Positions 1-64,000 of a stretch of DNA of 64,000 bases are shown here, in pieces. The stretch lies in assembly GCA_965112155.1 (NCBI GenBank), contig OZ218098.1. One strand, given 5' to 3'. The stretch's first letter is position 1. The number at the start of each line of letters is the position of its first letter. Both the position numbers and the translations under genes were made by a program. The notes beneath the pieces were generated by a model that did no database searches, had not been told where the DNA came from, and worked only from the letters and a program-made list of their open reading frames with translations. The stretch is from Podarcis liolepis (lineage: Eukaryota).

Positions 1-1239
1 GACAAGGTTGCAGAACATTAGTTCTGCCATGTTAATATTTGTGCAAAAAAAAGCTTCAACATATAACAAAAGCTATGCAGTCTAACACTTGCCATCTAGG
101 TGTGGTTACACATCTAGATTTCAGTTTTCAATGCTAAAGTGATGCCAAAAGACAATGGACAAGTTTTCAGATTGATGACAATGATATTTCAATATGTAAA
201 GCAAAGCTGGAGAACCATTTGCAGCCTGAAGGACACATGTTGGCTGCAGGGCAGTGGTGAGTGGTACTAGAGACAAAAGTGGGCAGGGATATGGGTGTGA
301 CTTTTACCTTTGTACAGTGGGCTACATTCCGGTCATGCAAAACTGGATATTCCCTTGCTCTCTCCCATCAATGAAGCATTCCAGCAGCACAAAAGGACTC
401 GAGGGGGTTGCAAAGTTTGGGGCATGGCCTAGAGAGCGGGTGCGGCCTTCAGAAGGTCTTGACCAGATAGAGAGGATTTGTCTGCTAGATCAAAACTTTT
501 CTGTGGCTGGAGCAGTCGTTCCTTCCATGGAAGGCAAAGTCCTAGCCCACTACCAAATGTCCAATTTAAACAAAAATGTAAACAAAAACAGAACATATTT
601 CTAAGCTGTTACATTATTTGTTTTTTAATTATAATACAGCTGCAACTATTCAAGGGCATAAATAATACTTTCTTACAAGGCATGGTACATTCTACACTGC
701 TACCAACACCTGCATAGTTCACATATAGAATATACACTGTACATGTGACAAATAGATTATTTCAAGCTGTGTTTTTGGTAAGACCAACTGTAATATTTAC
801 AGTTTACGATAGCCATTATTCCTGAAGTGATAAGTTACCATGAAAGAGATAATAACTGCCATATAATTGTCTTCTGGGCACTTAAGACAAAAATATTGGT
901 GCCATAAACACTGGTTGTGTTATGTATATAATGGACTTTATGGGAATTACAGATATAGAGAACAGCACGCAATTATTAAGTTAATAACATAAAATCTGTG
1001 GCCACTTAACATTATATGTAGATCTCATTGGGCTTAATAACTGAGAAGGTGGGAGAGTCTGGTACCTGGAAGAGCAAATGCATTTCTGCAGAAAAAAGAC
1101 CCTGTATTAAAGTTTATCCCTATGTTTCTAAATCCACCTGTTTGTTGATAAATTGCTAAGGTTTCCCAGAAAACAACTGTGTTGGGAAGGTGAAGTCAAA
1201 CACAGCGTAGCTGAATGTTCCTTTCCCCCATGATTCAAA

Positions 1240-1638
1240 GCTAAACTAGATGGTACAATAGCTATGTATCTATGTCCTTATACGCAGGATTTGGTTTTTT
1301 GCTTTACAAAAATCTCCAGTGCAGTGACACCAATACAGATCAGGGCCCTGGCCTAGGGAATATGGGGCTTTAATGCTTTGCTTCGTCCTACCAATGGTCT
1401 CAGTCTTGATCACCTGCCCCTGCTCAGCACAACACATTTCAAAAGGAGGTTTCATTCAAATACACATTTCAACGCATAGTGGGGCAATCTGGATGGAGAC
1501 TGCAAAGGGTGAGAATACCTTAAACTGCATGCTAAGGTCCCATTCTGGGCCAGGGGCCCTGCATTGGCAATTTGTGTAAAAAAAAGAACCATGCATTTAA
1601 GAGCATAGATACCTAGTTAATGTATCATCTAGTTTGGT
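1240..1638. mobile_element. Foldback MITE with long imperfect terminal inverted repeats (possibly PIF/Harbinger-like)
   Basis: Left arm gctaaactagatggtacaat..gtatctatgtcctta..cagggccctggcctag matches the reverse complement of right arm ctgggccaggggccctg..taagagcatagatac..atgtatcatctagtttggt over about 130 bp. Confidence 0.7.
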
Positions 1639-3135
1639 TCTACAAAAGTGACAGATAGTGGAATAAACTTCTAGGTTGCTACGAATTCAAGTAACTGTGC
1701 TTTATCACCATCAAATCCTTGCTTGTTTTGCAAGATGGCTGCAGGCTATCAGAGCCCACACAAGCGATAAAATCAAAACAAGTTTTTGTTGTGCAAATTC
1801 TGCAACTCTTATTTGACTGTACTGATTCTTGCACTTACAGTACACAGCTGAAACAAATCAGAGATCCATGATGAATCATTGGGTGGGGGAAGAGGAAGAA
1901 AATGGGTAACTTCCATCTCCAATAGTGAAAGGCTTTCTGCTCATCAGTGCCTGTACTTCAGCAATTTAGCACTATGGCTGATATATTTTGCATGTGCTGT
2001 TATTTGCACAGCTCCTTGCAGGAGGCTACAATACACACCTGTGCACAAACAAATTTCAGGGTCCAGTAATAAAGAAATCCAGTCTCCAACTGACCACCCC
2101 TGGCCTCAGACAAGGGAGGGAAAGGGCCACCTCTTTCCAGTTCGCCCCTTGTCCTCCAGCACTTGGTGTGAAGTCATTTGGACGTTGCCCCCCCCCCCAT
2201 TGACACAAGTGCAATGGTACTCTCAGGCACCCCACAAAGCACCCTTGGTTTCAGTCTGGATCAGCAACTGCTGAGTGGCACGATTCATTTCAATAGGAGC
2301 TTTCAGTGAAATACAAGTTGCAAGTATCACCTGAGCAATGGAGCTGTGGCTGGCCAATGCAATTTTTGTGCTGTGATTGGCCAACTTGCATTTTTGGTTG
2401 CAAGTTCCATTGCTAGCTGCCTTTGCTGCCCACTTCCATTTTGGATGGCTTGTTACGTCCATCAACCTCCCTCATGTGGTCTAGCCTTCCACGGTGCCAC
2501 AGGTAGGCTTACTGTCATACAGGGTCTCAAGCCTATATACGCCTCATAGCTTAAATCATCCTTGGAGGAGTGATTGATTAGAATTCAAGAAGGCAGCTTT
2601 CCTCCTGTCCTTTTAATCATTCTCCCCAGATATTTCAAGTGATCAGAATCCTTAAAATCCATCTGTGCAAGCTGGGTAGGTGGGAAAAAAGACTTTGGAA
2701 ATGTGCACCTCACTGAGCCCTCGGGGACATCAGTAACTGTGGCAATCCCTCAGCCTTTTTTTTTAAAAAAAGGTCTGCATACCTGAGAGCAGAGTGTATT
2801 CTTGAAGGCCATTACAACAATACAGGAGAAACCTGGAGTTACTTACAGAAAAAGAAAGCACCAACCATTTAATCTAATTATGTGCTGTTTTGCCTATAAG
2901 TAAGGCCCTACAGGACATGATGCACATCTGTGAATGGTTCAGATTGCAGGCAGCAGGGCTAGCGCTACCATGAGCCTTGCTGAGGCAGCTTCTTCAAGCC
3001 ACATTCTACAAATTGCTGGGAGAGGCTTCATTTCAGCCAATACTTATTATGACTGCACCCTAAAAGCCATTTTGCAGCATCAGGCTTCAGCTACAAAATA
3101 ATAATAGAAACTACCTAGGAAAATGTGTCTTTCCC

Positions 3136-3183
<48 letters not shown>
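3136..3183. repeat. (TTA)n microsatellite, probably the tail of a decayed minus-strand LINE
   Basis: About 16 consecutive TAT/TTA units read directly. Confidence 0.95.
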
Positions 3184-4360
3184 CATTATTGATTTATTAC
3201 CTTCTAAACCACTGTCTCAAGATAATCTGCATATTAGATAAAGACAGTTAAAAGAAGACAAACACAATTCACTCAAGGTAAAGTCCCATTTATCCAGCTG
3301 GGGATGCCTCTTGGCTTTCCTTGCTGCGGAGTAGCCACACCAACCACAGAAAACACTATGACCACTTGAAATAAGTAGGGATTGTCTCCAGCTTAAAGAT
3401 CTGTTGCAGCCAAATTAATCATCCTCAAGAGTAGACCCCTTGAAATAATGTTACTGATTTCCTTTTACCAGTAACAATTCACTGGGGGGAGGGAGTGGCT
3501 TGACTGCTGTAGGATATAGGAATAGGATACATTGTACATTCAAATTGCTTGGTTGCAGAAAAGAGTGGCATATAATGCACACTCAGTTAAATCAGTGCAG
3601 ATAAGTCAATAATCAAGAGTTGAACCATCACTACTGAGCACCACCACGATATAACTGTTATGTGCAAGGAAATCAAGAATCAATGTTGCCCGTAGCCACA
3701 ATTCTGAACCTCCATGCATATTGCTTGCAATATAATTTCAGTAGTTTATGCCAGCAAAGTAAAGGGTTTTGGAAAAACTGCTAGTGCACAATGAGGTATT
3801 GATTTTGACACCTAGTTCAAACGTTTATCAGTTCTCCAAGTTCTAATACATACTTTGAAAAAGACAGCTGACAAGTTGACTATGGGCCAGTTCAGTGCTC
3901 AGTCCACTTGTTGCAAATTATGCCACTATCCCTAGAATGGTGTGAATATCTTTTTCCATGGAGAGAGAATGAGTTTAAGTGGTGGTAGTTTTGAAATGAA
4001 AAGTATAAGAGGAGAATGGTATGTTGCCCTCCATTTCTCTGCTCAAATCCACTGCTTTTGGTTAAACAAAACCAGGGATAAGACTATGTGTCAGGATTAG
4101 TTTAGGACTCAATTGCACTGAAGCACCAGTTTAGAAAGAAAAGGAATGAAGGCACCAGCTTGGAACTGTTAAAGTCACCTTCTTCAACTAATCCATTGCA
4201 TGTTCCTTAAGAGTTGTTCATCCAAGACATATAATGACACTGCATTTTCCTTGACAAGAAAGAAATGGCAGCACAAGGTGACAGAAATATGACGGGAAGT
4301 CACACTCTTTGTGCCAAGTAAAAGCTAATTAGCTGATACTCACAGAATGTGGGGAGAAAT

Positions 4361-4420
4361 TGGCCATGCTGACTGAGGCTGATGGGAGTTGGAGTCTAAC
4401 AACACCTGCAGGCCCACATG
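4361..4420. mobile_element. Partial copy of the abundant squamate palindromic hAT-type MITE
   Basis: tggccatgctgactgaggctgatgggagttggagtctaacaacacctg matches other copies in this window (e.g. 26040-26090). Confidence 0.65.
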
Positions 4421-5613
4421 TAATAAAGTTACATGTATAGAATAAATCTTCTTCTCCGTCTGTTTAGGCCTTCATAAGGGGAAGATCTCTTTCACACAGG
4501 AGAGAACGTTTTCATCTGAAAGCACTTTTAGCACTCTTTCTTCCTTGGGGGGTCAGTGCACTGTTGCCACCTTGACCACATGTGGTTCTTTTCTTTTCTT
4601 GTCAACAATACCTTGGTATGTTTTTAACAGTTTTTATATATGTATATAGTTCTAATTCTATCAATGTTTAGTTATATTTGATTGACTGTACCCCACTCCA
4701 GGCTTTCAGCAGTTCTTATTTTTACCTGTAAGCTGCTTTGAGTCCCTATCAGGGAAAAGGTGGGGTACGATGTATGCATAAATCAATCCAATCCTTGCTC
4801 ATTCTGATGGTGTCGGCTCTCAGGGGAGAAACAGATGGTGCCAGAGCAAATGAAATGTTAAAGAAACAGATTGCAGATGCAGGTACACTGTGCAATGGCA
4901 GCAGAAGATCCACAAATGCTTTCTGGAAATATTCTCATCTTCTCTATGCTAAATTACAGAATTTAGCAAAGGCGACATAAGAATTAGATCTTAGTCTCTA
5001 CTCATCTTAAGACTACATAAATGTTCTTCTCTCTACTATTTATTCTCCCTCTCAGTTTGCAAATGCAGAGCAATTTAGAGATTGGCTTTGCATCAGCTGT
5101 AACAGTGCACATCTCCAGTAACGAAACGCTGACATTGCTTTGATACCCATTTGAAAAGCATTGCCTTCCTCATTTTTGAAACACTAAGTAATTAATATAT
5201 AGCACTTGCACAATTTCACCAAGTCATTTCACCCAGCAGTGCTCTTTCAAATATTTAAAACTCTCTTGATGAAATATATCAACGTTCTAAGATAAAAAAT
5301 AAGGGAAAGAACCTCATACTATTCCATATCTCAAATTTTAAAATGAAATAGGAGTCGGGAGAGAACAGTTACAGCACAAGTCCTTAGAGAGATATCTCAG
5401 TGAGCTGTCTTTTTTCTTTTCTTTTTCTCCCCCCCCCCCCAGAGGAGAATTTTTAAACTTCAAAGAAGTGGCCTCTCATACATTTCCCTGGGTGATGACC
5501 TTTTGTCTTAAACTGCTAAATCCCAGGGTGCTGTTGGTCAAATAATGGCAACAGAACTATCTCAACACTGATAGATCCTCTGCAGTAATTTAAGGTCCAT
5601 CTGAAATCAAAGA

Positions 5614-5616
<3 letters not shown>

Positions 5617-5650
<34 letters not shown>
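5617..5650. repeat. (TC)n microsatellite
   Basis: 17 TC units read directly. Confidence 0.95.
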
Positions 5651-5653
<3 letters not shown>

Positions 5654-7061
5654 CAAAAATGATTTTACTGTGCTGATGCTGCTGTGACAATCTGGGTTAT
5701 TTGAAGAAGCCATTTTCCAGTTATTGTATTGGAAGTCAGTAATTACTTTTTCAATAAAGCAACTATAAACTGTTAAGAGAAAAGTGGGAAAGCAAAATAA
5801 ATTAGCATAATGGCCTATCCTCAACTGAACTAACATAGTAAGAAAATAATGATTTAAGATAATTTAAGGAATGAGATTCTACAAAGCGTGTCATTTAAAC
5901 TACCCTAAAATCTGTTTTTTTAAAAGAAGCTTTAGATGCATGTATGTAGCACTGGTGAAACAGACAGGCATATTTTTGTTGTCATATTTTGGAAAATATT
6001 ATTCTTCATTACTCTTCCCTCCCCAGCCTACTTTTTTCCCCCCGAACAAATTTCACAGCAAGAATTGTGCAACTCTGCTTGTTCTGTCACTTCTGAGCCA
6101 AGTCACAAGGAATGGGAAAGAACAACAGGAAAAACCCAGAATTATAACATCCATAATATATTATTTGCTCTTAGGGGAAACAAGCTAATATTGCATCCCT
6201 TCACATTAGCATTTAATTGTCACTAATGTATTATGAATTGTTGAAATCCTTCTGCTATACTGCATTAGGGTAAATGAAAGAGAAAATGATGCAACTGCAG
6301 ATTCTTAATGTCACGTAACATAGGTGTTATAACGCAATTCAGTGGGAGGAGCTTCCCTTACAACATTAATTAAAAGTATGACACACACGCCTGTGCTGTA
6401 TGCTTTTCACTGTATGCATCGTTGGACAAAATTGCTTGCATATTATGACTAAAACATGCCTGATTTAATAATGCTAAATTCAACACAGAATAGAAAGGCT
6501 GACATTATCCAATGATTCTAGCTTCAAGAAGTGTGTGAAACTGGGTGGCTGCACCAGCGGAATTATTTGAGGCAACAAAGCCATGTCTGGGATTCCTCCA
6601 GACATAAAATGAGGCATGTTCGGCTGCTACTCTGCTCCTTGAACAGCTTTTGAACACACTCATTTCTTCCATCAGAATATTGCACAGTGAATTGTTACGC
6701 AGGTCCAGTCATGCCAATGGAGTTGTGGTAACAGCATTAGAGGTGAACATAAGTCTGAGTTACATCAGACCACCTCCTGTCCCCAGGAGCAGATAGCTGT
6801 TAGTGCTCTAAACAGATCAGATCAAAGAAATCTGCACTGATGAGCATGTGGCAGGGCAGAACATGTAGATTTCTGACTAGGATTTTTCTTTGATTCAAAT
6901 CTTTCAACCTATTTATAAACATGTACCGATGCAAGAAGAGTCTGAAATTAGTGTCTATTGCATAGAGCAATAGGAAGCACCAGGAGCCGGAAGGGAAGAA
7001 GGTGCCATCTTCTCAAATCGCTCTGGCATGCACTTGGCACAGACTGTGTGTGTGTGTGTGA

Positions 7062-7480
7062 ATTTATAAAAATACAAAATACAGAACTGAATAAAACAAA
7101 AAAGTGAAAGAAATAGAAGAAAGAAAAATAGATAAATTACATCAATCCATAATACTCCAGCGACTTCCCATCCATCCTTCTGTGGCTCCCCAAAGTTTCC
7201 CATTCCTGCTGCATATTCTATTTTTTTCTAACTATTCAAACATTCCAATTCTACTCATAAACTGTAACTGCTGAGTTTACTCCAAACTGACTATAGTTCT
7301 AACATTTTTACAATGTTTTTTTAGGTAGTCTACAAATGGCTTCCATTCATCTTTAAAACTTTTCTCTTCTTGCTCTCTAATTTTGCTGGTTAAGCTTGCT
7401 AATTCTGCATATTCCATTACTTTCATCTGCCACTCTTCCTTTGTAGGTACTATCTCCTCTCTCCATCTTTGTGCATATAG
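7062..7480 (-). mobile_element. L1-clade LINE 3' fragment (ORF2 C-terminus plus 3' UTR)
   Basis: Minus 7480..7277 translates without stops as LYAQRWREEIVPTKEEWQMKVMEYAELASLTSKIREQEEKSFKDEWKPFVDYLKKHCKNVRTIVSLE*, resembling non-mammalian L1 ORF2 ends (W..P..EW..K..E..E..W.PF..YL); followed by a T-rich 3' UTR. Confidence 0.8.
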
Positions 7481-8560
7481 ATTGTAAATTCTGTTGCACT
7501 TTACATTATCCTATCCAATTTTATATACAAACAGTGAACTCACTCTTCTCATGTAGCAAAAGTGGGATCATCCATACACAAGAGTGACCAAATAAATCGC
7601 AGTAGGATAGCAAAATATTCAGGGGAAAACTTAAGAGCAGGGGAAGACCTAAAAAACAGCCCAGTGAGGAATGAGGCTGTTCAGTGAGCATGGAATGCTG
7701 AGTTCCTATTACGGAGCAGGTGTGTGAAAAAATAGGAGCAGAAAGGGATGAAAAATCCTGGAGGAGGGCATCCACAGGCTGCATGTCCAATGCAACATTT
7801 GGTGGCAGGTACCACCTGTTCCGTTCTATTAATTTTATATTGTTAAACAACAGTGGCAGCTTTTAGCAACATTTGGTCATAGTCTTGGAAAAACTGTTGT
7901 GGCTTAAGGCAAATTGTGTGTCTCATTTGGATCAACTGCACTTACTTTTTTGACGTGTGCAACATGGGTGGACCTATTATTTTTTCCCTCCATGTAGCTA
8001 CTCTTTCAATTACTAGATCTCCTCCCCCACCCCAGAATAGCTTCTTCAGTCAATAGAATATGACAGTGAAATAAATGCGCTAATGATTCCTGATGGCATT
8101 ACCTTCTTGTATGTGTTGTGTAGTTGAATATTTAATACACTGGTATACTAAGAATAGCGTGACATTTTATGATAATCATTTTGCTGAAATGTTGCTCAAT
8201 ATTTAAATACCGTTTCTTGAAGTGAGACTGGCAAATAAGTGTGTTGCCAGTTCCCAAGGGAATGTGAGACAAATTGATTCTGACTTTAGGGGGAAGATTT
8301 GAGCTGAGCACAATTTGCGTAATTAAACCGACCTTCTAGTTTCTCACTGGAGAAACTCAATAGAGTCTGGAACAACTCTGCAGACCAAACTTTGTAATTC
8401 ATCAAATTGTGCCTGCTTTGAAATATGCACTGTTAGTTGAAACTTCACTGATTTGTTGTTTTACAATATGAAATATAATGGAGTTTCTTTCTTCTCCTTT
8501 TTTGGAGTTTCTTTCTTCTCCTTGCACCTTAATAATGAAAGAATGTACATATCCCTAATA

Positions 8561-8670
8561 ATGCTGTTGTAGTCCAATTCCCATCAGCCACAACCAGCAC
8601 AGCCAATGGTCAGGAATGATGAATGTTGTAGTCCAACAACAACTGGAGAGCACTATGTTGGCTACCCATG
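8561..8670. mobile_element. Palindromic hAT-type MITE copy
   Basis: ..aattcccatcagccac..ggtcaggaatgatgaatgttgtagtccaacaacaactggagagc; same family as 60558-60695. Confidence 0.7.
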
Positions 8671-11337
8671 ATTTGGGGCAATGGTGCTATTGTTGTTGCT
8701 GTTTTGCAGGTTATTACTTAGAGCTGCATTCCGTAATCCTGCAGACGGATTGACGACAACGCCCATCATCACTGATGCTGGCTGGTGCTAAAGAGAGTGG
8801 AAATTGGTTGGGGAAGGCTGATTTAGACTTTTAACCTGAAGATATTAACAACTGATTTAAAACTTTTTTTTTTTGCACATTAGGGCTGACATACATAAGT
8901 AGTATGACTATTATTGTACTTGCTTTTTTATATATTAAAGCAACTGAAGTGACTGTCCGCTCATCTGTTGTAGTTCTGAAAGCTCTGTTGAAACTGTTGA
9001 CCCCAAAGCAAGGCGTTTGAGCGTCTATGCCTCTCTTTCCACATCAGACACCACAGGACTGGCAAACAATATGTCACAGCAAGATAGAACATTGTTTTCT
9101 ATGTGTCATAATCACAAGAGCAAAGTCACATTTTCATGCCTTTGGAAATGGGCACATGACAACCTTGCTATAGTTTTTATTTCTCAAAGCATTTCAGTGG
9201 ATCATATTGCAAGATAATCTGGTTGGTGCCAAGGAAGGGTTTTGACATGCATATGGCAGCCAAGACCCCTGCTATCATTACGTACAGCTGAAGACAATTT
9301 CCACACAGAACACTGTTGTTACCCAAAGGTCTCCAAGCATCACAACACATTAAAAATGTAAATACGTACTGGGAATCCAGAGAGGCACATTACTCTAATT
9401 TATGTGCTAATCCTATGGATCAGCATTAGATGCTATGGGGCAACCAGTAGTTCATGACACAGCAGCTGAAGTAGCATCTTGTAACTGGAAGGTTACCCAC
9501 TTTTCATAGCCTCCTATGTTAAAGAAAAGAGTGGTGCTCATTTCTTCCGGTGTTCCTTGCTCTGAAGGAATAGTGATATTTATTAATGATCAATATGGAA
9601 GGGTGTGTGGGCCCATCAACCTCTCCCTCTCACTTACGTGCTTTTCTCCTTGGTATGGTTCTGTCACACTAGGCAAGGGGAATGCAAAATTCCTTCAAAT
9701 TTGCAGAATTGGAAGACACTGAAGTGAGGCCTTCTGTTAGCGGCAAGCCTCTATTCTTAATGTCCCAACACTTTAATAAGCTTTGAACCAGACTTGAAAG
9801 AGTAGGAGTACTATGTAATTATTATTACTGAAAATATCCCATACAATCCTAATGATCAGTCCTGGCTTGAGTTATCTTCTACCAACTGGAACAAATTAGT
9901 TTGATTTACTGTATGCTCTACCGAAAAGGGACGGTTTGAACACTTAAACTGTTCTGGTTGGAAGATGATATACATTTCCTAAGTGAAACATTGCAGGAAC
10001 ACACATTAAGGACTTAGCCAAATCCATTTTTCCCTAGATGATAGCATACTATACAGCTAGTGTTCCATGCTACATTTTACAAATGGTAGAAAAGTCAATT
10101 AAATATTTATGGCTTCTTGGTTCACATTTATTGCTTATTACCAAATTCTAATATGAAGGATCCCAAATTTAAAGGCTGAATTCCATCCATGTGTGGTGAT
10201 TATACAAATCTTTATTCATTTCACTGTAGAAACATTTCTTATAGAAATAATCAAGTACATATAAAAATCATAGGCCTCTGTCTTCACTCCAATTCTTTTT
10301 TTTTTTTTTTACTGCTGCTACTAAACATTGGTTTTGTGCCAACAGCATGCTAGGTAATGTAATTACTTGTTAGAGATTTTGGGGATTGCCCATTTTGAAT
10401 ATGTTCAACACTACAGGTTAAGAACATATGTGATATAGCTAATTGATGCAATTGCTTGATGTGTACAGATGAGCATTCGTGTCTTGGATGATGAAGGAAA
10501 GTAAAACAAAACTCAGCTGGGATAGTCTGGGCAACCTTTGGGTTGTAGCCAATTAAGTAATTCTGCTGCTCCATATAACTCCCCCCCCCCCCACTTACAA
10601 ATATGCTTTGGTGATTCCCCAACCCCAACATGTTTAAACTCTTTAAAGCAGTTTCAGGATTTTGATACATTGGACTAAACCTCTCAGGATGAACTACAGA
10701 ACATCATGGCTGATATGGAGAAATGGGAGGTGCTGCTCAATCCTGTGCAAACTTTTTGGAACCACATCCCATAGATCTCACTGTGTTCAGAAACAGTGAA
10801 TTTGCTCCACTGCCACTTGTACCTGAAAGAGACTCTGAAATAAATTTCTCAAGGGGAGTGGGTGAAGAGGTCACCTGTGGTGCAGTCACTAGCCATATGA
10901 GAGTGGGCTGGAACAATTTTGGGCTGCTCCAACCCTTCACTGTTCCCTTTCTGTTCAGTGATACTCTCCCTGTACAGTGTGGTCTGGGGCTAGCTGGGAC
11001 CACACAGAAATTGTTTGGGGAGAATTATCCCTCTCCCTTTTTTTCACCTACTTCACATTGCAGGGTATTTGTTAGCTTATTTAATCGGTGAATCTCATCT
11101 GATTGGCAATATTTCCATTGCTCAATTGGGTTTATCTGGTCTAATTGGCAATTGCTCACAGAACTGAGGAAAAATATATATGATTGGCATAAGTTCTCAT
11201 ACCTTGATTTGGTTAACCTGGTTTGATTGGCATTGGCGTGCTTAATTAAATCACTCAATGTGGTCTCACTGGAATTAGTTGAATTTGATCAATTTCTTCT
11301 CATTGACATTTAGTGCGAGCAGATGAGCAAATTAAGA

Positions 11338-11711
11338 TGTAATCCTATGCCCCCCGAGTCAATGAGGAATATTGGGTTTTGGGCAGTCAGCACTTATACT
11401 CAAAGGTTGGGGGAGGGGTTCTCCATAGTGTTCCCAGGGATGGACAGGTACACATGGGTGAACACCTGGCTGCAGATTCATGGTGTACATGCTTAGTCCT
11501 CACACCCCAAGGTTCATCTAGCAAGAAGGGAGAAGTTCATTCAATCAAATGAGTACAACAGCTGACATGCCCAGGGCATTATAAGAGGGGTGCTCCCCTT
11601 AATATGATGAATAGACAAACCTTCTTTCCCTTATTAACTGGCTTTCAATAAACATAACCACTGTGCCAATATGCTGGTTTTTGAGTCTTCTTTGGCAGTG
11701 AGAGTGCAACA
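11338..11711 (+). mobile_element. Possible solo LTR
   Basis: TGT...AACA ends, TATAAGA near 11580, AATAAA at 11647-11652 about 60 nt before the end; no convincing TSD and left boundary uncertain. Confidence 0.35.
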
Positions 11712-14519
11712 GACACAAGGATTATAAAACCCATTTTGTGCAGGACTGCTAGTCTTTTACACATTTACCAAAAGCATAAACAGTTACATGCATTCTGAGA
11801 AATGAATATCAATTCACTGGGGCGGAGGGAGGAATCTAGGTAAATTCTGCGTTGAGATATTGGCATTCTGTATAACAATGGAAGGGTGTCATCACAAGCA
11901 TTTCTAAAGTACTGTTCGGAAACAAAAGGTCAATGTTAGCATATTGATGCTGGAAAGTCAAAGACGAGCTGTCTGTCAGTTTTCAAAGATCAAGCTGATA
12001 TGATCTAAGGATTCCCCCTCCCCCTTACTCTTTCAAATACATGGAAGCTATGATCCTAAGCATACATTATTTGGGACTTATTTATTCACTGGGAATTATC
12101 TGTATGCCAGACCCAATTCAAACATCCCTGTTGTGGTGTGTGCTGCCACCAGAAATGAAAGCTGTGATAAAATAGACTCCTAAAAGATGCAGAACTGGCA
12201 CGGGTACTTCACACATGATTCAGTGGACCAACCTAGAAGGGAAAATTATTTGAATAGTTTCACAATAGTGGCTGATTTTGGTGGACAGCAACAGTACAAA
12301 AAACACATTGCAATTAGTTACTTGAAGCACTCTGTAACACATTGAAGAAAAGAGAAGAAATATGAATGCGTCTCCACAGTTGCTCTTCACCTACTGTATA
12401 GTAATAATGTTCACGACTGGCAGCCAGCCTTATTTTTGAGCCCTCTAATGCACAGTTCAGGAACACCTTGGGGATGGGAAAGAAAAAGGTTGTCATTTCC
12501 ACCCTTCCTTCCTCTTAATCCTTTTCTATATCACATATGGTGTTTGCCATCTTTGCACCATCTGAAGCAGCCAGTTCCTTCCTATAAAGGCACTGTGGAG
12601 TCTTTAATATCCTGAAGCACTGATATCTGCTGGACCATTCTCAATTTTAAATCTAAAGAAACATAACATAAAGAAGCAAATGCAACTTTCCATTTAGCTG
12701 AATAGAACACTCTCCCTTTTCCAATTGTCTCTGAGACCCTAAACATCCAATTTACAAAATACCAATCAACATTTATAAGCAAGTATTATGAGTTTGGCTT
12801 TCCACAAAGCTCCAGATATTTCCTCTAACAACATAAGAAATGCCAAAGAACTCAAAGCTGACAGTTCATAAATAGACACCACGAGGAAGGGACCCTGTAG
12901 AATCAAACAACAGGTGTTTGGGGTTTGATTCCACAGATCATAAAAATAAGTAATGAGTCACAAAGCATTTTCCATTGGAAAAAGTAGTAGTAGACAAGAT
13001 GTAGTGAGGTGCTTGTGGTTTCTCTGGCCACTTTGTGCCTACTATGTCTCACACTATTGAAAACCGCTGCTTGGCAGAGTGTTCTGCTAAAACATGGATG
13101 GCTAATCTATGACCATCCTACACTGTTGAATTTCAACACAATGCCAATAAGTCAGGGATGTCCAGCAACATCTGGAGGGTTTATAATTTATTTGGTAGAG
13201 TGGTTATTATCTAAATCCTCATTGCTTTCTGCCACCTTCATCCCAATGCTAGACTTATTATTATTTATGAAATCTATACACTGTGCCTTCCTTCATCAAG
13301 AGACTACGGGGGGGGGTTACAATATAGAACACAACAACAACAACAACAACAACACACAGACACATCACTTTAAAAGGCTATGGATTGATTAACAGCCAAA
13401 TGGAGTAATGTTCCCATCATATTCAGCAACTAAAATCCAATTCCAACAGAATAACCCCAGCCTTTGGGGTTATGGGCAAGAAGAAAGCCCATTAACACTG
13501 GGAGAGGCTTTGAGAGTTGGCTTTGTGACTTAAGCAAACATGCTGTGGCCAAATCTGAAACCCGCAAATACATAATATATGCAAAGTAGTTCAATAGTAT
13601 AATATGCAAACATCATTTGCTTCAAAGTATTCATTCAGCGTTTTAATTTAAATCCACTCCTTGTGGCTATGGTCCGGTATGAATAGCTCAGCTGCCTTTG
13701 CGTTTCAAATCAAGTCATTTGTTATTATGATGATGGACTGTCCTAGGAGGCTTTTTGCCAGAAAATTGAGAGCAGCAACAGAGAAGCTAATGAGTAAAGC
13801 AATAAGGTACAGTTGGATCCCCTTCACTGGCATGTATCTCTCAGGAGGGAGCATCTTCTTGCTGAAAGTGACTGATGCCCACATTGGAATACAGCATATA
13901 TCAAGCTGCTATCATTTCACAAGTGTTCATATTTATTTCAGATGTTATTATCATCTTATCTGACAAAACAATCTTTCTAAGGTATTCAGAATTGCCAGCC
14001 TTCACTCAGTTAACATAAATTTCATATGAAGCTAAAACTGTTTATGAAAGTTCAGTAGTTCAATATTCCACTGTTATTGCTTTTCCTTCAAAATATTCTA
14101 AATGAATTAGCTCTGGAAAATGGGATTGACTGGCCATAATCACAGTGCATTTTTGTAAGCAAAAGTGCACATTTTTACCTAGCTCTCACATTTGGGTAAT
14201 TTACTATATTTGAATTGGTATAATAACTTTCCCCTACAATCATATATTTTCATTTTATTTTGTAACCATTGAAGTAGCGCTAAATGCAATTATAATAGAG
14301 GGCTGAGGAACAACAAAGTTTCTCCATTTCCTAATGCAGAAGAGTGGAATGAAAATCCTGCCTGACAATTTGAAGGCAGACCCTTCATACCAGAAAAGGC
14401 AATAATCCTAGACAAACCATTCCATTAGGCTTTGTCCCTTAGGGCTGCTTAACTCATTACAGTAGATGTGAGAAAAGTAGTCTGCACTGGCTTGTACCCA
14501 GTAAATTTACTACTGCTAT

Positions 14520-14698
14520 TTGCATTTATATCTCACCTCATTTTCCCAAGGATTTCGCAACTACCCTGTGAGGTTAGGTTTGAGGGAGAGGCTCTGGTGA
14601 CTCAAGGTGACCCAGTGAGCTTCATGGCTGAGTGGGGGATCTGAACCCTGGTCTCCCAGGTCCTAGTCTGGGGTTCTAGCCACCACACCACGCTGGCT
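14520..14698 (-). mobile_element. tRNA-derived CORE/MIR-like SINE (Squam3-like)
   Basis: Minus strand reads agccagcgtggtgtggtggctaga..gacctgggagaccagggttcagatcccc..gccatgaagctcactgggtcaccttgag (A/B-box-like head, CORE-like body, AT-rich tail). Confidence 0.85.
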
Positions 14699-15041
14699 AC
14701 AATGTGTGAGGTGGCTGTATGAAATTTCCATTGCATGTACATAATGGAAATACAGTACAAAAGGGGGGGAAAGTTCAGTGTAGAGCACATCATCATCATT
14801 TGCTGTATGCATGCTTTGTGATGTGTAATGATCACATTGTGGTCCCAGGTTCATCATACCAGTTGCAGATCTGAGGGGAAATTGGCCAGCAAAATTTTAA
14901 AAAATCAGGCAGTGGGATAAGAGGCACTTCAAGACTTGTAATACCTGACAAACTTTTGAGTTTGTGGGATTTTATGAACGGGCACATTTCTTTGTTTAAA
15001 CACACACACAATATATATATTCACCAAATGCACACACAAAC

Positions 15042-15460
15042 ACAATAGCACTGTCCCACTGTTGTTTCTCAGCAACTGGTATTCTATGCCTTTGAACAAG
15101 TAGATTCAATTCGGCCATCAAGGCTATCATGGGCTGCTATTTCCATTGTTGGAAGCAGCAAGCTTCTGAATACAAGTTGCTGAGCCATGCAAGTGGGTAG
15201 AGTTGCTGCTGCACTTATGGGCTTCCGATGGGCATGTGGTTGAGCAAAGTGAGAACAAAATGCTGGACTAGATGCTTATTTGGTCTGATCCGGCAGAACC
15301 CTTATTACGTTTTTATGTAAATTGTCAGTGATATGCCCAGCATCTATGAATTCCCCTTCAAAGCAATCTAAGCTAATAGTCTTCATCAGTTTGTATGAAA
15401 TAGAACTGCATAGATTAATTATCCATTGTGCAAAGAAGTACTTTATTCTGCCCCATGAAC
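15042..15460 (-). mobile_element. Old CR1 3' fragment (minus) interrupted by an oppositely oriented CR1 3' end
   Basis: 15042-15125 and the start of 15323-15460 align colinearly with the CR1 copy at 31490-31738. Confidence 0.6.
15126..15320 (+). mobile_element. CR1 LINE 3' end
   Basis: ..aaaatgctggactagatg..ttggtctgatcc..cttattacgtttttatg is the typical CR1 3' stem-loop plus tail; reverse complement of 31490-31690. Confidence 0.8.
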
Positions 15461-15725
15461 CCCTAGAGGAGGCTTGGATGATAGGAATGTCTGTTATATT
15501 TTAAACTTAATTGTGGGCTGTTCTTTCTAACGTAATGTACAGAGAGATGTGTCTACCATTCCATCGAATTACCTTCATCCGTCTATAAATATTCACCTAA
15601 CATTACTGCTCTCCACTATGTAACCAATTCATAATTGAATAAACTCTGCTCTAAAATGTGATTAAATGTTACTTATAAGAATCTGTCCCTTCCTGATGTA
15701 TCGTATTGGTTTATTACTTACATAC

Positions 15726-15789
15726 CTGCAGGCGAGCCGGCTGAAAACTAATACATAAATTCCATCTTGATTCATATTGCATGATGCGG
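15726..15789 (-). other. Candidate small exon of an unidentified host gene (64 nt, or 15-nt microexon 15726-15740)
   Basis: Minus strand: gtatttcttag|CCGCATCATG...gttttcag|CCGGCTCGCCTGCAG|gtatgtaagt; strong donor, two possible acceptors, open frame RIMQYESRWNLCISFQPARLQ, CpG-retaining surroundings. Confidence 0.35.
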
Positions 15790-16756
15790 CTAAGAAATAC
15801 AGTCCCAAATAATAAGAAAAGCATGGGTAGGTGACAGTGTACGACACTGTCAATATTTTAACTATATCTCCAAAATGTACATGAATAGGTGAATGAAATT
15901 GTTAGGCCGTGGAGGTAATAATACTCAGAAAAAAACAAGTTTACATCCTTACATTTATTGTTACATAACTAAACGCACAGTACCTGTCAGTAATAAAAAG
16001 CACCAAATTTATCAGGGACATTAAGACACAACTTTAAATCAACACATCTTCATAAAGCTTCTACAGCAAACTTTAAAAGGAAAAAATATGTAAATGCCTT
16101 TTAGGAAGGTACCGTATATTACTGTGTCATTCAGGTGCTACGTGGAGGGTTAATGTAGCGTTCTGACTTCTTATGGTTTCGCAACTTGGGCTCAGTCTGG
16201 AAACCATCTCCTAGCAGAAAACAATGCACCATTCTATCAGAATTAGGGTTGCCAGCATTGATGAAAGGCAAACTTTTGGAATCTGGGTGCAGCCTAAGTG
16301 AAGGGCCTGTGATTTAAGAATGGGTGAAAGGGCCAGGGCCAGTGATAAATGGATGGATTGTTGTTGTTGTTTTTTTAAAAAAACAGCAACATAGAAAAGC
16401 AACTTGGGGCTGGGTGATGAATGTTGATTAGGTAGGAGTGGGCAATGACATATGATGGGTTTCCAGAAGCTGCGGAGTGAGGGATGGAATGCAGAAGAAC
16501 TAGAGGCTGGGGAAGCAGTAAGTATTGAACATCCAGACACTAAGAATTATGTATTGGTAAAATTGAAAATGGGACAGGAACTGGAAAATATATTCTTTAC
16601 CTCTGTGTCGATCGCCTCCCCTCCACTTGTCAGACTACCTGCCTATCTCTCCTCCCCCTCTTTAACTGCCATAAACCACCACCTGATTTGCCAGTTCAGC
16701 TCTGAATTCACTGGAGGAACCATGGACCAGTTACTTACAATCCCTCTGTCTCAGTA

Positions 16757-16999
16757 CAGTGGAACCTCGGTTTTTGAACGTAATCCATTCCGGAAGACTG
16801 TTCGAGTTCCAAAATGTTTGAAAACTCAATATGGAGCCTCAAAACAAAAAAAATAATATGAAAAACTAAATACGGAAGCCGCCTTGGAAGTTTGACTTCC
16901 AAGGTGCATTCGAAAATGAAAACATTTACTTCCAGGTTTACAGTGTACGAGTTCCGAATCGTTCATCAACAGAGGCATTCAAAAACCTAGGTTCCACTG
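16757..16999. mobile_element. Tc1/mariner-pogo (Tigger-like) MITE
   Basis: TIRs cagtggaacctcggtttttgaa / ttcaaaaacctaggttccactg, TA on both flanks (16755-56, 17000-01). Confidence 0.92.
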
Positions 17000-19900
17000 T
17001 ATCTTTTTGAACTAAAAAAATGACCTATTTCATATTTGGATAAGAACAGATTTCAAATTGTGCTAGCTTGCTGTGTTAATTAGGAATAGGAGCAGCATCC
17101 CGCAGCGCCCACAAATTTAGTGGCTCTACATCTATGGCTGAAATTTGTCTTATTTGGAATCTAGACAGAATACATTTTCTTTGGTTATGTTGCTCATTTG
17201 CTACAATTAGGTTTAATGGAAGCTTTGCCGCACTCCCAGGACTGAAGACACAAAACAATAAAAGGGGTTAAAAGGTCATGGCTTTTTTTTTAACGAATAA
17301 GGAGGTACAAAAGTAGCATCTACACATAACTTTTCCACCCATGTGGGCATCCTGCAGACTTACAGAGAGAGCTGAAATAACCTCCTACTCTCTTCCTTAG
17401 CCAAGTGAGTCCACATGCTGAATCAGTCATTTAACGGATCTGCGAACAGTGTTTCAGTGGCTCACCTTACAGGTGAATAAAAGAGGCATCTGACTGCTAC
17501 ATCCCATCCTACCTGGACAGCTTTAGAAAAACTCCCTTCTCAAAGTGGGATGGCAATGAGAGATAGCTTGGGTAAGCAACCCTTCACTGTCAATATGCCT
17601 CAGAGTACTCACTACTGCAGCCTGTCTTAACATCCAAGCCAGCCCACACAAAGCTGTCAGTTCTGATCAGCAGTAAGTTGATACATCCACTTAGAGTGAG
17701 ACCAAAGTGCAAAACCATATTGCTGTACACTTTTGCAGTGTGGAGTAGTAAACACACACACAAACAAAATTGGTGAGAATCACCCTCCGACCCCAAAAAA
17801 CCCTACTCAACTGGCAAATGGACAACTTGTTAATCCACACTGCTGTATATTGAGGTTGCAGGGCCCAAAGAACCCAATAACTAGTTCTACTTGCCCAATG
17901 GAAATGTGTACTTAATGTCTGTTTCTCAAAGTGAAGAGATTTTCAAATCAATTTGAGATATGATATAACTGGCGTAAAGAGCTAGAAGCTTCAGAAAATA
18001 TAAAATGTGAGGCTTATCCACATGGATTTCCCCCCAATTCCCTTGATCTTGATAAAAAGTGAGTTTAGAAAATCCAGTTCTGCTAAAAATAGAAACAATT
18101 CTCATGTGTTATAAGCATTATTATATGTATAATGGTACATGTATGCATCAGGTTTCCTAAAGTAATCCGATAAATACAACAGTACATATAACTCTGTAAG
18201 AACTCACAGAGAATTATGCTGCAGAAATACAGTTACACATGAAGCTTGACCCTTTTCTGCATGTTACTTATATAGCACACATTTCAATTGCATATAAGTA
18301 GGTTTTTAAAAAGCAATTAACAAGTGGCTCAAACAATGCACAAATGATAAGTGGGTACTTGACGCAATAGTTGGTCTGAAGCAGGCAAAGATCACTCTGC
18401 TTGCATCTGCCAAAGACTGTGTATAAACTTTGAGGTGCCTTACTGGAAGTGATTCATAAATGAAATAAAAAACAATTCTCTTTAAAACAGATTCCTTTTC
18501 CATCCCTAGTGGAGTGGAGGAACAAATTTCTTCAAAGAAACAAAAATCAAATTTAGGATGTCCTTTGCTAGCCAAAGAAGCTGTTTGGATGTTTTATCTT
18601 CTCCTACCTACCCCACCCAACTATACTGCTACAGCTATATTTTGAAACCCTACTGAGTTTCACATGTGGCTCTTAATGCAGAGGGCAAAGGTTGCTATTA
18701 GGCAAACGAAGATAAGATCTGCTGAAGACAGATCCAATTGCGTGCCTAACTGCATTGCAGCTCAGGTCTCCATCATCTTATCACCTGCTCCAGCATAGGT
18801 GCGCTTGCTCTTAACGTTTCCAAATTACTTTCTCTCTTATCCTATGTTGTGGAAGTAATATGGACAAATTGGTTGAAAGCCTTCTCAAACTGATGGATTT
18901 TTGATCAGCTCAGCAGGCCATGGTATTTGCAGAAAGGTCAGTTTGCTGCAGCCATCAAGCCCACACACTGAATGCAAAAATCCGAGGCAGAGTGCCAGCC
19001 TTAGACATTAAGCAAAATATGGATTTTCTCAGGACTCCCAATTCCACACAAAACACTAATGACACACCTACATGAAATTAAAATGCAAGGGGGAAACCCT
19101 GTAACTATCTGTGGCCAATAATTCCAACCACATTCCCTATACTAGCAACCAAAAATAGCTAATAACTCAAGTCACAATCTTTTGGCTATCACCCTCCAGC
19201 AAAAGCTGAAAAATGTGGGAGCCAACTGAGCAGACGGCATCAGGAACTACGTTCATCTGCAACAAGGTATCAAAACGTAAGGGAAGTTGTCAGAATTATG
19301 TGCAATAGACAAATGCTTTGCCCTACTGCAGCAAGGGGCTGCTGTTCTTTGCCTGTGGCTAAAGACGAGCCTTAGTTTAGAGAGCCTCAAGGAGGAAACT
19401 TAGGAACAATTCACCCAGCCAGTTCACAGAGCCCCTCCATTTTCAGCTGATAAAACAGTCTTAAGAAAAGAGTCCCAAGTGGCACTAAAACAGCGGTTTT
19501 ATAATTATTTCAGCTTCAAGAATGGTTCTGTGAACAGTCAGTTAAGCATGTATTATTAGATTTCTTACCCATGCTTCACCACAAGGTCCCAGAGTGGGCT
19601 ACAACAAAATACGCAATTATAAAACAACTAAACCAGTTGCAACCAAAAAACAAGGGTAAAAACCATTCAAAACAGTTCCACATACTAAAAGAGTTAAGAA
19701 TAGCTCCAATAAAGATGCAGCCTGGAATAAGAAATTAACTATCTTAAAAACAAACACTAGGAACAAGAACTGGCTACTATACCAACTAAACCCTGGTTAG
19801 TTCTTGGTTACAGCTAATGGTCAGTGAGAAGATCACTTAACCACAAACCCTGGTTTGTATGACATAGTAAGTGAAATCTTGGTTTTGCACAACATGGTGC

Positions 19901-20181
19901 AACAAATAAAAGGACAGGGGAAGAGTGAAGTGGCTGCAAGCCCCTATCTGGCACCCGGCACATCTGTGCAGTCTTGCGAAGCAAATGCAAACCAGGCCAT
20001 TGTTTCATTTAGAAATAAGGTAACGTGCACATCTGGCAATCTCTTCTGTCTCTGAAACATTGGGCATGTTTTTATGCTTAACAGAAATCTGGACAAATAC
20101 TTTGCACTTTCTTCCCGGCTTCCACACTATGACTGTCACCCCACTGTAAAGCCAAAGTGCTTTTGATTCATTTTTATTCCA

Positions 20182-20457
20182 TGTTGTTGTTTAGTCGTTT
20201 AGTCGTGTCCGACTCTGGACCAGAGCACACCAAGCACTCCTGTCTTCCCCCGCCTCCCGCAGTTTGGTCAAACTCATGCTGGTAGCTTCGAGAACACTGT
20301 CCAACCATCTCGTCCTCTGTCGTCCCCTTCTCCTTGTGCCCTCAATCCTTCCCAACATCAGGGTCATGAGGTGGCCAAAGTATTGGAGCCTTAGCTTCAG
20401 GATCTGTCCTTCCAGTGAGCACTCAGGGCTAATTTCCTTTAGTATGGATAGAATTGA
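20182..20457 (-). mobile_element. BovB (RTE clade) LINE 3' fragment
   Basis: ORF SILKEISPECSLEGQILKLRLQYFGHLM..GRQRTRWLDSV..SRTRLND and (CAA)n tail; small internal deletions relative to the 59990 copy. Confidence 0.95.
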
Positions 20458-23400
20458 TTCAAAAGTCCCCCCTCCCCTGGTTTCAGTGAACACATTGAGA
20501 GGGATACAGAACTGCAACTTCTGGCCCCACCCTCAGCAGGTATGGCTCTTCCAGGTGTTCCTGGCCTCTACACATTTTCTTTCTAAAAGAGGACCTTACT
20601 TACATAGAATTGTATGAACGTAGGATCCTCCAGAATATTGGTGTGTGTGTCCAGTTCGGATTGCCTGTCACATGGGCAGCTGTACATGAAGGCAACTATA
20701 TACATGTTGGCTCCCCCTTCATATATTCCGTTGAATGTATGGTGGTAAGTGAAGACATAGCTGGCAAAGACATGCATTTGAGCCAGGGGGCCATAGACCT
20801 CCTTTCACTTCCACACATTCAGTAAAGTGAGCTTCGCTGCCTAAAACTAAGGTTAAGCCTACTAAATAGACTTAGAAGAAAGTCTCATATAAAGACTGTA
20901 CCCTTTATATTCTTAAACAGAAATATGATATATTCAGTGTCTGCATATTGCTCTATTTTGATAACAGATTGGTTTCCTACATTGTGAAACTTTCAGGAAT
21001 AATGAATTAGATTCCTAGTAATCCATGAGACTTCTAAATATAATAATTGGGGGGCGTGATATATATTTCATTTTCTTTAGCTTTCTTGTCTGAGAGTTTA
21101 AGGTTAATTGGGGTCATGTTTTCATGTTTCCCCACAGCCAGGAGGCTAGAACCCTATCTTTTAAATTAAATTGAGGACTTTTTTATATTCATATCATTTC
21201 AGGAGCTAGAGATGGGGTGGGGAAGAAAGAGACTATTCCTTATTGTGAGCCTGTTGATAAAATCATTGGTAAATTGTCTCATTTTGGACAGATATACTCT
21301 TCATTTTTATCAGTTTGTTCTTGATACAATGCATGTTTACATATATCTAAATCAAAATACACAAGTTACATTTCAGTTAAATTCACTAATTGCAAATGAA
21401 ATAAATGGCTAAACAGAGTGCAAAGTTCCTTTTAAAAATATGCCATTTTAACACTCAGGTTTTGTGCACGGACTAGTTAGGAAAAATAAAGCCTGGTTTC
21501 CCCCAACAATGACCCAAACTGACACAAACATAATTGTACTCAAGCTATGGAGATTCTCAGAAAATTAACCTGTGTTCTCAAATATAACTGCTTTCTGGAG
21601 AGGATAATTGCAATAGATGGGGACGTTTCTATTTTAAAGTATTCTTTGACCACTATTATTGGAAAGGCCACTGGAAAATTGGATACCATTCAAATAACAC
21701 TGCGGAACAGTGATGAACAAACTCTGCTACCACTTTTGCTGATGCACTGCAGGGAGCTGTATTCCTGAAGCGCTGTCCTACTCTCCTTCCAAAACCATTT
21801 GCTCTGGGGGCACCGTTACGACAGTGCTAAAGACATGTGCTTTACAATATGATGCAGAGTATTGCATCCTTACATTTATATCCATAATGTAATCCAATAT
21901 GGCATACATGTGGTTCTAAGGAACTCATCAGATCGAGAGCTGCTCAGTCTCAAGAAGGTGGGGACCTCATGCACCTGCAGGCCATATCCTGGTTGCATCA
22001 TACACCTTCGTTTCTTATTCCCCTTCTATGCCCTCTTCTCAAAAGCATTCCACAGCTGAAGTGCATTGCATCAAATGTTCAAAAACAGAACACCCCTCTT
22101 CCAAGTATTAGTCTTGTAATGCCAATGGGTGCTGCTGTTGTGATGAACTCAGGTTGCAGCAGGAGGTTTGTGGGGACCACTCTGCAGAGCTACATGTGTG
22201 TGAAGAATGGTGTGTATGTGCAGAACAGTCGGTGCAACTCCCATTCAATGAAGCTGTTGTCTGTGCATGCGCAATGCGGGACTGAAATGTCACCTCAGCT
22301 TATCCGAGGCTTATGTTTTCAAATCAGAAGCTGGCTTGAGGAAAAACACATCAAAGCAGTATTTTGCATGAAAATACAGGATACCCATGGATTGTAGTTA
22401 ACGTCGTGCATATGCAGCTTCATATACCAGCGGTGGGATTGCACTGGACCCGGAGTAAATGGTAATGTGCACATAGCCTCAGTGTCTGCATATCTCTAAC
22501 GCAGGCTGTTTCTGTCTGCCAAGATGAGCAAGATGAGCAAGCCAAAGGGCTATTTACAAGCAGCTGAATTTTTGGCAAATAGTTATTCAAGAGCAGTGAC
22601 CACTCACAAGGAAATGAAAATGACAGGGTGATGCTTCAAGCGCCCTGCTACAGCATGAGAAAACACAGATCATTTGAAAGTGCAGTGAACAATCACTTGC
22701 ATTGGATAGTGCTCACAGCATATGCACACACCCTACTTGCAATAAGCACACATGTACACATTTAATGAGGTGGTTTATGTGGAACGGCAGCCTTTTTAAT
22801 ATGTTTTCTCAAGCTGCTTGTACAAATAGAAATACTTGTTATTATAAAGGATTGAGGCTGCATCAAAATGCCCTTATTTGCAGGCCTCTCTTGAAATATA
22901 TGGTGGGATGGCAAACTGGGGGTGGGTATCATCCCTCTTTTAACCAGCAAGAAACCATAGTAGGTACAGGAAGCATTTCCCTCACTCCAATTAGGCTTCA
23001 TATATCATCACATAGGCGTATCTCAGCAAAAGCCAAATCTGAGTGAGGGCAGGAAACATGCTGCTTTTTGTAAAATAGCAGCAGCAACAATAAAATCAAT
23101 ATTTTTTGTCCAGCAGAGAATGCAACCCTGCTTCTGCCAGGACTATAAGCAAGTAGTGAAAATGGTTAACAAGGGTGGCAATTGTATGAAATCTTTCATA
23201 CAACATGAAAATCTTTCTTCCAAACCAAAAAGAAAAAGAAGAAAAAGAAAAAGCTTGCTAGCAAGCTTCTGTCTCAGCCCTTCAAAGAATTCGATAGTTC
23301 AAAACTGGTAAAATGTTCTGTTACCTTCCTTTCTCCTAGTACTTACATATTTTACACTGGAAGCCTTTTGAAATAATGGTGAAAGTAACTAGGGCATTGA

Positions 23401-25550
23401 AAAGAAAGGAGCATCCAGACCACGTTCACAAATTATTATTTTCCATGTTCTCCCCCAGAAACATTGAAAATTTGTTAAGTAGGACACCTTAAGTGGGCAC
23501 CATCTTCTTTATTCTCCCAAGGGTTGAGAAAATGTTCTGTATCTGTTTGCTCCATGACACTAAAGGGATTTCACAAGTTCCTACTTTTATTTTAATAAGC
23601 AAATCTTATGAGTAGAAATCTTATGAAGACAGAACTATTAAGTACTGGCTGGTTTCAATGTGGCTATTTCTGTAAAACGTGGACTCATTGCAATATGCTC
23701 TCAAAATTTGGTACAGGAATTTGTGGCCATAAGATTGCTACACTCACTCCATGCTGGGGCTAGGCAATTTTAGCCTCTGAACCTGATGGTCTTAGTTGGA
23801 ACACTCACCTCAGTGCTACGTATTCACAAGATCTCTGCTGGGATAAATTCATCCAACCCTAGTCAGCTTGGCACCTTCCCCTTCTACTTCCTTCCACCAG
23901 GGGATGCATTCCAAAATCCTTGGATGCATTGCAAAACAGAAATGTCACAGAGCACTGACAGCATCAGCCCCTGATAAAACTCTCACCTAGGTAAGAAGAT
24001 ACAATGGTAGTTTCTTGAATCATAACCTCCTCACAGTCTCTCAATGGCAAAACACCTCCATGGTTAATCTTGGTTATCAATTGCTTCTAAATTTAACCAT
24101 GGGTAGGATTCAACTGAGGGCCATCAGTAGAAGCTCTGCACAATCACTTACATAGCAAAAACAGAAATTGTCCTTCCAAGATGGCAAGATAATACAAATG
24201 AGCAATGTAGTTTGGTTGTCTGTATAGTCTCAACATTATCTGGTACAATCTGTCTTCAAACATTCTTCTGTATTAATGAGTTTCTGTGGATTAAGAAGCT
24301 CACATCTGTATACAGTTTGGAGCTGTTATATTACCTTTGTTCAAAAGTTAAATGTTTTAATGAGCTGAAAGTGACTACTTTAAAAAAACTGGAGTGAAAA
24401 AAGGTCAGGTAGCAACTACTAGCTCTGTAACTAGCAAAAGAAGTTCAAGTACATATTTGGCATTTTAGAGAACCTTCAGGCTTAGTTTGATGAGTTATTA
24501 AAATTATGGTTGGCCTATGGGGAGAATCACGATAATTGGTAGAGGTCATAGATAATCAAAAGTGTCTCTCCCAGTGGGATGAAACCTATTAAAATCAGAT
24601 ATTTAAATCTCTATACACTTAAGTATTCCAGTCATGTGCAAAATGACTTGTCCCAAATCTTAGTCTCCAAGGAAGAATGCAGACATTTTCCATTGTTCTT
24701 TATTTGGTGCTAATTAACATTTTCAAGAGGTTTAGAGATGGAATGTGCTTACTATACCCCAAAGAAATAATTCTTTATAGCTGCCAGATCCTTGCATTAT
24801 CTTGTTAGAAGAATTCACTTTCAATATTCTGAATGTTTAGATTACTTTAAATGACATCTTGAAAGCTAATAGCACACACACACAAAAGAATACAAAATAC
24901 AGCCTATTATTACTATTGTGAGAGGCTGATTTTGAGAATCTTGTTAATCAAATCAGGTTTTGTCAGTGTCTCAGAAAGCCCACTTTGAAACCAGAATGAC
25001 AAAGATTATGATTGCTGTTTTGTTACTAATATGAGTGTCATTTTCCCCCAATGTACTAGCCATGTTAAAATAGACTAAATTAAAATACTAAACCTTTCAA
25101 CACTGATTTATTTATTCATCATTTACATACTTGGATTCCTATCTCACTCCTTTTATTCTTAGGCCTGCATAAAAATGTAAGTTACATTTTTAAAATCAGT
25201 GTAATATAGAACATACTTAAAAACTTTATATGCAATCAACATATGATATCTTATGCCTTGGCTATAACAAAAGCCACAAGGAACAGAACAATCTTGGAAT
25301 ACTTTGGAAAGTGGTTCACACTCAGTGAGTTTTTAAAGAACTGGATTCCATAGTTATAATGCTACATGCTTTTCTATTACTCCATTATTTATACATTAAG
25401 ATTTGTCACATAGAAACTAACAGCTTTCTCAGGTTAAAGGCTCCATGGACAGTTGTGGAATTCCCATAAACATCTAGCTGACACATACTGGAAACCACAA
25501 AGGACTACATGGACATTTGCTCTGCTCAAGTGTGGCAGTTCTTATGTTCC

Positions 25551-25861
25551 TATGGGGTGCGGCGCTCATCTCGCTTCAGGCCAAGGGAGCCAGTGTTTGT
25601 CCACAGACAGCTTTCCAGGTCATGTGGCCAGCATGACTAAACGGCTTCTGGCACAACGGGACATAGTGATGAGTGCCAGAGTGCACGGAAACACCGTTTA
25701 CCTTCTCACTGCAGTGGTACCTATTTATCTACTTGCACTGGTATGCTTTCGAACTGCTAGGTTGGCAGAAGCTGGGACAGAGCAACAGGAGCTCACCCCG
25801 TTGCACAAATCTGAACCAATTGGCAAGCCCAAGAGGCTCAGTAGTTTGGACCACAGTGCCA
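25551..25861 (-). mobile_element. Sauria SINE (Squam1-type)
   Basis: Diagnostic gtcatgtggccagcatgactaa..gtttaccttc..gtggtacctatttatctacttgca..gctttcgaactgctaggttggcag..ggagctcacccc. Confidence 0.93.
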
Positions 25862-25984
25862 ACAGTTTTAATGTAACAATGCATATTGCAGACTGGCCTT
25901 TACAGAATGGATGAAGAAGGCACTCTTAGAATATCTAACAGATTTATGAGACATCCACTCTGAAAAACCAGTCCCTAACACTTC

Positions 25985-26100
25985 ACATTTGGCATTCCAA
26001 TTGTTGCTGGACAGCAACTCCCATCATCATTGACCAGTGGCCATGCTAGCTGGGGCTGATGGGAGTTGTAATCCAACAAAAACTGGAGTTCACAAGTTCT
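25985..26100. mobile_element. Palindromic hAT-type MITE copy
   Basis: tgttgctggacagcaactcccatca..tggccatgctagctggggctgatgggagttgtaatccaacaa (self-complementary arms). Confidence 0.75.
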
Positions 26101-26115
26101 TCATTCATAAGGTAG

Positions 26116-26331
26116 AGATAGGTAGCCGTGTTGGTCTGCCATAGTCAAAATTAAAAAAATCCTTCCAGTAGCACCTTAAAGACCAACTAAGTTAGTTCTT
26201 GGTATGAGCTTTCGTGTGCATGCGCACTTCTGAAGTATATCTGAAGAAGTGTGCATGCACACGAAAGCTCATACCAAGAACTAACTTAGTTGGTCTTTAA
26301 GGTGCTACTGGAAGGATTTTTTTTAATTTTT
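26116..26331. mobile_element. Penelope-like element: inverted pair of pseudo-LTR fragments with 13-bp TSD
   Basis: 26147-26231 is the near-perfect reverse complement of about 26245-26330; flanked by attcataaggtag at 26103-26115 and 26332-26344; same sequence as 37178-37280. Confidence 0.93.
26238..26273 (+). ncRNA. Minimal type I hammerhead ribozyme motif (Penelope-associated)
   Basis: tat CTGAAGA a gtgtg-catg-cacac GAAA gc TC^ata; CUGANGA and GAAA..UH cores; predicted cleavage after 26270. Confidence 0.8.
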
Positions 26332-26479
26332 ATTCATAAGGTAGTCACAGACAAAACAGCTCTGAAATATATTCAGAGTCGAGAGTGGATTTCATGCTCT
26401 TTATTTATTCAGCTCATAGTGGTGAGGAAGAATGGAAGTTCCCCCAGAATGTCTGCTTTATATGGTACATTATTTACAC

Positions 26480-26630
26480 AATGAGCCCCATGTGATTGGC
26501 TAATTCCGGGATTCTCCTGCAGGCCAATCAAGTTGCAGATTCACATACACCTGGAGCTGGATTGGGTGGCTCCTGTGGACCAATCAGACTGCTGCATTTT
26601 GGATCCTATTCAGCTCAGCACATAACAAGC
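26480..26630. mobile_element. Possible LTR fragment (CCAAT-rich)
   Basis: Four CCAAT/ATTGG boxes (gattggct, ggccaatca, gattggg, gaccaatca) in 110 bp; no clear termini. Confidence 0.3.
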
Positions 26631-28087
26631 TCATTTCCATTTGACTAAAAGCTGCACAACAGAAGCCAGTTAAAGCAATGCAAAACAGAACTAACAATCC
26701 TGAAAGACACTAATCCTTGCTGTAGATCAGTTGTGGTTCCTTCCTTGAGCACTTTCTATAACGTTTTTCACTTTAAAGATCACCCTTCAATACCAGCTTT
26801 CAGAGTGCAGTTAAGTGATGCTATTTAGGCTTCATAATGTCATTCTAAACTTGGATGTGATTAGAATTGCTATGTCAATTATACAGTATTGTTTGTTGCT
26901 CATTCTTTATTCATTCATGTAGCCATTCAATCATTGGAAGCACTGTGCTATGTACCTCTCCTCTTGAGGTGTAAAAATAATTTATCTCCTGGAGTTCAGA
27001 GTGTTTATCCACCAAAATGAGGGAGAGAGAAAAGGCATGGTTGGTTGCCAATCAAGTCAGTATGGGAAAACAGGCCCTACACAACTTGACTAAGTTCCAA
27101 CACTAATATTGCAGTCAAACCATGCCCGTTTGCAATTATTCCTCTTTTCATCATCAGCATGAAAAAATATCATGAAAGTGTTAGATCCTTGCAGTTTGAA
27201 ATAAAGTAAGCCTGGATCTGCATTCCATATGTGCCATAATAAAATGCAAATAAGAACTAGGGAAAATTTTATGAGCGGTAATTTGTGGCATAGTTTTCAA
27301 ATCTACCTGGAGTAAAATGTTCTGCTGTCAAAGCCAAATTAATATTTTAGTTGTTGCCCTGGGAATGCCTTTTATATGGCTTTATAAGCTCCTTTTAAAA
27401 ACTGTGCATTGCATGGGATTCATCTTCACCAGCAAAGGAAAAAGCTCGCTAATGAGGTTAGGTCAACAGAGTGACTGATCTGAAGGCACCTGGAACAAAA
27501 ACGGAATGAGCCAGGCTTGGTGTGGCTTTCACTAATAAATGGCCTGTGCTCTTCTAACCACAGTGACTCCTATTAGGAAATATATTTCTATGGCTCTCTG
27601 TGTGGGCTCTAGGAAGAAATTGATGCTGAACCAGCATGGTCCTCTGCCCTGAAGCTCATCTCTAGCCAGGTTGAAAGAAAAGGGCAGCCAACAGTACGGT
27701 GGCCATTGTCCCTTCTCCCAGGGACGGGATATTGTGCAATTGTCATGAGGAAAAGATTTGCCAAGTATGCTGCAAAAGCTAAAATGGTTTTATTTCACTA
27801 AAGCACAAAAAGCTGTGGCAATACAAACAATGTATCGGGTCCATGCCCTAGAAACAATATTTTAGGGCTCTAAAAGGCTTTTGGATAATATGTGGAAGTT
27901 AAAGACATAGATGGAGAAGATAAAGGAACAACAAGACAAGCAGAAGTGCAAATATCAAAATATGCATCTGCAAGTACAGTGCAAGTTTCCAGCAGAGGAC
28001 TTGGGGCTGCATTCTGATGTGCAGTTTATTGCATTAGTTGCACTGGTTATAATGCTAGCATTTGTCCCATTTCTAACATTCCTTGTA

Positions 28088-28147
<60 letters not shown>
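28088..28147. repeat. (AAT)20 microsatellite at an L2 tail
   Basis: Read directly; gives the poly-N run in ORF 27911..28195. Confidence 0.97.
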
Positions 28148-28148
<1 letters not shown>

Positions 28149-28286
28149 TTTATACCCCACCCAGCCACTCTGGGTGGCTTCCAACCGAATATTAAAAACA
28201 ATACAGCATCAAACATTAAAAACCTCCCTAAACATGGCCGCCTTCAGTTGGGTTTTAAAAGTAAAATAGTTGCTTATTGCCTTGAC
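28148..28286 (-). mobile_element. L2 LINE 3' end fragment
   Basis: tttataccccacccagccactctgggtggcttcca..aaacattaaaaacctccctaaaca.. matches 57440-57600. Confidence 0.85.
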
Positions 28287-31200
28287 AGTACCTGTTGTGT
28301 TACAAAACTGTGGGTTTTTTATCGAAATACCTCCATGTCATGCTAGATTTTAAATGCCGACAAAGAAATGTATGCCAGGATACCGCCTTAATTTTCAACA
28401 CATGAGTGGTGATGGTGTTAAGATGAAAACTGCAGGGAAATTACAATGCAAAAATCTCACAATTTCCTGAGCAAATTGATTTTTATCTGGAAACAATTAA
28501 CATGGCAATGAGCACTAAACTTCTGTTAGATTCCACTAGATTTCCAGAAGTGCCTTTTCTATCATGTGAAAGGAGGGCCCTTGATGTTGCCAGCAACAGT
28601 GAGTACCTGGACAGCATATACACAAGTCACTTGATCAGAGTCTCCCCCACTATGGCAAGATTTATTGTATTTCTGCTTCAAATTACACTAATTATTCCTA
28701 AATTTGCATCTATATATACACATTTGAATAATATATAAACTTGCATCTTCTTTTGTCCCTTTTTTGATGACACATTTCCTCATTTTTTCATGGTGTGTCC
28801 ACCCTAGTTCTGGAAGAAAGTTCCAGGAGCCAAAAAGCAGTTTTATTCATGTCAAAAGTTCCAAGGTGCATGGGCATGGCCCTTGCAACTCATCTGAATG
28901 CTTGTTACTGGCAGGGGAGACACTTGCAAGAGAGGAATGTCAAAATAGATTCACACACAAGGCTCTGTACATGAGTCATGAGAAGAAACTATGCTGCAGT
29001 GGCCTTAATTGGTGCCCAGACTCTAAAATGGTAACACCTTCAATAAGGAAGGACATGGAATCTCATCTACGCTCTCCTTTTGCTCTCTTTCCATTTTTTA
29101 TTAATTTTTGACATTTATATGCTATGCTTCGATGTCCAGTTGACTGGATTGGAATCATTGAGACATCATGCCTCCAGTTCCCAACTCAGGCAGCCTATCC
29201 AAAGGGAGATCCTGGGTGATGGGACTGTTAATACCACTGAACCATCTGGCAGAATAAATACAGTCACACTCCCCTTGTTCCTTTCCCAGTATGAGTCACC
29301 AAGGCATCAGTTATTCTAGAGTCCCGCCTGCCATGTAGAAGATCCTTGAATAAGCTGATGGCTTCTCTTCTGTATCAGTCAACTATCTGAACAAGCCTCT
29401 CCTTTTCCTCTCTCTTTTTCGCTATCACTTATTCTGGGGTACCATCTACCACATCAATGACACGGCATGAAAGAATACAAAATGAAGGATGTTATCCCAC
29501 TGCTACAAGAAGGTAGCAGAATCCTTGCATTATGTTTGAGATAAGCAGTGTGTTGTGCTGCTCTATTAGCTATAAGTTTGTGTTTTATAAGGTGCATCCC
29601 AAACCAGATCCAGAAGCTGGAGGGGGAAGACAGGAGAAACAGAGCAAAATAGGCAGAAAGAAATAGGCTGAAGATGTGACTGGATGTCATGAATAAAGAT
29701 GTCCTGAAGAATCACGAAAATCTATTTTTCATTGCTAAAGGGGTAGATACAAAACAGTAGGCACGTTTCTTCCCAAATGAAAACAGATGCTCATTGGGGA
29801 TATGTTAAATTTATCGAGACTGAGCAGCTGTTTTGTAAAATTTAGGCTACCAAGTTTTGAGACTAGTAATGGCATAATATCAGAAGCTGCAGTTCTCAGC
29901 ACCATACACTAAACTACTGTTTTGATCTGGTTTAACTAAAAATGTTTGTTTGCCTTATGACTTTTGATCTGTTGAGTAAAATATATATATAACTTGGACG
30001 ATTTCCAAATGAGGTTTAGCCACACCATTGCCCTCTTCAGGCATTCAGAAATAATGCAAGAGGCTCAAACTGGGGAGGGGAGAAGGTGCCCAACGCACCT
30101 TGTTCAGTCTCAGCAAGAACTATCCTGCACTGATGCAGGAAGGTGCTTAGAAGCCTGTGACTGAGAGCCCTTTCAGACTTTCCTGCGCTACTCAGCAAGG
30201 TTATATGTGGTGTGTGTGTGCAGATAGTGTGACTTGTTGAATTAATGATCAAACTGTGCACTTGGGGACAGGGGAAATAATTCAGTGGCCTCTTTTAACC
30301 CAAGGCTTTCTGGCCAAGTTTCTGACAGGCGATCTCTTCTGCATCCCTATCAGGCATTTGCACATCTTTCCGTTCACTGACATTGATGGTTGAGAATGGC
30401 AGGGAACAGTCACAGTTATATAAGGCAGCTCCAAGCTTTTGTCTTCTTAGCAAGTATATTCACACTGAGTTTGTGGAGGCGGACTAGTTAAGAAGGATGT
30501 AGATCATGAAGGGGGAAATGGCACATGCTGAAACCCATTCAGTGTCTGGCAGTGCCTTCATTCCAGGGCTGTGGGGACAAACTACAATATCCTCTGTTAC
30601 TTGCACAGAAAACAACCTCCCATGTTTTAAATGTAGTCCCTTCCCAAGCTGTACATACTTTGATTCTTCTACATGTGGAGTTCAAAGGAGCCATTTTGAA
30701 CCATATTTCTGCCTATGTGAGAAAAACGAAACACAACTGAGGGAAATCGCTTGCATACAGGGGATGTTGGCGAAGCTGTTGTGTCTGTCCAGCTGTTACT
30801 TCACTGTAGATGCTCCCCTGAACAGATTGAAAATGAAAGTTGCCTTAATTATACTGGCAGGCAGCATTGCAAATTGAATTGGAAGTTGAAAAACAAAAGT
30901 TGTGTGTAGTTCATTCTATTAGTGGTAAAGAAAGTATTTTCTGATTTAGAATTATCTAAAAGGGAATGTGTATTTTAAGCTATGTGACAGTTTGAGAGAG
31001 GGAGTGATATTGCTGCAACAGGCTTCTCTCCTGACCTGTGCACAACAACTGCACATTTATTATAATGTCTGTAAAGAAGTGGTGAAGTTGCCGATTTCAC
31101 AGTGAGAGAGCCCTCAGCACAGAACTGTAAATCCAAGGGTTCTCCATATATTCTAATGAACCCATGTAGGGTGGGGAACAGTGTAAAACACTGCTTCTTT

Positions 31201-31489
31201 TTCACACATACTCATTTAGGTCTAGATTAAAGTCTCAAAATGGCTTTTCATTTCATACCTTTCATTTATTACAAGGTATGCGAAATCACAGTATTCCAAC
31301 CTCTTCACTTATTCATTAACTTCAGATTATATGTAATAGTGTGGGGTTCTATTGTGCTGTTTCACAGATCATTAATAAATCATACCTGAACTTTCATGCT
31401 TGGTTGTGATTTTCTTAAACTTCATGGGGGGTGGGGAAGCTTTCAGCTGAAAGCAGCTGTAGCAGAGTCGGTGCCAAGCCTTCAAGACT

Positions 31490-31738
31490 ATAAGAACATA
31501 AAGAAGAGCTTCTACTGGATCAGGCCAATGGCCCATCTGGTCCAGCATCCTGTTGCCACATTAGCCAACCAGATGCCTATGGGTAACCTGAAACCAGGAT
31601 CCAAGCACAGGAACCCTCTCCCATACTGTGACTTCCAGCAATTGGTTTTCAGAAACATTACTGCCTCCAAATGTGGAGGTAGAGCATAGCTATCGTGGCT
31701 AGCAGCCATGTATAGCCTTACCCTCCATGAATTTGTCT
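31490..31738 (-). mobile_element. CR1 LINE 3' end
   Basis: ataagaacataaagaagagc..tggatcaggccaatggcccatctggtccagcatcctgtt.. is the reverse complement of the canonical CR1 3' UTR. Confidence 0.88.
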
Positions 31739-32879
31739 GGTCCAGATTACTTATGTTGTAAATGTAAAAATGAGACTTAAGTAAGTTGAAATAGGGATCA
31801 CATTTGGATTCTTCTCCCCCTTTAAACTGAGTTTCCCTTTTCATGTAATGGATATACTTAAATACATAGCTGTGTCCAATACCTCAAAATAAATTCACAT
31901 CAGTTTTCAGTAATATTATGATGACACCATTTCAAAATCACCCACATTGTCTGGCTTTATATATAAGAAAGACGCACATTCATTTAGGTGGCATCTTTGC
32001 AAAGCAGGAAGCCTGAGAGGGACTTCAGCTCGAGCCTTTGAAGACCCACAGATGAGAAATGTAATCAAAGATAAAATTAGTCAGTTGTCCTATAAAATCT
32101 TTCAAGACCTTGATGCTTAATACATTTTCAACAAATGTATGCAGTGCTTTCTAATACTCCTGAATTAAAATGATAAATTATTTACCAAGCTTACCAACTA
32201 GTCAATAAAAGATGCAATTAAAGTGCAGAGTCTTTGTAATTCAGACTACTGTTATCTGCTTTGGGAAACTTGAAAACACTAGCCTATGTGAATTCATGCA
32301 GAGCTTTTCCACTTCCAGTTTCTGTCAAACTCTTTCAGCAAACACTACTGCCACCTCCTGATGATCTGCTGTATATATGTGTGAGTGTATGTGTGTGTGA
32401 GAGAGATATATATAATGTTGGAAAGAATCTGAATTTTAGAAAATAAGGAACAGAAATGCATATGGTATGACCTCTGAAAGGGTTGAGTTCAGTGAGACTT
32501 ATGCTGTGTACACGCTTGTGTTTACTCTCCATCCAATGTGCTCACACTGCTAGTTTCTGTAGTGTACACACAATGTTAGCCACAATCTATATCTGTCCTG
32601 TATCTGTCCTATTGTTTCTTATGAAATGCTGCATTTTCATGCATTTCCCCCCAAACCAGCTTTGATCCAAACTGAGGAAAAGAACAACCTAATTGCATTT
32701 TTAAGCTGCTAATGTGTACACAGTCTTACTTGCTTAGTTTGTTTAGGATTGGAGCCTAAACCTCCACACTACTGTTTACTATCATATACATTTTGTTTAG
32801 CCAATGGAGTTTAGAATACCAGTTTTTAGCATGGACCTTTCCCTTAATGGCTGCTCCAAGCATCCTCTACATTGATGCT

Positions 32880-33310
32880 TAAAATTATCTGCAGTGTTGT
32901 ACCCAGACCCTGCACTTGTCATCTGAGGCCCTTCTCTATGTCCTCTATACCAGAGAGGTTTGGAGGGTGGCAACAAGAGAAGGGCCTTTTCCATGGTGGT
33001 TTCCCAATTGTGGAATGGTCTCCCCAGAGAGCCTTGCCTGGCACCATCATGGCAGGCATAAACATTCCCTTCTACCCAGGCCTATGGCTATTAAACAGTC
33101 TATGGCCTGTGAAAGTGTAGGGAAGTGAATTGTTATTATAATGATTATTTTTAGTATTAGGCTCTCTGTCACTATGTTTTTATTATGTTTTTATCACTGA
33201 TGTTCTGTAATGTGTTTTTAATGTTGTACACCACCCTGGGATCTTCTGATAAAAGGGTGGTAGTGATGATAATAATAATTGAGTATAATAATATACTAAT
33301 AATAATAATC
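32880..33310 (+). mobile_element. Decayed L2 LINE 3' fragment
   Basis: ..tcatctgaggcccttctc..gggtggcaacaagagaagggccttttcc..tgtggaatg.. then T-rich UTR, caccaccctgggatcttctgataaaagggtgg and AAT tail; resembles the reverse complement of 57440-57730. Confidence 0.7.
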
Positions 33311-33469
33311 GACAGCATCATCTGATATATTTGGGAAACTACATCTTTAAAGCTTTTGCTATTGCATCTTGCATTGCATCAATAAATCTTATGACTCCAG
33401 ATTAAACATAACTAGGTTGTAAGAAGGCATTATGTGCACTTTTTAATGTTCACCTTGGTATGATCACTA

Positions 33470-33836
33470 AGTAAAGATGGACAGATCAGTCTATTTCTAG
33501 TCTGTTCTCCCTAGTCCATTACATCCCATTTCTGAACCACTCTTTTTTTAAAAAAAATGCACAAAATTCAGCATTTTTTAATATGTACCTATGTCAAAAA
33601 CACATATTTTTGAATGCATTTTATTTTACAATATGCATTTGTATACACATTTGAACCTAAAATATGCATTATATACATATACATTTTGGTATGGTTTTTA
33701 GAACCAAAAACTGTACTGTAGAATTTGGAGAAATGTGGAAGCTGCAGAATAGTTCCATTCTGATCCCTCTTTTAGTTCCAAAAGTACGTATCAAGGCAGT
33801 TCACTTAAACTGAATGTAATCCTCAGACATCCCTAG
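33470..33836. mobile_element. Decayed AT-rich non-autonomous DNA transposon (hAT-like, ..catcccta end)
   Basis: Ends in gacatcccta; internal atgcat/tttt repeats similar to 58598-58960. Confidence 0.45.
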
Positions 33837-34462
33837 CAGTAACCCCCTTTTGTAATTATTAAGAAGGCTGCAATCCAATATACACTTCCCTGGGAGTAAG
33901 TCCAATCGAAAAACTGGTCTCCTAAAAGAGCAAGGAATGAATTAGACTTCTTGTTTCACAACCCCCAACAAATCTATGCTTCTCTAAAAAGCAATTTCCC
34001 AAGAAGTAGCAGCATTAGCAGATTTGAAAGAATATGCATCTTTAAGTGGAAAGCAGGAAAGGTTGCTATATGAAGCACTCACCATATTTTACAGCTTCTT
34101 TTGCTGCAAAACACCTTTTAATTACTACAGAAGATTTTGGCATAGATAGCTATTTCAGTGGTGGCTGATATATCTACTAAATGGCATTTTTCTATTAATG
34201 CAGTTGTAGTTGCTGTATTAGTAGCAGAGCTTTCACCTTCCTCCAGGAAGAAGAATTGTGATCTCATTCAAGGCTAACATGAGGAGGAGAAGTGGAAAGT
34301 CAGGATATAATTTATTAAATTTATACACCGTCCTTCATCAAAAGACTGCAGGGCAATTCCACAGAATACATATAAAAAGTGATAATGATGAAGTTGATGT
34401 TGTATATGTGAATGAATTGTGTAGGCTTTATTTCAACCTTGGAGATATTTAACCGATACAGA

Positions 34463-34797
34463 CAAGGGTGCCATCTTGGCCTCAGGATTGTGGGTGCCCA
34501 TGTCACATGCACATGTCTGAGTGTTACGTCGCATGTATGCATTGCAGGGGCCAGCAGCAACAACTCCTCTTACTCCTCCTCTCCACAGCCAGTGAGGCTC
34601 CCTTTTCCACAGGGGGGATTGAACTCTGCCTCCACGTCCGAGCCTCACCCCTAGAATAGGGTGCCTTGCTGGCTAGCTGCAGAGGGCAGATCTGAACCAC
34701 TTCTCTCTTGAAGGCAGCGCTGCTGCCACCTGCCAGCTTTTTTCATTTACTTTGTGGGTGCCCAAGCACCTACAGCCCCCTGGAGTTTGCTCCTATG
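34463..34797. mobile_element. hAT-superfamily MITE with 8-bp TSD
   Basis: Flanked by gatacaga (34455-34462 and 34798-34805); degenerate TIRs caagggtgccatct / ggagtttgctcctatg; repeated ttgtgggtgccca subterminal motif. Confidence 0.85.
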
Positions 34798-35984
34798 GAT
34801 ACAGATGTAAAGAAAATATTCTGGAAGATACAGAGGGAGAGAGATAGAAAAAACCTCAATGCTATACAACTCCAGTAATTAAAAATTTGTTCTGTTTTCA
34901 GTAAAAAATAATGATTTTTTAATGCCTTTCCAAATGGGCGATTTTTAAGTATTCCCTCATGGTATATCAGTTTGCTGCTACCACAGATAATGCATATTGA
35001 CTTAAGAGAGAGGATGCTCTACATTTTTATGAGGCTTCAGCTCCCCAGTGCAATTATGGACCTTGAAGCAAATTCTCTTTGGAATTAGAGCAGAGACACC
35101 CTGTTAGGAACAGAGCAGGATAAAAGAAGCAGGTTCAAAGACCCCTTTCATACTGCCATTGCCTGGTGTCATGTTATATTCCAGCAATGGCTGTGTTACA
35201 GTATGTGAAAGGACAATGAGAACCTTTAGTTGTTCTTCTTATAACTTAATTAGAATTCTGTGCAGTGATGACTTTGAAATGGGATGTTTACCCTCCCAAG
35301 ATGTTGACAGGATAATCTCTCTTGAGGCAGGAGTAATTATTTCGCTAAGAGCCCACAGAAGTGTGAGGTTCAAAAATATGATATGGTATGGGTAAAAATA
35401 ATAATAATGGGTTTGCACTGTATGATGAGTCCGTACATGGCTCAATTATCCATCAGTCCATCCTGCCAACTACATATGGTGGAGATGTTTTTCTTTAACA
35501 CAAAAATGTTCAATGAGTGTAATGAAGAAGCTAAGAGGTCTGGTTCTTCGGCAGATTGTTAGCGTTAGATTTCATATTGAAATAAGGGCTGTAAAACATC
35601 CCAAGAACTAGTACAGCACAGCCCAAGCGTTCAAGATTTCCTGAACAGTAGATGTGGCACTCTGTATTCTGTATTTGCATTGAAGCCCCACCCCTTGCAA
35701 AGCAACCAGGGTCATGGGGTACAGGCTATTTGGACCACACTTGAGTGATTTCTTTTATTGTAAAAAATGTTACAGCTGTTCACACCATGTAACTAAGAGT
35801 GGCATATGAGGCCTTTCTTCGTGTTCCTTTATTATCTGGTGATTGGGATAAGGTACATGGCCTTCTCATTGGGGGCAGCACCCATCACTGTGAAACTCCC
35901 TCTGAAGAAATGTCCATGAGGGTAACCCTTTCCCTCCTACATGTTATAACTTTTAAACACTCCAGTAGTAATCACCATAATAAT

Positions 35985-36185
35985 TATTTTATTATTTGTA
36001 TGTCACCCATAGGCAGCTCCCAACAGAATATTTAAAACATGATAAAGCATCAAACAATAAACATGGCTGCCTCCAGATGTCTTCTAAAAGTCAGATAGTT
36101 GTTTATAAAAGTCAGTTAGTTGTTTATTTCCTTGACATCTGATGGGAGGGTGTTACACAGGGCGGGTGCAACTACCGAGTAGGCA
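35985..36185 (-). mobile_element. L2 LINE 3' fragment
   Basis: ggctgcctccagatgtcttctaaaagtc..gacatctgatgggagggtgttacacagggcgggtgc matches 57550-57640; contains a 21-bp tandem duplication. Confidence 0.8.
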
Positions 36186-36481
36186 TTGAGAGCAGGCCTG
36201 GCATCCTAGGAAGCTGCCAAGATCCCAGCATCATAGTAGCATGCAAGTTTGACTCCTACCCTGCTTCTCCCAAAAAGGAAACTGGTTCTGAGAGCTGCCA
36301 TTTTAATTTTCCACCATGCCTCTCAATCTCTTTGAGTATTGTGGAATATCAAAATGACCACTTTAGACGCCCAGGCCCTCCTGAAGCTGGTAGCCAGCTC
36401 TGTTGATGAGCATGACCTGGTATATCTTAATATGCCAGTTACAGAATATCTGGAAGCAGATGTCATTTTATTGCTGCTTTA

Positions 36482-36670
36482 GACTGCATACACTCCATAA
36501 AATTAAAGCACATTTAAAGCAAACCCACCCAAGAATCTTGGGAACTGCAGCTTGCTATAGGTGCTGCAAACTGTAGCACCAGGAGGAGTAAACTATGCTT
36601 CCCAGGGTTGTTGTTTTTTTTGAGGGGTGTGCTATAAAATGTGCTTTGAGTGAATGGTATGTATGTAGTC
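36482..36670. mobile_element. PIF/Harbinger-type MITE
   Basis: TIRs gactgcatacac / atgtatgtagtc with TTA on both flanks (36479-81, 36671-73); internal tcttgggaactgcag..cccaggg arms. Confidence 0.8.
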
Positions 36671-36774
36671 TTATGTTGTTGGTGGTAGTTTTGATGACTT
36701 TAGTTTTTGTGATGTATTCTGCTCCTGTCACTTTACGTGTGATATGGCCATTTGTGGTGGGTGCTTTAGATGAG

Positions 36775-36843
36775 TTTCCTGCAATGCAAGGGGTTGGACT
36801 AGATGACCCCTGGGGGTACCAACTCTACAATTCTATGATTCTA
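36775..36843 (+). mobile_element. CR1-type 3' tail (CR1 or CR1-tailed SINE)
   Basis: ttcctgcaatgcaaggggttggactagatgacc..caactctacaattctatgattcta. Confidence 0.8.
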
Positions 36844-37242
36844 CAGTGCAAGAAGCTTCCCAGAGGGTGCTGTGTAGCCAAATGGAAGGATATGAATTGC
36901 AAAGCAGAATAAAAGCAGGCTTGTATCTGACTGATTAACACTTGGAGGAGACCCAGGCTGGATCTAGACACATCAAAAAAGTATTTCAGAAAAACGTGTT
37001 GTAAACTTTATTATGTCCCCACTGGAAAGTTAGTTAAATTAACTTAGTTGGTTAATTTAATCAGATTAGAAAGAGACATTCTTGAGGATCCTTTGTTTTT
37101 GGCATTGCCTGCAGACGGTGAAAACTGTCCTTAGTTTTGAAAGCAGGGCAAAAGGGAGCTCACCTACTCCTACTTTGAATCAAAATAAAATAAAAAAATT
37201 CCTTCCAGTAGCACCTTAAGAGACCAACTAAGTTAGTTATTG

Positions 37243-37280
37243 GTATGAGCTTTCGTGTGCATGCACACTTCTTCAGATAC
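37243..37280 (-). ncRNA. Minimal type I hammerhead ribozyme motif
   Basis: Minus: gtat CTGAAGA a gtgtg-catg-cacac GAAA gc TC^atac; stem I gtat/atac; predicted cleavage between 37247 and 37246. Confidence 0.85.
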
Positions 37281-37303
37281 ACTGAAACAGAAGTCACCAG
37301 ACC

Positions 37304-37314
37304 CTTATATATAG
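37304..37314 (-). promoter_or_regulatory. TATA box of the Penelope pLTR
   Basis: Minus CTATATATAAG about 30 nt upstream of the ribozyme; ACCAAT about 100 nt further upstream (37416-37411). Confidence 0.5.
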
Positions 37315-37460
37315 TGAGAGGGTGGGGAGGCGTATTACTCAGAAGGGTGGTGGGAATGGGTGATTGCCTGATAGGTGTGGTAAACCTGTTGATGACTGTT
37401 AACAACTGCAATTGGTCTTACAGGAAAAAGCAAGGGGTGAGATGGCTAAAAATAGCTTTA

Positions 37461-37754
37461 TCATGTATAATGAGATAAGAATCCAATGTCTCTATTCAGA
37501 CCAGGTCTCTCCATGGTTTTAAGTTTGGTAATAAGTTGCAATTCAGCAACTTCTCTTTCCAGTCTATTTCTGAAATTCTTTTGTAATAAGACAGCTACTT
37601 TGATATCTTGTATAGAATGTCCTGGGAGACTGAAGTGTTCTCCTACTGGTTTCTCTGTCTTGTGATTCCTGATATCAGATTTATGTCCATTTACCCTCTG
37701 GCGTAGCGTTTGGCCTGTTTGTCCAATATAGAGAGCTGAAGGGCACTGTTGGCA
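37461..37754 (-). pseudogene. Penelope GIY-YIG endonuclease domain, C-terminal 97 aa (truncated, no start codon)
   Basis: CQQCPSALYIGQTGQTLRQRVNGHKSDIRNHKTEKPVGEHFSLPGHSIQDIKVAVLLQKNFRNRLEREVAELQLITKLKTMERPGLNRDIGFLSHYT*: CxxC, YIG, conserved R, H..H, E and GLN motifs; no internal stop. Confidence 0.93.
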
Positions 37755-38916
37755 TACTTTGTTGCTGAAGGACCCACAATAACTTGGAACCCATTCTGAC
37801 AGCGACTTTAAAGCCTTGGCTTCATTACCAACCTCTGGCAGAAAAAGTAACTACCGTAGCTAAGAAAGAAAGAACACATTTTGCATGTTTATTTTTGTGC
37901 TAGGGCTCTAATGCTCCTCTCTCTTAAAATAGATCTAGTTTAATCAAAAGAGTGGGATATGCTGGCCCTTGGGTATTTGGAGATTGCTTTCTTGCTTGGT
38001 TCATGTTTATCAAAGGAGCTGCAGGCTCAGTTATTTTAGCTAGGATTTAAAATATTGCAGGGCAAGGGCAGGACGTCACTGGGCTTGAGAGAAGTTCCAG
38101 CCACAGTTTGTTCTCCAAAGTCCAGAATAGTCTGAGTAAAATTCATGGTCGTGGCCGTGAATATCCCAGTCACATCAACAAAGTACTGGTTTAGATGACC
38201 GAAGAGTAGCTTGTGTGCTTTAACAGGCATACGTGTGTGAGCTCATAGTTGACTTGCAGCAAATAAATAAATAAATCTTATCCTTAAGATCATGTCATCA
38301 AATAATGTAATATTTTGTTTTCAGGGCTTAGAAATTGACAGGCCTTAGCAACAGCCTCACTCTTTGTGCACAGTGTGATACTGGGCAACCATGGAAAATT
38401 ATGTGTTAAATCATGTGTGTGAAGGTGTGAACAGAGGCAACATATCTATCATTTAAATGTGCAGAAGCTTTCCCCATGTAATCTCATACCATGCAAAAAG
38501 CCAGATAACATATCCTGCATGCAGAGCCTGAATGTGCAAAGTATGTACACTGAACGTGCAAAGTATGTGCATTGGTAAACTATGGAGATTGGAAGCGAGG
38601 GCTGCACAATAACATTCCCATCTCCACACATTACGGTAATTATCCGTGATATTTCTAACATTTAAATTGCACTGCTGATCAAAAGAAAATAAGGCTTTCC
38701 ATTTAACCTATAAAACATAGTTAAAAGAAAAAGAATTAGAAAAAGAGCAATCCAAGTAAAGTTTAGTAATAGTATGTCCTATTCAATTCAAAATGACGAA
38801 GTATGTGGCTAGTCCCACTACATTCAATGGGGCTTAAACCCAGGACTGCAAACCAAAGTATGTAATTTTGCGTGTATATTTTCCGGTGTTCATATCAGAC
38901 TGTGATTTTCCAATTA

Positions 38917-39126
38917 CAGTGGTACCTCGGGTTAATTCATTCTGGAGGTCTGTTCTTAAACTGAAACAGTTCTTAACCTGAAGCACCACTTTAGATAATG
39001 GTGCTGCTGCTGTGCCACTGCTGCACGATTTCGTTCTCATCCTGAAGCAAAGTTCTTAACCCACGGTAATATTTCTGGGTTAGCAGAGTCTGTAACCTGA
39101 AGCGTATGTAACCCGAGGTACCACTG
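38917..39126. mobile_element. Tc1/mariner-pogo (Tigger-like) MITE
   Basis: Perfect 18-bp TIRs cagtggtacctcgggtta / taacccgaggtaccactg, TA flanks. Confidence 0.95.
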
Positions 39127-39221
39127 TATAGTGACTGTTAATTGCATAAAACTCTGTTTGATTCTTCTGTAAGGAAATACTATAGCCTACAGAAGTTGAT
39201 GTGGACAGACATACTAAAAAC

Positions 39222-39361
39222 TGCCGTTTCCCAACCTGATGCTCTACAGATGTTTTGTACTACAGCTTCCATGATCTCCTATCACCATGACTGTGCTTGC
39301 TGGCACTGATGAGAGCTGGGGTCCAAACATCTGGAAGGCACTAGCTTGGGGAAGCCTACTG
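39222..39361. mobile_element. Palindromic hAT-type MITE copy
   Basis: ttcccaacctgatgctctacagatgtttt..aaacatctggaaggcactagcttggggaa (inverted arms). Confidence 0.75.
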
Positions 39362-39983
39362 TAGACATTTCAATATTTGCCTTGCCTATTATTTTTCAGA
39401 TAAATAGGTATTTATTTCCCATTTTAAAACTACTTGGTTTTTAAGTACTTGATCTTGTGGAGTTTCATTCCTTAAAGTTATTGTCCGTGTGATTTTCTCA
39501 TTCTCATCTTTGTAGAATATAAAATTCTAAAGCGCTACTACATCCAAAATATGCCACATTCAATGTGTCCAATTGCAATTATAAATAGCCTACATGCCCA
39601 GATGCAGCCTTTGATGCAACCCTTGCCTTTTATAAGAGCTGACCCAATTTGATTGGTTGCAAAATAAAAGAAAAAGCTACAATATCTGGGTGGAAAATTA
39701 TATTTATCTTTATGCCAAAGGAAAAAAGCCCAGCATTTCATATGTCTTATCACATTATGCCCCTTTAGTCAAATAGAGGCAAAACCTGGAAATGATATCA
39801 GGTTGCTAATATACAGTGCCATGAGAAATGTTATCTTTTCCTATGTTATAGCTGTCAGGCAGCTCAGTTTAAATTCTGAATAGCGACTTTTCTTCCATTT
39901 TCAAGCTTTAGCCACTCAGTTTCATTTTATGTATTGGAAAATCATTAAAATTTAGAACAACCATTATGTTGCTGCTGTTGTTC

Positions 39984-39986
<3 letters not shown>

Positions 39987-40016
<30 letters not shown>
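39987..40016. repeat. (CTG)n microsatellite
   Basis: About 10 CTG units; gives the poly-L of ORF 39966..40181. Confidence 0.9.
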
Positions 40017-40019
<3 letters not shown>

Positions 40020-40028
40020 TTACTACTA

Positions 40029-40281
40029 CAGTGGTGCCCCGCAAGACGAATGCCTCACAAGACGAAAAACTCGCTGAACGAAAGGGTTTTTCGGTTTTGC
40101 GCTGCTTCGCTAGATGAATTTCCCTATGGGCTTGCTTTGCAAGACGAAAACGTCTTGCGCTTTTTTCTTAAAGCCGCTTGAAGAGGCGCAGTTGCGACGG
40201 ACCGTTCTTCACAAGACGAAAAACATCGCAAGACGAAAAGACTTGCGGAACGAATTATTTTCATCTTGCGAGGCACCACTG
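40029..40281. mobile_element. Tc1/mariner-pogo (Tigger-like) MITE, CpG-rich (young)
   Basis: TIRs cagtggtgccccgcaagacgaa / ttcatcttgcgaggcaccactg, TA flanks (40027-28, 40282-83), multiple internal caagacgaa repeats. Confidence 0.93.
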
Positions 40282-40372
40282 TATTAACTTTTCTTTCATG
40301 ATTTTGGTGCAAATCACCCTATGATGTTTTTTGCTGAAAGGTAGAATAGAAATCTGTCAATAAATAAATACA

Positions 40373-40413
40373 TTAATTAATTAATTAATTAATTAATTAA
40401 TTAATTAATTAAT
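40373..40413. repeat. (TTAA)n palindromic microsatellite
   Basis: About 10 TTAA units following a LINE-like tail. Confidence 0.93.
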
Positions 40414-42723
40414 AATGCAAAAATTGCAGGCTGGCCAAAACAAATGGCAAGCAAAGTTGAATCATTCATATAAGCATTTTATCAATTTGTTTGTTTGAAC
40501 CCACAATGCTTAGCTAGTGAGAGTAGCTCTCTTTGTTGATTACCATACACAGAACAGCCAATGGCAACTATAATTTTTTCACTTCTGTGCCTGAGCTTTT
40601 GCTTTTGGTTGAAACACCAGCAACATGGAGCTCATTGGCAACAGCAGTTTCATACAGATGTCAATGCACATGGGGAAACAAGATAGAACCTATGGCACCC
40701 TGTAACCTAAAGGCCAACAGGGCCAAACAGCATTCCTTTAGCACCACCTTCTGGGACCACTACCCTGCCTGCCCCCCAAAAGCACCAGGGCCAGAGCAAA
40801 TCAGGACTCCCAGTTTTTTATTTACTGCCCTTCCTCTGTAAGGAGCCCAAGTTCCCACCTAGTGAGCCATGATAGAAAGATACCGTGACCGATAGTAATG
40901 AATCCTGCAGATAAATCCAAGAGAATCTACAATGTCACACTTCCCATTTCTGTCCTCCAACAAAGGACATGCACCAGGGCAGTCAAGACAGTTCCCATTC
41001 AAAAATCAGGGCACAAAACATACTGGAATAGATCTAACAATAGCAGATCTTGCCTTGATAACATCTCACTTTAAATTAAACTATGCTCTGAAGTGAATGT
41101 GCAGGATTCTGGTGCATACTGCACAAAAATCCCCACAGTCCTCCTCCCTTGTTCCTTCCTTCAGCGCACCGGGGAGAAAACAGGTCAGAGGCTGGATTGC
41201 TCTCATACGTGAACCAGCAATGGCTGTTTGTTTCTCTGCTGAAAAACCACAGTGACAAACCATTGTTCTTAGCTTACCGTTGTAGTTTGTAAGGAGAGAA
41301 ACAAACCACAAGTACTGGTTTGAATATAACAGGCCACTTGTTTGTTTGTTTTCTCCACGTGGAAATGGAAGGAGCAGGTTTGAAGTAATTCATTTCTTTT
41401 GAGTAGTGTACACCAGCATGCTACACGTTCTTGCAAAAACAATAGTTAATTTTTAACAATGCTTCAGCATTATGTGTGGACTGAGGCTTTAAGTTGAATA
41501 CCAATGCATATTATGTGCACTTCTCCCCCCTTTTTTAATGTTCCTCCTGGCACCAGTTATATTTAGCTATCTGCAATTTTGCTTGAAGTTGCATGCCTGT
41601 CAAAGGGATTGAGCCCTCACAAAAATCTCAGATGATGCAAAGGGAAACCTGTTCCCAGTCTCTAAACCATTGAAGTCTTGTCATTTTGGTAGAGCTGAAG
41701 ATGAAACACAACTCCATGAAGTTCTGTACAAGCTTCTCCCATGCTGTGTTAGTTATTTTTGTACCTTTAATAAAATAATAATAATTGGGGGGCAGGGAAG
41801 TGTATCCTCTGCATCCAGATGTCTCAGCTCCACATTCATACTTTGTATTTGCACAGTTCCTTCTATCATTTGTTTTCTACTATCGCACTAAGAGCAAAGT
41901 AGCCCCCACAGCCTTACAGAAATGAGCATAATTCACCCCACAGAGCAGGGTGGGGTAGGGAGGCTGAATGAAATATTAAAAAGTCAAGCAGTATAGTTTG
42001 ACTTTCCCGCTTTAATTTCCTATCTCTCTTTCAAGCTAGAGTGAGATTACAGAATAAAACAACTAAAATTAATGGATTTAGTGGGTCCACTCTGAGTATG
42101 ATTTACTTGGTTATTATCACCCATTGAGCTATTCTTTTAAATAATATCCTTGCTTGGATTTGCTCCATTAGTGCTAAAGCTGGCTTCTCATGACTGCTTT
42201 CTATCCAGTTTTATAAACACAATTCCTTGAAGTATTTATGGTAATTAACTTTAACCTGAATGCAGCTGTGCAGGCTCTGAAATATCTCTACCTTGGGATA
42301 ATCGTGACACTGTTTTTAAATAGATGTGATAGCTTTTTAATACCTGGATCTCTTCTCTTAATTAGGCTCAAAAGCCACTTACAGCTTCTGTTTGATAAAT
42401 TAAGACTTCAGAATTAATAATTAAAATATAGGTTCTAAGTACTGGCTGATTTTTTTTATAAAGGTAAGCATTTTAATGGAGACTGTGTCATGGAACAGAT
42501 TGCAGGGCATCTAAAGAGTGATCATACAGGAAATGATTGAGAAACCAAACACTGGAATGAGATGGGCTAGTACTATTGAAAGTTTCCATTGAAATGCAAA
42601 TTATGCTGCTGATGTCACTGGGAAGAACCCATTACATGCCAGCTAGATCTATGACAGACTTACCAGCTCTATGGATTTTGGTTGGAAACAGTTCACTAAG
42701 GCGTGTTTCTCTCCTGATAAAAG

Positions 42724-43069
42724 CAGGCATACCTCATTTTATTGCACTTCACTTTCTTGCATTTGTAGATATTGCTCCTTATGAGGACATGGGTGTAGCT
42801 GCAGGAGCCTAGCCTCTTCCAGGGGAAGGTAGCCCCCTGTCACTACCACCCCTCTTCTGGCCATGGGAGTAGAGCTGGCTAGGGCTGGAGCTGGGTTTTT
42901 CCCATCTTGCCCCTGCAGCTGTATGGACTGGCTTAATAGTCTACAGTTTAGTGTAAACATAACTTTTATATGCATTGGGAAATAAAAACAAAAAAGTGTG
43001 GCTTGCTTTATTGTGGTATTCACTTTATTGTGGTGGTCTGGAAGTGAGGTGGTCTCCGAGGTATTCCTG
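42724..43069 (+). mobile_element. Tigger1-like (pogo) internally deleted copy with a nested insertion
   Basis: TIRs caggcatacctc / gaggtattcctg; 5' cctcattttattgcacttcacttt and 3' tacagtttagtgtaaacataacttttatatgcattgggaaa..gctttattgtggtattcactttattgtggtggtctggaa resemble recalled Tigger1 ends; unrelated GC-rich segment at about 42780-42925. Confidence 0.8.
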
Positions 43070-43710
43070 CGCTGAATTTGTGCTGCTATAAGCCAATATT
43101 CATGCAACTTACAAAAATGTTGTAAATGTTAGTAATAGGATATTGTATGAGAAACGCTTTGGACACTCTGATATATGCCAAGTATAACTGTAATTAAATA
43201 CAATACAAAACACAATGGCAGTTAATGGACTATAGCTTGTGAGTCAAAGGTCCTCCACAGATAGATCAGTTTAATTGTCCTAGTACAGTTAGTCCTATAT
43301 CTACAAGACAGGTAAGGAAGGTCCATAAAACTAGATCAGCACAATACAAGAGAGACAGTAATGTATTGACTTCAGTACAGGCTTACAGAGTTCCTGGCTT
43401 ACAGAAGACATATTGACAATGTTTAAGGGGAAAAAATCAAAGAAAGCGAAAAGGTGCTTGTGCATTTGTTGCTCCACTGGGAGATATTGAACCTTCTTTT
43501 CAATATTACTTAAAGCACCTGAGTGTTAAATAAGCTCATTGACACATGGTACTTTTAATAGAACCGGCCCTTTGCACTAAGGCACAGCAAAATTCAACAC
43601 ACACTGTATCATCAGCTACCCTTTAAGCATAATATGTTATGCTCTACTGCGACATTGCTAGGAGCTGGGATTACAGGGAACATCATTATGAGGCTATAAC
43701 TCACCTTAAA

Positions 43711-43800
43711 ACAGCCTTTCACAACCTGGTGCCCTCCAAATCATTTGGGCTACAATTCCCATTAGCCATAGTCAGCACAGCTGATGGGAGTTTTCATCCA
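43711..43800. mobile_element. Palindromic hAT-type MITE copy (partial)
   Basis: cagcctttcacaacctggtgccctccaaatcatttgggctacaattcccatt..gctgatgggagtt. Confidence 0.7.
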
Positions 43801-44343
43801 AGACTGTAAACATTTTGTGGGAGGGATTCAAGTGTATACTACAACTTAGGCTGGCATTGAAGTGCTATTTTGCCCCAGAATACTTCCACTTTAGGAAAGA
43901 AAGAAAAAACCCTCAGTCATTTTGCAGATTGGAAAGTGATGGCGAAATTCATTGAAAAAGTACCGGGTGGATGATTAAGAGGAAAAACATGTAAACACCC
44001 TGCACGGACATAAAGATGAATGCAGGATGAATGCTCACTGTCATATAACCACCCCATAAACAAATCAAACGCATGGCCAAGACAGACCTGGCATAATGTA
44101 ACCACTTTTTAAGCTTTGTGCAAGCAAATCAGGATGAATCATGAATAGATAGGTCATCTGAAGGAGTCCCTAGAGAGCACAAGACTGAAGAAGGCTCCCT
44201 TAAAATTCATGTCATGTTACCATATGCTTTGTCAGGACTGTGCCAGAGGAATATAAGAATATAGCTGAATTGTCACAATGTTTTCCTGTGAATGATTCCG
44301 CTAGTGCCAGAAACTAGGGCCTGTATCTAACACTCCCATTACA

Positions 44344-44442
44344 AAATAAAAAAAATCCTTCCAGTAGCACCTTAAAGACCAACTAAGTTAGTTCTAGGTA
44401 TGAGCTTTCGTGTGCATGCACACTTCTTCAGATACATCTGTA
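44344..44442 (-). mobile_element. Solo Penelope pLTR fragment (99 bp) with 12-bp TSD
   Basis: Near-identical to 37182-37281; flanked by actcccattaca at 44332-44343 and 44443-44454. Confidence 0.93.
44398..44435 (-). ncRNA. Minimal type I hammerhead ribozyme motif
   Basis: Identical to 37243-37280: gtatCTGAAGAagtgtgcatgcacacGAAAgcTC^atac on the minus strand. Confidence 0.85.
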
Positions 44443-46192
44443 ACTCCCATTACACTTATGCAAGAGACTTGTGACAGTTCCCTGCAGGCTCCACCCACGT
44501 GCACCCTCAAAATCATCTCCAGAGGGCATTGAGGGACCCTCTAGCGGAGATTTTGGATGTGCACAGACGGAAGAGTTCTGCTGCACCAGTGTGACTCTGC
44601 TAGTGCTGCTTTCTGTACAACTCTTGGGTATGTATAGTTTCTGGTTAGACATGGTTTATTTCCTGCCACTTAGGATGACACCTGCCTTTTACAGCAGTTA
44701 AAACAAAAACCTTCAACTATGATCCTAACAATCTTCTTTCTCCAACCCCCTGTACCTTCACAGCCCCCACTGCAGCAGTACACTACAAGAGAAGATATCC
44801 ATAAATCAGTCAGAGTTGTGGAACTAGAGCCATGCTCACTGTCTGCCAGTAGAGAAACATGACTATTATGGCCAGAATCACTTTGTAGCAATTAGAACCT
44901 TCCTCTCCAAGGCCTACTTGACTTGATAAATGGTTTCTTTTGCAATACTAGATTGTGAAAGTTATCTTAGAAAAAGCCAAATTGAAGTAACGGCGGCGGC
45001 AGGCGGGGTGAGGGATTCCTAGGCACAAAGCTCTCAGCAGCAGAAGCCTTGTCAGCATTTCAGCTACTCAGTTTAACAAGGATTTCCATTTTCTCTCATC
45101 TGTTTTCCTTCACCTCAGTCTCCTTTGCAGCTTCCTTTGCTCTTGCTTACTCTTATATAACTTTACAAAAATACTACTAAAATGGAAGCAATAAGATTTA
45201 TAACTTCTCAGAAATGGGTTTTTTTCACATCAACCATCTGCATATGCAATAATTGGAGAAGTGAGCTGGTGATGTGGCAGAAGCTTGTCCTTTTAGGAAG
45301 ATGTTTGACCTATTTTGAATCCAGTGCAAATACAAGCAAACATACCACATTTTTCTCAAACCAACCTCATTCAGTTGTAATTGCTGGAGTACACTATTTA
45401 AGTTGCCATCAGTATTAACACCCCAACTAAACGTTGATATTTTGATCTCATGGCTTTTTTTACAACATATCAGAATTAAAATTAGGGGTTTCATAATGCA
45501 ATACTGCACTAAAATAATTGAATATCAAAACTTGAATGCTTGAGAACTGAATATCAAAACTGCTCTGCCCCATCTTTCCTCAAAATGACAGCCGCAATCA
45601 TTAGTGCTAGTGCCCTTGCACTGTAGCGGTTTTACATACTAGATGTTTTATTTGCTCTGTAATATATATAATGAGCATTTCATTTGGATTATAAAAAAAA
45701 AATGACAAATGAATAACGGCTTATCGATTAGGCCTCCACAGCAGAAGTCTGTAATCATTCTGCTTTCCAAGCTTTCAGGCCTACAGAACAGGAGGTTAAA
45801 AATGGTTTAATTAGAATGTGGGAAAGTATCCCCTTCAATCAACATCTGGTAACAATGAAGATAAAGGGTCTAGAGCAGAAATGTCTAATGGCTTGCTATT
45901 GGAAATGTTAAGTGATGAATGATTCCAGCAGTTGTTTCTCAATCACTCCCTCAAGGTTAATATTAAGCAATTTTGTTTGGTTTCAAACCCTTATTGAAAC
46001 CATCTACAAGGCAATGACTTTAAAAACAACAGCAGCATTTCATTTGAAAGGGAATAAGGGAAAACATTTATCAATGGCTCTTTTTGAACATAACATTAAA
46101 TCAAGTTTAGCTTTCTATTTAGAACCTGCACTGGCCCCAGGTTCAAATGCTGCCCCTACCCACTTTTAAGGCTGCAATACTATGGCCCCTGG

Positions 46193-46322
46193 GAGTTGGA
46201 AGGGACCCTGGGGAACATCTAGTTCAACCCCATGCAATGCAGGAATAATATGCAGCTGTCCATATGGGGACTGAGCCTGCAACCTTGACGTTATTGGCAC
46301 CACACTCTAACCAACTGAGTTA
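46193..46322 (-). mobile_element. tRNA-head SINE with CR1-derived tail (Squam2-like)
   Basis: Minus: taactcagttggttagagtgtggtgccaataacgtcaaggttgcaggctcagtcccc (tRNA-like) followed by ttcctgcattgcatggggttgaactagatg..gggtcccttccaactc. Confidence 0.85.
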
Positions 46323-49300
46323 GCATAGATTGGATCTCCCTCTCCAACATCTGAAAAGGAGATCAGATTTCACATCCACTCCCTGCCATTGCAAAGCATT
46401 CCAATGCTTTGTATCAACATAAGTTGGAGCTCCAAAGGCAGTAGGGCCAAAAGAATATAATATTAAGTATATGCCGGGAAGGGACCATAAGCAGTCGAGA
46501 TCGAAAGGACTAAAAGCCATCCTGATTGGCAGTCCTGCCTTCAAAGCAGGAAATAATTCAGAAACATTCAGAAGCATGTTCACTTTCCCTACCATAGTTT
46601 TCAAGAGGAAGAATATATGCACAGAAATGTATGGCAAAGACTTTCCGGCCTCATTTCTCCCCTGTTGGCTCAAGCCTGGCAGGGTGTAGAATAAAGCAGT
46701 TGAAGCTCCTTCAGACCTCCCTATCCTTGGGTACTTTAGGATTGCTGTCCAAATGAATCAGATTTCCCCATTATTTCCAAACACAACAAACTCTAACTAA
46801 TTTGAACTAGGATCAAATCATAGATCATGATCCTGGCTTGTTTCACTGATCAGTGTCCTGATTTTGGATGTAGTGGGTAGCTGGTAAATTATCTCTTCAT
46901 CACAATCATGCCAGAGGAGAGGGAAGGGCGAGCACGCAAGCCCAACACCTGTACATGTAATGTTAAAATACAATTCTCATTATGCATGAACTGAAGCAGT
47001 GGCTAACAATATTTGTGTAAAAAAAAATAATGAAAATGGTTTTGTCATACATTACTAAAGTATCCCAGTATGGGATATCTATCCACTATTTGGGACCAAT
47101 TTGATGGTGTATGGAATGAACAGCACATGCCAAAAAGGACATTCAGGTTAAAATCACCTCACATTTTCTGACTCTCCTAATCAAGTCGCTCCAGTGTCTT
47201 TAAAAGGCTAGATGTACTGGACTGTCCCCAGAAAGAAGAGCAGGAATTGCAGGGAGCAGTAAAGAGATGTGTGAAAAAGAGACCACTTCCCAAGTGCCCC
47301 TATATAGCCCTGCTTCCCCAATCTCTATATTTATTTATAAGCTTCTATTTCACATGTATCTATCTTTCTATCTCTTCCTTCTTCCCTAGTGTAACAAACA
47401 GAGGGACTGAAAAGTGGGTAGACATATTAGCGAGCCAGTTCGTGAGGGGGGACTTCCTTTTCCCAACTAAAGTGGCTGGCTGATAAAACTAGATTAGTTG
47501 CCAACCAAGGCCTTGTACTAAAGTTTCAATATTTCCCACCACCACTGCTGATCTGTTGTGAATATAAACACATGGAAAACCTTAAAATCAAGTCAGGTTT
47601 TAGTATTATCCCATCCAAACTCATACTGGGGAAGTTCATTGCATCCCAGAATCAGTTGGGTGGTTTCATTTTACTTTACTACAAAGAGCCATTTTTCATT
47701 ATTCCATCTTTCCAGAAATGACCTCAGCTGTATGGTAATAGATTGCATGACTTGTAAAACATGAATTCACATTGTACATGATTATATTTCTCTTGTGACC
47801 ATATTCTAGTCTAATTCAGGACTATTACAAGATGTTTGGCTGCAGAAGTGCAGCATGTTGTACAAATGTGTTAAAACTGGAGATCAATTGAACAAAAGTA
47901 ACAGGCGCCCTCGAACCAAGAGCATAATGCTTTATATGGGAAGTCGATGATCTGAACCTTCAGTCCCTCATGTATTCCTACAAGATATTGAAAAGCACCG
48001 TTCAGCAGGAAAGTGTCAGAGAGTAGAGCTTTCAATAGTCATTGCATGACTGCACTTTTCATGACGAGAAACAGACAAGAACAAGTAGCACAATTTCAGG
48101 CTCGCTGATAGGGTAGGGAATGGAGGCAGGATTCTTGTTATACTTCTACAGCCTGGTATCTCAGTCTAAGCGACACCTTGTTCCCATCCTTCACTCTGCA
48201 GACTCCTTGTCAGGTTTTAAAGCAGAGGACAGCAAGGGGATAATGTCGGGAACCTTTGCCGACTCAGCTAGTGTGAGAAAATTCATCTCAGCTGAAGTTG
48301 AGTCAATAACCCTACTAAACAGGGGCCAACATCATATATGGGATCAACACATGAACAGCTGAGTAGCCAATATTGAGAATTACCTTCTCCAAATCTTTCC
48401 AAATCAGCATGCCATATTTTCATTCCCCCCCCCCAGATATTATAAAATAGAATGTTATCAAATCAAATATTGCAATTATGTATACCAAATTCACTACATT
48501 TGTATAAATAATGTTTCTTAATGTGCAGCAATTGCTCGATATATTTGCCTATCAACTTAGTATTGTGAAGGAATGTAGGGGAATTCTGCTCAATGACCTG
48601 AACAAGTAGGGAAAAGAAATTCCAGATTTTCCTAATCACCAAAGTCCTAGGAAAATTGAGCATCCCATAACTTCATTTTATCAATTATCCGTTATTCCTG
48701 CCTTGGATGGAGGGAAGCATAGAAGCAGACTGTCTTTTCTTTCTTTGTAGCTACATTATAGCCTAGTATGTCAAAATGAAATTGCCTTCCTCCCACATCA
48801 TGTGCAAGCTGCAATTCACAAGTACTTCTAATAGGAGTATATCTTGTACAAGGTTTTCAAAGCAACGTTTGTTTAGCCTTGTAGCTTTGTGAATGAACTC
48901 TCACAAGCCAAAGATGCTTTCATACATGTCTTGTAATCATTATGTGATCCTGTAAATATTATGTGCAATTATGTGGTCAATATATGTGGTCCAATATGTG
49001 CCTCGTACTAAATGGGATATGTCTACAAGATACAGGGCAGGATTTACCTAACAACTCCCAACAGTGGAAGCCTTGCACAAGGGCTTTCATTTGTGCAAAT
49101 GAGTTTTTCGCCTCGAACTGCTGTGGTGCTCCCCTGTGATGCTCCCCCAATGGCTCTGAGGTGTATTGGGAGAACCCCAGTGTACAGGCAGTGGAGAATG
49201 GGGAATAATTTTGTCTGGCAAGCTGCAATGCTTACATTGATGAGACATATACCATAGTACTACCCAAAGTCATCATCATTGCACTGAATTACATTGAAGT

Positions 49301-50834
49301 TTCAGGTAATGTACCTGCTTTAGAGGGCAATACTACAGAGAGAAGATTCCAGGCCTGCATCCCTCACACCTAACCCTGTATTTGCTTATTCCATAGAAGC
49401 ATATATATTTCTAGGATACTCACGGCTTTACACAATAACTGATTATTATTAGAAACATTTAAATGAGCCCATGTAGGTATACGCTCCGAAATAAATGACG
49501 TAAAATAGCTAAGGGTTTCTTCTCCATTGGACTCCATTGGACAGTGGTCCTCTGCTTTTTTTCTTTTTTTGCAAGTTTATATTGAATTAATTTTAAATTG
49601 TTCTTCAAGCATTTATGGGAATTGTGCCCCAGCTACACCACTGAATTCCAATGGGGATTTCTGCCTTTACTCAAACACACAGAGACTTTGACCTGAATGC
49701 TACACTTCTTACTTCCATGGTTTTTGAGTTATTTCATAAGAGATAGCACAATAAGGCTTCTATTCACTTTGCTCTGGAGGCAAAGTAAATGATTCCCTGA
49801 CCTTCTATTAAGGAAAGGACCACATTCTACTGTAACTGAGCTGCAGAAGAACTTATTTGTTTACCCCATTGGCAAACCCATTACAGTAAACCACGGAGCA
49901 TTAAGTCTACATAGATACCATAGGGAAGGACACACAACAAAATAGAAGGCAGGAACATTAATGGTGATATGTATACATACATAACATGGCTGATTGTTAG
50001 TTGTCAAAAGAGGGCTGGGTTCTGGAGCTATGTTTGAAGAAATGAAAACAAAAATGTGGATAGGATTTTAAAGTACTCAACTTTTCAATATTTAGCCGGT
50101 TGGTTTATTCAAAGAATGCATTTTCATTTTAGAAAAGGATGCAGTTGGAATAGGCAAATGCCATGGCCCAGATGATCTCTAGACAGAAAGCAAATGTCTT
50201 GTTTTCCAACCCTAGAAAACAAGTCAGACGCAACACTAGTACAGTCTCTGCTTACTCAAAAGTTTGAATTATATTTGGTGGTGGTTGTAATTCTATGCCT
50301 GCTTACTCAGATGTTAATGGTACATACAGGGCTTACTCTCAGTTAAGTGTACATAAGATTGCAGGCTGTATTAAACTTTAAAGAGACCTAACAAGATGTA
50401 TGTCTTGCTAGCATTTTAAACTGAAATAAAGACGAGTTGACCTTTTATCACTGCTCTGCAGTCTTTTGTTACTTTGTCTTCTGGGAGATCAATATATTTG
50501 TCAGAATGTTTGTGAATGTGAGATAATTTTTCAGGTGTTCAAAAGACAGCTGAGTCTGTTGACCTTTTCATCACCAATACCATCACCACTACCAAAGATA
50601 ATTCTACATTTCCTTTACTTCTCTTTCTGATTAGGAGGTCTTTCAGTAAATAGATTCTACTTTCCTTTCTTTTAACAGACAGCTGGTGCTTTGAACATGG
50701 GGTGAATATTTTTATTTCCATTACTAGATTTCTAAAACTGTTCTAAGTCATTATAATTTATGAAAGACAAACCCAGTTATCACTGGCCCTTTGATAATTT
50801 AATCCAAGGGTTTAATGTGGCAATGTGACAAATA

Positions 50835-50944
50835 TTTGTTGGACTACAGCTGTCATTAACCCTAGACAGCATAGTCAATGGTCATAGGCCAGGGGTTGTG
50901 GGAGTATAGCAACATGTGGAGAGCAACAATTTTCCCACTCCCTG
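50835..50944. mobile_element. Palindromic hAT-type MITE copy
   Basis: ttgttggactacagctgtcatt..gcatagtcaatggtc..tgtgggagt..gcaacatgtggagagc..cccactccctg. Confidence 0.65.
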
Positions 50945-52237
50945 TATAACCTACACTGAAGGTAATGGATTGACTCCTAAGATGCTCTGAAAAGAGGTTT
51001 GCTTACAGAATGGACACTCTCTGAACCTGCTAAGTGAAGGGGGAGGAGTGATTGTCACTTGATTAGTATTGTGCAAGTGACAATTGCCTACAATGTCTAG
51101 GCAACGGGTCTCTGATTGTTCAAATTCTTCAGTGAAAAGTGCAGCCTGGGTAGGATTTTGTCCCACCATAGTTTAAAACTGTCCATGCAATCAGTATCTG
51201 CTTGGTATCATTTCTGTGGCTGCAATCCTATGTACACTTCCTTGGAACTAAGCATTGTTAAACTCTGTGGTGTTTGCTTGTGTGAATAAGCAAATTCAAG
51301 ATTGGACTGTATACCATCAATTTCTTCTCCAGCTGCATATTCATTTCATTTCTCACCCAAATCTATATTACTGCAGGAAAGTCAGTCACTGCTTGTATCA
51401 CTGGGGTAATTAATGTACTCGTTTAAATTTACATTCTTGTTCTTATCTATTAGCTGCTCTTCCAGTACAGTGTTTAAATAAAGATGCTACTGCCAAGAAT
51501 AATAAATAATTAAGAATTTCTTTGAGCACCTCACAAGGTATAAGTAATTGCTCTTTACAACAGATAAGCCTACTAGTGGGAGACAGGGAAATAATAAATT
51601 TCAAGGTGCATTGCTGGAAGTAGGTGCTGATCCTGATGCAGTTACTGGTGATGGAAGTATTATACTGCTGCTTCTGCTGCTGTTTTTTCTAAGAAAGTGT
51701 GTCCCTTAGCAAAATTAAACAAAACACGTTCTTAAAAACCCAGATACCTTCTAATAAAAGGAATCTAGCCCCTTACTGTACAAAATATTCCTGAGATCCA
51801 TGTTTCATATTATCTGTGGTTATACATCTGGAATGTATAATTTCCTAAGCAGAAATGACATAATAGTGATAAATGATAAGATAACAACACAAAGCAAGTA
51901 TGCAGCCAATAGATATATGGCCGAGATGTTTTCTCCTTTGTTCTTTACACTGAAGAAAGAACACTAAACACTAGGGAAAAAAGTAAAAAATATAGCAAAC
52001 ATTCGGTAGTTCTACATGACATTCATGTCTCCATTGTTACCAGTACTGAAACAAACTCTTTCTAAGTGGGGAAATGTACATCATTGTTTGCCCATTTCTA
52101 GTTTGAGGCTTATCACTTTAGAATAACAGAAACCAAACTGGGATTTACTGAGCATGCATGAATATTCAATAAAGGACTTGAGAATTCTGTAGCTTTCTGA
52201 TTTCATTATCATTAGAAGTATTCTATTCTATTAATTC

Positions 52238-52238
<1 letters not shown>

Positions 52239-52312
<74 letters not shown>
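52239..52312. repeat. Compound microsatellite (TC)20(AC)16
   Basis: Read directly: TC 52239-52278, AC 52281-52312. Confidence 0.96.
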
Positions 52313-52315
<3 letters not shown>

Positions 52316-55300
52316 TATTTCAAGTAAGATATCATCTCCATTATGTTTCAAGAAAAATGGATATCTATAGGGAATTGGAAAATAGGATGAAAAGCAGAAT
52401 AATGAATGATTAGACTTGAATCAGTGACTGTAGAATGCACAGGGCTTTCAGTGCTGCAAACATGAAAAATTCACTACTATTGGAGAGAATGGCAGCAGCT
52501 CATACAATCACAATGCATTATAACATAAACTAGCAAAACACCGATCATTTATGGTCAGGATAGAGAGAGGCCTATATGGCACAGAGATGAAGGTTGCACA
52601 CAGAGACATGGAATCAGGGCTGGTCACTGAACTGAGTTAAGCGAATGCCTCAGCCAGCAGTTTTGGGTGTCATGAAAGGGCAGCAAATGGTTGCCTTTTG
52701 ATTTGTTTTTAATGCACTATTACTCCCTGGTAGTACTTGTGGAATTTTCTGGTTCAGGTGCCAAAATAACTTGGCGAGTCTTCTGTGCTACGCATCTTAA
52801 TTGTGTGCATGTGGGGGCGGGGGGAGTTGTTCCACCTTGGACAGCCAAAGTCTTATACCAGCCCTCCACAGATCACACATTCCTTCAGGGTCTCTGTGGA
52901 TTGAGTTACCAGAGGTCAAGGTCATGCCCTAGACCCTGGGGTTATCTTACAACCTGCTATTCACTCCAATGGTAAAAACAAACGAAACAAAATAATTGAA
53001 AACACTGTTGTGGAGAGGGTGTGGGGCAGGTTTTGCAACTGTGTCTCAGACTGTCATTTACATACTATAGAACTGAATTGGAACTGCTGAGAATTGAGTC
53101 AAATCACATCCAGATAACCAAATATTGAAAATGTCATATTATTGCTCTTCTTACCCTTTGTTGTTTTCTATTCTCAGCTGCTATGGATAGGCATTTGTCC
53201 AGCAAATTATACTAATTTTTGAAAATATGTAAGTAAAATATCATGGCCAATGGAATATCTGGAAAATAGGCATGCCTACCTGTCTGCTACCTTGAACAGG
53301 AGCATTCCACAGTCCAACATATCATTGCAAGCAGCCTCCAACTTTCCCATCTCTATTCCTTCTAATATCCCTTATATTCCTTCCAGCATTCCCACCCTCC
53401 ATTCCAACTCTCCATCTATCTCCATCTCTATATATGGCCATTTCAACCACCAGCACAGCTTTGTGGTACCCACTGATAGCTTGCTGTTGTTACTGTGGAT
53501 AATGAACAGCTGGGTGTTTGGGAAATATATATGTTCTTAAGTAAAATTATTTTATGGTTTACATTAGAATCAGTGCACATTGCTGTTGTGGCACATGCAC
53601 TGCAAGGCATTTTGTATTGCTGATAATGTAAGGTCCACTCAGCTGTTTAGTGGCCTTCTCCTCTTCAAGCCCCAGCAGGCATGCTCTTCCCATCATAAGT
53701 ATGAGTATGTGAGACACTTAAGGTCCTGGAGAAGCAAATGATGTGAGGTACAAGTGGTCTTAGATTAGTAACAATGCTCAAACTTTTTTTTTCCAGTTGT
53801 GGCGCATCAACAAATCTGTTGTGGAACCATCATGGAGTGACTGGAGACCAATCTTTAGCTAATTTGCTATTGACAGCCCATCTACAAATGCAGAGCATGG
53901 TATGGAGCTTGAATAACAAAAAGCTATTACTTGTTAGTGGCTAAATCTACAAGGAGGTCAACAAGAAGACCACCCCAATCACTTTTTGATCCTCTATTCC
54001 CATACCTTGCCCTGCATTTATAGATGGGATCTTAAAAACAAACCAACTAAACTTTAACCCAGTAGATGAAGACAAACAATAGGGCCTTCCCTTTTGCGGC
54101 TCTCCTGGCAGCACAGATGGCAGAGACCTTAATGGGCTTCCACCACCGGGGCCACCATTCTCACTGATCTCTGGACTGCTGCAGTAATGTTTTGTGTTTT
54201 ATTTGTCATTTTATTAAAATGTGCTTTTCACTTAGTTATTTTATGTTTTGGAAATTGCATTGGTATTATTAACTGATGAGAAAATAAACATTTGTGCCCA
54301 GTCTCCGCAATACAAATTAATATAGTGGCATCCTAGTTTGGTTTGGTAATGTGCTGTCACTCTGCTGGACACTTGTCTAAAACAAGAGCAATGTGTTTTT
54401 ATTTACAATCATTCATAAACTAATGTACAACCTTGAACATTTTCCATACTTCCCAGAATGCTTTAGTAAGTTACATTCCTTTGAATGTAACTGTGCTCAA
54501 CAATAATTCTGTTCATTTCATTTTAAAGGTCAGGGCTGTATAATTCTGAGGGTTTGTTTTTGTGTGTGTGTGGTTTTTTGCAAATAGGAATATTTTCAAA
54601 AGATCATGTCTAATTCCAATTGGCATACTTAAATATTCATAACTCTGTCTGATGTTCAGATATTTGTAATTCAAATCATTAAAAAATTTCTTTTTTTCTT
54701 TACAAGCAAGGCCATGCTCAAAAGTGTCATAGTTCATCTGCAACAAATTAAAAATTTAACAACTTGCAACCTCCTTGACTAAACAGAGCAAACTCCTCAG
54801 TGACACACATAATTCAGTTGACCCAGCTAAGCAGATCTTACTTTATTTCATAAGGTTTAATGCAGATAAGTGTTATGCAAGCTGTAAATGCAATATTGGT
54901 ATTATAGTTCACAGTAATATGATAATTAAACAGTATTTACCCTTTTAAAATATGGTCTCCTGATGGTTTTGCCCCAGCCATTTTTAATCCTTCATAGTTT
55001 GCACTTGTATGATTAATATTAAATAAATGCCTCTCTTCATGTGCACAGAAGTAACCAAAGTAAATGGTTTTTAAATGGAATTTTGAACTCATCCTCTCCC
55101 ACAAACAAAATGAATTAACTTGCTAAAAACTTAAGGATGAAGATAAGGTTATAGTGGGAAATTGATACTGATTTTGACTAACACTCTTGCCAGCACATAC
55201 ACATATAGAAGTTGTGCTTTCTATTGTCCCTAATCATTGGTCATGTTTGCTACAGCTGATGGGAGCTGTAGTTCAGCAACATCTGGCAGTACATGCTTTC

Positions 55301-55340
55301 TATGTGCTTCTTTTCACTTTTTATGATGTGCTGAAAAAAT

Positions 55341-55529
55341 AAGGTAAAAGGTAAAGGACCCCTGGACAGTTAAGGTGACTGTGGGGTGCAGTGCTTATCT
55401 CGTTGCAGGCCGAGGGAGCCGACATTTGTCCACAGCTTTCCGGGTCCTGTGGCCAGCATGACTAAACTGCTTCTGGTGCAATGGAACACCGTGACGGTAG
55501 CCAGAGCGCACAGAAACACCGTTTACCTT
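55341..55529 (-). mobile_element. Sauria SINE 3' half with (ACCTTT)n tail
   Basis: aaggtaaaaggtaaaggacccctgga..ggccgagggagcc..tgtggccagcatgactaa..aaacaccgtttacctt; matches 25551-25705. Confidence 0.92.
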
Positions 55530-57419
55530 ATATATCAAGAAGTGACTGCCTGGCAAGGCAAAAAAACATGCCTACCTATCAATCTTCAAGAGTTTGAAGC
55601 TAGAATGTCTTCCATTTGTGAATATTATTGCTTATTCTGTCAACATCAGAGATGAATGAAAGTCTCATTGTACCAAGTTCAGAAAGTGTGAGAAACTGAA
55701 GGTCAATGTAATGACATAATTCTGCCACATGAATAACTCTGCTGAAGATACCTATGGAATTTCTGAACTAATTTTATTTAAAAAGCCTGGAAATCAGTCA
55801 ATAAACAAGGGGACAAAGATCAGCAGAAAATAACACTTGCCAGCTAGATAGCTGGGAAGGAAATATGGGGGACTGAGGCATATGCAGTGAATAGTTAGGC
55901 GAACTTAAATCAATGTGTTGGATTGTAGCTAAGGAGTCTCACAGTCCGGCACTTAAAAAGAAATGGTGGGCAACCCTCTCCAAAGCAATTAAATAAAGAA
56001 ATTTTATTTTTAGGATTTCCAGAACAGCAGAGCACATTTAAGCCTTCATCACAAGACAGTTATCAAATGTCATTTAATACTGAGTTGCAAGGGAAACTTG
56101 GCATTCTGCTGTCTGAATGACTGTAAACATTAAGTAATGCTACAAAAAACTGGGAATCCAAAGTTTTTGGACTTTGTGAACATCAGAAGAAGGCAAACAG
56201 AAATGTTTCCTTATGAGGGAGGAGCTTTTACCCACACTCCAGTGTTACTGTCGCTTTTGTATAGCTAACACCAACCATATTCACAGTAGAACTATTAGTT
56301 CCTTATAATGCTTTAGCCTAATAGCTGTTACATATAACTGCATGAAGTCACTGCAACACTAAGTTGAAGACATGCAGCCTAGCCCTACTGTATTTATTCA
56401 GAAAGTTTCAGTGGGACTTATTGTCAAGTATGTGCATAAGGGGAATGGTATGATAAGCCTAAGAGGAAAAACCTCCCCCTCTACACACACACTCAAGGGT
56501 TACATGAGACCAGGATGTTATAATGCCTCATAAAACAACCATTTAGTTGGCCTTGACTAATAAACCACGCTATGTCAAAGGATTAGGGCAGGTATTATGA
56601 CAATGATACTGGTTTCGTACAGTAAAAGCATGAAATGAACATGGATTTGAACCCAAAGCCCAAATACAGCCTTTTTCTACTATAAAGAGAGCATAACAAA
56701 GTCAATAAGTTTACTGAAAGATCATAAAAGCATGTGTTCATATGAATCCCAAGTGCTATGCCATCTAGTGACCCTTCACTGCTTAGGAAGCATACATACA
56801 GTACTTGTTTTCTTGAAATACAGAACTGGTTAGATGAGCAATAGGATATACTAAAATTCTTAATCATAAATTGCTACAGGGGAAGTAAAAAGAACATTTA
56901 ATGCAATGGCTACAATTCATCACCAGTACAGTAATATGTTTACTTAATGCATCTGTTTCTAGTAGATTGGATTTATCTATCATTTGCCGCAGCTTTAGGC
57001 CACAGAAACAAAAACACATATCCAACAAACATATCCAACATATCCATCAAAATATATGACTTCTGTTTAAAAATACTGTAGAACAAAACAATAAACATAC
57101 CATATACAGATAGCAGAATATTAAAATATAATCAAATCCCCCAACTCAAAACACAAGATACAGGAATATATATCTATATAGAGTAATGTTACTATTACAG
57201 AAATCAGGATGAGCTAAAATGACTAACATGTTGATGTTACTATTTTTTCCAGATATTAATATTACTAAGCTGTGTCCTCAGTTTTGTTTGGCAAAATGCA
57301 AAAGCTGCCCTTGCATCAGTAATTTAGGTGATATTGATCACCCTCAATTTTTTAAAGGAATTTGGCAAAAGAAATTTCTTTCTAGAAACGGTCACATGTA
57401 CTTTCCTACAATAACAATA

Positions 57420-58040
57420 ACTATTATTATAGTTATTATTTTGTTTATATCCTACCCATCTGGCTGTGTTTCCCCAGCCACTCTGGGCAGCTTCCAGCAA
57501 AATATTAAAAAATATAAAACATTAAAACATTAAAAACTTCCCTGAACAGGGCTGCTTTCAGACGTTCCCTAAAAGTTATGTAATTCTCTATATCTCAAAC
57601 ATCTGATGGGATGGCATTCCACAGGGAGGGTGTCACTGCCAAGAAGGCCCTCTGTCTAGTTCCCTGTAACTTTACTTCTCGCAGTGAGGGAACTGCCAGA
57701 AAACCCTCGGAAGTGGACCTTAGCGTCCAGGCTGAATGATGGAGGTTGAGACGCTCCTTCAGGTATATTGGGCCGAGGTCAGTACCAACACTTTGGACTG
57801 CGCTCAGAAACATACTGGGAGCCAATGAAGATCCTTTAGGACCGGTTTTATATGGTCTTGGCGGCCACTCCCAGTCATCAGTCTAGCTGCCACATTCTGG
57901 ATTAGTTGTAGTTTCTGAGTCACCTTCAAAGGTAGCCCCATGTAGAGTGCATTGCAGTAATCCAACTGAGAGATAACCAGAGCCTCTACCACTCTGGCGA
58001 GACTGTCTGCGGGCTGGTAGGGTCTCTGCCTGCATACCAA
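57420..58040 (-). mobile_element. L2 LINE 3' fragment (ORF2 C-terminus plus 3' UTR)
   Basis: Minus ORFs LARVVEALVISQLDYCNALYMGLP..KLQLIQNVAARLMTG..DHIKPVLKDLHWLPV and GPIYLKERL..RQRAFLAVTPSLWNAIP are typical L2 ORF2 motifs. Confidence 0.95.
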
Positions 58041-58597
58041 ATTTAACAAATATACACTTAAATTAGCAATAAGTTCCAACCTGTTCTTAATTAAATACCT
58101 ATAGATTCCAATGAAGGAAAATCACTCTTTATAGCATAATTATACAAATGGAATATGTAAATTAAAGCCAGACTGAATAATAGCTTCCATGATGCAACCA
58201 GGCATTTTCTATAATGTAAACATTCTGGAAGCTAGTTTGTTTCCAGTATTAGTGGGAACAGATAAATTTGCAGATTTAAAGTTTTTGGAAAGTGGAATGT
58301 ATTGTATGAAAGATCGACTGTGAAAAATAACAAGAGAACTATGTAATTTGATTTATATGTCTGGTTAACCATCTGCAACTCAATGAAACCCTATAGACGC
58401 AGCATTTTGATTTATCAGAATCGTATTACCAAGCGCCTTTTGTTCCTGATAGGTGCCTCAATAAATGATGGTGCATTCCCTTCTCAGGCCCCCCCCCCCA
58501 CAAAAAAGATACATGACTCCTGTGGACAGTTAGCAGACTCCTGTTTATCAAGAGAGACCAGGGACTAGTACAGCATCCTGTTTCCAACAGTGCCCAT

Positions 58598-58960
58598 CAG
58601 GGATGAGGAGAAGTTTGATTCCATATGCATTTTAAATGATTTTGCACTTTCTGAAACAATATGTGAACTGAAACACATTTATCCTTCAAAATTTGCATTT
58701 ATCCAAATTTTGCAAGGCAATGTTTACAAAAATGGATATGTTAGGGGAAAGCGTGCATAGGAAAGAAGATATTCATGATGATAACATACCAAAAAAAAAA
58801 TGCATGGTGTTGTGGGGAATGGCTTGCAAATGGAAACTAACTCCTTAATACTGTGTTTTAAGGAGAAATTTGCACTTAAATTCTGATGAATTTTCATGAG
58901 AATTACTCATTTAAAAAATCTCAAATTGAAGAACTGAATTTAAGATGGGAAAAATGAGAG
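58598..58960. mobile_element. Decayed AT-rich non-autonomous DNA transposon (agggatg.. start)
   Basis: Starts cagggatgaggaga; related to the reverse complement of 33470-33836. Confidence 0.45.
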
Positions 58961-59989
58961 AACCAGAATGCCATACTGCATTTGTTGATGTACTTAAACT
59001 CACACAAGTGCCTTCTATTATTTCAAGTCTAGGAACAAGCCTTTATCACTTCCCATAAATATTGCACAAGGATCGTTTCTCTGAACCACTAAAGCGAATG
59101 GGTTCGGCAATATGTGTGTTTTTCATTGCATATACCCACTGCCAAGAATGGAGAAGGGGAAGGGGATACATGACATTCTTCATTTATAGAAGACGTTGTC
59201 TAAACCAGATTATAAGTAGAATGTTAATTGCTATTAGAGTTAAATATGCCATTTAATTTATCCAAATGCCACTAACAAGGCAAATAAAAATAATGAGCAC
59301 AGCCATGAAAAGAAAACAGATAATAGCCACGGTGCATATTACTTACAAATCCTATAGACAAGAAACATGACATTTCCATTTACCATGAGTAATCCATTTA
59401 TCACGAGTAATGCATAAGGTTTTAGGGCAGAAGTATTGATAATTAGGATTATATATTCTAATGTGATTTGTTCACTTCTAAGGAATGGCTGTTCATTGAA
59501 TGTAAAACAGGAATACAGAAGCTGGAATCAAATGTGCATCTAAAGTACTGAAACAAGTCCACAAACTTCATTGACTCCATTTTCTTTCCGAGCAGCAAAG
59601 AAATAACAACAAGCTGGTGGCTTTATACATTTAAGCAAATAAATGTACATAGTGGACTTCTCAAAAGTGGATTTTCTTCAGGCAACAAATGCACACAACC
59701 CCTTTTGAGAGCAAGAGTTCCCCCACCAAAATGTCTCTCTCTTAATAGTCCATTATTCCCACCTAAAATAATAATATTGAATCTTCATCATGTGATATGG
59801 AAATGAATTAGTAATACAGCGGCATCTATGTTTAGGACTTTATTAAATATGAGAGGACATGTTGCAGCCCCAGGAGTCTTACAATTACGATTAAATGACT
59901 CAAGGGAGCCAACAGAGCAATGTAGTGAAACAAAGGGAAATAGTGAAAGAGTGTGCTATTATGTGCATTTAGACTTAGTTACAGTATGG

Positions 59990-60371
59990 CCAAAGAACTG
60001 ATGCTTTTGAATTATGGTGCTGGAGGAGACTCTTGAGAGTCCCATGGACTGCAAGAAGATCAAACCTATCCATTCTGAAGGAAATCAGCCCTGAGTGCTC
60101 ACTGGAAGGACAGATCCTGAAGCTGAGGCTCCAATACTTTGGCCTCATGAGAAGAGAAGACTCCCTGGAAAAGACCCTGATGTTGGGAAAGATGGAGGGC
60201 ACAAGGAGAAGGGGACGACAGAGGATGAGATGGTTGGAAAGTGTTCTCAAAGCTACTAACATGAGTTTGACCAAACTGCAGGAGGCAATGGAAGACAGAA
60301 GTGCCTGGCGTGCTCTGGTCCATGGAGTCACGAAGAGTCGGACACGACTAAACGACTAAACAACAACAACA
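59990..60371 (+). mobile_element. BovB (RTE clade) LINE 3' fragment with 9-bp TSD
   Basis: DAFELWCWRRLLRVPWTARRSNLSILKEISPECSLEG..HGVTKSRTRLND*, (CAA)n tail, flanked by acagtatgg at 59981-59989 and 60372-60380. Confidence 0.97.
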
Positions 60372-60557
60372 ACAGTATGGAAACCTTTCACAAATTGCTG
60401 CCCTCCAGACATTTTCAGACTGAATCTCCCATTAACTCTAACCAGGACAGTGATGCTGATGTCTATGCTGATGAGAGTTACAGTAGCAGCCAGCATGTAC
60501 TTCCCCAATCACTGTTTAGAAACTGAATTCTGACCACTCATTTATGAGTGGACCATT

Positions 60558-60695
60558 CAGGGACTGGAGAATCTGTGGCCCTCAAGATGTTGTTGGATCC
60601 AGCTCCCATCATCCCAAGGCAGCATAGCCAGCGATTAAGGATGATGAGGATGATAATCTAGTAACAGATGGTGGGCCACAAGTTCTACATCCTTG
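60558..60695. mobile_element. Palindromic hAT-type MITE copy (another decayed copy at about 60381-60514)
   Basis: cagggactggagaatctgtggccctcaagatgttgttgga..cagatggtgggccacaagttctacatccttg, inverted arms. Confidence 0.8.
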
Positions 60696-61304
60696 ATTTA
60701 TATTGTTTTATGGAAGTGGGAATATAAAAAAGGAATGCAACACAAGAAATACCTATACCTCCATTTGCACAATGGAAACTGGTCCACTGGGGGAAATGGG
60801 TCATTGCCCCACCGAGCTTAGTTTGCCCTCATCCAGAACCTGTTTGGCTATCTCCTTACATACTTATACTGTTTCAGCAACCTATATATTCATATTTGAA
60901 TAATGCTCAGTTTCCCCCACTATGCATCTCATAAACCCTTCAGGGATCAGGGCTGGTTCTTAAATTAATGATAAACCTAACTTGGAAAACTGAGCTTTGC
61001 ATACTCCCCAGAGAGCAATCTAGCTACATGTGATTTTGTAGGTCTGTGAGCTAATTCAGAAATCCAAGAACAAAATTCAGCACTGGGGAACATTCTGCAG
61101 ATTTGTAAGTCTCCCAGGGATCAGTGCCTTTGCAGAACAAAGTAATAGTAATAATAATAATGCTATTTTTCATACAAATCTCTTTGATGTAAAGCTTTTC
61201 TGCTTTTATGGTTTACTTGCACAAAATTTCTAGGCAATTTGATTTCCAGCAATCATTGGGTTGTGTATTTTGGTTTCAAGAAGTGCACTGGAGCAAACAG
61301 TGTA

Positions 61305-61612
61305 CTATAGGATCTGACAGGTACAGCCAGTACCTGTTCATATTACACCTATTTTGAAAGATCTGCACTGGATGCCTATTCACTTCTGAGCCCAATTTAA
61401 GGGCTGGCACTCACCTTTAAAGCTGATGCTTACCTTTAAAGCCCTAAACACATTGAAACCAAAATACCTGAAGAAGTGCCTCTTCCCATGCCTGCCACCC
61501 TGTGTTTTTAAATCTCTTGGAGAACTCCTGTTCCAAGTACCTTCTTAAGTAGAGGTACACCAAGCTTCTAAAAAGAGGGAATCCTTTGGTGATGGTTTCT
61601 CAACTTTGGAAT
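61305..61612 (+). mobile_element. Decayed L2 LINE ORF2 fragment
   Basis: catattacacctattttgaaagatctgcactggatgcct encodes HITPILKDLHWMP; tttaaagccctaa..aaatacctgaag. Confidence 0.8.
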
Positions 61613-63289
61613 TGAGTGCCAGCAATGCAAGGCTCTCCCTGTGATTTACAACCACCCTGGATGGAGTGGGTTGGAGTGGAGGCAACAGGGTTGAACTGAA
61701 TAGGGTGGACAGATTATGGCCAATTCACAGAATGAAGGTGACCCAACTGACAGTGTCTGTTATCATTCCTAAAGCTTTGAATTACCAACCTGCATAGATG
61801 TTTTCTAGATGGTCCTTCCCATGCTTAACTCCTTATTCATATAATGTATTATCAAAGGTGATGTGACCTGTAGCCTCTGGTTTTGGACTGATTACTTTCT
61901 TGAGGAATCTACTTTACACACAAGTTAGTTCCTGGTGTTTTTTGTTTTGTTTCGGTGGCTTGCTTTTCTAACTCAGTTGTAATCTGAACTATATTGGTCT
62001 GCAATGGCCTAATATTGCATGAGGATGGTATCACTCAATAGTATGGAAACTGGTAGGTCTTTGACCCAGCAGTTTCCACCTGTAGACTAAACAGGCTAAA
62101 CTAGACTACACTTCCTGATCTAGACCCACTCTGGTGGAAATGCCTTAGCAGACTAGATGAACTTGTAGCAACCACCAGAGGTTATAGGCATGTAGAGGTT
62201 AAGTTTAAGAAGAAGACCAGGATAAACTGAAGCAAAGTAGCTGCAAGTAGTTCTTGCCACAACTATTAGAAATATCACTGTTCAATGAGCAATTGGGGAG
62301 TGTGCATTTGAATCCATAAAGATAAATTGCCCGAAAGAAAGATTTTTTCCTCCCCATTATCTATAATCTAGAAAAATACCCTACAATCCTACAAGGTAAT
62401 TTCTTTGACCCTAATCATCAGTGTTGCCAAATTCTGGCTGCTAGTCATGTCTGGCCACTGAAATTTAACAAGCTTTCCTGCATCGACAAAATTATGTCTT
62501 GTTCTCCCCAGAATCAAATATAACGAAGTTGCTCATTAAAAATAATGAGCTGCCTTAATAATGAGCCCTGATCTACAGCATCTATCTGCAAAATATCTCC
62601 TTTTCAATTGAAAAATAATTAGATTCAATCAGGGTCCTCAAGCTGGGATATAAAAGGTAACCAGAAAAAATCATACTTAATTATAATAACTGGATACTTT
62701 GAACTTCTGAAAGTGCATGGAAGATAAGTTACGAATCAGCATTTATATCATGGATACAGCATGCTGTATTTTAACTGAGAGCTTTAGACCAAATGCCTGC
62801 GCCAATATTGCATAATATATCAAGTTCAGCTATTTTGAAAGTAGTGTTCTAAAATATACTGAATGCTTGGACCTTCAGTCTGCAACAATTCACACTTCTT
62901 GAGCCAATATAATTCATATTTCTAAGAGCCCGAAAGCTTTGAAAATGCCATAATTTATGCAATAATGGGTGTATGCAGCATCCCAGTTACTACCTGACCC
63001 TGGATCAAAGCAAAACTACCAAATAAAAAGCACATTCTATGCTGAAAATCATCATCATAATCATAATATATTCCACAGTTGGAGACTGTTGCGTTCAGAG
63101 TGTTGAGACTCTTGGAAATAAGAAATTTGGGTGCCAGAATTCTGGCTATTATACTTTGATGGAGTCATATTCCGTCATTTCTAAAGGAACTACATTGGCT
63201 CCGTATTCACTATCTAGTCTAAATCAAAGCACTGGTGCTTATTTTTAAAGCTTGACTCCAAATAATTGAAGGAGTGCTTACTTCCATAC

Positions 63290-63540
63290 TAACCTGCCTG
63301 TGATAATCAGAAGAGGCCTTCTTCCATGTTCTGTTTGTAGCATTTCTGTACAAAAAAAGAGGGCCTTCTCTGTGTTGATAACGTAACTGTGAATCACCCT
63401 TACGATATTTATAGCTGGTTGAGAAGTTTTTATTAATCCTAATTGTACATCATGGTTGTAATGTTTGTTTTACATTGTATTTGCATTTTTAAATGTATTT
63501 GTATACCACCATGTAATAAACAAAGAAGCAGCATGATAAA
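63290..63540 (+). mobile_element. Decayed L2 3' end
   Basis: cagaagaggccttcttc..agagggccttctctgtg..ctgtgaa followed by a T-rich UTR. Confidence 0.55.
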
Positions 63541-64000
63541 TCCGAACAGAATATGGATCAGTCATTACGGAGCTCTGCAATATTTTGGTTCAGTTATTAT
63601 GCAGCTTGTAATGCTAGTATGAGACAGCAGATGGCAGCATTTCAAAAGCTCCTGCAGCTTTTCCACTGAGTTACATCAATCTGAGCACATACACGAAAAG
63701 AGTGAGCTTTATGAACTGCTGAGGTTCCTTCACATATTTTGAAATGCCTTTGCTTTCACATATATGCTGTCTAAGGTGTTGCAACCTAATGCCGAACTAG
63801 ACATGCTGGAATCTGTGTGTGAGCTGAATTTATTTATGCAGCTGTCCCATTCACATCTAAAATGAGGGATGAGTGGGGGGGGGGGTCCTACTTTTTGCAA
63901 TAAAAGGGCTGCATGGAGCGAACCAGTTCAGTTGCGCCAGTTTTATCAGTGTGCATGGCACTTTATCATACAAGAGGATAGGTCTTTGCTTCCAAAGAGT

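Follow-up and report, generated by a model that had tools for sequence, protein, structure and literature searches.

The element at positions 37178-37754 of the window, the 64,000-nucleotide stretch of Podarcis liolepis contig OZ218098.1 analyzed here, is very probably (roughly 90%) a 5'-truncated copy of a Neptune-type Penelope-like element (PLE), keeping the last 97 nuclease codons and one pseudo-LTR (pLTR). The copy is probably dead, and its insertion probably goes back to an older burst that preceded the separation of related species. Intact reverse transcriptase (RT)-nuclease frames survive in younger sister subfamilies. The original prediction of an endonuclease (EN)-bearing PLE with a minimal hammerhead in its pLTR was right about the class of element, and the predicted youth of this particular copy did not hold. 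The features located in the window, with strand where one applies, are as follows.

37178-37754, minus strand: Penelope-like (Neptune-type) insertion of 577 bases, 5'-truncated and tail-less, made up of the end of the open reading frame (ORF) and one pLTR
37461-37754, minus strand: C-terminal part of the RT-EN ORF (97 codons plus stop), without a start codon, covering the GIY-YIG nuclease minus its first strand
37755-37761: 5'-junction copy of a 7-bp direct repeat that is probably a shortened target-site duplication
37171-37177: 7-bp direct repeat at the 3' junction, abutting the element exactly
37411-37415, minus strand: the CCAAT of the original prediction, present in the old subfamily only
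37363-37367, minus strand: conserved proximal CCAAT site, ~85 nt before the putative transcription start, reading GCAAT in this copy alone
37304-37313, minus strand: TATA box, TATATATAAG in 20/29 old and TATATAGAAG in 49/51 young copies
37279-37285, minus strand: initiator-like TCAGTGT at the putative transcription start, the motif being kept in 23/29 old and 49/51 young copies
37243-37280, minus strand: minimal type-I hammerhead ribozyme motif, predicted to cut after 37247
37178-37200, minus strand: T-rich 3' end, which belongs to the tail-less type found in the family
26110-26334: two family stubs arranged head to head, of which one has a tail and the other lacks it, with a 13-bp duplication
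44343-44444, minus strand: tail-less family stub, preceded by a 9-base inverted tail-end piece, with a 12-bp duplication

Translation of 37754-37461 on the minus strand gives 97 codons followed by TGA without interruption, in agreement with the start-less, stop-free frame and the motifs first described. The nuclease residues are C1xxC4, YIG at 9-11, R20, H24, H40, E66/E68/E71, and GLN at 85-87, and the 97 residues are 65% identical to turtle protein P0005. At the nucleotide level, the element matches bases 2439-3015 of the natural full-length unit L062 with 89% identity and the best-scoring other places in the genome with 93-97%. The profile check proposed for the nuclease returned a Pfam GIY-YIG match (E 7e-4), which at 20.3 bits stays under the cut-off of 22.6 because the copy begins at the first Cys, past the strand that reads IVY in full-length copies. 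Since RT, start codon, and first nuclease strand are all missing, the element would be unable to encode a working protein. It is extremely improbable that the frame represents a domesticated nuclease or zinc-finger exon: read from stop to stop it does reach 129 codons, extending into the flank, but it lacks an upstream Met, a start codon, and the domain's first strand, the changes look neutral (over few sites), and open frames are common in its age class. The five in-frame differences of the element comprise two silent and three amino-acid changing ones.

The 7-bp repeat (tactttg) initially reported around the element is present at both junctions; its length is short against the 12-13 bp usual in the family. 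Junctions were sampled from the first 100 of the 15,614 exact genome matches to a 30-base piece of the family 3' end (the first 4.5 Mb of C1), picked regardless of 5' ends; the exact-match requirement biases the sample toward younger copies. Direct repeats of at least 11 bp were found at 54 of 72 insertions and at 1 of 600 mismatched controls, with a modal length of 12-13 bp (41/72). A 7-bp repeat would arise by chance in about 2% of cases in a position-bound control, and TACTTTG occurs at five other places within 36-39 kb. The element's repeat is likely a real but trimmed target-site duplication, and a near-repeat ending in AGTA in the right flank makes microhomology joining possible. A longer hidden duplication or an inverted tail piece was searched for on the 5' side of the element, and none was found. 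Two further observations concern the surroundings. Positions 37755-37767 (plus) and 38185-38173 (minus) form a 13-base inverted match with one mismatch, 430 bases apart, probably by chance. The end of a very high-copy repeat lies at 36761-36842 (minus), 340 bases from the element, with a depth of about 3e5 in public runs; it is possibly a CR1-like 3' end.

Within the pLTR, the CCAAT, TATA box, and hammerhead originally noted were located at 37415-37411, 37311-37304 (TATATAAG in the element), and 37280-37243. The letters adjacent to the first of these read ACCAA in 25/29 old copies and ACCTA in 49/51 young copies. The proximal CCAAT (37367-37363) is kept in 27/29 old and 49/51 young copies, and position 37367 shows the other letter in nearly all depth from public runs. 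The hammerhead is composed of stem I (GUAU/AUAC), the core CUGAAGA (C3 = 37276), an extra A, stem II (GUGUGCAUGCACAC), and GAAA-GC-UC (H17 = 37247), with the core kept in all 51 young and in 23/29 old copies. By inspection, it carries the minimal type-I features given in PMC4209133: CUGANGA/GAAA/UH, an extra base between 9 and 10.1, a G10.1-C11.1 pair, palindromic 15.2-16.2, and a short helix I. An Rfam scan of the sequence returned no hammerhead family at E <= 1, and none of the folding z-scores of the region (-0.66, 0.29, and 0.09) was significant. Helix II is a perfect 14-base palindrome, with a predicted pairing between two RNAs of -25 kcal/mol, and stems I and II are predicted to form alone, not within 98 bases of context. 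The element's lone hammerhead, lacking helix III, is predicted to need a partner RNA or a protein to cut; hammerheads with a short helix III likely cleave as dimers, as stated in a review (PMC6765202).

These motifs raise the question of whether the solo pLTR acts as a working promoter or a self-cleaving RNA affecting the host locus, or as a seed of short non-autonomous copies. The TATA box, the initiator-like motif, and the hammerhead are all intact, and the element has been retained in several species. No RNA run was listed as covering the locus, which weighs in neither direction. However, such a role is very improbable: the conserved proximal CCAAT is mutated in this element alone, a longer RNA from it is predicted to lose the hammerhead stems, and no daughter copy nearer than 3.6% appeared among the scored copies (best 40 of 2,794). 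Moreover, the element has no tail region, and the Anolis template required the first 172 nt of the ORF according to PMC11167929.

The age of the element was assessed in a tree of 82 rows, comprising the element and all fetched copies spanning the 577 bases, with six duplicate loci omitted. Copies were drawn from searches of the 1.57-Gb genome, the old set by similarity to the element (best 40 of 2,794 candidates) and the young set by protein similarity (150 of 6,033), so that the gap between old and young may be overstated and the clusters may be the ends of one continuum. One long-branch row (L032) was excluded from both groups. The 51 young rows split off with 100/100 support on a branch of 0.068, with short end branches and a bootstrap not fully settled. 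The element lies outside this clade, within a star of 31 rows; its divergence is 3.6-6.4% against the 29 nearest kin and 8.0-10.2% against the young rows. From the majority letters of the old copies it differs by 1.8%, a figure biased low by the similarity-based choice, and the median for old copies is 3.5%. Old and young majority letters are separated by 10 silent codon changes and 3 that alter an amino acid, a ratio that, on sequence grounds, would be as expected for a source lineage under selection.

The presence of the insertion at orthologous sites was examined in contigs from four public runs (organisms A, B, C, and E, from two studies) labelled as other species. At the 3' junction, flank contigs at single depth cross the boundary in C and E, with 39 and 34 letters inside the element; the contig of B extends 21 letters, and the listing has none for A. 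At the 5' junction, contigs of all four runs reach 29 letters across, two short of the 31-letter rule. No joint skipping the element was present among the 15 joints listed, of 101 in all. The flank of organism E shows the greatest difference from the window, 12 letters in 635. Because the flank contigs of other species carry the element's junctions, the insertion likely predates the split of these species, and the element was likely inserted in the older, star-like burst.

The original prediction had viewed the element as a young insertion of a currently active subfamily. The frame is open, the hammerhead is intact, and only six letters of the element are private, in the sense of being absent from all 29 old copies. 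The open frame had been taken as a sign of youth, but it says little on age because 14 of the 29 old copies have retained one too. The element is distant from all 51 young copies and, in place of the identity within about 2% of intact copies expected of a member of an active subfamily, departs from the intact frames at 20-30 of 294 bases. Together with the contigs of other species, whose flanks differ by up to those 12 letters, these results largely refute a young insertion, which is very improbable. An ordinary older relic, one among many thousands of dead ends, is the likely description of this element.

Near-identity had been described among three copies. The other family pieces in the window are three arms of 86-103 bases at two sites (26110-26334 and 44343-44444), each 94% identical to the element and without the nuclease frame, so that description is not confirmed. 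The stub at 44343-44444 begins at the putative transcription start. Rfam microRNA matches at 26162-26314 were rejected, being merely the fold-back of the head-to-head insertion. Elsewhere in the window, two short, mutually related frames lie at 20191-20617 and 59975-60359, presumably resembling the 3' end of an RTE/Bov-B-type LINE.

The expectation of a recently active family with full-length copies held for younger sister subfamilies and not for the element's own burst. A genome search for RT-EN copies with the N-terminal third of the ORF as query, in which the best 120 of 831 candidates were scored, identified at least 12 stop-free RT-EN frames of 921-938 codons at nine places. Eleven of the twelve were checked, the twelfth straddling two fetched stretches. 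All eleven run for 897 codons from the second ATG and carry DKG and RT motifs (YIDD among them), a zinc-finger-like C-x4-C-x2-C linker before the nuclease, and CCHH. Ten read GLNK and L062 reads GLNR. Among themselves, the ten differ at 0-13 of 2,694 bases, with no difference between two frames on different contigs (L164 on C1 and L165 on C8), and they differ from L062 at 67-73. In the two long frames scanned, Pfam returned RVT_1 (E 3e-12) and GIY-YIG, both above cut-off. Sister subfamilies of the element have thus likely been jumping very recently in this genome. Three loci in the L160-L170 set (e.g., C1:101.12 Mb, C3:23.28 Mb, and C4:88.61 Mb of G000) each hold two full-length stop-free frames, tandem or inverted, and these frames form a third subfamily about 2.5% from L062. 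An unrelated long frame (at least 729 codons, plus 302) lies immediately upstream of a near-full-length copy at L061:1-3118 (minus) and is probably another retroelement.

The classification of the family follows from these frames, judged by the description in PMC8557442. CCHH with two Cys between GIY and YIG is present, as are the catalytic R, H, E, and N. The linker is of the CX2-5CxxC type, which in that source marks Neptune or Nematis and excludes Penelope/Poseidon, whose lack of a zinc-finger linker is not shared here. Pseudo-LTRs formed from partial tandems with inverted truncated partners were found at L062, at L160-L172, and in the window at 26110-26334, and the tandem copies of L062 are 100% identical over 1,896 bases. 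By motif, the family is assigned as Neptune-type, and as a vertebrate element of this type it seems to have been active very recently, with at least 11 natural intact frames. Neptune elements are reported to be widespread in vertebrates (bioRxiv 10.64898/2026.07.22.740005). Among the 120 homologues listed, the closest named proteins are unannotated turtle proteins (P0005-P0017), with 65-69% identity over RT-EN against about 40-58% for the other matches listed; several of them are gene models fused to host domains. A PDB sequence search with the full ORF gave 0 matches.

The ends of family copies were studied in 101 arms (the 100 listed matches plus one neighbor). The short copies, 78 arms beginning no more than 125 bases upstream of the anchor, show a 5' pile-up: 41 begin in the six bases matching 37284-37279, 29-34 nt past the TATA box, and loose ends gather at 37280 in public run X11. 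Judged from sequence, the pile-up would mark the transcription start, with reverse transcription often running off the RNA 5' end. Other causes were rejected. A splice acceptor (TTCTGTTTCAG) behind the pile-up is at odds with the bases ahead of it, which vary from copy to copy; the hammerhead cut as template end fails since only 4 of the 78 short copies start within 3 bases of it; and fold-back as the sole cause fails because 10/21 short arms without a head-to-head partner start there too. A cap-derived extra G at the 5' ends was seen in few cases and was unconvincing.

Two classes of 3' end occur: tail-less ends lie at the T tract, and tailed ends lie 27-38 nt past the first ATG, the upper bound of 38 being set by the reference. 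Tails are present on 51 of the 101 arms. Among head-to-head pairs, 37 of 39 have a tail on one arm and none on the other (binomial p 1e-9 against one half); two of the 39 pairings span long distances and may be separate insertions. The first ATG reads ACG in 6/9 tailed old copies printed, so the second ATG, just past the tail, would be the likelier start. Separately, an inverted pair at L067:1785-5195 has both ends tailed and its flanks mirrored too, possibly a later inverted duplication, and short 3'-end tandem duplications within single insertions, with the two end regions close together, occur at L109:1516-1615 and L120:1535-1745.

A tentative joint reading, which we regard as possible and somewhat on the doubtful side, is that every integration draws on both internal RT start sites of the leader RNA, each nicked strand using one of them, with the outcome that paired arms carry exactly one tail. 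Synthesis would usually run off the capped 5' end ~30 nt past the TATA box, as in the making of retroviral strong-stop DNA, rather than ending at the hammerhead cut. To yield longer copies, the element included, it would have to jump to a downstream pLTR or use a template that is tandem or circular. If true, the thousands of stubs of this family record how PLEs integrate, and the natural intact Neptune-type frames make the reading directly testable. Both the pile-up and the strictness of the one-tail rule are relevant to the way PLEs generate tandem and inverted copies and to the role of the hammerhead. No published statement of the start-site pile-up or of the one-tail count was found; subscription papers or the supplements of PMC11167929 (Fig. 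S1B, S2) may show it.

For the element itself, the following course may be proposed. An autonomous unit is a partial tandem: a truncated copy lying upstream provides the pLTR ahead of the 897-codon RT-GIY-YIG frame, the downstream unit being transcribed from the upstream pLTR (review PMC6765202). The RNA would begin about 30 nt past the TATA box, just ahead of the hammerhead. The nuclease probably nicks both strands about 12-13 bp apart, as suggested by the family duplications and by PMC11167929. In line with the same sources, reverse transcription may begin at either of two sites: the U-rich tract, which gives the tail-less end, or a site about 27-38 nt beyond the first ATG, which gives the tailed end. 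The element would have been made by target-primed reverse transcription from the tail-less site, its synthesis getting past the start site either through a jump or because the template was a tandem; its end is tail-less and the copy stops inside the nuclease domain. Its open frame would then be a leftover of modest age and not of selection. The element is of little weight in itself, and the family is of modest use.

Published accounts (PMC8557442, PMC3846280, and PMC4209133) already cover one-sided tails, inverted partners, pLTRs with TATA and initiator motifs, and minimal hammerheads. Neptune-clade EN+ PLEs (Craig et al. 2021, PMC8557442) resemble this family in the C-terminal GIY-YIG with CCHH, the CX2-5CxxC linker, partial-tandem pLTRs, an inverted 5'-truncated partner, and heavy 5' truncation. 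They also have a 30-40-bp tail at one end, the element itself being tail-less. Unlike them, this family has tightly 12-13-bp duplications and no evident microsatellite bias in its inspected flanks. The metazoan PLE hammerheads (Cervera and de la Pena 2014, PMC4209133) likewise lack helix III and have a G-C palindromic 15.2-16.2, the extra base, the 10.1-11.1 pair, and a helix I of 4 bp, whereas the perfect palindrome of helix II, with its predicted inter-RNA pairing, differs here. The Penelope pLTRs of Adineta vaga (PMC3846280) also combine a TATA box with an initiator-like motif and have an optional tail on one inverted pLTR, but their duplications are 8-10 bp and their copy number is low, in contrast to the 15,614 exact matches of this family. 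The Penelope of D. virilis has a TATA-less internal promoter (PMC2377424).

The closest experimental system is PAc, a Poseidon element of Anolis carolinensis (Frangieh et al. 2024, PMC11167929), a lizard EN+ element with a hammerhead in its pLTR and a tail delimited by two adjacent 3'-end classes. Its protein cuts both strands, RT starts at two internal sites delimiting the tail, hammerhead cleavage is not required, and templates do not end at the hammerhead cut, as in this family. However, PAc belongs to a clade without the zinc-finger linker that this family has, and its ORF starts within the hammerhead, whereas here the first ATG lies about 60 nt past the cut and the true start likely after the tail. 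In vitro, its start site was not seen to differ between strands, in contrast to this family, where the two arms use one site each in 37 of 39 pairs. Among the papers cited, to the extent they were available, this Poseidon protein is the sole full-length PLE protein reported active in vitro, and the present family offers natural intact frames of the Neptune type.
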